Assembly: GCA_004431415.1 (NCBI GenBank)
Contig: QPMI01000017.1
Span: 620,001 to 684,000 of the forward strand
Source: Cyanophora paradoxa CCMP329
Taxonomy: Eukaryota > Plantae > Glaucophyta
Length of the DNA: 64,000 bases
Reading direction: 5' to 3'
In this document: piece by piece, positions 1-64,000 of the stretch
Layout: the number at the start of each line of letters is the position of its first letter
How positions within the stretch are numbered: position 1 is the first letter of the stretch
Translations under genes and position numbers: made by a program
The notes under the pieces: model-generated
What the model saw: the letters and a program-made list of their open reading frames with translations, nothing else
Told to the model about the DNA's origin: nothing
Database searches by the model: none

Positions 1-1902
1 CACGGAGAGGTCATGAGCCGCCCGCGCACCAAGCCAAGTCGGTGTAGCTAAAAGACAGAGCGCGAGGCGTGCGCGCCGTGGACGATCGAAGAGCCATGCC
101 GGCCGCCAAGAGTGCGCTCCGCTGGCGCCTACTGCATTTCTTCTCTGCCCGCTCACACGCATCGGGCGGCGCAGCGGGTCAAGGAGACCTCGAGCAGATG
201 CTGGGCTCCGCGGAGGGATCGGGAAACGCGGAGCGGGAGCAGGCGCGCGCGCTGCTGAAGCTCGGCTCCTTCGGGCGGGAGCTCGTGCGGCAGTCGAACC
301 TGCGGGCGGCGGAGCGGCTGCGGCTGCTGCAGCTGCAGGAGGAGCTCCGCGGGAAGAAGCCGGCCTCGGGCAGCCTCTCCCGCGGCCGCGGCGTGGCGGC
401 GCTCTTCCAGGGCGGCGGCGGGGCCTCCTCCTCCTCCAAGGCCGGCCCGGGCTCCCGCGCCGCCGCCCCCGCTCCTCCAGCGTCGCCCAGCGCGCCTCGA
501 AGCGCGTCATCCTCGAGAAGCAGTCGGCGGCGCCGCGGACCGCTGGCGGCGGCGCCGCCTTCAACCGCATCCTCAACGAGATCAAAACCCTCCTCTGGTC
601 CGCCCCGCCCGCCCCGCCCGCCCCGCCCCGCCCCGCCCGCCCCGCCCCGCCCCGCCCCTTCCGGTCCGAGCGGCGGGGGCGGGCACAGGCAGGCGGACCG
701 GCTGGAGCAGGCCCACGGGCTCCTCATCCGGGCGCCTGGACCCAGGGCCGCTTCGCTGACGCCAAGTACGACTTCTACGTGCGCCGTACCCCCAATCGAT
801 TTATCCCCCTTTCCCGGCTGACCCCGACCTCCCCGCAGGCCTTCGAGTGTACGCGCCGCGCTCCGCTCCCCGCCGCCCCTCTTCTCCCGCTGCGGGCCCC
901 GACCCGGGCCCCGCGCGCAGACCTGGAGCGTGTACCCCTGACGATCCAGGTGGGGGGGGCGGAGGGCCCCGTGGAGGTGTACGCGGACGTGGGCAACCTG
1001 TACCCCTCCGACGACCGCTTCATGTGGCACGCGCAGCTCGCCGCCACCGGCGAGTCCCTCGTCGTGCGTACCCCCCTGCTTCCCCCTCCCGTCTTGCCCC
1101 TCTTCGGTCCTGACAAATCGTATCCCCTCCGCTTCGCTCCCCGCAGCTGGACCTGGAGAAGGAACCCGAGATCCCTTCCGCGGTACCCCCGCCCCGCCCG
1201 TTCCCCCCTCCATGGGGGCTTACCGCTCGGGGCAGGGCTGGGTGTTCGTGTCGGCGCGGCCGGCGGGGCGGTCGGCGGGCCCGTACGCGATCCGGGTCTC
1301 GTGCAAGCAGCACAGGAAGCTGGGGCACGAGGCCCCAGCCCAGGGCCGCGTCAACGGCACCGGCTTCGTCCACTGCAAGTACCAGGCACGCCCTCTCCGC
1401 CCCCGCCCCGCCCTGCCCGCCCCCTCCTTCTGCCCTGACAACGCGGTTTCTGCCATCTCGTCCCAGGTGCCCGCGGGGCACAACTACGTGGCGGTGCAGA
1501 TGACCCTCGTGCGGGGCTCGGCCGAGCTCGTCGCCTCCACCACCGACGAGTTCCCCACCCGCGGCCCGCCCGCCCGCCCGCCCCCGCCGCCCGCCTCCTC
1601 CGCCCCCAGCTCTCCTCTGACGAGGCCGCGCGCACGCAGCCAAGCCGCAGTACAAGGGGAGCCGCGTGGGGCAGGACACGGTCGTCGTCGAGGTGGACGA
1701 CCCGAACCTCAAGACCAACGGCGCGCCCGCCCCCCGCCGCCCCTTGCTCGCTCCCCTCTCTCTCACCGCCGCCTCAGACTGGGTGTACGTGGGGGTGGGC
1801 GGGTGCGACGAGGAGGCGCGCTACGTCCTCCGCGCCTCCTCCGAGCGCCGCGAGCGCCTCCGCCGCCCCCGCCGCGCCTCCACCTCCCCGGCCCCGCCGG
1901 CC

Positions 1903-1939
<37 letters not shown>

Positions 1940-4130
1940 TGCAGCCGCCGCCGCGGCCGCCTCGCCGGGCGCCAAGCCCGGCACGCCGCTCCCCGAGGCC
2001 TCCGGTGCGCGCTGCGAGGCTTCCGCTCCCTTCTCGCGCGCCCCGGCCCCCCGACGCCGGCCGCAGGAATGCAGCGGACTGCCTCGAGCGGCGGCCCCCG
2101 CGCGGGGATCAGCAACACGGTGCGCCGCCCCTTCTCTCCCCCTCGTCCCCGCGCCGACCCCGCCCCGCCCCGCGGCGCCGCAGGGGGCGACTCGGTGCTC
2201 CCGCCCTTCGCCCGCCTCCGCTGGCACGTCCCGGGGCGCCCCGGGCGCGCCCACCGCCGCCCCGGCTCCCGCGCCGGCGCGGGCGGCGCCGGGGAGGGCG
2301 GGCGTGAGGGCGGGGCGGAGGAGGCGCCGGAGCTCGAAAGAGCGGACCGGGCGCGCCACCTCGCCCGGCGCTACGCCGGCGTGGGCGAGGCCGCCGGGCC
2401 CGGGCCCGCCCGGGCGGCAGCCCGCGGGCCCCTCGCCGCCCCGGCGAGCTCGTCCCCGCCCCGCTCCCCAAGCCCCCGCCCGCCCACCGCCGCAGCCGCC
2501 GCCCCCCCGCCTCGGCCTCGGCCTCGGCCTCGGCCCCGCCGGGCTCGCCGCCGGGGTCGCCGGGCCGGACTACACGCGGGCGGCGTTCGAGGGCCCGGGG
2601 CGGGGCCGCCTGCCCGGCGTCGTCCTCCCGGCGGACTTCGTGCACGGCGCGTGGGGCGACGCCGCCGAGTGGGACCCCGCCGCCGCCCTCCTCCGCGCCC
2701 TCGCCGCCTCGGGCTCCCTCCCCGCCCTCTCCCCCGCCCCCGCCTGGCCCCCCGACATCAGCCCCGTCTACCGCGCCCGGCCCCTCTCCCGCGGCCCGTA
2801 CCCCCGCCCCGCCGCCCCGGGGGTCCTCGAGGACGCCGCCGGCCTCCACCCCGTCGTCCTCCTCAGGCGCGCCCTTCCGCCGCCCCTTACCGTAGTACCC
2901 CCCTCCCCTTCTGCATCTGACCGCGTACCCCCACCCCGCAGGTCCTCCTCCCCGGCGAGCCTGATCGCGAACTTCGCCCCCCCGGAGGGCGGGCCGGCGC
3001 TCCCCGCGGAGTGGCTGGCGCAGTGGGGCCAGCTGGGGGTGACGTTCCCCCTACCCCCGCCCAGCCCGGGCCCGGGCGCCCTCGACGAGTCCCGCGCCGC
3101 GGGGCCGGAGGGGGCGGAGGAGGAGGCGGCCCCGGCCTCGCCCCCCCGGCGGGGCCTGGCGCGGCTGCACGGCCTCCCCGCGGAGGAGGAGCCGCCCGAG
3201 ACGCCCCCCGGGGCGGGAGGGGACGCCGGGGCGCACCAGCAGCGCTCGCCGCTGCCGCCGCCGATGATGGCTGTCCTCGAGGACCGGCGGGGCGGCCACG
3301 GGCGCCGCGTCTTCCGCCCCTGGTACGCCCAGCAGGCCTCGCGCGCCCCGCCCGCCAAGCCCCGCGCCGGCGCGGGGGCGTGCCGGGCGGGGCGGGAGGG
3401 CGCCCGGAGGACGTGCCGCGGGTCCTCCTCAGCAGGCAGGTGGGCAACCAGAGCGTCTCGCGGGCGCAGACGGCGGCCGCCCTGCGCCGCGCCCGCCCGG
3501 CCTCGGGGCCCGGCCTCTCCCTCTCCGCCTGCCTCCCCTCCCTGCCCCACGCCCTGGACCCGCTCGACGGGCCCTCCCTCCTCGCGCCCCAGGTGCCCCT
3601 CGAGCTCACGCCGCCGCCGCGTCGCCGCTCGCAGGATCCTGAGTCCTCCTCCCTTCGCAGGTCAGCCCCTGGCGCCCCCGGCGCTAGCCGCCCTGCCAGG
3701 CTGAGACTCCTATGCTGGACCTTGCTGGCGTACCTTTAGTTACCGCCCTTCAAGCTTAAGGCTTCTTAATGTGCTTGTGGTCCTTTTCTTGAGAGAGTAC
3801 GGCGGGGCGAACCCCCCGTGGTCAGGTCTATTGTTTTTATTCAGCGTAAAATTAAAGCCTGGAAATTGGCTGGAATACCTTGACTGCGATCGCGAGTCCG
3901 CGACCGATGACTCCGATGACTCCGATCGCGATCGCGAGATCTCCTTTGCCATGGACTCCCATCATGGGGGCGCCGCTGCGTGCCCGGCCCGCGCACACGC
4001 GTGCCCGCGGCCGCGGCCCGGCCCGGCGCAGGCGCGCGCCAACTGCAGCGCTAGCGCTAGCGCTAGCGCTCGTCCGCGGCGCCGGCGCGCGCAGGCCCGG
4101 CCGCGAGCTGGGCGCGCGCATCGCCGGCGC
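1..4130. repeat. Copy 1 of a segmental tandem duplication (period about 7,579 bp; begins at or before the window edge)
   Basis: Positions 1-4130 match 7580-11688 almost base for base (cacggagaggtcatgagccg at 1 and 7580; the match ends at ...catcgccggcgc). Differences are mostly homopolymer indels, plus some substitutions and an 8-bp indel near the stop codon. Confidence 0.95.
13..3704 (+). CDS. Multi-exon uncharacterised protein, copy 1 (helical N-terminus, two beta-rich modules, Pro/Ala-rich C-terminus)
   Basis: Coding-like exons bounded by GT/GC-AG: GDLEQMLGSAEG...AFNRILNEIKTLL; DLERVPLTIQVGGAEGPVEVYADVGNLYPSDDRFMWH; GWVFVSARP...FVHCKYQ; VPAGHNYVAVQMTLVRGSAELVASTTDEFPTR; DTVVVEVDDPNLKTN/DWVYVGV. 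Start and stop approximate; no family recognised. Confidence 0.6.
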
Positions 4131-5038
4131 CGGCGAGAGACCGGCAAAGTCCTCGGGTCCCCACACTTTTTTGGGCCGTCGCGGCGGCGCGCGGAGGGCC
4201 TCGCGGACGACCGGGTCGCGCGTCTTTGCAATTGGCTTGGAAGACGCGTCGGGCCGGGAGCGCCGGCGCGGGCGGCCTTAATTTTTGGCCTTGGCGGAAG
4301 CTTAAGAGCAGCGGGCGGTCTTGGCCTGGCATGATGTAGTCTTCTTGTTGGATCGAGGTGAGAGAATGAAGGCCCCGACGCCGCGGTTCCTCACAAAAGT
4401 GCGCAGGAATCCGCTTCAAGTGATCATGAATATCTTCGAAATCGTGGGGCGTATATGCGGGTACGACGGAGCCTCGGCGCCGCGCGCGTACCCCCGTCCG
4501 TCGCTGACCGGCATGCAGCTGCAGCCATCCTCGACCCCTACCACCGGCCGAGGGCGGCGGGGGGGGGGGGGGTACGGCGCTGGAGCCTCGGAGGCGCCGC
4601 CTCGTAGGGCCGGGGGCGGAGCTGGCCGCATCACGGTCGGGCTGTTCGGGTACGATCAAGTCTTACCCCCCTATTAAATATTGCTGCTAACCGGGATGCA
4701 TGTGCGCAGCCATCCTCACCCCCTACCGCCGGCCGAGTTCGAGGGAGGGGGGTACGGCGCCGTGAGGCAGCGCGCGGGCGCATAGGGGGTGGGCCTGGCC
4801 GCATCCTGGTCGCTCGCGATCGAGGCACGCCTCACCTCGGGCTCTCCGCCGGCCCGGCCCGTGCGTATCCGCCCGCAATCGGCGTACCCCCCCACCTTTC
4901 ATCCCCGCAGGCGTTGGAGAACGCTCCCTAGGGCAAAGCGAGTGCGTGGGTGTGAACCGTGTGTGTGGGAGGGAGCATGCGCAGATGAAATTGAACTGAA
5001 TTAGAAGTCATCGAAACTAGTAACCGATCGATGATCGA

Positions 5039-5687
5039 TTAGATGAAAGGCAAACGGAGACCCAGGTGGATCGCTACAGCTCGTCTGCGAGCCTCCAAGG
5101 TCGCTTGCGCAGGCAGCTGGAGCCCGTAGAAGGCGATGAGCTGCTGCAGCTCGGGCCCGGTGAGGTTGTCGAGGCGTGTGCGATTCGGGACGCGCAGGGC
5201 AAGATCCGGCAGGAGTCCGTCTGCTCTCGCGATATCGAGGAAGGGAAGGACCTCGCCGTTGCCCTGGCAACAGGACTTTGTCAGTGCGTATGCGACGAGC
5301 TCAGGAACCGCAAAGCGAACCCGCATGCCGTTGTCCACCTTGTTCAGCTGGCAGGGCGAGAGCGTCAGCTCGAGCTACGCTCGGCGGGACGAGTGCGTCG
5401 CTGCTCACCTGCACGGCGATCTCACGCTGCCCCTCCCGGAGCTCCTGGATCGCCAGCTGGATTTGCTGGAGCTGGTTCATGATCTGTTGGTTGCGGGACG
5501 CTGGTAAGCGGATGCGCAAGCCTTCCAGATCTAGCCCGGTAGAGCAAACGAGACGCACTTGCACGTTCGGAGGGAGGGGCGCCATCGCATTCTGAAGAGC
5601 ACCGCCAACGGCAGCCACCTGCTGCCCCAGTAAAACCACGGTGTTCCCAAGTTCGTTCACTTGGGCGTTGAACAGGTGTCCTGCCAT
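5039..5687 (-). CDS. Coiled-coil + Mug135-like C-terminal (DUF1773) domain protein, about 170 aa
   Basis: Three exons (5687-5559, 5483-5409, 5347-5039) with GT-AG introns join in frame. The N-terminus is heptad-rich (NQLQQIQLAIQELREGQREIAVQLNKVDN). The C-terminus VPNRTRLDNLTGPELQQLIAFYGL...LEARRRAVAIHLGL fits the Mug135_C pattern P-x(4)-L-xx-L[TS]-xx-[EQ]L-xx-L-x-[FY]YG...RR-xx-L-xx-[HI]G. Confidence 0.7.
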
Positions 5688-6399
5688 GGCCCGAGCCCGG
5701 CGCGCTGGCGGGTTTGGGCTGGAAGACGGCGCCGGCGCGGTTTACTAATGCCAGAACCAGTCTAAATTGTTTAAGCTTAGACTTGCTGAACCACAACCAC
5801 TCTGCGACAAACCTGAACCAGCTTTGCACAGGGCCGAGATCGTATGTAGGGCTTTTGTTCTGATGTCCTACTTCTTCGCTGGCGACAAGATTTGCCAATG
5901 TCGGCACCCGCCATGAGCGTATCGGCCGTGCGTTTCCAAACGGGAAGACGAGGGTATAGTACTTTCGGCGCTAGCCGTTAATTGCTTCTAAGTTCATGGC
6001 TCTCATACAAATTCTTTGGCAGGAGCGCACTCGACTAGGAACGAACCAGACGAACAGGAATCGCGTTTAAAGTGTAGAGGAGGTCAATATCTCCAGACCA
6101 TATTCTCAGACCCGAAAGCGTGGCCGTCGAAAGACGCGATTACACGTAAAAACAAGCCTTCGCATAAGAAATTGCTGATCGCGATGTGTGTGCGACTCTT
6201 CTGCGCGATACAGGCACGGTGGGAGCTCCGAAACGCGTTCAAACATCTAAATCGTAGATGTAGTTGATGCCCGACATGCTCAAGGACGCCCCCGCGCGCA
6301 AGGAGAGAAGCGACTCGGTGCACAGACGTCGACATCGATCGCGAGCGACGGGTACAACCGAGCCGGCGACACTCGGTAATAACAGAAAGCCGGTCGATG

Positions 6400-6575
6400 A
6401 GCTTGAGCTCAAACTCGAGCTCAAGCTCGAGCTCTATATTAAGCCTCTTGGCTCGCCATCAAGCGCGTTCCGCTTGAGCACAGGCTTTTTGCGGCTTAAG
6501 CTCAAGCTCAATGCTCAAACCATCAGACTTCATCGCGAGCCTCAAGCTCGAGCTCAAGCTCGAAGCTCAAGCAAG
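6400..6575. repeat. Degenerate microsatellite-like tract of GAGCTC/AAGCTC hexamers
   Basis: Repeated gagctc/aagctc/aaactc words (translates as ELELKLELKLEL). Confidence 0.6.
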
Positions 6576-7579
6576 AACGGCTAGCGCCGACCTTTTGGCC
6601 GCAGGCCACCAAGTTATAGGCCGCCGGGCCATTGCCGCCGCGCTGCAGGCCGCCTAGCCACTGTCCGCGGCCGCGGCCTCTTCGCCACCGAGGACATGCT
6701 TTGCGGCGCCCCAATCGTCGAGCTGCCCGAGCAATTGGAGGATACGTACTGTCCGTGCGTCGGCCCCGGCCCGCGCCCCGCCCCGCACCCGCTCCCCGTC
6801 CCGCCAGATTGCTCACGCTCCATCCCGCAGCGCTTTCTCGATGAGTTCGACGAACGGGTGCCCTCCGCACGGCCTGCCGTCCGCCGCGCGCCGTCTGAGG
6901 CCCTGCATGCAGGCGATAAAGTGGGTGCGCTGCCCGACGGCGCGCGAAGCGTAGCCCGCTGAGCTCGAGCGTAGCGCATGCGCAACTCGACGTAGCAGCC
7001 GCATCTCCTCCCTGCCGCGGCGCATCGAGAGCCCCGTGCGCCCCTCGCGCAGCGGACTCCAGCGCAGCTCACGACCGCGCAGCTCTTCTGGGAGGAGGAG
7101 GAAGAGCGAGGCGAACGGCGAAAGGCACGCACGGCGGGCGCACGCGCAACCGCCCACGGCGCGATCCGCGCCGGTCGCCTCGCGGACTTTGGGCTCGCGC
7201 TTCCGCGCTTCTCGCGGACCCGGGGCCTGTGCTGGAACTGCTGCGCTGCTTCCGCGCCTACAGCGACGCGCTGCAGCTGTGCGGCGCCTCCTCCATGGAA
7301 GCCGCCGTGCCGGCGCGCGGTGCCGAGCTCGCCTTGCGCCGCGCCTCGTCGTGCTGCAGCGCGAGGTGCTCGAGGTACGCGATCCCCGAGGCCGCCGCGC
7401 GCGCCCGCGCCGAATAGTCGTAATTTTGGTCCTCTCTACCCTCCCCCCCCCCCCCCCCCCCCCCCCAGTCTCAGAGGCTTTCCCGTACTTGCAAGTAGAA
7501 AGGTGCGGAGCTGCTGGCAGACAACTCGGCGGGCGCGCCGCGGGGGCGCCGAGCCGTCAAGCGGTCCTGTCGCCGAGTG

Positions 7580-9478
7580 CACGGAGAGGTCATGAGCCGC
7601 CCGCGCACCAAGCCAAGTCGGTGTAGCTAAAAGACAGAGCGCGAGGCGTGCGCGCCGTGGACGATCGAAGAGCCATGCCGGCCGCCAAGAGTGCGCTCCG
7701 CTGGCGCCTACTGCATTTCTTCTCTGCCCGCTCACACGCATCGGGCGGCGCAGCGGGTCAAGGAGACCTCGAGCAGATGCTGGGCTCCGCGGAGGGATCG
7801 GGAAACGCGGAGCGGGAGCAGGCGCGCGCGCTGCTGAAGCTCGGCTCCTTCGGGCGGGAGCTCGTGCGGCAGTCGAACCTGCGGGCGGCGGAGCGGCTGC
7901 GGCTGCTGCAGCTGCAGGAGGAGCTCCGCGGGAAGAAGCCGGCCTCGGGCAGCCTCTCCCGCGGCCGCGGCGTGGCGGCGCTCTTCCAGGGCGGCGGCGG
8001 GGCCTCCTCCTCCTCCAAGGCCGGCCCGGGCTCCCGCGCCGCCGCCCCCCGCTCCTCCAGCGTCGCCCAGCGCGCCTCGAAGCGCGTCATCCTCGAGAAG
8101 CAGTCGGCGGCGCCGCGGACCGCTGGCGGCGGCGCCGCCTTCAACCGCATCCTCAACGAGATCAAAACCCTCCTCTGGTCCGCCCCGCCCCGCCCCGCCC
8201 CGCCCCGCCCCGCCCCGCCCCGCCCCCTTCCGGTCCGAGCGGCGGGGGCGGGCACAGGCAGGCGGACCGGCTGGAGCAGGCCCACGGGCTCCTCATCCCG
8301 GGCGCCTGGACCCAGGGCCGCTTCGCTGACGCCAAGTACGACTTCTACGTGCGCCGTACCCCCCAATCGATTTATCCCCCCTTTCCCGGCTGACCCCGAC
8401 CTCCCCGCAGGCCTTCGAGTGTACGCGCCGCGCTCCGCTCCCCGCCGCCCCTCTTCTCCCGCTGCGGGCCCCGACCCGGGCCCCGCGCGCAGACCTGGAG
8501 CGTGTACCCCTGACGATCCAGGTGGGGGGGCGGAGGGCCCCGTGGAGGTGTACGCGGACGTGGGCAACCTGTACCCCTCCGACGACCGCTTCATGTGGCA
8601 CGCGCAGCTCGCCGCCACCGGCGAGTCCCTCGTCGTGCGTACCCCCCCTGCTTCCCCCTCCCGTCTTGCCCCCCTTCGGTCCTGACAAATCGTATCCCCT
8701 CCGCTCCGCTCCCCGCAGCTGGACCTGGAGAAGGAACCCGAGATCCCTTCCGCGGTACCCCCGCCCCGCCCGTTCCCCCCTCCATGGGGGCTTACCGCTC
8801 GGGGCAGTGCTGGGTGTTCGTGTCGGCGCGGCCGGCGGGGCGGTCGGCGGGCCCGTACGCGATCCGGGTCTCGTGCAAGCAGCACAGGAAGCTGGGGCAC
8901 GAGGCCCCAGCCCAGGGCCGCGTCAACGGCACCGGCTTCGTCCACTGCAAGTACCAGGCACGCCCTCTCCGCCCCCGCCCCGCCCTGCCCCGCCCCCCTC
9001 CTTCTGCCCCTGACAACGCGGTTTCTGCCATCTCGTCCCAGGTGCCCGCGGGGCACAACTACGTGGCGGTGCAGATGACCCTCGTGCGGGGCTCGGCCGA
9101 GCTCGTCGCCTCCACCACCGACGAGTTCCCCACCCGCGGCCCGCCCGCCCGCCCGCCCCCGCCGCCCGCCTCCTCCGCCCCCAGCTCTCCTCTGACGAGG
9201 CCGCGCGCACGCAGCCAAGCCGCAGTACAAGGGGAGCCGCGTGGGGCAGGACACGGTGGTCGTCGAGGTGGACGACCCGAACCTCAAGACCAACGGCGCG
9301 CCCGCCCCCCGCCGCCCCTTGCTCGCTCCCCTCTCTCTTACCGCCGCCTCAGACTGGGTGTACGTGGGGGTGGGCGGGTGCGACGAGGAGGCGCGCTACG
9401 TCCTCCGCGCCTCCTCCGAGCGCCGCGAGCGCCTCCGCCGCCCCCGCCGCGCCTCCACCTCCCCGGCCCCCGCCGGCC

Positions 9479-9515
<37 letters not shown>

Positions 9516-11688
9516 TGCAGCCGCCGCCGCGGCCGCCTCGCGGGCGCCAAGCCCGGCACGCCGCTCCCCGAGGCCTCCGGTGCGCGCTGCGAGGCTTCCG
9601 CTCCCTTCTCGCGCGCCCCGGCCCCCCGACGCCGGCCGCAGGAATGCAGCGGACTGCCTCGAGCGGCGGCCCCGCGCGGGGATCAGCAACACGGTGCGCC
9701 GCCCCTTCTCTCCCCCTCGTCCCCCGCGCCGACCCCGCCCGCCCCGCGGCGCCGCAGGGGCGACTCGGTGCTCCCGCCCTTCGCCCGCCTCCGCTGGCAC
9801 GTCCCGGGGCGCCCCGGGCGCGCCCACCGCCGCCCCGGCTCCCGCGCCGGCGCGGGCGGCGCCGGGGAGGGCGGGCGTGAGGGCGGGGCGGAGGAGGCGC
9901 CGGAGCTCGAGAGGGCGGACCGGTCGCGCCACCTCGCCCGGCGCTACGCCAGCGTGGGCGAGGCCTCCGGGCCCGGGCCCGCCCCGGGCGGCAGCCCGCG
10001 GGCCCCCTCGCCGCCCCCGCGGAGCTCGTCCCCGCCCGCTCCCCGAGCCCCGCCCGCCCACCGCCGCAGCCGCCGCCCCCCCGCCTCGGCCTCGGCCTCG
10101 GCCTCGGCCCCGCCGGGCTTGCCGCCGGGGTCGCCGGGGCCGGACTACACGCGGGCGGCGTTCGAGGGCCCGGGGCGGGGCCGCCTGCCCGGCGTCGTCC
10201 TCCCGGCGGACTTCGTGCACGGGGCGTGGGGCGACGCCGCCGAGTGGGACCCCGCCGCCGCCCTCCTCCGCGCCCTCGCCGCCTCGGGCTCCTCCCCGCC
10301 CTCTCCCCGCCCCGCCTGGCCCCCCGACATCAGCCCCGTCTACCGCGCCCGGCCCCTCTCCCGCGGCCCGTACCCCCGCCCCGCCGCCCCGGGGGTCCTC
10401 GAGGACGCCGCCGGCCTCCACCCCGTCGTCCTCCTCAGGCCCGCCCTTCCGCCGCCGCCCCTTACCGTAGTACCCCCCTCCCCTTCTGCATCTCACCGCG
10501 TACCCCCACCCCGCAGGTCCTCCTCCCCGGCGAGCCTGATCGCGAACTTCGCCCCCCCGGAGGGCGGGCCGGCGCTCCCCGCGGAGTGGCTGGCGCAGTG
10601 GGGCCAGCTGGGGGTGACGTTCCCCCTACCCCCGCCCAGCCCGGGGCCGGGCGCCCTCGACGAGTCCCACGCCGCGGGGCCGGAGGAGGGGGCGGAGGAG
10701 GCGGCCCCGGCCTCGCCCCCGCGGCGGGGCCTGGCGCGGCTGCACGGCCTTCCCGCGGAGGAGGAGCCGCCCGAGACGCCCCCCGGGGCGGGAGGGGACG
10801 CCGGGGCGCACCAGCAGCGCTCGCCGCTGCCGCCGCCGATGATGGCTGTCCTCGAGGACCGGCGGGGCGGCCACGGGCGCCGCGTCTTCCGCCCTGGTAC
10901 GCCCAGCAGGCCTCGCGCGCCCCGCCCGCCAAGCCCCGCGCCGGCGCGGGGGGCGTGCCGGGCGGGGCGGGAGGGCGCCCGGAGGACGTGCCGCGGGTCC
11001 TCCTCAGCAGGCAGGTGGGCAACCAGAGCGTCTCGCGGGCGCAGACGGCGGCCGCCCTGCGCCGCGCCCGCCCGGCCTCGGGGCCCGGCCTCTCCCTCTC
11101 CGCCTGCCTCCCCTCCCTGCCCCACGCCCTGGACCCGCTCGACGGGCCCTCCCTCCTCGCGCCCCAGGTGCCCCTCGAGCTCACGCCGCCGCCGCGTCGC
11201 CGCTCGCAGGATCCTGAGTCCTCCTCCCTTCGCAGGTCAGCCCCTGGCGCCCCCGGCGCTAGCCGCGCTGAGACTCCTATGCTGGACCTTGCTGGCGTAC
11301 CTTTAGTTACCGCCCTTCAAGCTTAAGGCTTCTTAATGTGCTTGTGGTCCTTTTCTTGAGAGAGTACGGCGGGGCGAACCCCCCGTGGTCAGGTCTATTG
11401 TTTTTATTCAGCGTAAAATTAAAGCCTGGAAATTGGCTGGAATACCTTGACTGCGATCGCGAGTCCGCGACCGATGACTCCGATGACTCCGATCGCGATC
11501 GCGAGATCTCCTTTGCCAAGGACTCCCATCATGGGGGCGCCGCCGCGTGCCCGGCCCGCGCACACGCGCGCCCGCGCCCGCGGCCCGGCGCAGGCGCGCG
11601 CCAACTGCAGCGCTAGCGCTAGCGCTAGCGCTCGTCCGCGGCACCGGCGCGCGCAGGCCCGGCCGCGAGCTGGGCGCATCGCCGGCGC
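7580..11688. repeat. Copy 2 of the segmental tandem duplication
   Basis: Near-identical to 1-4130. Confidence 0.95.
7592..11271 (+). CDS. Multi-exon uncharacterised protein, copy 2
   Basis: Same exon set as 13-3704. Frames differ mainly at homopolymer indels; the final codons differ because of an 8-bp indel. Confidence 0.6.
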
Positions 11689-12052
11689 ACCTCGTTTTCT
11701 CTCGAGCTCATTGATAATTGGCGGCCGCGGCCGCGGGCCGGGGGGCGATCGCCGCCGGCGCCAGGAATTCGAAGATGCCCGGTGTAACCGGCGGCGAGCG
11801 ATGCTTGCTGCGTGTGCGGAACGCGCGCGACGCCTTCGCCGCGAGCTACACGCGCCGCCGCCCTCGTTTCCAGTCGTGACGCCCTTTTCGTGCCGTACCC
11901 GTCTAGCTTAGCTTTTTGCCAGTTTCAAGGGGATCCGCCCGCCCCCGCAGCCACGGCGACCTCGAGAGCGTGTCATCTTCGAGCGTACGCGACGCCGGAG
12001 CCGCGATCGTCGTCCCCTCCCCACGTCGGCCAAGCGCGGTGCAGCGCTGGGA

Positions 12053-13879
12053 ATGGGAAAACGCAAAGCAGCGAAGCGTGCAGCAGATCCCGAGCCAGTT
12101 ACGCAAAAGATGGAGCTGGAAGTGGAAGAAGTGCCCCCTGAGCCGGCCCCCGCGAAGCAGGACTCGAGCAGGCAGTCCCCTGTGAAGCAAAGTGGTGGGC
12201 CCTTCTCCCGTCGCGTCTTCTGGCGCGACGTTCGCATACTTCTCCGATCTGACACGTCGTACGCCCTCCAGCGCCTCTGGAGGCTGACAGTAGTGCCGAC
12301 TCTGATCCGCTCGAAGAGGTTCGCAAGCGTCCCGCCGCTTGTCCTACCGCGTCGCGGGCCTTAGAACGCGTGCATGTGCTGCGCGTATGGCGTACTCACG
12401 CGGGAGAGCAGGTGGAGCTCACGACGCCCGCTCTCTTCGTTACCAATGTCTCCCCCGCCCCTCTCCCGCCCGCCCCCGCGAGGCTGACTCTCAGGTCTTC
12501 CGCAGGGGTCTTTTGGGCTGGAGGACGTGGCTTCTGAAGCGTCGTCCGAAGGGGATGGGTTTGGTGCGCTTTGCGAATCGCATCGCGTGCCTTGCGCTTA
12601 TCCGTGCGGCCCTGCAGCCTCAGATGACGACTCGCAAGATCAGAGCTGGGTCAACTGGTTCTGCCGCTTAAAGGGGGTGCGTCATTGCGGCCTTTGGATC
12701 GCGGGATCCGGGCCCTGATCTCCCAGCCCTCGCAGAACGAATTCTTTGTTGAGGTAGACGACGAATGGATACAGGACGACTTCAACCTGCACGGCTTGAA
12801 TCAGCAGGGTGCGCCGTCCGCGCGGCAAAAGGAATCGCGCGACGCCGCGGCCGACGCCGGCCCGCCCGCCAGTCCCGGCGCCCTTCTATGAGGCGGCACT
12901 GGACTTGATACTAGACAGCGAGAGCCAGGAGGACTCGCTCTCCGAAGAGCAGCAGGAACTCGTGCGCGCGCCGCGAGCGCCCCGCGCCGCGCAGCGCTGC
13001 GTGCTCGCCGGGCGCCGGCTGACCGGCCGCCCGCCCCCGCGCCGCAGCTCGAGTCGGCGGCCGAGCTGCTCTACGGGCTCATTCACGCGCGGTACCTCCT
13101 CACGGCGCGGGGGACGCAGCAGATGGTCCGCCCGGCCCCCGCCCCCGGCCCCCGGCCCCCGCCCCCGGCTCCGGCCCCGCCTGATGCCCCGCAGCTGGAG
13201 AAGTACAAGCGGGGGGTCTTCGGGCGGTGCCCGCGCGTCCTCTGCGACGGGCAGGAGGTCCTTCCGGTCAGCGCGTCCCCGCGGGGGCGGGCGGGGGCCG
13301 CGGGGCGGGGGCCAACGGGGCGGGGCGGGGCGCAGGTGGGGGAGAACGACCTGCCGCGGCACTCGCACGTGCAGCTCTTCTGCCCCAAGTGCGAGGAGAT
13401 CTACCGCCCCCCGAACCGCCCCCACCGCCTCCTCGACGGCGCCTACGTCCGCCCCACCCCGCCCCGCCCCGCCCCGCCCCGCAACGGGACGCCCCTCTGA
13501 GACCCCCCCCTCTCAGTTTGGGACGAGCTTCCCGCACGTGTTCCTGCAGTGCAACCCGGAGCTGCTGGTGACGCGGCAGCCGGCGAAATACGTACCCCGC
13601 GTCTTCGGCTTCAAGGTCTTTCGCGGCCCGCCCCCCGACCCCTCCGCCCCCTCCTCCTCCGCGCCCCCCTCCTCCACCTCCCCCTCCGCCGCCACCCCGC
13701 CCTTCCCCGCCCTCGGCCCCGCCCCGCCCCTCCCCACCGAGTCGCCCCCGCCGGCCGCGGGGGCCCCCGGCGGGGGCGGCGGGCCGACGTCGGACGGGCG
13801 CAAGGGCAAGGGGACCAAGAAGAAGGCGGTCAACCAGGGGAGCAACGGCATGGGCAAGGTCGGCAAGTTCGGCACCTAG
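12053..13879 (+). CDS. CSNK2B: Casein kinase II regulatory (beta) subunit, with acidic N-terminal and Pro-rich C-terminal extensions
   Basis: Spliced motifs [32 protein letters not shown]; [16 protein letters not shown]; FGRCPRVLC; [10 protein letters not shown]; [13 protein letters not shown]; YVPRVFGFK. These include the CPRxxC...CPKC zinc ribbon. The 5' exons are less certain. Confidence 0.97.
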
Positions 13880-14740
13880 CTAGGCGCCCCGGCCCCGGCC
13901 ACGGCCCCGGCCCCCGCGCACCGCCCCCGGCCCAGCCCTCCCGCCCCGCCCCCGCCGCTCCCCGCCCCCCGTAACTAGTGTCTTTTCAGCCCCTCCAGTC
14001 CGCAGTACTCGTTGCCCGAGTTCGAATCGAACGTTCGCGCGATTAATATTACCGTGGCCAGCCTCATCAAGAGCTTGGGGCGCGTGCTCCTAGATTTCCT
14101 TGGGCTCTGGGGCTAACCCGCGGTTATGATCCTTAACATTGCCGGCTTGCAGTTGCAATTGGGGCTTGGGGCTTGAGCTTGGGGGCTAGCCGGGGGTCTC
14201 GAACGGGATCCGGAATCGAACGTCACAACATGCACATGCATATGTACACGCGCCCGATATATCGATCGCACTTGCTGTCGACGTCGCACGTATAAGTACT
14301 CTACAAAATTAACGTGAAAAACCTGAATTCCCCTCCTCTCAATTGCAAGTCAAGCACATCGCAAGTGGTGAAGCTCAAGCATTCGAATTCAATAGATTTG
14401 CATCACATGAATGCTGATGAAACTGCAGCTGTACAAAAGAATCGAATTTACAAACAGGTCCGAATGAGCCTGAAAGAGAGGCAGTGGGGCGGGCTGCGGA
14501 AGGGGCGGAGCAAGGGACGAATGCTTCAAGGGAGTGCGGGCGTGGACTGTGGAGAAGACGGGGGTGTCATCGCGGGCCGGAGGGTTCGGGTCGAAATGAA
14601 AGACCGGATCCCGAGTGCGGAGACCGGGGGACGGGCGGCGGATCGGGAACTGGGGATGAGGATGGACGGCGGGCCGGGGATGCGGGAGGGCAGGCTCGGA
14701 TTCGGAGGCGGCCCGGGGGCCTTAATAGCCGTGCCGGCGG

Positions 14741-15385
14741 CTACCAGTAGCCGTTGATGTGCACGCCGCGGCCGTTGCCCTGCTCGTCGAATCGCTGCTT
14801 GTAGACGCCTGCGGCGGGGCGGAAGTGAGGCGGAGCCGGCCGTGGGCGGGATCGCAGAAGCGGACGTACCCGTGTACTTGGTGTGGTCGGTGAGGCGGTC
14901 GAAGATGTTGCCGCGCGTGGCGGTGGGCGTGGAGCCGTTCGTCGTGGCCGACCCGCCGCGGACGAGGGCGTGGACCTTGGAGAGGTCCCCCGCGTACTTC
15001 TCGTTGGCGATCTCGGAGAGGGCGCGCTTGAACTGGTCGAAGGTGAGCCGCCGCTCGCCCTTCGTCTTGCAGCGGTTGAAGACGAGGTCCACCGAGGTCG
15101 CTGCGCGCGCGGGGGGTCGGTCAGCGCATGCGCAGCGGAGGCAGCGCGCAGCCGCGGGGCGCACAGGTGTAGCGCGTGTCGACGATCTTGATATCTTTGC
15201 AGAACTTAGCGAACCGCGCGTTGTCCATCGTGTCGGCTCTGCGCAGCGGGGCGCGGAGTTCAGGGCGCGGCGGGCCGACGGGCGGGCGGGAGCGGGGCGA
15301 AAGCGCTAGCTACTCACCCGGCGTTGCCCTGCCCGAACGACGCGTGCTCGAGGAAGCGGGAGTAGAGCTCGTTGTCGGACAGCAT
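14741..15385 (-). CDS. TPPP: p25alpha / tubulin polymerization-promoting protein (TPPP family)
   Basis: Four exons: F..HASFG; MDNARFAKFCKDIKIVD; TSVDLVFNRCKTKGERRLTFDQFKRAL...IFDRLTDHTKYTG; YKQRFDEQGNGRG. These are the diagnostic TPPP motifs. Confidence 0.93.
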
Positions 15386-16059
15386 CTTGTTGGAATGGGT
15401 GGAGTCTTTCGCCGGGGCTGGTGCTCAGCTGAGGCTGTGGCGGCGAGGCGATCGCACGATCTGGCTCGGTGATGATGTAGCTAGCAAGCTTCTCTGACGG
15501 TTAGGAGAGGCTGCAGGCTCGAAGGCAGAGGGGCGCGGCGGGCGGAGGAGGAGGCGTGCGCGCTCGATGAGTGTAAAGAAAAGCGAGGCGCAGGCGCGGT
15601 TTTGATGCAGGGCCATGCGCGGCCACGTCGCTGCCCACGTCGCTCGTTCATGGTCAACCGCCACGTCCGCGACACGCGCCAACTGCCACGTCGAGCTTGA
15701 AGGGAGCGGGGGGGAGAGCTGTGGGAGGGTACAGTGCAACTCACCTGTTCGTCGCCGTCCTTCCCGAGTTCCACAGGTTCTGGGTTCTAGGCTTCTAGCT
15801 CTGATCTCTGCGCTAAGCTAGCACGGCAACAGCAGGTGCGCCGGCTCCGCGTCCCCGCGAATAGAAGCTGGCTGGTTCGTCGGGGCCGTCTTCTTCCGCG
15901 GCCTTGCCACGCCGGCCGCGCCAACCTAGAGTGACCTCTTCCTTGCAGCAGCACACCCCCCGCCCCCCACTAGCTAAAGTTCGGACCGGTTTTTCGCGAA
16001 GTCTACTTCTGGGCCTCCGCTCTCCGGCTCCTGCGCCTGTGCAGCTCCGTACCTTCCTC

Positions 16060-18507
16060 ATGCCAATTCCCCTCAGATTTATCGATCCGATGGGCCCGCT
16101 CATCCTTGCGGGTATCGCGCTCGGGTATTTGGGCTGGCTCAAATTGCGCACGCTCGGGCCCTCCCCGATCAGCGAGCTCCCCGATGGTGCGTGGTCCGAA
16201 TGTTGAGCTTAGAGTCTCGCCGCGCGCGCGTGATGCGCCGGCGGGCAGAGCTGCTGCTGCGCATCTTCTTCCACCTCGGCCCGGTGGAGGCGCACGAGGC
16301 GCGGCTGTTCGCCGTGTGCCGCCGCTGGAAGGAGATCATCGGCGAAACGCGCTGGGAGAGCTTCGAGCTCGCCCCGACGTTCGCCGTCGCCCGCTACGGG
16401 TCGGCCCGCGCCCTCCGCCGCGGCTCAGCTTTCCGCCCCGCGTGACGCGCCGGCAGGCCCAAGGCGCCCGAGCGCATCCTGGAGCGCCTTCGGAACGCGG
16501 CGGAGCCGGCGGGCGGGGCGCGGGAGCCCGAGGCGCCGGGCTTCCGGCGGACGTGCGCGGCGGGGGCGCGGCGCGTCGTCGTGACGGCGCGCAACGACGG
16601 CGCGGCGGGCCTCGCGCTCGAGTCGCTTGAGGCGCTGGCGGCGCAGGCGCGGGGCGCGCTCGCCGGCGTGACGCTCGTCGTCTACGCGGCGGCCAGCGAC
16701 CCCTTCAACGGCTTCGCCGACCGCTTCCTGGGGGCCGCCCTGCAGATCCTGGAGCGGGCCGGGTGCCCCGTGGAGCACCTCTCCCTGGAGGTCCTGGGGA
16801 CGTACGAGCCGCGGCGGCGCCCGCAGCAGCCGCACGAGGCCGACGAGCTCCCCCGCCTCCACCTCGTCCCCTCCCTCCTCCCCTCGGGCCCCGCCTCCGC
16901 TCCCTCATCCTCCCCCGCGTCCGCCGCCCCGCCCCCGCCCCCGCCCTCGCCGCCGCCCGCAGCGAACGCCGCGAACGCCGCGCGCGCAGGTGTGCGCGCT
17001 GCCGCCGGCGGACCTGCGGGAGATCGCGGAGCGCTGCCCCGCGCTGGAGCAGCTGCACGCGACGCTGCACCCGGCGGCCGTGCCGCACCTCGGCTGCCTC
17101 GCGGCCGCCCCGCGGCTCACCTCCCTGGAGCTCGCCTGCCGCTCGCCGGCGCTGCGGCCCGAGGCCCTCGCGCAGGGTCTGGAGGCCCTCGCCGCCTCGC
17201 CCCTGGCCGCCGGCCTCGCCAGGCTCGTCCCCATCACCCCCGTCTGCTTCGACGCCCGCGCCGCCGCCGCCCTCGCCCGCCTCCCCGCCCTCGAGACCGC
17301 CGTCGTCCAGGTGCCCCCGCCCCTCTTCTTTCTCCCCCTCAACTCTTTCCAAGCCTCAACTCCCGCGTCGCAGGTGGACGACGCGGGGGCGCTGCGGGCG
17401 CTGGGGGCCGGGGGCGGCCTGCCCCGCCTCCGCACCCTCGAGATCATCTTCCAGGGCGCCCAGGCCGACCCCGAGAGGACGGGCGGCGCCGATGGGGCCG
17501 ACGGCGAGGTGGCGGCGGCGGCGGCGGGGCGGCGGCGGGTGCGCTGCTGCGGGCGGCGGCGGAGCTGGTGGCGGGCCTGCCCGGGCTGGAGCAGCTGGAC
17601 GTGGCGGTGGCGGCCGGCGAGGGCGACGCGGCCGGCGAGGCGGCCCTCGCCGAGGCCGCCGTCCGCTGCCTCCGCAGCTTCCGCGCCGTCAACGCCCGCC
17701 GCGCGCACCCCTCCCCCGCCCTCCTCGCCGCCCTCGCACCCGCCCCGCGCCTCCAGACCCTCTCCGTCGCCCGCCCCTACGACGCCGCCGACGGCCCCGC
17801 GCTGGCCGCCCTCGCTGACTTCTTCTGCGCCCGGCGCCCGCCCGCCTCCGCCGGCGTCGCCCGCACGCGTCTCTTCCTCTCGGCCATGCCGGGCGCCTGC
17901 GAGGCCGCCCGCCGCCTCGGCCCGCTCCTCGAGGGCAAGGGCGAGCTCCGCCTCGCCCTGCCCTTCGGCCGGCCCCACGCCTGCGACCGCCTGTGCGCCC
18001 GTACCCCGCGCCCCTTCCCCTCGTCTCCCCGCCGAAGCCGACCCGCGCCGGCGCCGGCGCAGGTGCGAGCGGCAGGGCACGCCGCAGTTCCTCTACCACT
18101 CCCTGGTGTACATGAGCCGGCGGGCGCGGATGGCGCACGGGCCGGACCCGCGCTACGGCGTCCTCTGCCCGCGGACGCCGCCGACGGAGAGCGGCGGGCC
18201 CTTCTCGACGCTGATGGTCCGGCGGACGGAGCAGGCGTGGCACTACTGCGTCCAGCGGGCGGCGACGGGGGCGGGGGCGGGGGCGGGGCCGGGGGCGCCG
18301 GCCGAGCTAACGTGGGCGCCCTGCGGGAAGCCGGGGGGCGGGCTGGCCGGGGTGGGCGACGCGGAGGCGCGGTTCGTCGCGTGGCTGGCGGAGGCGGACC
18401 CGACGCCGCCGCCGCCGGAGGCGACGCCCTTCGTCACCGACGTGCTCGCCGCCGCCGCCCCGGGGATCCCCTCCCTCGCCCGCATGCCGCACCTCGCCCT
18501 CCTCTAG
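16060..18507 (+). CDS. F-box + LRR-like protein with a hydrophobic N-terminal segment
   Basis: ISELPD/ELLLRIFFHL...LFAVCRRWKEII is an F-box. LRR-like segments follow: IAERCPALEQL, PRLTSLELAC, LPALETAVV, PRLRTLEI, LPGLEQLDV. Confidence 0.75.
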
Positions 18508-18784
18508 CTCCCGCTTTAGCTGTAGCTAGGCCCTAGTAGGCCCTCTGCGATCGGCTGTTGCTCTGAATTCGAATTTCTCACGAAATGCCGACGTGCGCCG
18601 CTTGCACGCGCCGTCAAGGCCGGCGGCTTCCCCGGGTACGGCGGCAGGTCGGCTTGAGCTTGACCTTCACGAACTTCGCCCGGCGGCCGCGCCAGCTCCA
18701 GCGCCACGCGCCAGCGCCCTACTGCACCTCTTGCTGTAAGTGGAGGTCGGAACGAGCGGGGAGGTGCCGGGCGGCCGCGGGCGG

Positions 18785-20632
18785 ATGTGCGCAGCCGCGC
18801 CAGCACCGAATGGCAGCGCCAGCAGCAGCAGCGCGGCCGTGAGCGTGCACACACGTATAAGGCACATTCTGCAGTGTCCAGCGTGCGCCGAGACGCTCTC
18901 CGACCCGCGAGTCCTCGGATGCAGCTGCACGCTCTGCGCCGAGTGCCTGCGGCGGCTGGCGCGCGCTGGCAGCCGGTCGTGCCCGTCGTGTAGGAGGCCG
19001 ACGCTCCCCCTGACGCTCGAGCAGGCCCGCTTGCCCCTGCAGTGCCGCGTGAGCGCTCGCTCCGCTCATCGCCGGCTTCACATGCAGGTGGAGGCGGTGC
19101 CCCCGAACCTCATCGCGGCCGCCATCCTGGAGCAGTGCGCGGCCGGCAGCTCCGCGCGCTGCGGCTCCGCCTGACGCGCCGCAGCGGGGGCATCGTGGAG
19201 CCGCCGTCGGTGTGGCGCATGATGACGGACAGCCTCGTCGACGCGCTCCCCGACGAAGACGCCCCCGCCGCCGTGCGCCGCCTCCGCAGCGCCCTCTGCG
19301 CCATCCCGCCCGCCCGCCCGCCCGCGCCGACGCGCCCGGGCGCGCAGCAGCCGCAGGGGAGGGCGGGGGTGGCGAAGGCGTCGCCAGCTGCGCGGGCGTC
19401 GGACGGCGGCTCGAGCTGCGACGGCTCGGGCGCGGGGGCGGCGGAGGAGCGGCCGCGGCGGAAGCGGGCGCGGACGGCGTTGGACGAGTCGACGCTGGGG
19501 CGGGAGCAGGTGGAGGCGGCGCTCCTGCGGCCGGCCCCGCGCCCCGGCGGGGAGACGCTCTCGGAGCAGCAGCGCCGCCAGGAGCTCGAGGCCGCCTGCC
19601 TGCGCCGCCTTGTCTCCCTCGCCCGCCGCCCGCCCGCCCCGCCGACCGGCCCTGGGCCGCCGCCGCCCTCGCCCGCCTCGCCGCCGAGGGCGGCCCCCGC
19701 GCCGCCGCCCTCGCCCGCGCCGACGCCGTCCCCGCCCTCCTCGAACTCGTCTGGCCGGCCCCGGCCCGCCTGCGCCCCGCCGGCCCCGCTGGAGCCGGCG
19801 CTGCGGGCGGCGCTGCTGGAGGCGGCGGGGGCGCTGGCGGAGGACGCGGCGGCACGGGGCGCCGTCGCCGCCTCCCACGAGGGCCTCGCGGCGGCCCTGG
19901 CCGAGCTGCGCGCCGCCGGCCCGCTCGCCGCCGGGCCCTCCGCCTCGCCGCCGGCCTCGCCGCCTCGCCGAGGGCCGCCGCGCCCTCGCCGACCTCGACG
20001 GCCTCGGCGCCCTCCTCGCCGCCCGGCGCGCCCTCGGCCCGCCTCCCCGCTCGCCCCGCCTGCGAGCGCGCGGCGGCGGCGCTCGCGGTGGGCAGCGTGG
20101 CGGCGCTGGAGAACCTGGTGGACGCCGGCGTCTCGGAGGCGGTCTGGGCGGAAGCCGGCGCCCCCGCCGAGGCCCTGGGCGTCCTCTCCCTCGCCGTGGG
20201 CACACCCACGGAGGGCGAGGCGCTCGAGCGCGCAGCGCACGCGCTCGTCCACCGGCACGCCGCCTCGGGGGACCCCTTCGCCGCCTCGGCGCCGCCCGCC
20301 TCCTCCGCCTCTACGCCTGCGGCCCGGCGCCGCGAGCGCCCGCGCGGCGGCGGCGGCCGCGGCCGCGCCGCCCCGCCGATGGCCTCGGCGCTGGCGCGGT
20401 GCCCCGGGGCGGTGCCCGTCCTCGTGGCGCTCCTGCGGGAGCGCAGCGAGGAGGTGCGGGCGGCGGCGGGGCAGGTCCGTCCGCCCGTCCGCGCCGCCCC
20501 CCGCCTCCTCCAACGCCCTCCTCCACCTGGCAGGTAGTGGCGGCGGTGCGGCGGGACGGGGCGGGGGCGGCGGCCCTCGACCAGTTCCTCCCCGACGTCC
20601 TCCTCCCCTCCACCTGCGACTACATCCTCTAG
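18785..20632 (+). CDS. RING-finger protein (TRIM-like N-terminal RING) with Ala-rich helical C-terminus
   Basis: LQCPACAETLSDPRVLGCSCTLCAECL...SCPSCR followed by the PPNL motif. The usual His of C3HC4 is replaced by Cys. Confidence 0.8.
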
Positions 20633-21163
20633 CCCCGGCGGCCCCGCGCCCCCTCGCCTCCGCCCGCCCACTGCATGAGCGCTAGCATGAGCCCTTCGAA
20701 TTCCACAGCTCTGCAGCTGAACCGGTGCCGCTTGCCATGTTGGCCTTTCCTCCTCCACCTCCCCCCCCCTCCCCCCTCGCCCCTCGCCCTTCGCCCCCCC
20801 CCCCCCCCCCCCCGCCCCACCCCTGGGCCTGCCCGCCTCCCTACGTGTACGTCGTCGGAAACGAATTCAAATCGATTCAATTCTGAACACCTACGTATAT
20901 ACAGGCGCAGGCCTATTGCAATTGCAAGGCCTAGACATTACTGCAAATGACGTTATCGATCAAAATACTTAAGCTTGAAAGAACTTTAGATCTGGATCTG
21001 GACTATGTAACAGATACAAGAGCTTGCGCATGCAACTGAGCTCAGTAAATATTGAAAGAATATTGGCGAACTTTGGAAAGCATAGCACTAGCTGGAAAGT
21101 CTGGTGTACACTGTACAGGGCCGGGGTGCCCACCGACCGGCGGCTCGACGCCAGACGGCGCGC

Positions 21164-22265
21164 TCAGCTGCTGGGGGAAGAAGCAGGGCGGCGCAACGTT
21201 AGCACGCATAGAGCAGAGAAGAGTGCACAGAAGCTTAGCGCATGCGTGCACAGCTGTTCGCACGGACCTCTTGCGAAACTCGCAGAGCACGGGATGAATG
21301 CGCGCGAACGCCTCGTGGACCTCAGCGCGGCTCTGAGCGGGGGGCGTCAGGTGCAGAGAAAGCGCGGCGGCGCAGGGCGCGGGCGCACCCTGGCGCCCGT
21401 GATCTTGATCTTGCCGCTCCTCTGAACGAGGAGGACGACCCTGGGCTCCTCCATGTGGTACGTGAGGTGCGCCGCCAGCTCGGGCTCGTACTGCGCGCCA
21501 CGCAAGGCACGGGGGGGTCAGCTGGAGGGCGAGGGCCGCGGCCGGGACAGGCGCGGCGCTCACGCTGGTGTACTTGAAGTGTTGCCGAGAGCGCGCGAGC
21601 TTCTCGAGGCGGACGGGGAAGCCGACCTCGCAGGAGCCGTTCACGGTTGTGACGCGGAAGCCGGCGAACTTGACGGGGAAGCCGAGCCGCCGGAGGACGC
21701 GGGCGGTCCGCAGCAGCGCTGCCTTCGCGTCCGCCTCCGTCTTGGCCCCCGCGCAGGTGGCCTTGCCGGTCTGGTAGACGAGGCAGGTCGCCTCCGGGCG
21801 CCGGTGGCGCATCGTGACGTGCGCCGACTTAAGCTTGTACGCGTACTCCACGTTCGGGCCCTTCATCGCCACCGTCCTCAGGTCGACCTCGCACTTCAGG
21901 TCGACGCAGGCGAGCACGTTGATCGACCTGCAGGCGGCGCGGCTGAGCCGCGCGGTGGGCGGACGCGCCCTTCACGCCGACCGAGCGGCAAATACCACGG
22001 AAAGCTCGCGATGCGGAAGGGTGCCGGCGCGGCGGCACCCTCGCTGCGGGCACGCGCATGTGAGCACGCACATGTACATCGGCAGGCGGCCGAGCAGGGC
22101 GCACCAGTCGCGAGTCTCTCGCTTCACCTTCGAATTCAGGCTAATGGGCTTTCTTGTGTGCTGCGGGACTGCTGCTGTCGCCTGAGCCGCCGGCGTGGGT
22201 GTGTGCCGGATGAGCTGGAGGAATGCCTGGTAGGTCGCGAGCGGGACTGCGGCTGTGGGCTGCAT
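21164..22265 (-). CDS. Divergent TATA-binding-protein-related factor (TBP-like/TLF)
   Basis: Two TBP repeats: NVLACVDLKCEVDLRTVAMKGPNVEY...PEATCLVYQTGKATCAGAK; RVLRRLGFPVKF..F.V...GSCEVGFPVRLE; YEPEL..L.Y.M..P.VVLLV..SGKI.ITGA; EVHEAFARIHPVLCEFRK. Confidence 0.9.
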
Positions 22266-22701
22266 GTTTGTGGCGAGGCGGGCGGCGGCTGCACGAAGAC
22301 ACGACAAGCTGCTGATCGAGGGTTGGCTCGAGCAGCGAGTCCGCCTAGTCGTTTGGAGTCGGCCTCAGGTGACCTCCGGAGCGAGACTCAGTGGGACCCG
22401 AGCTTATGAAGCCGCAATTCCGCCGCAGTAAAGCCGCTGGAAGCTCGACGTTGTTCTCCAGGATCCCCAGCCCCCGAGCGGGCCGCGCGGTCGCCGCGAC
22501 GCGCGCCAGGCAGCCGAATCGGACTGACATCGCACCTCGCTGTGCTCCAACAAGCTGAAAAGCATTAACGAGACCTTTGAAGCCGAAGCCGGAGACCGGA
22601 GTGGCGCGGAGTGGCCAGGATGAAGGCATCAAGCTGCGAACGAAGAGATCCTCTACCCTAGACGAAAAAAAGAAAGGCGGTGCCGCTGCTCGGGTCGCGC
22701 G

Positions 22702-25700
22702 ATGTCGGGCGACCAGCGAGAGCTGGAGCGCGTGCGCGAAATAAACACCCGGGCCGCAAAGGAGATTCTGGCGAAGCGCTTCGCCGCGTTCGAGTCGCTA
22801 ATCGGCGACATAGATCTTGACTACGACGAAGAGGTGCGCGATGCGCTGCAGACGCGGTTTCCAGCGCGTCCAAGCGCTCCGCCGCCTAACCCGAGTAACG
22901 CTCGTCCGACCTTTGCCCTCGCATCGGGCTGACAGGATGTCGTGGTGCGTCCTCCTTGCTTGTGTGGCCGCGCACCTCGCTTTGCACCGCCGGCCGCTCC
23001 GGGCCCCCAGCTCCGCTCCAAACGGACCGAGCAGCTGCCGCTGTGTTCCCAACCCTGAGCCGCCCAGCGCCTCTATCTACGCCACACATGACGTTAAGAT
23101 AGCGATCTTAACTCGTAAAAAATGCCGCTAGACGCCGGACGGCATCGCCAGCCCGCCGGCTCTCCTTCGCGCTCCGCTGACCGGACGCTCGCAGATCTCC
23201 TTCCACTGCCAGTACCGGCAGCTCGGGCTGCAGCCGAACACGCTCAGTGCGCGCAGCTCCCTCGCTCGACCGCCGCCGCCGCCGCCGCCGCCGCCCCCTT
23301 CTGACCGGCGGCGGGCAGTCTCCGTGACGGGCTCGCCGCGGTGCCTCGGGGCGTGGGACGTGCGGCGGAGCGTGCCGATCGGCGAGCACGGCGGCCTCTT
23401 CATCCACGTCAGCCGCTCCATGCTCCCCTTCGAGTTCAAGTTCATCATACGGTACCCCCTGCCCCGGCGCCGCTGCTGTACCCCCCCGGCCCGCACCCGG
23501 GCCCTCGCCGACATTCGCCCGGCGCAGGAAGGACGACAAGATTCTGTGGCAGAAGGGTGGCAACTTCAAGGTGCGCGGGGTACAGCGGCCGCCCTAGTTT
23601 CCGCCCCTGACCCCCCCTCCCCTCCGGGGGGGAGCAGATCGGGGGGAAGATACCGGACCGATTCGACCTCGACGTCGAGATGTACATGGGCGAGGTACCC
23701 CCCGCTCACCCTCTCCCCACCTTGTCCCCTCCCCCCCCCTCGCTTTCCGCCCGCCGATCCTCGGGGTACAGGTGACGGACAAGGACAAGAAGCCGATCAC
23801 GTTCAACGACTACTCCTGGCACCATTACCAGTGGGCCCTCACGAACGGGGTACCCACCTCCCCATCCGCAACCGCGTACCCCCGCCAACTTCCTCGCCAA
23901 AAACAGAACACGGCGCGCGTCACGCTGGAGTGCGACCACATGTACCTGGACCCGAGCTGCCGCCTCCGCCGCCTCCTCGACGCCGCCCTCAAGGCCCTCG
24001 ACGCCGCCGCCGTCCCGGTACCCACCTCCCGTTCTTCCCCCGCTCCCCCCCACCACCCCCTATCCTAAAGAGGCGGGCAGGCGCAGCCGGCGTCGGCGCC
24101 GGTGGCGGCAGAGACGGACGTCGACGAGGGCGAGCTGCGCCGCGCCCAGGCCCGCCTCGCGGAGCTCCTCGCGCAGGTACATGTACCCCCCTGAATCATC
24201 ACCCCCCTCCCCCCAACGCCGCGCCCCCCGGCCGCTCGCCTGAGCGGCTGCAGGTGGCGCTGCTGCGGGAGGACGTACCCCCCGGGGCGGGCCGCGCGGC
24301 CGCCGACGCCGCCGACGCGTACGTCGAGGCGGCCGCCGCCGCACTCGCGATTCAGGCCCGCGTACCCCCCGAAACCTCGTCCCCCCCGCAACCCTGTCAC
24401 TGAGGCGGGGGCGCAGGTGGCTGCGGCCTCGGTGCCGGCCTCGGCGCTGGCGGCGGGGGAGGAGGGGCCGGCGCCCGGGGGCCGGCTGCTGGACCTCTCG
24501 CCGGCCTCCCTCCGCCGGGCCGCGGCGCACGCCGCCCCGGCCCCGCCGACGACGTCCGCCACCCCTCCCGCTCCGTGCGGCCGGCCCTGCCCCAACTCGC
24601 CCGCGCTGCTCAAGTTCGCCCTGCGCCTGACCCCCCCCCCACACCCCAGATCGTGGCGGGGTACCGCGTGCTCAAGGCAGGCGACGGACCCTCGGGCCAG
24701 CGCGCGCTGGCCTCGGGCCTGCCCCCCGACGCCGGCTCGTACGCTGTCGGGCCGGAGGCCGCGCCCGCCGCTCGGCCCTCGCGGTCGAGGCCGTGGACGC
24801 CCGGGGTACCCGCCTCGCCGTCTCGGCGTCGGTACCCGTCCCAGAGGCCCCGCGCCGGCGGCCGCGGCGGGCGGGCCCCAGGGGCGCCGCGGCGGCTGCG
24901 GGCGGCCTGCACGGCGGCGCTGGGCTCCATCCCGGCGGCCGTGAGCCTCGAGTGGGATCCGCCGGCCCACGCCGGCGCCTCGCCCCTCGCCTCGTACGAG
25001 CTCTCCTGCAACGGCCGCCCCCTCGCCACGCTCCCCGCGGCGGCCCCGCACCCCGGCTACTCCGCGGCCCTCCCCGAGCTCCCGTGGGCGGGCCCCGGCG
25101 GCCTCTACGTCTTCGCGGTGGCGGCGCGCAACGGGGAGGGCGCCGGCCCCGCCTCCCGCCCCGCCGTCTGCGCCCCCGTCGCCGCCGGCTTCGGCGCGGA
25201 GGCCGCCGCCGCCCTCCCCTCGCCCTCTTCTTCGACGACGCCGGCGGCCCCGTGCGCCGCGCCCCGGTCCCCTGCCGTACCCCCCTCGGGCTCACTCCCC
25301 CCTCCCGGCAGGTGGTGCTGTGGGCGCCGCACGCGGGGCGGTGGAGTGGGCCGACCGGGAGCCAGAGGGGGCGCAGGCGGAGGCGGCGCTGCGGCGGGCG
25401 CGGCGGGCCGGCGAGCTGGCCAAGGCGGCGCGCATGGCCCCGGGCAAGGAGGCCGTCGTCGCCGTCCTGCGCGCCCTCCGCGCCGCCGGCGCCCGCCTCG
25501 CGGCGCTCGAGGCCGAGGCCGCCCGCCTCCGCTCGGAGCTGGAGGCCGCCGAGCGCGCCGCCGGCGAGGCCGCCGCCGCCGCCGACGCCCTCCGCGCCAA
25601 GCTCGCCGTCCGCCGCTCCTCTGAGCGCCCGCCGCCCGCCCTCCGCCCACGCCTCCGCGCGCGCAGGAGAAGTCGACAGAGGCGGCGGAGCTGCGGGGCC

Positions 25701-28700
25701 GGCTCGAGCGGCTCGAGGCCGAGCTCGCCGCCGCGCAGCGCGCCGCGGCGGAGGCCGCCGCCGCCGCCGATAACATCCGCGCGCAGCTCGCGGTCAGCTT
25801 AAGCGTAAAGCTGCGCGTCAAGCAGCGAGCGCAAAGTCTCACGCCGGCGCGCAGAAGCACTCCGGGGCCGGCGCGGACCTGCAGGGGAGGCTCGCGGCGC
25901 TGGAGGCCGAGCTCGCCGCCGCGCAGCGCGCACGGGACGAGGCCGCCGCCGCCGCCGCCAGCCTCCGAGCGGAGCTCGCGGTCCGCCCTCCGCCCCGCGC
26001 TTTCCACGGCCTTTGGAACGCTCAGCGGCTCACGCCGGACCGCAGAAGCACTCCGGGGCCGGCGCGGGCCTGCAGGAGAGGCTCGCAGCGCTAGAGGCCG
26101 AGCTGGCCGCCGCGCAGCGCGCAAGGGACGAGGCCGCCGCCGCCGCCGCCAGCCTCCGAGCGGAGCTCGCGGTCCGCCCTCCGCCCCGCGCTTTCCACGG
26201 CCTTTGGAACGCTCAGCGGCTCACGCCGGCGCGCAGAAGCACTCCGGGGCCGGCGCGGACCTGCAGGAGAGGCTCGCGGCGCTGGAGGCCGAGCTGGCCG
26301 CCGCGCAGCGCGCAAGGGACGAGGCCGCCGCCGCCGCGGACGCCCTCCGAGCCCAGCTCGCGGTCTGCACGCCCTCCGCCCTGCGCGGCCCGCGGCCTTC
26401 GCAACGCCCAGCGGCTCACGCCGGCGCGCAGAAGCAGGCGGAGGAGGGCGCGGGGCTGCGGGGCCGCCTGGGCGGCCTGGAGGCCGAGCTCGCCGCCGCG
26501 CAGGGCGCGAGGGACGCCGCCGCCGCTGCCGCCGACGGCCTCCGCGAGCAGCTCGCGGTCCGCCCGCCCTTTCCTCTGAGCCGGAAGCTCGAGGCCTCGC
26601 CCCGACGCCGGCCCCGGGTACAGAAGAAGCTGGGGGAGCTCGCGGGGATGAACGGTCGCCTGGAGGGCCTCGAGGCCGCCCTCGCCGCCGTCCGCCCCGC
26701 CCCGCTCACCTGACCCCTGATCATGAGCCCGGCCCGCCTGACTTCTCTCGAACTTGTCTGCAGTGCCAGCGGCCGGGGGCGCCGCGGAACCTGCGCGCCG
26801 CCCCCGCGGGCGAGGGCGCCCTGACGCTCTCCTGGAGCCCCCCGGGGGGGGGCGCCCCCCCCCCCCCCCCCCCCCCCCCTCCCTCCCTCGCGCGCCTGAC
26901 GTGGACGGGCCTGCAGCCGTTCCTGCCCTCGGTGCCCGGGGCGGAGGCGCCGACGCACTACGAGGTCTTCGAGGGCGAGCGGCCGGCGGGGCGCGTGGCG
27001 GCCCCGGCCACCGCCTGCGAGGTCCCCCGGCCCGCCCCCGGCCTCCCCGCCGCCTTTGCGGTGCGACGGCCCTACCTTCTGTAAAGCCTCGGGCGGCGCC
27101 GGCGCTCACGTGGCGGGGCGGGGCGGGGAGCAGGTGCGGGCCGCCTCGGCGCGGGGCCCGGGGCCCCTCTGTGCCCCGCTCGCTGTCGGCGACCTCGCCG
27201 CCCCCGCCGCCCCGCCCGGGCCTTCCCCGCCCTTCCCGCCCTCCCCGGCGCCCCGGGCGCCCCGCGCGCCTCCCCCGCCGGCCGGGCGCCCTCCGCCTCG
27301 AGTTCGACCCCCCCGAGGGGTCCGTGCCCCTCGGGGGCTACGAGATCCTGGCCGACGGCGCACCGTGCGCCCCGCCCTTCCCCACCCTCTCCCCGCCCTC
27401 GCTCACCGGCGCCGGCGCAGGATCGGGCGGGTGCCGGCCTCCGCGGGCCCGCCCTTCTCGTACGTGGCGCGGGGCCTGACCCCGGCCGCCCCGCCGCCTT
27501 CGCCGTCCGCGCCTTCTGCGCTGGCGGTATCGGCCCCGCCTCCCGCCCCGTCGTCGCCTCGGCGGCGGCCCCGGGCCCCCCACGGGCCTCCGCGCCCTCT
27601 CCGCCGACTGCACCTCGGCCACCGTCGCGTGGGACGCACCCGCGGGGGCCGCCGCCGCCGGCGTGACGGGGTACGCCGTCTACGTGAACGGCGCGCGCGC
27701 GGCGGGGGCGGGGGCGGAGGACGCGCAGGCAACGCTCACGGGCCTCAAGCCGGGCCGCCCCTACGCCGTCGCCGTCGCCTCGCTGGCGGGGCCGGCCGAG
27801 GGGCCCCACTCGGCCCCCATCGCCCTCGCCACGGCCTCGGGCCTCCCGCCCGCGCCCGAGGGCCTCCGCTGCGCGGCGTGCGGGGCGCGCAGCGTGCGCC
27901 TCGAGTGGGCCGCCTGCGCCCCCGAGCACGGGGCGCCCGCCGTCGAGGCCTACGAGGTCTTCGCCGACGGCGCCAAGGTCGGCGAGGTCCCGGCGCAGGC
28001 GCAGGCGTCCGGCAAGGGCCGCAAGCCCCCGGCCCCGGTTGCCTACGAGGCCGCCGGGCTGGAGCCCGGGCGCCCCGTCGCGTTCACCGTGCGGGCCCGC
28101 TCGGCGGCCGGCGCGGGGCCGGCCTCGCCCCCGCTCGTGGCGCGGGCCGGGGGCGAGGGCCCCGGGGCGCCCCGGGACCTGCTCGCCTCCCGCGTGACTC
28201 ACGAGGCGGCCACCCTCGAGTGGGCCCCGCCGGACGCGCCGGAGCCGCCCGCGGTGGCCGACCCCCCCGCCTCCTACCAGGTCTTCTGCAACGAGCGCAA
28301 GGTCCTGGCCGCACCCGTACCCCAGCGTCTTCCCCCCCCCCCGCCCGTTCAACGGGGTACGCGCAGATGGCGGAGGTGGCGGCGGGTGGGCCGGACGACT
28401 CGGCGGTGTACGAGGCGGAGGGCCTGCCGCCGGGCACGCCCCACTCCTTCACCGTCCGCGCCGTCGGGTGCGCATGCGCGGGGCCGAGCGGAGCGGGCTT
28501 CGCGCACTCTGGCGCGCGATCCTGCTCACCGCCGCTCGTGCAGGGCCTCGGGGGCGGTGGGCCCGCACAGCGGCCCGGCGCTGGTGACGACGGCGCCGCT
28601 GCCGGGGAGCGCCTACGGGCTCCGGGCCGAGCCGGAGGGGCCAGACGCCGTCCGCCTCCGCTGGGCCCTCCCCGCCCCCCTCGCCGCCCTCGGCGGCTTC

Positions 28701-30673
28701 CGCGTGCGCCCGCGCGCCCGGCCCCTTGTCTTGCCCCGACTTCAAAGCTTGAGGGCCCGGCCCGCCGCAGTCGTTCGCGGTGCTGCAGGACGGCGCGCAG
28801 GTCGCCACCGTGCCCCTCCCGGCCCCGTGCGCCCCCCTCCGCCCCGGTCCGCCCCCCCGCGCACCTCCCGACGCCCCGGGCAGTTCACCCCGGAGAGCAA
28901 GCAGCAGCGGAAGAAATCTGGCGGGGCGGCGGCGGCGGCGGCGGGGCGGCACGGCCGGCCCCCGCGGCCGTGCCCCTCGAGCACCTCGTGGCGGGCCTCG
29001 CCCCGGGGGCCGCCCCGACCTTTGTCGTGAGCCCGCTGCCCGAGGGCCGCGCCCCGCCCTCCTCCCCGCTCCTCGTCCTCGTCCTCGGCGGCGGCGCCGC
29101 GGTCCCGGTAGGCGCGGCGGCCCCGGCGGCGGCCCCGGCACCGGCGGCGGCCCCCGCCCGGGCGGCCCCGGCGGCGGCGCCCCCGGGGGGGAAGTTCCCC
29201 CTGCGGCTGGTCCGGGCGGAGGCGGGGGCGGCGGAGCTGCGCTGGGCCCACCTGCTCGACCCGCCGGGCGTCCTCTCCTACTCCATCTTCGCCGACGGCG
29301 CCGTGCGCGCCCCCGCCCGCTCCATCGCTCTCTGATCCCTTCTTATGTATCTCTTTTCGACTTCGTCTTACCCCCGCGCAGCTCTGCGGCTCGGTGCCGG
29401 TCTCGCAGACGGGCCTGCCCCCTCCCGAGCTCTCCCACGCCGCGCGGGGCCTGCCCTTCGGCTCCACCGTCACGCGCGTCGCCCTGTACCCCCACCCCGT
29501 TCCTCCGAGCACTTCGTTCTCACGTGCACGGCCCGCAGTTTCACGGTGCAGGCGGTGACGCAGGACGGCCCCGCGCTCGAGTCGGAGCCCCTCGCCGTGG
29601 AAATCCCGTACCCCCGCCTCCACCTCGACGTGGAGGACCGCGGGGCCGACTCCGCTACCCTCCGCTGGAGCCCCCTGCCCATGCCCGAGGCCCGCCCGCC
29701 CCCGCGCCGTTTCGCGCCACGTACCCCCCCTGAACTCCGCCTTCTCCAGGTGGAGAGGTACGACGTTCTGCAGGACGGGGCGGTCGTGGGGAGCGTGCCG
29801 GCGCCCCCGGCTCCACCCCCGGGGACCCCGGAGGCCGCCGCCGGCCCCCTGCCCCTCAATTTCACCGCCGCGCCCCTCAAGCGTGCGCCCCCCGCGCGCC
29901 CCGCGCCCCAGCCTGCAGCCTGCCTGACCCGCGGCCGGGCCGGCAGCCACGGAGTCGTACACGTTCGCCGTGCAGAGCGTGCTGCGCCCCCCGCCGGCCG
30001 CGGCCGCGCCGCCCGCCTCGGCGCGCCCCCAGGGCATCCTCTCCAACCCCGCGGTTCCCCCTTCCCTCCTTTCCCCCCCTCCTTGTAGATCTTCGCCCTG
30101 ATCGCGACGCGCGCGTCTGCCGGCCGCAGCTGGTCTGCCTGCAGCCGCGGACGCCGCGGGGCAGCTTCCCGCTGCGCGTCGCCTCGGTGGGGCACACCTC
30201 CGTCCTGCTCGAGTGGGAGGCCCCGCGGGAGCCGCCCGCCCCCGTGCGTGCCTACGACGTCTACGTCGACGGTGAGAAGGTCGGGAGCGCCCCCGCGGAC
30301 GGCGGCACGCAGTCCGGCAAGTTCTTCTACCCCGTCGACGGCCTCGAGGGGTACACCCTCTACGCCTTCGACGTCGTCGCCGTCCTCGAGTCGGGTGCGC
30401 GCGGACTCCGGTGCCAGTCCCGGCGCCGGCGTGGGGCCCGGCCCGACCCCGCGCAGGCCCCGGCGTGAGCTCGCAGACGGCGGAGGCCGAGACCCTCTCG
30501 GAGCCCGTGCGCATGCGCCCCTCCGCTCCTCTCATCCCCTCTCTTCTCCTCGCCCCTCGCCCTCTTCTCCTGAGGCGGGGGCCGGGGCCGGGGCGGGGCA
30601 GGAGGACACGGAGTGGGTGGTGGGCGTCATCGACCGCTTCGACGTCGGGTTCATGGACTCCGCCAGGGGCTGA
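22702..30673 (+). CDS. Giant multi-exon protein: CBM20-like domain, coiled-coil repeat region, multiple fibronectin type III domains
   Basis: About 23195-23570 reads ISFHC...SVTGSPRCLGAWDVRRSVPI...FEFKFII (CBM20-like). 25320-26700 is heptad repeats. FN3 signatures recur (VSLEWDPP..YEL..NG..YVFAVAARNGEGAGP; VTGYAVYVNG..LTGLKPGRPYAVAV; GLEPG; GLPPGTPHSFTV; TSVLLEWEAP..YDVYVDG..GLEGYTLYAFDV). Apparent frameshifts sit at homopolymers; could be more than one gene. Confidence 0.7.
25667..26557 (+). repeat. Tandemly duplicated exon+intron units (126-nt exons, about 191-bp period) encoding 42-aa coiled-coil repeats
   Basis: Exons start at 25667, 25855, 26046, 26237 and 26432. Each is flanked by cag|...ctcgcg|gt and encodes ..L.xRL..LEAELAAAQ.A...A.AAA..LR..LA. 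Confidence 0.9.
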
Positions 30674-31346
30674 CCCCGAGGGCCGCCCGAGGGGTACCGC
30701 AGAAGAGCTTCGCATGCGCCGCCTGGGGGCCGGGGGCGACGTCGGACGATCACAGTGATTTGTAAATCTGCAATCGTGCCCAAATTCAAGTTTCGAACGA
30801 GATCTGACGACAGCGAGCTTTCCCTCCTCCCGCACCCTGGCACCCTCCATTTATATTCCGACGTTCCCACTGCAGCTGGCCATGGGCCACGTAGTTACAT
30901 GCTAACTAGTAAGAGATTATAATCAACAAGCGAGTCCCTGCGGAGCAGGAGTGGCCTTGGGTCTTGGGGCTTCAAGGCGTGAGGGTGGCAGCTCTTTGTT
31001 TTTAAACGGGGGCCCGCAACCGCGCGCGGTTACGGGGGAGGGTGGAGGAGAGCTGCGGGGGGGTCCACTCGGCAAGGGTACACACTCAAGTAAGAGGGTA
31101 CAGAATTGTGCCGCAAGGGTACAGATATCGATATCGATGCGGGGCCCAATCGGCCGAAATTGTACCGAGTACAGGCCCTTCGCGCCCGCCAGCCTCAAGA
31201 GGCGCCATACAACGCCGTTCCGCTGCGCTCTCCTTTCCCCAAGGCCGACATTTTTATGGCAGCAGTCGACGTCTGGCCACAGTCTGTCTGGGCCAGTGGC
31301 AGGCAGGCACTGGCAGCACTGGCAGGGCCACAGTCTGGCAGCCTCA

Positions 31347-31621
31347 GGCCGTTTTCCCCATGTAGGACTTGCCGTAGTCGGGAATTAGGTAATTAGGTAA
31401 TTAGGTCGAACACGCACCTTTTTTTGCGGACGATCCTCGAACCGGTAAAAATCTAATTAGCTTGGAATTCGAGGAGGTCGGGCCGGACCTCCTCGAGTTC
31501 CGGCTAATTAGGTCGGCCTGTCCCGAACTAGTTTTGAGGCCGTACCCCTCCCCTCGTCGACGAAAGACCCCTAATTACCTAATTACCTAATTCCAAGTCG
31601 CCGCGCGTGGGGAAAACGCCC
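31347..31621. mobile_element. PIF/Harbinger(Tourist)-like MITE, 275 bp, foldback structure
   Basis: TIRs GGCCGTTTTCCCCA / TGGGGAAAACGCCC (14 bp, 1 mismatch). 3-bp TCA on both flanks (31344-46 and 31622-24). Inverted subterminal (AATTAGGT)3 arrays and a central hairpin gaattcgaggaggtc...gacctcctcgagttc. Confidence 0.8.
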
Positions 31622-32146
31622 TCAGAACCAGGGAAAAGCCAGCAGGCTCTGATGCGACGGATCAGACACCAGGGACCCGGGAAAAGCGCTAGCCAGCACT
31701 GCCCAGCAGGCTCTGATGCGACGGATGCCGGATGACAACCCCTCGATCGTCTTTCTGCCTGTATAGACTTCTTTGAGCCGGTCAGCAGCGTTTAATTGCT
31801 TTGGATACTATGATAGTGGATAAGAGAGCGTTCTGAACAGTTTGGCGACGTTTCTGCTCTGTCCGAGCGGGGATTCTTTGGCGAGTGTGGGGGTGGTTAT
31901 CCGATGATCGATAACATACGGTGCCATAATAATAATATAAAATAATGGTGCTAAAGATTATCAATAGCGGTCACGATTTGCCAAGAATTAATAATACCAT
32001 CACTGAACAGTACTAGCTGTTCTAAATACGTAAGTTGACTTAACGTTAACGTACTATAGGCCTAGCTACTGTATAGCCTATATATATAGCCTATAGGCTT
32101 TTCATACCGGTACCGGTAGCTACGGACCTACTACTAGGCTACTAGG

Positions 32147-32536
32147 TAGGGTTGGTGAATTTCATGAAATTCAAAAATTTGGCGTTGAAACTGAAAGTCG
32201 ACCCTTTGAAAGCTTTGAAAATTCAATTGAAATTTCAATCCGCAGTGCAGCACTTGCAGAGACCCCACGCACTGCAGAGAGTCTCTTTCACTCTGAATTG
32301 TCTCTAATCGACTTCACTCTCACTCTCTGAGACTCTTTACGGGCTGGGAGGGCTCCCGGGAAGGCCGGAGGGGCTGGGAAGGGGAAGCTGAGGGTGCGAA
32401 AACGGAGAAATTCAATATATTTTATTATTTTTATATTCTATTTCAATGCAATTTCAACGGGCGGCGTTGAAATTGAAATTGAAATTTCAATTTTAATGCA
32501 ATTTCAATGGCTTGAAATTTCAAGCTGCCAACCCTA
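32147..32536. mobile_element. Non-autonomous hAT-type element (MITE), 390 bp
   Basis: TIRs TAGGGTTGG / CCAACCCTA. Perfect 8-bp TSD CTACTAGG (32139-46 and 32537-44). Subterminal TTGAAA/TTTCAA motif arrays. Confidence 0.9.
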
Positions 32537-33541
32537 CTACTAGGCTACGGTCACCGGCCCGACACCGGGTATACTATGATACGTAATACTATGATAGCGA
32601 GCTAGCCGCCTGAGCCTGCCAGAAGTAGCCTAGTATACGTACTAGTAGCTAGCGCTGGCCCGCTGGGAGCCTGGGACTCTTCGGAGCCTGAGTTCGAGAC
32701 CCGGGCCGGGGAGTCGTCGGCCGGGGGTTCTTCCTTCATTTTAGGTGGAAGGTACAGTACCTGAGAGCCGAACAGCCTCTTACGAGCCGAGCTCGAGGTT
32801 GGAGGCCGCCGGCGCCGGCCGCGGCGCTTTGTGGACCCGTCACCCGGGGTCCCGGACGGCGGACGGGGCCGGACCCCGAGAATGGCTAATCATTGGCTAT
32901 TATAAATAATTAATGCATGCGCATAGGCGGCACCAAATTAAGGCGTTTTTTGGAGCTTTTTGGGCCAAATTAATCCCGGGGTTTGGCCGGTTTAGTACTA
33001 CGGTAGGCCATAAATAATTAAGACTTCGCTGCGGAGCGCTTTAGTAGCGACCGTGGGCGCAGGGCGCGCGAGGCTAGGGGGTGCGCTCGACGCCGTCGAC
33101 GTCCGGACTCCGGAGTCCCTAAAGCTTCGCGCTCCCTCTCACTACGTACACGGTACACGTACAGCTGTACCGGCGCCACCGCGCTCCGTACCCCCCAAGG
33201 CCTCGGTTTAATAGTATTAAACTTTTGAAAATCTTTATATAATTAGTAATCAGGCTTCAAAACTTTAGTACCATTAATATCCAACCTCTTAAATATTTCC
33301 TGCTTTACAGTTGTACTGCCGCACTGCGGCAGTGCCGCAGACAGCCCGCAGTGCCGCATGCGCAGTGCGGCTGCCAGTGCCTGGCATTGTGGCTATTAAT
33401 GCGGCACCAACTTGGCAAATTAATGCGTTTTGAAGCCTTTTGGCTGCATGTGGGGGGTACAGACCGCAGTTTCTTAGCGCTTCGATATTAATGCGCGGCT
33501 TTATTATGCGCCCCCAAATTAATGCGTTTTGACGGCAGAAA

Positions 33542-36500
33542 ACGCGTGCAACGTCATTAATAACATTAATGACCATTATCATGAGCGCGCACCCCAATTG
33601 CAAGACTCACGATCATGTGCGCGTGCACGTGCATCTGCAGATGCTTCGGATTATTCAGCCAGCCGTGCTGTGGGTGCGCGTGTGTGTTTCGAGTTCCAAT
33701 GCAGGGATTTTAATTATTATAAACAATATTAATACATCATGATCATGATCGATTAAACGAAAACACGCGTCGAGGTTTATATATATATATATAGTAAATG
33801 ACGATATCGGGGGCGCGCTGCAGACGGCTCGGGACTCGATGGAAACTTCATGTCGGTCAAGGGTTTCCATTCAGCTGTGGGCGACGCAGCGCCATGGGTT
33901 CGCATCTCCTATGATCAGTCGCTCACACAGTTCTTTCCAGCCCCCCTGCTTGGACCCATTCTGATCCTGTTAAACGTTGCCGTCGTTCGCAGTGGAAGGT
34001 AGACCTGCAGAAAAACCACGCCATCTCATCTGTGCAGATCTACAATGTGCGTTGCAGTTTCGTTCTTTCACCTCCGGAATATGCTGAATCGGATTGTGAC
34101 TGTTCACGTGCGCGGCAGCGATCGGACAGTGCGTCAGCGCTTGCGATTTCAATCGTATCGAGATTGAATCTCTTAATGACTCCCGTCCTGATCACGTCCG
34201 GACCTGATATTGCGATTCGATCGTGACAGATGACCTTGGTAGTCGTCTCAAGAACTTCGTTATCGAAGTTTTGGACGACAATAAGACCGTGCGAAATATT
34301 GATAGATATGCTAGCTCGAAAGTTTATTTTTTTCTGGATCTACTAAGATAGCTAAAGCTCTCGCTCTATAGCCGCACGTCGTTCTCTCCGGTCCCGGGTT
34401 TCCCTTTTTACTCACACGATAAGCCCCTAGGCCGCGCATATTTATGGATGCTTCTTCTTCTTCGCGCATATTTATGGATGCTGATCAGCCGTTAACGTTG
34501 CTCCGTTTACTTACTCCACCGCAGGTGCACCAAACCGCTCTCATCGCCAGTCCCACCTTCAGCCAACTTAAGCCAAACGTGTTCGAGCTTCCTCTCGACG
34601 GTGTTGTCGGTGCGCATGCGCTCGCTCGATGCTCTAATTTAATTTCTATTTTATCTGTATATGTACAAATACCGTAGTATATACATATATGCATGTGATA
34701 AACAAGGCAATGATGATATATATCGGTGTATATTGATCATGATATTTGGATTGAACCCATTCGTTTAATTTATATATACAATTATGCAGTCGCCACGCGT
34801 GCGTTAAAGAATTCGCAATGCACCAGATAAATACATTATATGTCGGATCAGATGTGCTTTAGCTTGCATACGCCTGATCATGATCATTTACATGAGCTCG
34901 AAGCCCTCAAATCTGAAACTTTATCGCTAGCTTTAAATCGAGCACTCAAGATGTTCGACATCATCGAGAGAATTCGAAATTCATTTCGAATTCGAACTTG
35001 ACTTTCTCGGCAGGCGACGCTGTCAAGATTTCCTTCCCATCCGGGGGTTCGAAAAAGCGACTTTCAGCGCAACCGATGTGGATGCAATCAAGTCGCTCAC
35101 GTGCACAACCGCCCGCAATCGTTTGCAGGTTATATAAACATTGGGGAGGTACAGGTCATGGGTGAGAGAAACCTTTCCGGACTCGATTTCTCAATTTGCA
35201 ACGAGGCAGCAGTCTCACCGTGTCGAGGCTGACAGGGACAGATGCTCCAACTAATGTCGCACTCAACAAGCCCTGCTCTGCGTCCTCGGCATGTGAGTCT
35301 TTGAAACCCTTTTTCAGCGCGTACGCGTGCAACGTCATTAATAACATTAATGACCATTATCATGAGCGCGCACCCCAATTGCAAGACTCACGATCATGTG
35401 CGCGTGCGCGTGCATCTGCAGATGCTTCGGATTATTCAGCCAGCCGTGCTGTGGGTGCGCGTGTATGCTTCGAGTTCCGCTACATTACAGGGTTTATAAT
35501 ATATACCGTAGTACTTATAATTACAAATACGTCATGATCATTTCATTGAAAACCCGCGACGAGGATCACACTGAATTTCGAGATCGGGGTGCGCTGCAGA
35601 CGGCTCGGGGCTCGAAGGAAACTTCATGTCGGTCAAGGGTTTCCATTCAGCTGTGGGCGACGCAGCGCCATGGGTTCGCATCTCCTATGATCAGTCGCTC
35701 ACACAGTTCTTTCCAGCCCCCCTGCTTGGACCCATTCTGATCCTGTTAAACGTTGCCGTCGTTCGCAGTGGAAGGTAGACTTGCAGAAAAACCACGCCAT
35801 CTCATCTGTGCAGATCTACAATGTGCGTTGCAGTTTCGTTCTTTCACCTCCGGAATATGCTGAATCGGATTGTGACTGTTCACGTGCGCGGCAGCGATCG
35901 GACAGTGCGTCAGCGCTTGCGATTTCAATCGTATCGAGATTGAATCTCTTAATGACTCCCGTCCTGATCACGTCCGGACCTGATATTGCGATTCGATCGT
36001 GACAGATGACCTCGGTAGTCGTCTCAAGAACTTCGTTATCGAAGTTTTGGACGACAATAAGACCGTGCGAAATATTGATCCTAATAGATATGCTAGAGAG
36101 TTTACTTTTGTCTGTATACGTATCTGATATTGATATTGATAGCGAAAGCTCTCGCTCTATAGCCGCACGTCGTTCTCCTGTCCCGGGTTTCCCTTTTTGA
36201 CTCACACGATATATATATAAGCCCCTAGGCCTCGCATATTTATGGATGCTTCTTCTTCTCAGCTTTTAATATTACTCCACTTCCTCCACCGCAGGTGCAC
36301 CAATCCTCTCTCATCGCCAATCCCACCTTCAGCCAAGAGAAGCCAAACATGTTTGTGCTTCCTCTCAACGGTGTTTTCGGTGCGCACGCGCGCGCACATC
36401 TACATATGGATTGGACATAGTTATTTATGCAATCGCTACTCGAATTAGCAATTTACCAGATAAATATATACAGTACATGTCGGACCGGATGCGTGTGCAT

Positions 36501-36906
36501 TCGCCTGATCATGATCATTTACATGAGCTGGAAGCTTCGAATTCTTAAGCTTTATCGCTAGCTTCAAATCGAGCACTCAAGATGTTCGACATCGCCGAGA
36601 GAATTCGAAATTCATTTTCAATTCGAACTTGACTATCACGACAGGCGACGCTGTCAAGATTTCCTTCCCATCCGGGGGTTCGAAAAAGCGACTTTCAGCG
36701 AAATTGATGCATTTGTGGATAACATTGCGTCGCTGACGTGCACAACTGCACGCAATCGTTTGCAGGTATAATGAACATTGGGGAAGTACAGGTCATGGCT
36801 ATTGGTGAGAGAAATCCTGCGAATTCTGAGTTAGATTCTCAATTTGCACGAGCCAGCAGTCTCACAGCGTCGAGGCTCCCGGGCTGACAGGGACAGAGGC
36901 TTCCAC
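33542..36906 (+). repeat. Internal tandem duplication (about 1,781-bp period) corresponding to two lectin domains
   Basis: 33542-35250 is homologous to 35323-36906; exons are near-identical and introns more diverged. Confidence 0.9.
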
Positions 36907-37292
36907 CATGGACTGCGTGGCGGTACCAGGATCTGCTAATACTATCCTATGTGCGCCGAAGACTGTATCCTATGTATCCTTAACCTTCCCGCTTCATCTA
37001 AGGTTTTTGACTGCATGTTTTGCAGGCAAAGAAGTACAGCAGGACGTCGTAAATGCTGATACTTTTCAATGTGCGCTGAAGACGTGTGCTTTTCGCTTTA
37101 ATTTGGTTTTTGACTGCATGTTTTGCAGGCACGAAAGTACAGCGTCTCGATGGCGCCGTTGATGTGGTTGACATCGAAGAGCTGGAGCATGAGTATGATG
37201 TTGAGCTCGAGCTGGAGCAAGATGCTGATTTTGCTGGGCTCTCTGCTGAACTAGCTATGGAGAATGCGGCTTTGATCATGATCGATGCTTAA
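33641..37292 (+). CDS. Tandem F-type lectin (fucolectin/FTP, F5/8C-like) domain protein with acidic tail; 5'-truncated, possibly a pseudogene
   Basis: Micro-exons splice in frame to TNVALNKPCSASSA|YASDYSASRAV|DGSGLEGNFMSVKGFHSAVGDAAPW|WKVDLQKNHAISSVQIYN|RSD|NDLGSRLKNFVIEVLDDNKT|VHQ...GV.|GDAVKISFPSG|G..NIGEVQVM. The domain occurs twice; domain 1 lacks its first (NVAL) exon. Stop at 37292. Confidence 0.85.
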
Positions 37293-37448
37293 GAGTGAAA
37301 TAATCAGAGCTTCGACCTTCATCACGATCATAATCATGAGTTGTGTTTGCTGTTACAATCGACCAAGCCGTCGACCTCGCAAAAAACCACGATTGGCATT
37401 AAATCATTATATATAATTAAGTGTTTCAGATCCCTGGCGCCTGCGCAT

Positions 37449-37565
37449 GCGTGGGGCCCGACCCACGGCAGGCCGCCGGGCGCAGCCTGGCAGGCCCCGG
37501 CGTGAGCTCGCAGACGGCGGAAGCCGAGACCCTCTGAGCCCGTACGCGTGCGCCCCTCCGACGTT
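37449..37565 (+). repeat. Dispersed direct-repeat copy of the 3' part of the FN3 gene
   Basis: Matches 30429-30525 (gcaggccccggcgtgagctcgcagacggcgg.agccgagaccctct...), joined through TCCG to acgtt as at 30857-30865. Confidence 0.85.
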
Positions 37566-38555
37566 GACCTGAGGGCCCTCGAGCTCGCGCGCGTACGCTG
37601 ACCGCGGATTATTGCAAGGGGGGATTCCCCCTTGCTTCCCGTTCCCTCGCTTCAGCCAAAAGTTTTCCAATGAGGCCGTTTCCGAGGGCCAGTATGCAAC
37701 ACCAGAAAAAAAATGGGGCTTATTCGCGATCCGATTGGCTCGGTGGACCGGTCAGCCTTCGACTTTCGAGCGTCAAAGTCGAGCTCGCGAGAGCTCTCTC
37801 GAACTCGCGAAAAGTGGTTTTCGAGGGGAAAACCAACTCTCCCTCGTGCGGCGCTGTGTTGCATCACCGTGGCACGCGGCGGTTCTGCATGGAATCACTT
37901 CTCCCTAGCTGTCTCTAGATCTAGATTTCCGCTTCACTGCATCGAGCTTGCACCGCAGCACCGCCTACCGAGCACGCGCCGCTGCCCGCAGCCGAGCACG
38001 CTGCCCGGCACTCGTGGTTGAGTTTGCACCGCAAAACGCTTGCGCCGCAGCCTAGCTGCGCCGCTGCCTGGGCTCGCCGCTGCCTGGGCTCGCCGCAGCT
38101 GCAGTTTCGGTAGCAACACGGGCCTTTTCTATTTTTTCAATCATAACCTGTGTTTATCTTTAACCTTCGACCTGCCGCGCGCACTGGGCCGGGGCCGTTC
38201 TGCCGCGCGCATGTGCCGCCAGTGCGTGTCCACTAGGACTCTTTCATTAGATCCTGGTTCCCCCCTTGCACCCCCGGTGCGAAAATCGCGGCCGGGCCCC
38301 TAGTTATATCGTGCTTCAAGATTCGAATAGAGTCAAGCCTTGAAGCACGCGTACGCCGCCAGCTGTAGCCTGCTGTCGGGATGCTGCGATCGCGACCTGT
38401 ACTCACAACAAGGCTAGCAGGCGCGCGGGTCCAGAGCGTAGGCCTATAATTAATTGTAGTAAAGGGCATAGCTCGGGCGCCAAGAGGTATCAAAAAGGAG
38501 GCTATGAGAGAGAGACACACCCCTATCCGAGCAAATTGTTTCGAGGCCGTTATAA

Positions 38556-40667
38556 TTAGGGGGAGGGGTAGGGCCGGCGCCCCGCGAGGAGCCGGTCGAT
38601 CTGGGCCCGCGCGTCCGCGAGGTCCGGCGCCCTCACGAGGCCCCGCGCGGCATTCTTGAGATCCGCTTTTACGGCGACCTCGCGCGGGAGGCGGCCCAGT
38701 ATCTTCGGGGGCGCGCGGCCGCGGTCAGGCGGGCGGGGCGGGGCGCGGGCGCGGGCGCGGGCGGACCTCGAAGGGGCGGAGGTAGGAGGGGGCGAGGGAG
38801 AGGCGGAGGCGCTCGAGGCGGGGCAGCGCGGCGATGGCCTCGGCCTCGGCCTCTGAGAAGGGCGCCCGGCGGGCGTGGACGGACAGGTCGAGCTCCGCGA
38901 GCGCCCGCCGCGCGCCGGCGCTCGTTAGGAGGCCGGCCACGTGCTCGGGCCTCGTCGCCTTGCACGCTGTGCGCGGAAACTCATATGAGGATGCGCGCGG
39001 GGGGCGGGGGCGGGGGCGGGGGCGGGGAGCGCACAGACGAGCTCGAGCCTGAGCCGCGAGAGGCTGGGCAAGGCCGAGAGGGCCCCCGCGAGGGCAGCGA
39101 ACGCGTCGCCCGGATCGGTGCCCGCGTCGTCGTCTTCGTCAGCGTCGCTGTCGCCGTCCTCGAGGCCACTGCGCATGCTGCCGGCGACGCGCAGGTGGAG
39201 TCTCTGCAGGGCGGCGGTGCGGCCGAGGGCGCGGACGGCCGCGGGCGACACGCGGTCGAACCGGAACTGCGAGGGGGTCGGGGCCGTGATCAGTGCGGGC
39301 TGGGCCCGAATCCCGCGCGAGGGTTCGTGGCCGTGCATGCGCACCCGCAGCGGCTCGACGCACTCGAGCCTGGGCATGCGGCTGAGCGCCCGGAGGGCGT
39401 CGTCGGAGACCCGGACGCTCGAGAAGTGGTAGGAGCGGAGGTCGGCGTCCGAGAGCCGCGGGAAGGACTCCTCCCTGCGCGACGCGCGCAGAAGCTGATC
39501 ATGACGAACGGGGAGACTGCACGCGACGAGCGGAGCGCTCACCCGTACAAGAGCTGGCGGCCGTCCACAAGCTCCTCGTGGAGGAAGTGGATGGTGCGGA
39601 GGCTCTCGCCCGCCGGCCCGTCGGCGAGGGCGGCGAGGCCGCCGTCGAGCTCCACGAGCTCCTCGGGCGCGCCCTTGTAGTCCTCGGGGATGTCGAGCAG
39701 CACGGCGAGGCGCTCGAGGCGGGCCAGCGGCGCCAGCGCCGCCACGACCGCCGACCCCAGGCGCAACTCCGGGCGAGCGCTGAGCGAGCGGAGGAGCGGG
39801 CAGGCGGCTGCGATGGCCGCCGCGTCCTCCGGCAGCAGACCGTTGTCGAGCAGAGGGAAGAGCAGGGTGAGGGAGCGGAGCTGGCCGAGGGGCGCGAGGG
39901 CGGCCCGCAGCTCGGCGGCCGGGGGCAGCGGCATCAGCATCATGGGCGCGTATTGCCCGTTGGAGAGGTAAAGATGGAGGCCCTCCAGGACGCTGGCCGC
40001 CCCCTCTGGCGGCCTCAGCGCCTGCAGCGCTCGGCGGAGGTAGTCGGCGAGAAAGTCATTCCCGAAGCGCTCGTCGCACTGCTCGGACCCGAGAACCTCG
40101 AAGATCACCTGCCGCGGCGCCGGCTGTGAGCGCGCCGCAGCTGGCGCCGCTCCGCTGCAGCTGCCGCGGACGAGGGCTGAGAGGAGGCTGCACGCGGATT
40201 GCATCTCGAGCCAGTCGGGCCCGAGCTCGATGCTGGCGCCGCTGCTGAGCCGCAGCTTTCGCTTCTCGGCCAGCGCCGCAGCGCGCGCAGTCGTACGCGT
40301 GGACATGCTTGCCATACGCGAGCTCGTCCTCGTCGGTCCGCAGCTCGAAGCTCGGCCACTCCGTCTCCTCGATTATCCGCCGCCACCGCCTTCAACCCAG
40401 GACGAGGATCGGAACGTTAACTCGGGCATGCGAGGCGGCCGCGGGCGGAGCGGCAAGTAGGAGCGATGCGGACCTGCACACGCCGCGCAGGGACCAGCTC
40501 GCCTGCAGCCCGAGCGATCTAAAGACCTCGCTTACCACCGCGTCCGGCAGCGCGTCGAATGTGAACGTTCCCACCGCTTGCTGAAGCGGGGATGCCGCTG
40601 CCAATGGCTCTTCCAAGCGGGTCCGGATCCTCTTCTCCCGTCCGTGCTTGCATTCTAAATCTGACAT
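38556..40667 (-). CDS. F-box + LRR-like protein
   Basis: FDALPDAVVSEVFRSLGLQASWSLRGVCR is an F-box. LRR-like segments: LGQLRSLTL, IAAACPLLRSL, LAPLARLERL, LSRMPRLECV, LPSLSRLRL, IAALPRLERL. Confidence 0.8.
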
Positions 40668-40964
40668 ATGCGTCGCGTGCTGCAGCTGGGATCTGCAGCT
40701 GGCTTGCTTCTGTGGCGGGGTACGTAGTGTAGTATGCGTTTGGAGGGTACGGAGTGCCAGTGGAATCGGGGTACAGCATTCAAATTTTAGAAATTCACGC
40801 AGCAAGCTGAAGGGCCCTTGCTGGACGCAGCTGGGGAAACGCGGCATTGCGCGAGGAGAAAGCTTAAGCGAATTCGAACATAACTAAACATTACAACATG
40901 ACTCGACGGCTCGAGTCGCAGGGAAAGGGGCGGGGCGGGGAGTCCGGGGGTCCGAAGCGTCTGG

Positions 40965-43900
40965 CTAGAGGAGCATGGGGATGCGGGAGAAGGGGAGCAG
41001 GGGCGCCGTCTGCTGGAGCTCGCAGGCGACGGCGTAGGCCTCGGCGGCCTGCGCCTCGCGCCCGCAGGCCTCGAGGAGAGAGCCGAGGGCGTGCCAGGCC
41101 TCGTGGTCGCCGGCGTCCATGCGGATGGCGGTCGAGAGGTGTGCCTCGCCCACCTCGTGCCGCCCCTGCTGCGCGTAGAGGCGCCCCGCCCGCACCATCG
41201 CCCCCGTGTGGCCCGCCCGCACCATCACCGCGTTCTCGTACAGCGCGATCGCCTCCACGAACCGCTCCTGCGCCTCCAGGAAGACCCCTTGCTGCGCCCC
41301 CGCGCCCCGCCCCTTCAGCCGGCGCCCCGCGCGGGCGGGTGACTGGGAGGGCAGAGCGTAAAGAGAAATGAGGTGGAAGGGAAAATGAAAGTGTGAGCGA
41401 GTTAGGTGACCGCGGCCCTCATATGAGTGGAGGGAAGCAGCGAATAAAACGCTCATATGCTCTCCGGCCCCTTAAGCACCAAGGGATCATTATTGTCGCC
41501 CACGGTGACTCTGGGGTCGGACGGAAAGCGTGGCTAGCACTAAACGGATGGCGGGCGGCGTGTGAGCGAGTTAGGTGACCGCGGCCCTCATATGAGTGGA
41601 GGGAAGCAGCGAATAAAACGCTCATATGCTCTCCGGCCCCTTAAGCACCAAGGGATCATTATTGTCGCCCACGGTGACTCTGGGGTCGGACGGAAAGCGT
41701 GGCTAGCACTAAACGGATGGCCTGCGGCGTGTGAGCGAGTTAGGTGACCGCGGCCCTCATATGAGTGGAGGGAAGCAGCGAATAAAACGCTCATATGCTC
41801 TCCGGCCCCTTAAGCACCAAGGGATCATTATTGTCGCCCACGGTGACTCTGGGGTCGGACGGAAAGCGCGGCTAGCACTAAACGGACGGGGGACGGCGTG
41901 TGAGCGAGGAATGTGACCGCGGCCCTCATATGAGTGGAGGGAAGCAGCGAATAAAACGCTCATATGCTCTCCGGCCCCTTAAGCACCAAGGGATCATTAT
42001 TGTCGCCCACGGTGACTCTGGGGTCGGACGGAAAGCGTGGCTAGCACTAAACGGATGGCGGGCGGCGTGTGAGCGAGTTAGGTGACCGCGGCCCTCATAT
42101 GAGTGGAGGGAAGCAGCGAATAAAACGCTCATATGCTCTCCGGCCCCTTAAGCACCAAGGGATCATTATTGTCGCCCACGGTGACTCTGGGGTCGGACGA
42201 GAAGCGTGGCTAGCACTAAACGGATGGCGGGCGGCGTGTGAGCGAGTTAGGTGACCGCGGCCCTCATATGAGTGGAGGGAAGCAGCGAATAAAACGCTCA
42301 TATGCTCTCCGGCCCCTTAAGCACCAAGGGATCATTATTGTCGCCCACGGTGACTCTGGGGTCGGACGGAAAGCGTGGCTAGCACTAAACGGACGGGGGA
42401 CGGCGTGTGAGCGAGGTAGGTGACCGCGGCCCTCATATGACTGGAGGGAAGCAGCGAATAAAACGCTCATATGCTCTCCGGCCCCTTAAGCACCAAGGGA
42501 TCATTATTGTCGCCCACGGTGACTCTGGGGTCGGACGGAAAGTGTGGCTAGCACTAAACGGACGGGGGACGGCGTGTGAGCGAGGTAGGTGACCGCGGCC
42601 CTCATATGACTGGAGGGAAGCAGCGAATAAAACGCTCATATGCTCTCCGGCCCCTTAAGCACCAAGGGATCATTATTGTCGCCCACGGTGACTCTGGGGT
42701 CGGTCGCCTAGAAAGCGGAAACCGAAGAAAGAGCAGAAACGAAACAAGAAAGTTCAAGGAAGAAGCTTAAGAGCGCTCGAACCGTGTAGAAGAGCTCGGC
42801 GGAGAAGGGGTCGAGCTGGTCGGCCTGCGCTATGCAGTACGCCGCGTCGTCGTGCATCTGCGCAGGCAGAGGGTGAGGGGGCGGCGGGCGGGGCGGCCGG
42901 TGGCCGGCCGGCCGGCCCTGCTCGCCTTCAGGGAGACGTAGGCCTGGGCGACGTGGAGCCAGACGTCGGGCTCGCGGACGCAGCAGGCGTAGCACGCCGT
43001 CGCCGCCTCCGCCGCCACCGCCTGGTGCGCGTCCATCCCGCACTGCAGCACCCGCGCGTGCGGCCTGCGCGCCGGCGCGCGTCAGGGGCGTCGGGGGCGT
43101 CGGGGGCGGGCGGGGCGGGGGCGCACTTGTCGGCGGCGACGGGGCCGGGGGCGCGGGCCTTGTCGGCGGGGACGTGGGCGGGGGCCATGGACGAGAGGAG
43201 GTACTGGAAGGTGGAGAGGGCGGCGTGGCCCCCCGAGAGCTCCATCTCGAGGTGGGCCTTGATGAGGAGCAGCAGGGGGTCCCGCGGGTGCTCGGCGAGC
43301 CCCGCCTGGCACGCCTTGAGCGCCTGCCCGTGCTGCCGCCCGCACGAGAGGAGCAGCGCGAGGAGCGCGAGGGCCCGCGGGTGCGTCCGGTCGCACTCCA
43401 GCACGTGCTTCACGCACGCCAGCGCCGCCGCGATCTGCGCGGCGGCGGCGCGGGGCCCGGCTCGACGCCGGCGGGGGCGGGCGGGGGCGGGCAGAGGGCG
43501 GAGGGCGGCGGACCTCGCGGATCTGGGCGTTGACGAGGGCGATGTGGAACACGATGTTCACGTCGTTCGGGTCGCCCTGCGCGGCGGGGCGTCGGCCAGG
43601 GCGGGGCGGGGCGGGGCGGGGGGCACCTGGTGCGCGGCGTTGAGCGAGTCGATCGCCTGCTGCAGGAACGACTTCTTCTCCGCCATCACCGACGCTGCGG
43701 GGGCGCGTGGGCGGGGGCCGCCGGCCGGGCGGGGCGGCGGGGCGGACCCTGGAGGGAGAGGCGGTAGCAGGCGACGCCGACGGCGTGGTGCGCGCGGGCC
43801 GCCATCGGGCCGCCCAGCATCAGCGCCTTCTGCGCGAAGTTGATCGCCGTCCGCAGCTGCCGTGCCGCCATGCGTGAGGCGGGCAACGAGCCGGCGCGGG

Positions 43901-45479
43901 GCGGGGCGGGGCGGGGCGGGGCCCGGGCGGGGCCGTGGCGCGCTGACCTTGCCGAGCTCGTTGATGCAGAGCTTGGAGGCCATGAGGAAGGCGACGGGGT
44001 TGTGCGGCTGCTGCGCGACGACCTGCTTCAGCGTCTTCAGCGCCCGCTGCGGCTGCCTCGACGCCTGCAGCGCCATCGCCATCCGGAACCACGTCGGCTT
44101 CACGCTGAACATGCGCGAGAGCGACCGCTCGTACGCCTGCCGCAGCCCGTCAGCGCCGCGGCGGCCGGCGGCCAGGAGCGAGCAAGCGGGGCGGCCGCGC
44201 ACCGCGGCGGCGAGCGGGAAGGCGCGGATCTGGCCCAGCGCGAAGGCCAGGTGGTCCACGTACGTGCCGCCGCTCCCCGCCTCCTCGCCCGTCCGCAGGT
44301 CCGCCCCGCCCTCGTGCGCTTTCTCTGTGCCGCCACGTTTAAGAGCGCGTGGCGGCGCGGCGGCGGCCGGGGGCGCGCACGGTTGAGCGCCTCGAGGGTC
44401 ATCTCGAGGCTGGCGCCCTCCCCCGCGAGCCCCAGCGGGCTGTTCAGGATGATCGCCTCCTTGATCATGAAGCAGAGCGCCGCCTCCTCGAGCCGCGTCG
44501 ACGGGATGAACCCGCTGCGGAAGGCGTCGGGCCGCCGCGGCGGGGGAACGGCCGGGCGGGCGCGAACCCTGACCCAGATCCAGCGGCCGACATCGGGTGG
44601 TAGTCGCACGGTGCAACATCTAACAACAGCAACCTTCCCAAGCTGCGAAGAAGCTGCGCGCGATGTACATGAGGACGAGATCCAACCGCGAACATTGCGG
44701 CCGGCACACTTTCCGCTTTCCTCGCAGCGAAATGCTCTGGTACTGCATTATACTTTGCCTTGCGCTCCCTAATGCGTTCGCGGTGTCCCTGCAGCGGCGG
44801 TGAGGAGCGCACGGAGGTTTCGGCGCTGGAAGAACGGACCCTATCCCAATGTAGGCGCGCGGAATGCGGACGAGCGCATCCTCAAATGCGGACGCAGCTC
44901 GGCCCTCCGGGTCGGTGCTCACGGCGTTGGCGCCCAGGTTCGCTGCTTCTTGGTAGGCGGTCATCGCCTGTTGGTACTGTCGCAAACGCTCGAGGCAGAG
45001 GCCTGCCGCAAGGTCAGCAAAAGGAGTAGAAACCAATGTGATCTCAGAACGCGGACCCTTAAGGACCAGCCCGGAAATGCGGGCGGCGAAGCCTTTCTGT
45101 CCGGGTGTCCCGCCCTGTTGCATCGCGGACCCGATGAGCCGTTCTACTCCTGACAACGCATTCTGCACGCGCCCCTCCAGCATCTCTATCCGGGCCATCT
45201 CGAGCTGCGGCTCCTGCGGTCGGTTGGGCCTTTGTTAGCTTTGAACGCAGGCAGGCCCACGCGACCCCCGCGCAGGGCGGCAAGCTTGCGCACCAGCGAA
45301 GAAGTGTCGATTGATGCGAGTCGCTCCAGCACGTGGCGCGCATCGCCGATCTTTCCGCCATGAGATAGGGTCCGAGCGAGATGAATGCCGCGATCGAGTT
45401 CCGAGGGCAGCTCGCGCGAGCGAGGTGCCTGTTGCGGCACCTGCAGCGTGCTGCCCGAACGGCTGAAGGGCTTCGGCAT
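40965..45479 (-). CDS. TTC7: TTC7/YPP1/NPG-like TPR protein (PI4-kinase complex scaffold family)
   Basis: Many TPR exons (ALALLALLLSCGRQHGQALKACQAGLAEHPRDPLLLLIKAHLE; DVWLHVAQAYV; EAWHALGSLLEACGR). The C-terminus ELQQTAPLLPFSRIPMLL matches the TTC7 terminal ELE.xxP.LPF..IP motif. The last intron spans 41292-42782. Confidence 0.85.
41389..41520 (-). ncRNA. SNORA3: Box H/ACA snoRNA, SNORA3/ACA3 (snR11)-like, copy 1
   Basis: Hairpin 1 (CCGACCCC/GGGGCCGG, pocket AGAGUC/GCUUAA), H box AGAGCA, hairpin 2 (GAGCG/CGCUC, pocket UUAUUC/CACCU), then ACA. Both pockets lie 14 nt from their boxes and complement LSU rRNA UUGAGC-UU-GACUCU and AGGUG-UA-GAAUAA. Confidence 0.88.
41558..41689 (-). ncRNA. SNORA3: H/ACA snoRNA copy 2
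   Basis: Core identical to copy 1. Confidence 0.88.
41727..41858 (-). ncRNA. SNORA3: H/ACA snoRNA copy 3
   Basis: Core identical to copy 1. Confidence 0.88.
41896..42027 (-). ncRNA. SNORA3: H/ACA snoRNA copy 4 (variant 3' pocket)
   Basis: Hairpin-2 3' pocket strand is CACAUUCCU instead of CACCUAACU. Confidence 0.85.
42065..42196 (-). ncRNA. SNORA3: H/ACA snoRNA copy 5
   Basis: Core identical to copy 1. Confidence 0.88.
42234..42365 (-). ncRNA. SNORA3: H/ACA snoRNA copy 6
   Basis: Core identical to copy 1. Confidence 0.88.
42403..42534 (-). ncRNA. SNORA3: H/ACA snoRNA copy 7
   Basis: Pocket strand CACCUACCU plus one loop substitution; guide pairing retained. Confidence 0.88.
42572..42703 (-). 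ncRNA. SNORA3: H/ACA snoRNA copy 8
   Basis: Same variant as copy 7. Confidence 0.88.
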
Positions 45480-45844
45480 CGTGCTGAAGTCGCCCGCCGG
45501 GCAATATCACGGCGGCAAGCCGCCGACAATCTAGAGCGCCAATTGCAACTGTTCGGTTCGCTCCGGCAATTCCGCAGCGCGGCTGGGGCAGCGGCAGTTC
45601 TCTTCGGAAGCGGTGTTCTAGAGTAATGTACCCAGCCCCCCCTCCCCCCCCCCTTCAAGCGCTACTTCCGCGCCCGCCCGAGCAAACTCCGCGAGAACTA
45701 GTACTGTGCATGCACACCTCTCCGCGAGAACTGTGCATGCACACCTGCCGAACCAAGAGAGATCAAATTCAGACGGAAACGGTGCCTAGCTGCGCCCCGC
45801 CCTCACGTCGCGGAATCCGGGGCCCCCCTGGCCGTTGAGGAACG

Positions 45845-46459
45845 TCAATACGTTTGCGTGGGTCGCGGCTCCGCAACCCTGGGCAGGGCCGCCGGGCAGG
45901 CGAAGGTGGCGCCTTGGTGGATCCAGTCGGGGTCGTTTCCTGTCGGCGCGTACGCGTAGTCGATCCCGTCGGACACCGTTCGTCTCTCTTCCTCGGTTAG
46001 CACGTGCCCACACGCTACGGCCGCCGGTCAGCGCCGTCAGCCGCAGAGAGTCGGACTATATTCAGCCCAGCCATGCCAGCGCGCCGCGCGCGCTAGCATT
46101 ATAGCTTGTGCGAACATATGTACAGCGTCAACGCACTCGGACATCGGCAGCGTCTGACCCAGCCCGACCCGTAACTCCCGGGCTGCGTACGCGTGCGCAT
46201 GTGTTCATCGAGCATCGGGCCGCGCAGCCTGGCAGCGGCCGCTCACCTCGACGAGGTCCGGATCGTCTGCGGACCCGGCCATGAACCGCTGCATCATCTG
46301 CGCCCGGCGGCACTGTCAGAAGGCCTATATGCGGCGGTCGCGGACGCCCGCGCGCGACCGCGGAGCCTGGCGCCGGCGCGCCATTTCTTTGAGGACGTCG
46401 CTGGGCTTGCGCCCCGTCTGCTGCGCGACGCGCGCCACCTCGGCGTGGTCGATGTTCAT
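45845..46459 (-). CDS. Small hypothetical protein with CxCPxCGH motif
   Basis: Plausible splicing: MNIDHAEVARVAQQTGRKPSDVLKEM|MMQRFMAGSADDPDLVE|PGSYGSGWVRRCRCP|TCGHVLTEEERRTVSDGIDYAYAPTGNDPDWIHQ...; no family recognised. Confidence 0.5.
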
Positions 46460-46670
46460 GCTAGAGCCTGCACTGCACTGTCTGCTGAGTTTGGGGGTAT
46501 GCGCATGCAGATAGAACGGGCGACCCCGGCCCCTGCTCCTCGAGCCCAGTAAGCTTCGAAAGCAAGCGTTGCTGCCGCGTTGCGATTTCAAAGAAGCGAA
46601 GCGAAGCAGGAGGCACTAGAACACAAGCGGGCGACGCCGGCGGGCGGGGCGGGCGCGCCGGCAGCGGCGG

Positions 46671-48262
46671 CTAGCCGCGCTTGTCGCCGCCGAGGGAGCG
46701 GCGGACGAGGGTGGAGGAGCCGGAGAGGGGGAAGGCGTTGGCGTTGCCGCGGAAGGCGGACGGCTGCAGCCGGGGCGACTCGGAGCCGGCGGCCGCGGCC
46801 TTCTTCGGAGTGCGGTCCCGGTCCCGGTCGCGGTCGCGGGGGCCGGAGCCGCCGGACCAGGTGCGGGGCGGCTCGAACTGCTCGGGGGAGGCGAGGGCGA
46901 AGGCGGCGGGGATGGCGAAGGGGAGCACGCGCGGGCCGGAGGGGCCGGCGTGGGACGAGGAGGCGGTCGAGTGGAAGGAGGACGGGTGGTGCGCCCCGCC
47001 CAGCGCCGCCGCGATGCCAGCCCCGCCCCCGCCGCCGACGCCGGCCGGCGAGGCGGAGCCGCTGGCGCGGCTGGCGCCCTGCAGGCGGACCAGGCGCCCG
47101 GGGGCATGGCGGCCTCGCGGCAGGAGCAGTGGCCGCAGTGCGGCAGGTCGGCCGTCTGGCAGCCGGCCGAGACCGTCGCCACGGGGCCGCCCTTGGGGTC
47201 GATCGGCGCCGCGTCCTCCGGCCAGCGCCCGATGGGGACGTAGCTGGGGTACACGAGGCGGGCCCGGACCTCGTCGCGGACCTTGTGGCGCAGGAAGGTG
47301 CCGACGGCCGCGAACTTCTCGAGCTTCTCGACGTGCCCGAGGCTCGTCGTGATGTCGAAGTCGATGAAGGGCTCCCCCACGAAGCAGACGTAGCCGCAGC
47401 CGGGCCCGCCGTCGTCGGCCGTCGCCCACTCCACGCGGACCTTCCCCTCGAAGCGGATGTTCCGCAGCCCGACCGCCACCGGCATGCACGCCGCCCGCGG
47501 CACCGGCCAGTCCACGTAGATCGAAGTCTGCGGGGCCCCGGCGCCGCCGTCAGCGCGGCCTGGCGGGGCGGGGCGGGGCGGGGCCGCGGGGCCGGCGGGG
47601 GCCGACCTCGACGTCCACGCAGGCGTTGCCCGTGTACTCCAGCTCGACGTCCGCCAGCTGCGCGACATAGGGGCTCGGCTACCGCGGCGCGGGCGGCAGC
47701 GCGGGCGCCGCGGGCGGACGCACGATGCGGCCGCAGTCGCCCTCCGGCCGGAAGAGCTGCACCCGCTTCAGCGCCGGGAGGACGGAGCCGATCTCAAGCT
47801 CCCGGAAGGTTATGTCTCCCTGCGCGGCGCCAGTGAGGACGGCGCGGCGGAGTCGCGTCACGCCGGCTGCTCACAATCGCGGCGGGCTTGTCGGGCCTGT
47901 TGCATAGCTCGTGGAGGCGCGTGCGGAGGTCCTCGACGAATTTCGGCTTCAGTATCTCGCCCGCTATTACGGAGACCGCCGTGTTGAGCCAGTCGCAGGT
48001 CTCGACCGGACCGCGCTCGATGTAGCGCGGCGGGAGGATCGTGTACTGCGTGGCGGCGTCAGCTTCGGCCGCTCGGTGCGGCTGCAAGTCGGGCAAGTCG
48101 CACGTGCTGTGGGAAGCGCCGCAGCGGCGGTTTTGCGCGCCGCAGCTTTCGGCTGACGACACAGACCGCGAGCAGGACGACCAAGACAAGGACGCTCACG
48201 GAGCCGGCCACCCCCGCGACCACGCCGGCGCGGAAGATTTCGCCCGGCTCGTCCAGCTTCAT
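46671..48262 (-). CDS. MMM1: SMP (TULIP) lipid-transfer domain protein with N-terminal TM, most similar to ERMES subunit Mmm1
   Basis: TM segment VVAGVAGSVSVLVLVVLLAVCVV; ETCDWLN; GDITFRELEIGSVLP; TSIYVDWPVPRAACMPVAVGLRNIRFEG (compare Mmm1 T.L.LN.P.P..A.LPV.L......F.G); FDITTSLGHVEKL...RLVYP. PDZD8/TEX2 not excluded. Confidence 0.7.
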
Positions 48263-48484
48263 CGCGGCGAAGTCTGCGGGAGGGGTACGTAGCCCAGGTG
48301 CGGAGAAGTCTGCGGGAGCAGATCAGGTTGCCGCCGTCACAGCGGCCCTGGCATCTAGCTCGGGAGCGCCGTACTTATCGAACAAGTGACTCGGTGACTT
48401 GAGATCTAGCGCAGCCGGCACAGCCCCAAACCGCCGTTAGCTATAGCCGGCCGCTGGCACCGACAGCGGCCAGGCGAAGGCAGA

Positions 48485-51400
48485 ATGAGTAGACAGGACG
48501 AGCGTGACTTCCTGCAGGTGCGCCACTGCGCCTGTGCCCCACGCAGAGGCTCCGAGTGGGTCAGGCATCCGAATCCTTTCCCACATGAACTTACGCGCTC
48601 TCCTCTCAGGCGATCGAGGCAGTGTTCGTCGCGATCCTCGATGCCACGAAAGACGTGCTCTGTTTCCTTCTGGTGCTCGTCGCCGCAGTCGTCCCGTGGC
48701 GGACAATCCGTTCGTTCCCGTCCCGCTCCGCCGCCGCGCCGTGCCGCGAGCCCGCGGTCCTAGCTTCGAAGTATCTTTAAGTGCCGCCGGGCAAGCGGTC
48801 CGTCCCGCTCTGACGGGGCGGCCGCGCGCGCGCTGCAGAGGTCTTCGCGTCAGCTTTCGGGGCGCCCAGCCGGCAGGAGTACCGGAAGCGGGCGGTCTGG
48901 CTCTGCCTCTACTCCCTCTTCGACGTGCTGGCCGTGCCCGCGGGCGTCCTCGCGTTCCTCTGCCCCTGGCGCACCGCCCAGGCCGCCCGCGCCGTCCGCA
49001 AGCTCCTCGCCAAGGCGCCCCCCGCCAACGACGACGACGTGGACAAGGACTGCCGCTACAACTGGAAGCTACGCTTCCTCTTCCTAGTCCAGTTCTTCGC
49101 CGCCCTCTTCGACGTGAGCGCGCCCCGCCCCGCCCCGCCCCGCGCCCCGCCATGCCCTCCTCGCGCCCACCGCCGGGCAGGGCCCCATCATCCTCTCTTC
49201 GCTCTTCATTCTGCTCATACCCTGGCGCACCGGCCCCTTCATCCGATGCGTCCGAAACGTGCGCCCTGTACCCCCCAGCGCCCCCGCCCCCGCCTGCCCC
49301 GCTGAGCGCCCTGCTTCGCAGAAGTGGGATGAGGAGTGGGACGGCACATGGTCCTGCTACAGCATGTCCCTCCGGTGCACCCTCCCCCTCGCTCACCGCA
49401 TGCCCGTACCCCTCGGCTCACCCCGCCCCCCCCTCCCCCTCCCCCCCTCCCCCCTCCCCCCTCCCCTCCCCCCCCCCCCCCCCCAGCCTGTCGGCGGTGC
49501 GGCAGGTGTTCCTGGCGCTGGCGGACGTGCCCCTGCTGCTCCTGGGGCTGCTGCCGCTGGCGGTGCCGTGGCGGGCGTACCAGGCCTTCCGCGTGTACCG
49601 GCACCGCCTCGCGCAGCCGGAGGAGGGCGAGGGCGGCTGGTGGAGCGTGAGGGAGGACCCGTACTACAACGCCCCCTCCGCCGCTCCGCCGCCCTCCAGG
49701 CCGCCGTCGTCGCCATCGGTGCGCCCCTTCCCCCCCCCCCTCCCCCCTCCCCTCCCCCCTCCCCCCCTCCCCCCCCCCCCCCACACCGCTCATCGGCCCA
49801 CCCTCCCTTGGGCCAGACGTCGTCGCGGTGCCGGCGGGGCTGCTGGCGCTGCTCTCGGGGTGGCGCACCGCCCCCTTCATCGCCTCCATCCTCAACTGCG
49901 ACCAGAACGCCGAGCTCTACTCCGAGGGTCGGCGTACCCCCGCCCGCCCCGCCCCCTCACCCCTCACCCCCTCCCAATTGCTCACCCCCCCCCTTCCCCC
50001 CCCCCCCCCCCCACCGAAGACCGGCCCCAGGACGAACGCTTCAACGGCGAGCTGCGCTGGGAGGCCCTCGTCCACGTGCGTACCCCCCTCCCCTCCCAAA
50101 CTGGCCCGTCCGGGCCGGCCCCGATCGACGGCGGCCGCAGTTCCTGTGGCTCTTTGTGGACGTCGTGCCGGTCCTCTGCGCCCTCGTCTGCCTCGCCACG
50201 GGAATCCGCGCCGGCCCCCTCATCGCCGAGCTCGCCCACGTGCGTACCTCTCCCCCCCACCCCCACCCCCACCCCACCCCCACCTTTAACGCTCGTCGGC
50301 AGCACTGGCGGTCGCTGGACTCGGAAGAGCGGCGGCGGATGGTGGAGAGGCACGGGCACCGCATCGCCGCCAAGAACTTCGCGCAGCTCCTCCTCGACCT
50401 AGCCCTTCTCCTCCAGGTGCGAGGGCGCGGCCCCGGCCCCCCTCGGGCGCCCCCGCCCCCGCCCCGCCCCGCGCCGTCCCGCGCCTCACCCTCTTTCTTC
50501 CAGGCCGCCCTCCTCCTGGTCACCCTCTGGCGCTTCTACGCCTTCGCCGTCGAGCTCTACGCGCTCTGGTCCTCCAAGGCGCCCCCGTACCCCTCCCCGT
50601 CTGCCCCCCTCCCCCCGCCTGAGCGGCGCGCCAGACGTGGGAGGAGCGGCTGCGGATCCAGTTCGAGTTCGACGCCCTCGCGATCGCCTCCAAGCAGGCG
50701 AGCGCGCGAACGTTCGCCTCCCCGCCTCCCCGCCATAAACGAACGCTCGCCCGGCAGGTGGGCGTGCTGGCGCTGGACGTGGCGTTCCTCCCTATGGCCC
50801 TCCTCGTCTTCGCGACGGCGTGGCGCGCCCCCGCCCTCCTCGCCGCGTACCGGGCGGCGGCGAGCCCGCTGGACAAGCGGCTGGCGTGCGTGAAGCAGTT
50901 CCTCTGGCTCCTCGTCGACGTCCCCTTCGCGCTCCTCTACCTCGCCACCCTCGCCATGCTCTGGCGCGCCTGGCCCTGCTCCCGCGAGCTGGCCCCGCAC
51001 TGGCGCCGCGAGGGCGGGCCCTCCTGGGACGCCCGCCTCGTCGTCCTCGAGGCGCGCGCTTTCCGCCGCCCCTCCCTCCCTCCCTCCCTCGCTTCGCGGC
51101 TCACGCGCCCCCGCAGCACTTCTTCCTGACCTTCTGGGACGTCCCCTTCATCCTGATGGCCGGCGTCGTCTTCTGCACCCTCTGGCGCGCCCTGCCCCTC
51201 GGCCAGGTCGTCTTCGACCGGGTGCGCTCTCTTTTCCCCCGTCCAATTTCCGCCGCGTACCCCCCTCACACCGCTCCGGAGGGCAGGAGTCCTCGTCGTA
51301 CTGGAACCGGCGGGCCTCGTTCGAGCAGTTCGCGCTGCTCCTCAGGGACCTGGCCGCCGCCGCCCTCCTCCTCCCCTTCGTCCTCCTCACCGTCTACCGC

Positions 51401-54400
51401 GTCCCCTCGTTCCTCTTCACGCTCCTCAAGGGCGGCCGCCGCGCCGTGGACGAGCCCCTCCTCGTGCCCCGCGAGTCCCTCTCGGTCTCTCTCCGCGGGC
51501 CCGACTCGGGCGGGGTCGAGATGCACGTCGCCATCCGCGGGCCCTCCGCCGCCGGCCTCGCGGAGCGCCTGCGGGGGCCCAGCCCGCCCCGGCTGGCGCT
51601 GCACGTGCAGGGCGACGGCTTTTGGGAGCGCGCGGTGGCGGCCATGGGCGCCGCCGGCGTCGCCATCGTCCGCGGCATGCTTCCCCTCGTCGTCCGGCCC
51701 CCCGAGCAGGCCTGGCCCTTCTCATTCCCCTTAGGCTCGAGGCTCACGCCCGGACAGGTGTCGGTGGTGTCGAGCGCGGATGAGGGGGAGGGCGGGGAGC
51801 CGCCGGGCGTGACCGTCCGCATCGTGCTGCACGCCTCCTTCAAGCGCCGCGTCCTCGGCAAGGCGCGTCGTGGCGTGCGCTCAGCGCCGCGCCCTCCGCG
51901 GCTGACGGGGCCGTGCCGTGCGGGGGCAGATCTTCCGTAAGATCGTGCGGGTGGCGGGGGACGAGACGCTGGAGTTCGTGGCCGAGATCGAGGGCCCCGC
52001 CGGCACCGAGGGCGCCCTCTTCCTCCTCCCCGCCGCCGCCTCCAAGGCCCGCCCGCCCCGCCGCGTACCCCCACCCCGCTCACGCGAGGAACGACGCAGA
52101 TCGCCGAGTCCATCGAGAAGAACCTCCCCATCGAGACGACGGTGCCCGAAACACGTCCTACCCCAATCCCTCCCCCACCTTCTGAGGCGGGGGCCAGGGG
52201 GAGCGGCCGGCGGTGGTGGAGCGGGCGGCGCGGCTGCAGGACCGGCTCTTCCCCGCCACCCTCCGCGAGCTCCTCGTCATCGCCCAGGACGCCTGGGCCG
52301 CCCTCAAGGTCCCCGGCTTCTGTACCCCCTCTCCCGCTCTATATTTAGCGTTGGCAGGTGCTCGGGGTGCTCGGGCTCGCGGCCCTCACGCACCTCGCCC
52401 CCTGGCGCGCCCTCGGCATGTACATCGCCCTCCTCGAGGTGGGACCTACCCCCCTCGCCCTCCAACCCACCCCATCCCCCCGCTCACTTCGCTGGCAGCC
52501 GGTGGAGCGCTTCCCGAAGCGGGTGTGCGTGTCGCTGCTGGGGCGGTGGGCGACGGTGCAGCGGGAGGACCTCGCCCGCTTCGGCGCCGAAACCGAGGCC
52601 GCCCTCGCCGCCCGCCTCAAGGCGCGCCGTACCCCGCTCTCGTTCGTTGCTCGCTCGCGCCTGACGGCGGCGGCGGCGGCGGCGGGGCCTGTAGGAGGCG
52701 GCGGCGGGGGAGGGCGCGGGCGGGGGCCCGGACCCGTGGGCCCCCGGGGGCAACGAGCTGGCGGCCGAGCGCGCCCTCCGCGAGGCCTGCGACACCTTCC
52801 ACCGGTGCGGCCTAAGGCTTAAGGCTCTCCGCCCGGGCGCCCAGGTCCCGACCGAGCGCTTTCTGCCGCGCGCCGCAGGGCGGAGAAGGGGAGCCGCGCG
52901 TGGCGGCGCGCCCTCGTGCACACGCGCCTCGCCACGCGGCTCCTCGACGGGGCCGGCGAGCCGGGCCGCCGCGCCAAGGCGCTGATGGCCGAGGAGTGGG
53001 GCCTCTGGAACGGGCGCCGCCTGGCGGCCTACGAGCACGCGCAGGCCGAGGCCTTCGTCGCCACGGCGGCGGCCGCCGACTGGGAGGAGGCGGGGGAGGT
53101 CCCCCTCGCGGGCGCGCTGCCGCTGCTGCGGGCCGAGGCGGCGGCGGCCCGGGCGGAGAACCTGGGGTCCCTCGCCGAGTGCGTGGGGCGGGTGGACGGG
53201 GAGAAGGCGCGGCTGGAGGGCGAGCTGCGGGGCCCCTGGAACGGCCCCTGCGGCCTCTTCCGGCGGCCCTGGCGCGAGACCCGCAAGGTCATCTTCGGCT
53301 CCTTCGCCGAGGCCGCCCAGGCGCGCCCGCGTACCCCCCTGCCTCATCTTCCCCCCCCCGTCTCCTTATTCCTCTACCCCCCCCCTCGCAGGATTTGATC
53401 GCGATCTTCTTCCTCGCGCTGCTCGTGGCGACCGTCTACCGCCTCGTCCTCGCCGTCCGCGACTTTTTCGCGGTACCCCCCTCCCTCTTCGTCCCCACCC
53501 CATCATCTTACCCCTCGGGCAGGCGCGGGGGGCGGTGCGGAAGCGGGGGGCGCTGCAGGCGCAGGTCCGTGAGGTCGCCCTCGACCTCCTCTACCTCCTC
53601 AAGGCCCGTACCCCGCCCCTTTCCTCGCTCTCTGTTTTCTTCTCTTTTTAACACTCGCCGCAGTCGCTGCTGGTGCTGGTCCTCCTCTACCGCTCCCTCG
53701 ACTTCCTCGCGGAAGTCACCCAGGCGCGCGTCATTTCATCCCTTACTTTTAGCGATCCTTGCGCCTGAAGCTCGCTCGCGGGGAGCAGGAGGGCCTGGCG
53801 CGGGGCAGCGCGGCGGGGTGCCGGGGGGTGGTGGACCGCTACCTGCGGGCGATGGCGCGGGACCTGGGCCGCCTCTGGCAGCTCCTCACCCTCTGGGACC
53901 TCTACCGCGTCCTCGTCTCCGCCGCCCTCTGGGGCGTCCTCATGCCCATGGAGGCGTTGACTGAGGCCCGCCCGCCCCCGCGCCCCCCGCCCCGCCCCGT
54001 CCCGCCCCGCCCCTCCTCCTCTTAGCGTTTCCCCAGGTCTCCTCCGTGCTATTCTGCGGGATGAGCCGCCGCAACGCCATCCCCCACTCCGCCCTCGTGC
54101 GACGATCTCTGCCACCGATCCCTCCGAGTCGGGCCGACCCGATTCCCCGCAGGTCTACCTCGCGATGCTCGGCATCGCGGTGGCGATCCCCTGGGGCGTC
54201 CTCCCCGCCTCGTACCCGGGGCAGGCGGCCCTGGCCGGCGTGCCCGCCCTCGTGGGCCTCTCGGCGGCCTGCGTGGCGCTCGCGGGCCTGGCGGACCGCG
54301 AGCTGCGGCCCGTGGCGGACCCCTCGCCCCGCGTCCGCTGGACCGCCGCCAACGCCCGCGCCGCCCTCGGCCTCCTCGTCGAGTTTGCCCAGGTACGGAC

Positions 54401-57400
54401 CGCACCGTTTTGCTTTGGACGGCCGCGCGCCGCTCACGGGCGGCGGCGGCGGCAGGGCTGCGCGATGCCGGTGCTGCTGGTGGGCGGGGCGGCGCTGGTG
54501 CCGGCGGAGCTCGCCTCGGGCCTGGGACGCGGCATTGACGCCGCCGCCTCCATCCCCTTCTTCTCCTTCGGGGACGGCCACGAGTTCTCCCGGGGCCTGC
54601 CCCTCGCCCCCTTCTTCGCCGCAGTGGTCGCCCTCGGCGCCTGGTACTTCCTCGCCGCCGCCCCCGTCGTCGTCGAGACGCTCCTCAAGCTCGCCCCGCC
54701 CGGCGCCGTCGCCCGCTCGCCGGCCTGGCTCGCCGCCGTCACCTTCTTCGCGGACCCCTTCCTGCTGACCCTCGCCGGCAACCTCGCCAAGCCGCTCGGC
54801 TGCGCCCCGGACGCGGCCGGCCTCCTCCGCCTCGCCGCCGACCCGCGCGTGGCGTGCTGGACGGACCTGACGCACCGGCGCATGGCGGCCGGCGCGGCGG
54901 CCGCGCTCCTCTTCCTCGCGCTCACGCTCGTCGTGCTCGTCACGCGCGCGGGGCGCGACGGGCGGTCCGACGACGACTGCGACCTGCGCCTCGCCCCCGC
55001 CTTCCTCGCGACCACCGCCGGCGCCAAGACCCTCCTCGCCACCGTCGCCTTCGCCTTCGTCGAGGGCCCCCGCCTCACCTCCACGCTGGGCTTCCTCGCG
55101 GCGGGCTACGCGGCGCTCTCCGTCTTCTCCCTCGCGTACGGGCGGGCGGCCGGCGCCCCCGCCGCCTCGCCGCCCTGGCTCGCCCATGCCAAGGCCGCCT
55201 CGTACGCCGGCTCGGCGTGGATCGCCGCCGTCTGCCTCGTGGCGACGCGCGGGATCGAGCCCGGATGGTACCTCCTCGCCATGCTCCTCGTCGGCTGGGG
55301 CGTCCTCGCCCTCGCCGCCCTCCTCGCCGCCTGCCTCGCCCGCTTCCGCGGCGGCGGCGCCGCCGCCCGTACCCCCGCCGACGACGGTGCGCGCCGCTGC
55401 GCCCGCGGCCCTCCGGCCCTTTCTGACGCGCCCCGCCCGCCCCGCCCCCGGGATTGCAGTGGCGGAGGCGATGCTGGCGCTCGAGGAGCGGCTCTGGATT
55501 GGGCGCGGGGAGCCGGCGGGCCCCGCCCCGCCCCCGCCCTCCCCTTCCTCCCGCCCGCCCCCCGGCCTCGCTCCTCCAGCCCGGCTGGGCCGCCAGGCGC
55601 GGCGCCTGGCGGCGAGTCGTGGGCGAGGTGCGGCGGCGGAGACGCTCGCGCGGGAGCTCGCGGCGCTCGAGGAGGCCGTTGCCTTCGAGGCGGCGGGGCT
55701 CGCCTGGTGGCGCCGCGGGCGCGGCCTGTGGCGCGCCTGCCTCCTCGGGCGCCACGGGGCTGGCAAGGGCGTGGGCGATGGCGGGGGCGAGGCGCCGGCG
55801 ACGGCGGCCGCGCTCCTGCCGCTCGTGCGGGAGCTCGACGCGGGGCTCCTCGCCCCGGCCGTCGGCGGCGCCGCCGAGGGAGAGGAGGCGTGGGGGACGA
55901 GGAGGATCGGCCCCTCTCCGCCCGCAGCGCGGCCAGCAAGGCCGGCGGCTGCGGCGAGGGCGCCTCCGTGTCGGCCCGCGGGCGCGCGAGCGTCGAGGGA
56001 TCTCGCGGGGCGCAGGGAGGTCGCCCCGGCCTCGGCCCGCGCCCAGCGGAGCAGCCTCGAGACGGAGGTCCTCGCCAGCACCGGCGCCGCCGTCGCCGCG
56101 CCCCGCCGCCGACGACGACGGCGAACGCGGCGAAGGCAGCGGCGGAGGAGGCGGAGCGGAAGCGGCGCGGGTGGGCGGTGCTGCAGGCCGCCGACGCCAG
56201 CGACGCCCGCCTCGACGGGCCGCGCTTCCTGCCCGGCGCCGGCGGGGCCGCCTGGGGCCGCCGCGACGAGCCGGCGGCCGTGGGGCGCCTCACCGCGCAC
56301 CGCTACGAGTCGTGGGTCAACGTCGCAGGGCACCGCCTCTCAGTGCCCCTATCCTTCCGCGCCCTCGTCGAGCTCCCCGCCCCGCCGCCCCGTCCGCCGC
56401 CGCCCCCGCCGGCCCCGGCGAGCCGCCCCCGCGCTTCGTGCTCGAGGTCAGCTACGACGACTCGAAGGCGGCGCGGGCGGAGCTGCCGGCGGCGCCGGGG
56501 GGCAGCCCCTCGCCTTCGCCGCCTCCCTCCTCGTGCCCCTCCGCTCGGGCGCGTACCGCCGCCTCCGCCTCGACCCCGCGCCCTGCCACGAGGAGGAGGC
56601 CCCGGCCCCGGCCCCGCCCCGCCCCCGCCCGCGGCCCTCGCACCCCCGGCGCCGGCGCAGGCGGAGAAGGGGCGGCGTCGGCGCCGGCCTCGGCGCGGGC
56701 GAGCGGGGAGGGCGAGCCCGTCGGACCGGCCGCGGCGAAGGCCCCGCGGAGGGGCATCTTCGGGGCCCCGCGGGAGGAGCCGCACTGGCGCTCCGCCCTC
56801 TTCGAGGTCCCCGCGGGGGCCCTGCCCCCGCCCCCGCCGCGCCGGCGGCCCCCGCCGGGGGCGTCGTGGCCGGGCCCGAGCTGCTCGCGGGCCTTCTCCG
56901 CGCCGGGAGCGTCGCGGAAGGCGGCGGGGCGGAAGGGGATCCCGAGGAGCCGACGGCGGGGAGGCCGTACCTCGCCGAGCTCGCGGTGAGGGACGAGCAG
57001 CACGCGGCGTGGCTCGCCGCCGGCGCGGCCGGCGCCGCCGCCCCCGGCTCGAGCACGGCGGGGGCGGCCCGCTGGACCGCCCACTTCGCGCTGCACCTGC
57101 GCTCCCTGCGCCTCGCCGGCGCGGAGGAGGCGGAGGCGGAGGCGGAGCGGCGGCGGGCGGAGCACCTCATCGAGGTCCGCGTGCCGAGCCCGCGGCGGCC
57201 CTCCGGCGAGTCTGCCCGGGCCTCCGCGGAGCCCGAGGCCGAGGCGGCGGATGCGGGGCCGGCGCCGCCCACGCCGGCCGCGGCGGCGGGGCCGGCAGAA
57301 GAGGAGCCCGAGGGGGTACCCGAGGAGCCCGCAAAGGCGGACGTCGACAGTGGGGCGGCGGGGCGCGGGTCGCCGCGTGAGGAGCCGAGCCTCCCCGCCG

Positions 57401-57504
57401 CCTCTCCGCGCTCCCCGGCGGCCGCGCCCGCCGAGGCCGACCCCGAGGAGGCCCTGGCGGGCGCCCCGCGCGCCAAGCTGCCGGGGGAGGCCACGTCGCC
57501 CTAG
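48485..57504 (+). CDS. Large polytopic membrane protein with tandem D-x(~15)-[WY]R hydrophobic repeats and a C-terminal multi-TM module
   Basis: Many short exons each carry a hydrophobic segment (e.g. DVLAVPAGVLAFLCPWR, DVPFILMAGVVFCTLWR). 54450-55345 contains about 7 TM segments with LGC...LAADPRVACW...H. Stop at 57504. Confidence 0.7.
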
Positions 57505-58975
57505 CGCGGAACTAGTGTGCCCTCGCCAGAGAGCGAGACCTAGATTGAATTATTACAGATCTAGTACTTTAGTCTGGCTGCGTGTTTCTTCGGTTGATTC
57601 GCTTTGCTTTGTTCGGTCGCCTGTTTCACTAGGCTCTCTATAGCTATGTAACCTTAAGCTTGGCTTATCGATATCTGGCTACGTCTACTAGTATCGATCA
57701 GGGCCGCTACGTTTACGTCTGAAGAGCCTCGAGCTCGATGCGGAGGGGAAGAGAACGCTGAACGAAAGAACGGGTGGCTGAAAGAAAGAACTGGTGGCTG
57801 AAAAGTTTTAAAAAGTTTTAAATAATTATAAAGAGCTCGAGGATGGGGATCCCCGGAGGGCGACATGTTCATTGAACCGATGAGGACGAGGGCTGGGGTG
57901 AAGAATGCCAGCACAAAAAGGCGGAGCCAGTGCATGAAATATTAATAGCTCAGATATAAATGAATGAATAATTGCAAGGGGGAGGCCTATAGCCAGGCCT
58001 CAGGGCCTGAGGGGACGGGGGGGAGGGAGGGGAACTCCGGAAGGCAGGGGGGGAGGGAGGGGGGTACCGGTGCGGGGAGGGGGAGCGGGGGAGGGGCGGG
58101 GGAAGTGGCGTGGGGGCAGCGAGGCGGGCCGGGGCCCGGATCTGATCATGACGGTCCATTTTTCCTGGGAGGTTCGAATCGAAGGCCTAGGGGTTAGGTG
58201 CCGCTAGCGCTAGGCGCCGCTAGCGCTAGCCGTCGACCTGCGATCGCCCATGCCTCGGCCCGGCCGGCGCCGCGCCGGCGCCGGCGCCGGCGCTCCGGCC
58301 GGCGCCGGTGCGGCGCTGCGCCCGGCGCCCGGCTAGCGCTAGCGCTCGCGAGTCGCGATCGCGATCGAGCGCTAGCGCCAGATCGAGCGCTAGCGCTGGC
58401 GCTAGCGCTAGCGATCGCGATGGTCGGATCCGGCTCGCGATCGATCTAGGGGGTAGAGGCTCGCGATCGCAAGAAAAACCAGCTGCAGGCTGAGAGGAAG
58501 GCAGCTGCAGCTGTAGCCTGCAGGCAGCACATGATCGTGAACAGAGAAGGCGCGGTGGCAGGTGGGTGACGCGCTGTCGGCATCTAGCTTGCTAGTACGT
58601 AGACGGCGCCCGGCCGCGGCGCGCGCGCGCGAGCTTCCGATCGTCGGTACCGATCCGATCATCCGATCGGACGCTGTGTACGCTTCGGAAGCCTCACAGC
58701 TTCAGCTTCGGGTGCTCTGAGGTGCGCCCCCCGGCTCCCGCGCGCGGCCGCGGCCGGCCGCGCGCGCGCCCTCTCTCAAGCTTCAAGCGATCCGATCTTC
58801 GAGCTCCGAGCCCGAGGATCGCTCGCAGCGCCGAGCTCGAGCTCGAGGCCCCTAATCTACGCTGCATGCGCATGCGCAGATCGAGACCGACCCGCGGCCG
58901 CGGCCGGCCCGGCCCGGCGGCCCTGCAGCTGCTGATAGCTGTACACGTCTGCCATCGATATCGGGCCTATAGCTA

Positions 58976-61900
58976 GGAGCTCCCGGACGCGATGCTGAAC
59001 AGGCCCCGCGGCCGCTCGGGTGCGCATATGCATGCGCCCCGAATCCACGAGCTCGAGCCTTGCAATATTACAAGTAATTGGCCCATGGCCATATGCATAT
59101 CGATCGGATTCCGGCCGACAGAGAACGCGGGGGAGCCCTTCGACGCGGCGCTGCAGCGCGGCGAGCTGCCGGCCATGGGCGCCTCGCGATCGGCGGGCCC
59201 TGGCCCGATCGTCGAAGCCGTCCTCGAGGAGGTACCGGTGCGCGTGCCTCCTTGAAATCACGTCGCACAGCCCGGCCTGACGAGGAGGCCATGGCCAGCA
59301 GCACGCGTACGGCGCTGATTCGCTCACGGGGGAAGAAGGGACCGCCAAGGTCAAGGAAGAGCCGGCGTTGTCGGAGCACGGAGACGAGCCCAGTCACGCG
59401 GACGATGCCGCGCATTCGGAGCCTGATCAAGAGCAAGAGCAGGGCTCGGATCCGGAGGCGGCGATCCGACTGCAAGAGCTCAAGGAGGAGGAGGAGGAGG
59501 AGGACGAGGGGCTCGATGCAGAGAAGCTAGCGCTGCAGGACTCGAACGATGAAGACGATCACGAGTCGGGATCCGCGCCGTTTCTGCAGGGGATTTTCCG
59601 GCAAGCGAAGAGATTTGCGGGATCGTTCGTCTGGCGTCAGACGCAGGTGCGTCCTATTCCCCCTGTACATGTATTGTCCGACTAAACAATAATGCCAAGC
59701 TTGGCGCGGCAGGTCTTCACGCTCAGTGGTTCAACACGGGAGGTGAGCTGCAGCTGCCCATTCAGTCAATTTCAGTTCACAATCAACCTGCTCACTCCGT
59801 CGCTGCAGGAAGCGGCCCGCATCCGCGATCGCTGCATCGTGGCATGTCAGGAGCTCGATCTGTTGGCGGGTGTCCCGCGTAAGGCTCGCATCTCTGACGA
59901 CCGGTTGTCGTACCCGCGCTCAGGTTCTTTCCCGTTAGCCTCCAGCAGCAGCTTTAAATTTCGTCAGTGGTTTTTGACCCATCGCAGAGTACAAGAACAA
60001 GCGTTTCGTTGCGGCGATCCGACGCGGGGAGCTGCAGCTGCCGAATGCTGCAGCTGCCTCCAATTGCAAGTCTGGTGCTCGGGATGTTCGTGCCAATTTC
60101 CGAGTCGTCCGCGCATTTCTCGAAAAGTTCGAGGCGGCTCAGCTGGACTCGAGCGACGGTGAGCGACCTTCTTAAATTATGAGAAGCATGATCATGAAAT
60201 AGATGAATTATTCAACGTTAACTGAATGCTGCGAGTGCAGAGGATGCCATTACAGAATTCGAAGAGCCGGAGGACAATTCTGGGAAGGGCGTCGATGAAG
60301 ATGAAGAAGAGGTATATACGTAGTGCAAACGAATTATAAATAAGACGCGTACACATCCTATCGATATCCTCGGTCTTGGACCACGAAATAAAAGCTGAAA
60401 CCATTTTTTGAAAGGAGATTCGCGATCGAAGCAAGCCGCGGGGAGTGTACATGAGCGTCAAAGGCAGGAATTTTTCGGGCTCGTTCACGTGGCATCGGAA
60501 GATGGCGCGCCGCTCCCCTCCGCGATAATCGATATCAATAAAAACTCATGATCACGGAACGCTCGCAGGTCCATGCGGGAGTGGCGCCTACTCGAGAGGT
60601 AAGACATTTCAGTTCGAAATTCTTCCAGCCTGGACTTTCCGCTCATCATCGCTGCATCACCCGGCTCCTTTGTCGCTGCAGGAAGCGGTCCGCATCCGCG
60701 ATCGCTGCATTGTGGCGTGCCAGGAGCTCGACTTGTTGGCGGGTACACCTCCCGAGACTTGCATCCCTGACGACGCGTTGTCGTACCCGCGCTCAGGTTG
60801 TTTCCTTTCACACCCCCGTTCGAATTCGCGGCTTTCATCGCTGTTGCTGAACCCGCGGCAGAGTACGAGAACGAGCCTTTTGTTGCGGCTATTCGGCGCG
60901 GGGAGTTGAAGCTGCCAGCTGCTTCCTATGCTTATCACAAGCATCTTTCAGACATGCGGGCTGTCCGTGCTTTCGTTGCAAGATTCAGTGCGGCTCATCA
61001 GGATATGCCCGAAGGTCAGTAATCTATCAAAAGTAACGAGCTATAGCGAGCTTCTATTTGAAATATGCGATCGTGAGTGCAGAGGCTGACGTTGTGGACG
61101 AGGCGGAGGACGAGGGAGAGAATGACGCCGACGGAGAAGAAGAAGCCAACTCGAAGCGCCAGCTGCAGGTGACGCCGGCTTGCAATCGGCGCCCGCAACT
61201 GAAGTTGGAGGGCTCGATCTAAATTTTGGGAATGGAAGGCGCAGAAGAAGGCAGCGCCCAACCAGCTCAAGCTCCAGGCCAAGGCAAGCGGAGATTCGGT
61301 GAGGGGCGTGTACGCCCAAAGCAAAGGAAGCCGCGGCCGCTTTGCGGGCTGCTTTCAGTGGCATCGGAAACAGGTGCGCGTTACAGTTTTCCTACGTTGA
61401 CGTCGACTGAGCCCATCGATTTGAATCCTGCCATTGCAATTGCATGCAGGTTTGGGCGTCTGGTGGTTCTTCTCGGGAGGTCAGCCAATCATTCATTGAT
61501 TCGGAATTTTTAAAGCTGCATCCGATCCGATCCGGATTCCGGATTCCGATCCGATCCATCGCTGCATGCGCAGGAAGCGGCTCGCAACCGCGATTTCTGC
61601 ATCGTGGCGTGCCAGGAACTCGACCTGTTGGCGGGCACACCGCCGGAGACTCACATCCCTGACGACGCTTTGTCGTACCCGCGCTCAGGTTCTTTCTGTT
61701 CACACCTCCAGCCGCGGCTTTCGTTGCTGTTGCCGAACCCGCCACAGAGTACGAAAGCGAGCCTTTCGTTGCGGCCATTCGGCGCGGCGAGCTGCAGCTG
61801 CCGTCTGCTGCGTCCGGAGCTCCTTGGGACATTGCTGCTGCGATTCAGAATATCCGTGCTTTCGTTGCAGAGTTTGGGGCGGCTCATGAACAGCCAGATA

Positions 61901-64000
61901 CGCGCACACGAAATGGTCAGAAGCATTCCAAAATAATTATAATATAAACCAGCCGCAGCAAACTTTTATATAATAAATCGAATCGTCCGAGCGCAGAAGA
62001 TTACATAAAGGATGAGCCGGAGGCAGATGAGGAGGAGGGAGTCAACGGAGACGAGATGCAGATGCCCACAGCTGCGTCAAAGGGCTCAACTCGCACTCGG
62101 GCGTGCAAGGCACAGAAGAAGGCGCCGACAAACGAATCGACGTCCGATGAGGAAGACGAGGATCCGGAGGAGGATGATGATGATGACGACGAAGACGAGG
62201 AGTACACGGAAGGATCCGGAGGGGAGGAGGAAGAGGAGGAAGAGGAGTGCGAGGAGGAAGAGGAGGAGGAACAGGAGGGCGGGGAGGGTCCCGACGATGA
62301 GGCCGAGGAGGGCGAGGAGGAGCTCGAGGGCGAGGCCGCGCCCTCGGAGCCGCGGAGGGCAGGCGGAGCAGGCTTCCTGCGAAGTGTGTATCGCTCGCTA
62401 AATGGGAAAAAGTTCTTTGGCAAATTCACCTGGCATCGGACACACGCGCGTTATTATTTTGCTCCATTTTTAGCTTGAACTGACTTCAGTCTCTAGATTC
62501 ATGCGGGAACCGCATCTACCCGGGAGGTGAGCTGCCCATTTAATTCATATATAGCCCCTTCCAGCCACCTCTGCTCATGATCGTTTCAACGCGTAGGAAG
62601 CAGCCCGCATCCGCGACCGCCTCATCGTAGCCTGCCAGGAGCTCGACCTGTTCGAGGACGCTCCGACACACAACGACATTCCTGATGATGTGTTGTCGTA
62701 CCCGCGCTCAGGTTCTCCCCCGCTTACAATTTTAACTGAAGTGGCTAGCTCTAGATCTAGATCTGGTACTGAACTGGGCTGCAGAGTACGAAAACGAGCT
62801 GTTCGTTGCGGCGATTCGGCGTGGAGAGCTGCAGCTGCCATCGGCTGTTTCGAAGGCTCCTCGGGACTTTATTGCCGATATTCAGGCCGTCCGCGCGTTC
62901 CTCGCCGGCTTCGGAGCCTGGACCTCGACTCGGCGTGCGCAGAAGCGGAAAGGACAATCTAACGCGACGCATACGGTGGCAGGCGAGCAGGAGAACAGAT
63001 TGGGAAAGAAGGGGGAGGCCAAGAGGCGGGCAGAAGATTTAGAGGCATCCTCGAAGTTGGCCATTAATTCCTCCCCGGTCAGGCCTCGGGCGAGGCCGCT
63101 GCAGAAGAAGTTGCCATTAATTCCGACCCGGGCCCAGCGGCCTCGAGGGTCGACGGCAGTCTCTTTGAAACGCGTGTATCCCAACAAAAGCAAGTTTGCG
63201 GCCAAGTTTAAATGGCAGAAGAAGGAGGTGCGTTCCACTTCAGACTTGCTTTGCTCCCACCTTCCACTGCGAATCGATTTCAATTCAGATTTGGACACCT
63301 ACTGCACCTACCCGGGAGGTGTGCTCTGGCCAGTTTTCCCGGACCGGGCCATCCTGCTAATTGAGCTGCTTAGGAAGCGGCCCGCATCCGCGACCGCTTC
63401 ATCGTCGCCTGCCAGGAACTCGATCTCCTGAGTGGCGTCCCATCGAAAGATCGCATCCCTGACAAAAGACTCTCATTCCCGCGCTCCGGTTTTTCCCTGC
63501 TGCTCGAATTTATTGGCGCACGTAAAGAAACGGCTTTCATTGCTAATTATAACACCGGTCGCAGAGTACGAGGGCGAGCTGTTCTTTGCGGCCATTCGGC
63601 GGGGAGAGCTCAAGCTGCCAACTGCTTCTTCCGGAGGTCCTCGAGACGTGCGAGCCGATGTCTGGGCCGTCCGCTCGTTCCTCGAAAAGTTCGAAGTGGC
63701 TCGGCCGTGCTCGAGCGATGGTCAGCCGCAGAAACATATTGCAATTGACTGGAACGAGTAATATTTATGCCAATACGTTATAATTAATATAACAATTCGA
63801 TCACAGAGCACGACACCGCGGAGGGGATGGAGAAGGCTGTCGATGGTGAAGCAGATGCAGCACAATATGCATCCTCGAAACAGAAGTCGAAGGTATTTCC
63901 AATCCTGCGCCCGCGACAGGCACTCGGAAGCTCTTAATAAGGGCTTGCTCGTTGCAGAACAAGATGATCATGACTTCGGTCGGGGAGGCACAAAAGGCAG
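58976..64000 (+). CDS. Protein with at least 5 tandem AP2/ERF-like domains separated by acidic linkers (runs off the window; 5' end uncertain)
   Basis: Repeat e.g. RGVYMSVKGRNFSGSFTWHRKM|VHAGVAPTRE|EAVRIRDRCIVACQELDLL...LSYPRS|EYENEPFVAAIRRGELKLP parallels AP2 YRGV...W.A.I...LGTF.T.EEAARAYD.AA...LNFP..Y. Units at about 59581, 60433, 61300, 62370 and 63160 share intron positions; a partial unit lies at 58976-59235. Confidence 0.75.

Follow-up and report, generated by a model that had tools for sequence, protein, structure and literature searches.

The last coding intron of a TTC7-like gene of Cyanophora paradoxa contains a tandem repeat with the appearance of a 169-bp satellite, which raises the question of whether this repeat is a satellite in the proper sense or a row of genes sharing a single intron. 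An earlier note made on the same DNA had proposed the latter and considered the repeat unit to be the gene of an H/ACA snoRNA. The window to which all coordinates refer is the whole 64,000-nucleotide stretch of contig QPMI01000017.1 that was analysed. We concluded that the "169-bp satellite" very probably consists of eight tandem H/ACA snoRNA genes, which lie in sense orientation in the intron of the TTC7-like host and represent the counterpart of SNORA3/snR11/snoR138.

The host gene and its last intron

The last coding intron of the host occupies 41292–42782 on the minus strand, is 1,491 nt long and has GT..AG borders. Its splicing could be seen in contigs of the RNA runs X15, X17, and X18, deriving from three studies, which jump at 41292 to the upstream exon; the spliced junction 42783/41291 reads ...TTCTACACG joined to CAAGGGGTC. 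The upstream exon (42783–42857, minus strand, 75 nt, ending with ...MHDDAAYCIAQADQLDPFSAELFYT) was delimited by reading the frame and the acceptor, and the RNA contigs connect its 3′-end directly with base 41291, at which the last exon begins. The coding part of the last exon including the stop codon (40965–41291, minus strand) matched Pfam TPR families and encodes the C-terminus of the TTC7-like protein, as it could be aligned to residues 741–843 of the 843-residue human TTC7B, that is, to its very C-terminus (E = 1.2e-14). Pfam detected TPR repeats in other host exons too, each exon being searched singly instead of in a joined protein model. The length of the array-bearing intron had been contrasted with introns of 60–90 nt elsewhere in the gene; 1,491 nt was confirmed, and the comparison was made at one neighbour, the next intron upstream (42858–42925, approximately 68 nt, GC..AG by reading). 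The repeat is flanked by two unique intron segments on the minus strand, a pyrimidine-rich 5′ part of 78 nt (42705–42782) outside the repeat and a 3′ part of 99 nt (41292–41390) outside the array.

Extent and copy number of the array

Tandem Repeats Finder detected a 169-bp period with 7.8 copies, 97% matches and no indels at 41391–42703 of the window. The repeat is composed of eight head-to-tail units on the minus strand, where the anchor sequence CCAGAGTCACC occurs eight times with a spacing of exactly 169 nt. The array and the host gene are both on the minus strand, which agrees with the proposed eight-fold tandem arrangement on the sense strand, and the eight units form a cluster within one spliced intron in the orientation of the host. 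In copy 1, the homology starts together with the basal stem (CCGACCCC, first base 42703), and at the other end it stops at 41391, one base 3′ of the ACA of copy 8, in agreement with the edges claimed before.

Short-read contigs collapse the array and none of those listed spans it, which could mean that the copy number is an artefact and that one or few genes were expanded by the assembler. The depths of the DNA run X1 argue against such an expansion. While the single-copy flank contig had a depth of 38.2, the consensus RNA body reached 196.7 (5.1-fold) and one spacer variant 82.6 (2.2-fold), which match the five identical bodies and the two occurrences of that spacer variant in the assembly, although this check is not independent, since X1 is possibly the source data of the window assembly. 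Furthermore, the bodies fall into three variants and the spacers into several, and the joint stepping back by 169 was found both in DNA and RNA contigs. We therefore regard an assembly artefact as extremely improbable.

H/ACA architecture and similarity to SNORA3

Each unit contains an RNA of approximately 131–133 nt followed by a spacer of approximately 36–38 nt. Features within the unit are given for copy 7 (41558–41690, minus strand), which was used as reference. The RNA follows the order hairpin, H box, hairpin, ACA, with the H box AGAGCA (ANANNA) at RNA positions 59–64 (41627–41632, minus strand) and the ACA at positions 128–130 (41561–41563, minus strand), both of them aligned to the respective boxes of the SNORA3 model. 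Both hairpins form in the free as well as in the pocket-open folds; the canonical open-pocket fold of copy 7 has −41.5 kcal/mol, and a single unit folded better than all of 200 shuffles (z = −4.0). The distance from the end of the upper stem to the box is 14 nt in both pockets, within the 14–16 nt expected of H/ACA pockets. Geometry and folding bear out the proposed hairpin–H–hairpin–ACA units with canonical 14-nt pockets.

The covariance search with Rfam identified SNORA3 (RF00334, SNORA3/SNORA45) as the sole H/ACA family matched, with end-to-end matches (model 1–131 of 131) in all eight copies and scores of 22.8–27.5 bits. The family named beforehand was thus recovered at full length, whereas at gathering thresholds Rfam gave no match in the window, the gathering score of SNORA3 being 51 bits; hence the RNA is better labelled a "SNORA3/snR11-type guide" than a member by the rule of Rfam. 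The E value was 0.007 in a search of 1.5 kb, 0.29 for the whole window with 4,227 families, and approximately 7e-5 counting only the one family named in advance, and the eight matches count as one observation because they come from one sequence repeated. A score under the threshold could also be given by a satellite, or by a repeat that has decayed from a snoRNA and no longer yields a stable RNA, in which the likeness to SNORA3 and to rRNA would be residual or due to chance. Against a decayed repeat, the model is matched over its full length with both boxes in register, and both pockets lie at 14 nt.

Variation among the eight copies

The copies, all on the minus strand, were delimited by the Rfam matches, supplemented by the alignment of the units for copies 1–4 and 6. 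The consensus body is found in copies 3 (42234–42366), 4 (42065–42197), 6 (41727–41859), and 7, each with 27.5 bits, and in copy 8 (41391–41521), which scored 26.5 bits and is contained in contigs of three RNA runs. Copy 1 (42572–42704, 23.7 bits over model positions 1–131) and copy 2 (42403–42535, 22.8 bits) share a variant with a G in the apical loop of hairpin 2 and with CACCUACCU as the 3′ strand of pocket 2. In copy 5 (41898–42028, 23.7 bits), pocket 2 is altered: its 3′ strand reads CACAUUCCU, by which one of the five pairs beside the target U is broken and the pairing counts are 3+7 compared with 5+7 in the consensus. Another LSU target was sought for this altered guide, and no consistent site was found.

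The variable part of the unit is the spacer, which between copies 7 and 8, for example, takes up the 36 nt between the Rfam hits (41522–41557, minus strand). In the alignment of the eight units, 4 of 129 columns were variable in the RNA core and 9 of 39 in the 3-nt tail and spacer (Fisher p = 3e-4), a test weakened by the clustering of the variable spacer columns, which possibly arose from few events. All four variable core columns are unpaired, and no stem, box, or pocket 1 change occurred in any copy; this stem comparison covers eight copies within one genome, in which no paired position varies. A stem-loop that could serve as a processing signal was sought in the spacer and none was found (−2.7 kcal/mol), nor was any other cleavage signal recognised there. 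That the array had been recently amplified, as suggested before, fits the 97% identity, while the divergence at approximately 23% of the spacer columns indicates that it is not brand new.

Unequal crossing-over most likely enlarged the array, and selection or homogenisation has most likely kept at least the majority of its copies intact. The snoRNA gene could alternatively be real and its eight-fold array a neutral, unstable expansion, in which one copy or a few are functional and the rest are decaying passengers. The lost pair beside the pocket 2 target of copy 5 is in line with such decay, and the clustered spacer variants together with the shared variant blocks (copies 1–2; copies 3, 4, 6, 7, and 8) fit a few recent duplications. 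An array with 97% identity is moreover young, so the absence of decay tells little. On the other hand, stems, boxes, and pocket 1 are unaltered in every copy, whereas the spacers differ at 23% of their columns, and we consider a neutral expansion unlikely compared with the maintenance of most copies. The same intactness of the stems in all eight copies despite diverged spacers is also difficult to reconcile with a decayed repeat.

Predicted targets in the LSU rRNA

In pocket 1 of copy 7, the 5′ strand AGAGUC (41676–41681, minus strand) pairs with GACUCU 3′ of the target U, and the 3′ strand GCUUAA (41641–41646, minus strand) pairs with UUGAGC 5′ of it, including one G-U pair. The pocket is fully complementary (12 bp, 6+6) to UUGAGC-UU-GACUCU, a site that occurred in 96 of the 105 eukaryotic LSU sequences compared. 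This set was taken from metagenomes; two loci of human-skin metagenomes, L052 and L077, were excluded as possibly human rDNA. The LSU sequence expected under this reading of pocket 1 is UUGAGCUUGACUCU. Among 12 whole rDNA loci, the expected site was the best match of pocket 1 in 11, while the twelfth contig stops before the site, and only 15–17 per 1,000 shuffled guides equalled pocket 1. In these sequences, pocket 1 brackets a conserved LSU site, as had been claimed.

In pocket 2 of copy 7, the 5′ strand UUUUAUUC (41611–41618, minus strand) pairs with GAAUAAG and the first five bases of the 3′ strand CACCUAACU (41569–41577, minus strand) pair with AGGUG. The proposed bracketing of AGGUG-U-A-GAAUAA was recovered with 5+7 bp at a position 39 nt downstream of the first site, and it held only where the LSU reads GAAUAA (25/105). 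GGUGUAG is followed by A in these 25 of the 105 eukaryotic LSUs; approximately 70 have a C instead, which deprives the pocket of its 5′ arm. Since one target base varies in this way among eukaryotes, the pocket 2 target in the C. paradoxa LSU is still a prediction. Shuffled guides equalled pocket 2 in 54–114 of 1,000 cases, thus pocket 2 alone is weakly significant at best, which is a further point that a decayed repeat would explain. The arrangement of the two sites speaks against that explanation, as their distance is 39 nt in all of 36 LSU sequences and the 5′ hairpin belongs to the upstream one, matching the published ACA3 homologues. An alternative pocket 2 site approximately 1,085 nt upstream (13 bp with three G-U pairs) was rejected, being present in only 2 of 12 LSUs. 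Judged from these sequence matches, the RNA is expected to guide the pseudouridylation of one or two conserved LSU sites.

Transcripts of the array

Contigs of RNA runs contained the unit and the unit–spacer–unit joint, thus a multi-unit RNA exists. In X15, X17, and X18, no RNA contig lay over 41317–41379, the single-copy tail of the intron, while the adjoining array was covered. The read data consisted of contigs, from which RNA ends and levels are not readable, and because these contigs include spacer, they may stem from a precursor, from intron retention, or from carried-over DNA, with all copies added together. RNA ends are accordingly not among the observations, as would also be the case for a repeat without a stable product; nevertheless, the RNA contigs contain the array and lack the intron sequence beside it. 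Considering this together with the architecture, the target spacing, and the intact stems, a decayed repeat is very improbable. For the snoRNA gene array, we infer a stable RNA of approximately 130 nt, two pseudouridines in C. paradoxa, and cleavage in the spacers.

DISCUSSION

The eight snoRNA genes would be expressed by way of their host. Either the host pre-mRNA or the intron after its excision would give rise to the RNAs, with snoRNP proteins assembling on every unit; an endonuclease would then cut the spacers, and exonucleases would trim the products to the protected RNPs. It would follow logically from this layout that the units are released endonucleolytically, as is known to happen in plants and algae (PMC7671301). 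In the mature particle, the 5′ hairpin would place the uridine of UUGAGC-U-U-GACUCU in the active site of dyskerin, and the 3′ hairpin would likewise place the uridine of AGGUG-U-A-GAAUAA, 39 nt downstream.

Similar to SNORA3/ACA3, the RNA is approximately 131 nt long and intron-encoded, its H and ACA boxes align with those of the model, and its pockets keep AGAGUCAC...GUGCU, AUUC, and ACC. For the chicken homologues of human ACA3, GGgACA41 and GGgACA42, 28S-3409 is assigned to the 5′ hairpin and 28S-3448, 39 nt away, to the 3′ hairpin (PMC2653536). In the C. paradoxa RNA, too, the upstream site falls to the 5′ hairpin and the one 39 nt further on to the 3′ hairpin, so the assignment of this RNA to two SNORA3/ACA3-type sites in the earlier note proved consistent with published data; that the sites correspond to those of chicken is concluded from their spacing, their order, and the homology to the model. 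The human legacy numbers cited there, U3899 and U3938, were not found in the literature searched, and their difference of 39 fits. In contrast to vertebrate SNORA3, which has one gene per intron in RPL27A (PMC2653536), eight genes occupy one intron here, and the TTC7-like host, unlike RPL27A, has no link to the ribosome.

The yeast snR11 is the guide for 25S Psi2416; Um2417 comes directly after this position and Um2421 four bases later (PMC5699541). These neighbours fit U-U-G-A-C-U, supporting the view that the pocket 1 site is of the snR11 type; the two RNAs have the same predicted first target, a likeness established by target context. In the table of PMC5699541, snR11 has one site only, whereas two sites are predicted for the C. 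paradoxa RNA. Arabidopsis snoR138 is a clustered H/ACA snoRNA, equivalent to ACA3, for which P1: 25S 2445 is given (PMC2875012). It differs in being 116 nt long with one listed pocket, and its cluster is formed by different snoRNAs (snoR150/snoR138) instead of an array of the same gene (PMC2875012).

Clusters of snoRNA genes per transcription unit or intron, often with multiple isoforms, are known from Chlamydomonas, land plants, Ostreococcus, and Euglena, and their RNAs are released from a polycistronic precursor (PMC7671301). The intronic clusters of Chlamydomonas were described by Chen et al. (2008, Genetics 179:21), as cited in PMC7671301. What sets the array of C. paradoxa apart from these clusters is that one H/ACA gene is repeated eight times, almost without change, with a strict 169-nt period. 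Green algae and plants are known to have the same gene layout, so the array is sound but ordinary. No snoRNA survey of glaucophytes was found in the literature searched.

The array leaves the knowledge of how H/ACA guides work unchanged. The similarity of the two predicted sites to those of ACA3 suggests that the two-guide design is very old. More tentatively, and in our view less likely than not, the genome could as a rule set snoRNA dosage via homogeneous intronic tandem arrays of single snoRNA genes in unrelated hosts, with constant bodies and drifting spacers, and the two-guide ACA3 RNA could predate the split of Archaeplastida and animals, its second guide having been lost in fungi and plants. 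For annotators, the locus means that "169-bp satellites" in long introns of C. paradoxa can be RNA genes. One intron must yield eight identical snoRNPs here, which makes it a handy substrate for studying how intronic polycistrons are cut, and a well-supported snoRNA gene with predicted targets is added for the glaucophyte lineage.

Structure of the array and its host intron

The minus strand of the window carries a gene for a TPR protein, the last exon of which (40965-41291, minus strand) aligns to residues 741-843 of 843, the extreme C-terminus, of human TTC7B (E 1.2e-14; host exons were searched singly, not as a joined protein model). Contigs of three public RNA runs from three studies (X15, X17, and X18) match this exon to 41292 and then run into the end of the upstream exon, giving a spliced junction that joins ...TTCTACACG to CAAGGGGTC. 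The joint shows that these runs, labelled as probable RNA, are truly RNA, and it places the intron at 42782..41292 (minus strand, GT..AG ends), with the length of 1,491 nt that the earlier note had read for the last intron. The same note had put the other introns at about 60-90 nt, and the one neighbouring upstream intron checked (42858-42925, minus strand) falls in this range at ~68 nt; judged by this neighbour, the array makes up 1,313 of the 1,491 nt, and without it the intron would be an ordinary short one. From its sequence and reading frame, the upstream intron seems to have a GC donor and GC..AG ends (CTGAAG/GCGAGC...TGCGCAG/ATG).

Tandem Repeats Finder delimited the array at 41391-42703, with a period of 169, 7.8 copies, 97% matches, and zero indels. 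The minus-strand anchor sequence CCAGAGTCACC occurs eight times, each exactly 169 nt apart, and the claimed eight tandem 169-bp sense-strand units are thereby verified. Homology between the units begins at the first basal-stem base of copy 1 (CCGACCCC; copies are numbered in RNA sense) and ends one base past the ACA of copy 8. These limits imply that the repeated unit consists of the RNA and its downstream spacer, and they bear out the proposal that the RNA gene itself was duplicated.

A second tandem array in the window (25565-26612; period 191, also scored 386; ~4.5 copies; 73-88% identity) is very GC-rich, and its consensus (LEAELAAAQRARDEAAAA...) resembles a coding repeat; rather than an RNA array, it probably encodes a repeated coiled-coil segment of a protein. 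Within 30000-38000 the G+C content falls to 47-50% across ~6 kb, compared with 64-81% in the remainder of the window.

The repeated unit as an H/ACA RNA

The 133-nt unit is ordered as hairpin, AGAGCA, hairpin, ACA, and three further bases. With the guide bases, the H box, and the ACA forced open, it adopted the canonical two-hairpin fold at -41.5 kcal/mol, in which 14 nt separate the 3′ edge of the upper stem from the box in both hairpins, just as had been claimed for the two pockets. The unconstrained minimum fold (-50.7 kcal/mol) leaves the pockets partly closed, which is usual for H/ACA RNAs. A single unit was more stable than 200 of 200 dinucleotide shuffles (z = -4.0), and the spacer by itself forms no stable structure (-2.7 kcal/mol).

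At gathering scores, Rfam gave no match anywhere in the window. An E-value search of 41300-42800 aligned all eight units with SNORA3 (RF00334) over model positions 1-131 of 131 (22.8-27.5 bits, E 0.007-0.09; one sequence repeated, hence a single observation) and returned no other H/ACA family. For the whole window, E was 0.29 over 4,227 families, or ~7e-5 for SNORA3 alone, the family having been named beforehand in the earlier note. The columns kept relative to the model are AGAGUCAC and GUGCU around pocket 1 (the guide of the 5′ hairpin), CGGAGAG at the H box, AUUC and ACC around pocket 2 (the guide of the 3′ hairpin), and ACA. The suggested SNORA3/snR11 kinship was therefore recovered as the sole H/ACA family, at full length and in every unit, but with roughly half of the curated 51 bits; since such scores do not make a member of RF00334 by the Rfam rule, we term the RNA a SNORA3/snR11-type guide. 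Elsewhere in the window, the mir-343 precursor model gave sub-threshold matches at 680-745 and 8249-8315 (plus strand; 29.3 and 27.5 bits, gathering score 70), which are probably GC-rich hairpins matched by chance; being similar and 7.5 kb apart, they might instead represent a small repeat present twice.

The RNA core, 129 nt from the basal stem to the ACA, has four variable columns among the eight units, all unpaired: hairpin 2 contributes one, from its apical loop, and the distal portion of the pocket 2 3′ strand the other three. Variable columns amount to 9/39 in the 3-nt tail and spacer versus 4/129 in the core (Fisher p = 3e-4), a test that is supportive, not decisive, because those of the spacer are clustered and perhaps stem from few events. 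Stems, boxes, and pocket 1 are intact in all eight copies. Five bodies (copies 3, 4, 6, 7, and 8) are identical, copies 1 and 2 have a common variant body, and copy 5 carries CACAUUCCU, by which it loses one of the five pairs adjoining the second target.

Predicted rRNA targets

The host rRNA lies outside the window, and eukaryotic large-subunit (LSU) rDNA from metagenome contigs served as the target sequences; 108 LSU loci were fetched with a pattern spanning the second site without specifying its bases, and L052 and L077, from human-skin samples and possibly human, were excluded. Pocket 1 (AGAGUC/GCUUAA) pairs 6+6 with UUGAGC-UU-GACUCU, and the target string UGAGCUUGACUCUA was present in 96 of 105 LSU sequences, in keeping with the conserved site that the pocket had been said to bracket. 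This site was the best guide match anywhere in 11 of 12 whole rDNA loci (the twelfth contig stops before it), and 15-17 per 1,000 shuffled guides reached 12 bp. On this complementarity, the predicted target of pocket 1 is well supported.

Pocket 2 (UUUUAUUC/CACCUAACU) pairs 5+7 with AGGUG-UA-GAAUAAG at a site 39 nt downstream of the pocket 1 site in 36 of 36 loci. This pairing matches the AGGUG-U-A-GAAUAA site claimed for it, but one base of the site varies among eukaryotes: GGUGUAG is followed by A in 25 of the 105 LSU sequences (C in ~70, U in 6, G in 4). Because the guide has U opposite this position, it can pair with A and, by wobble, with G, but not with C. By itself the match carries little weight, being equalled by 54-114 of 1,000 shuffles, and we regard the predicted target of pocket 2 as likely rather than assured. 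In L002 and L018, a further match to the pocket 2 guide, UGAAGGUG-UN-GAGUGAAG, lies ~1,085 nt upstream of the LSU anchor (5+8 bp, three G-U); found in 2 of the 12 scanned loci and not conserved in the others, this candidate was rejected.

The predicted arrangement has counterparts among known guides. Of the chicken ACA3 homologues, GGgACA41 is assigned 28S-3409 through its 5′ hairpin and GGgACA42 is assigned 28S-3448 through its 3′ hairpin, the same two-site arrangement with 39-nt spacing as predicted for the array unit (PMC2653536). Yeast snR11 guides 25S Psi2416, and the adjoining Um2417 and Um2421 fit U-U-G-A-C-U (PMC5699541), in agreement with the proposal that the first site equals that of snR11. 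For the human SNORA3/ACA3 sites, given in the earlier note as U3899 and U3938, the difference of 39 agrees, but the numbers themselves were not found in the literature searched. In Arabidopsis, the listed ACA3 equivalent is snoR138, to which a single site, 25S 2445, is ascribed (PMC2875012).

Copy number, array RNA and proposed processing

The run data were Logan contigs, which carry no information on RNA ends, strand, or level, and they were compared with one unit and its unique flank. In the public DNA run X1, the flank contig had a depth of 38.2, the 130-nt consensus body 196.7 (5.1x), and one spacer unitig 82.6 (2.2x), ratios that equal the counts in the assembly, where five bodies and two spacers are identical; since the assembly may itself derive from X1, the agreement is a consistency check, not independent proof. 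The X1 contig that links copy 1 with the unique 5′ part of the intron (record 4, 41491-41520) had a depth of 12.7 versus 38.2 for the 3′ flank, which could come from uneven coverage of GC-poor sequence or from heterogeneity at the 5′ edge of the array.

All three RNA runs contained a unit contig (depth 9.5-20), which in two of them crosses the spacer into the next unit by a joint that goes back 169 nt, while none held a contig of the single-copy intron tail (41317-41379). This fits a multi-unit RNA outlasting the rest of the intron. Alternatively, the contigs could represent precursor at a low level or carried-over DNA, added up across identical copies, with the single-copy tail below the assembly threshold. 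A discrete 130-nt RNA would be the predicted product of each unit.

The array is sense-oriented in a spliced intron, its eight H/ACA units are intact, and RNA joins unit, spacer, and unit. In H/ACA biogenesis, the snoRNP forms on the RNA while it is being transcribed, and exonucleolytic trimming stops at the protected particle. On an excised intron, which is trimmed from both ends, this can release no more than the outer units, and the inner ones would need cuts in the spacers. Polycistronic snoRNA clusters of plants, yeast, and algae are cut between units (PMC7671301), and by analogy the array spacers are presumably cut to release the inner units; no cleavage signal was identified in the spacer (fold -2.7 kcal/mol).

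SnoRNA clusters containing several isoforms, both intronic and polycistronic, are known from Chlamydomonas, land plants, Ostreococcus, and Euglena (PMC7671301), and no snoRNA survey of Cyanophora paradoxa was found in the literature searched. The array is a sound further case of this already known gene arrangement. It is of modest interest for how old the two-guide ACA3 design appears to be, for a strict same-gene array of eight copies hosted by a gene that has no link to ribosome synthesis, and for RNA bodies that stay constant while the spacers drift, and the pocket 2 prediction makes a testable statement on the LSU sequence of the host.
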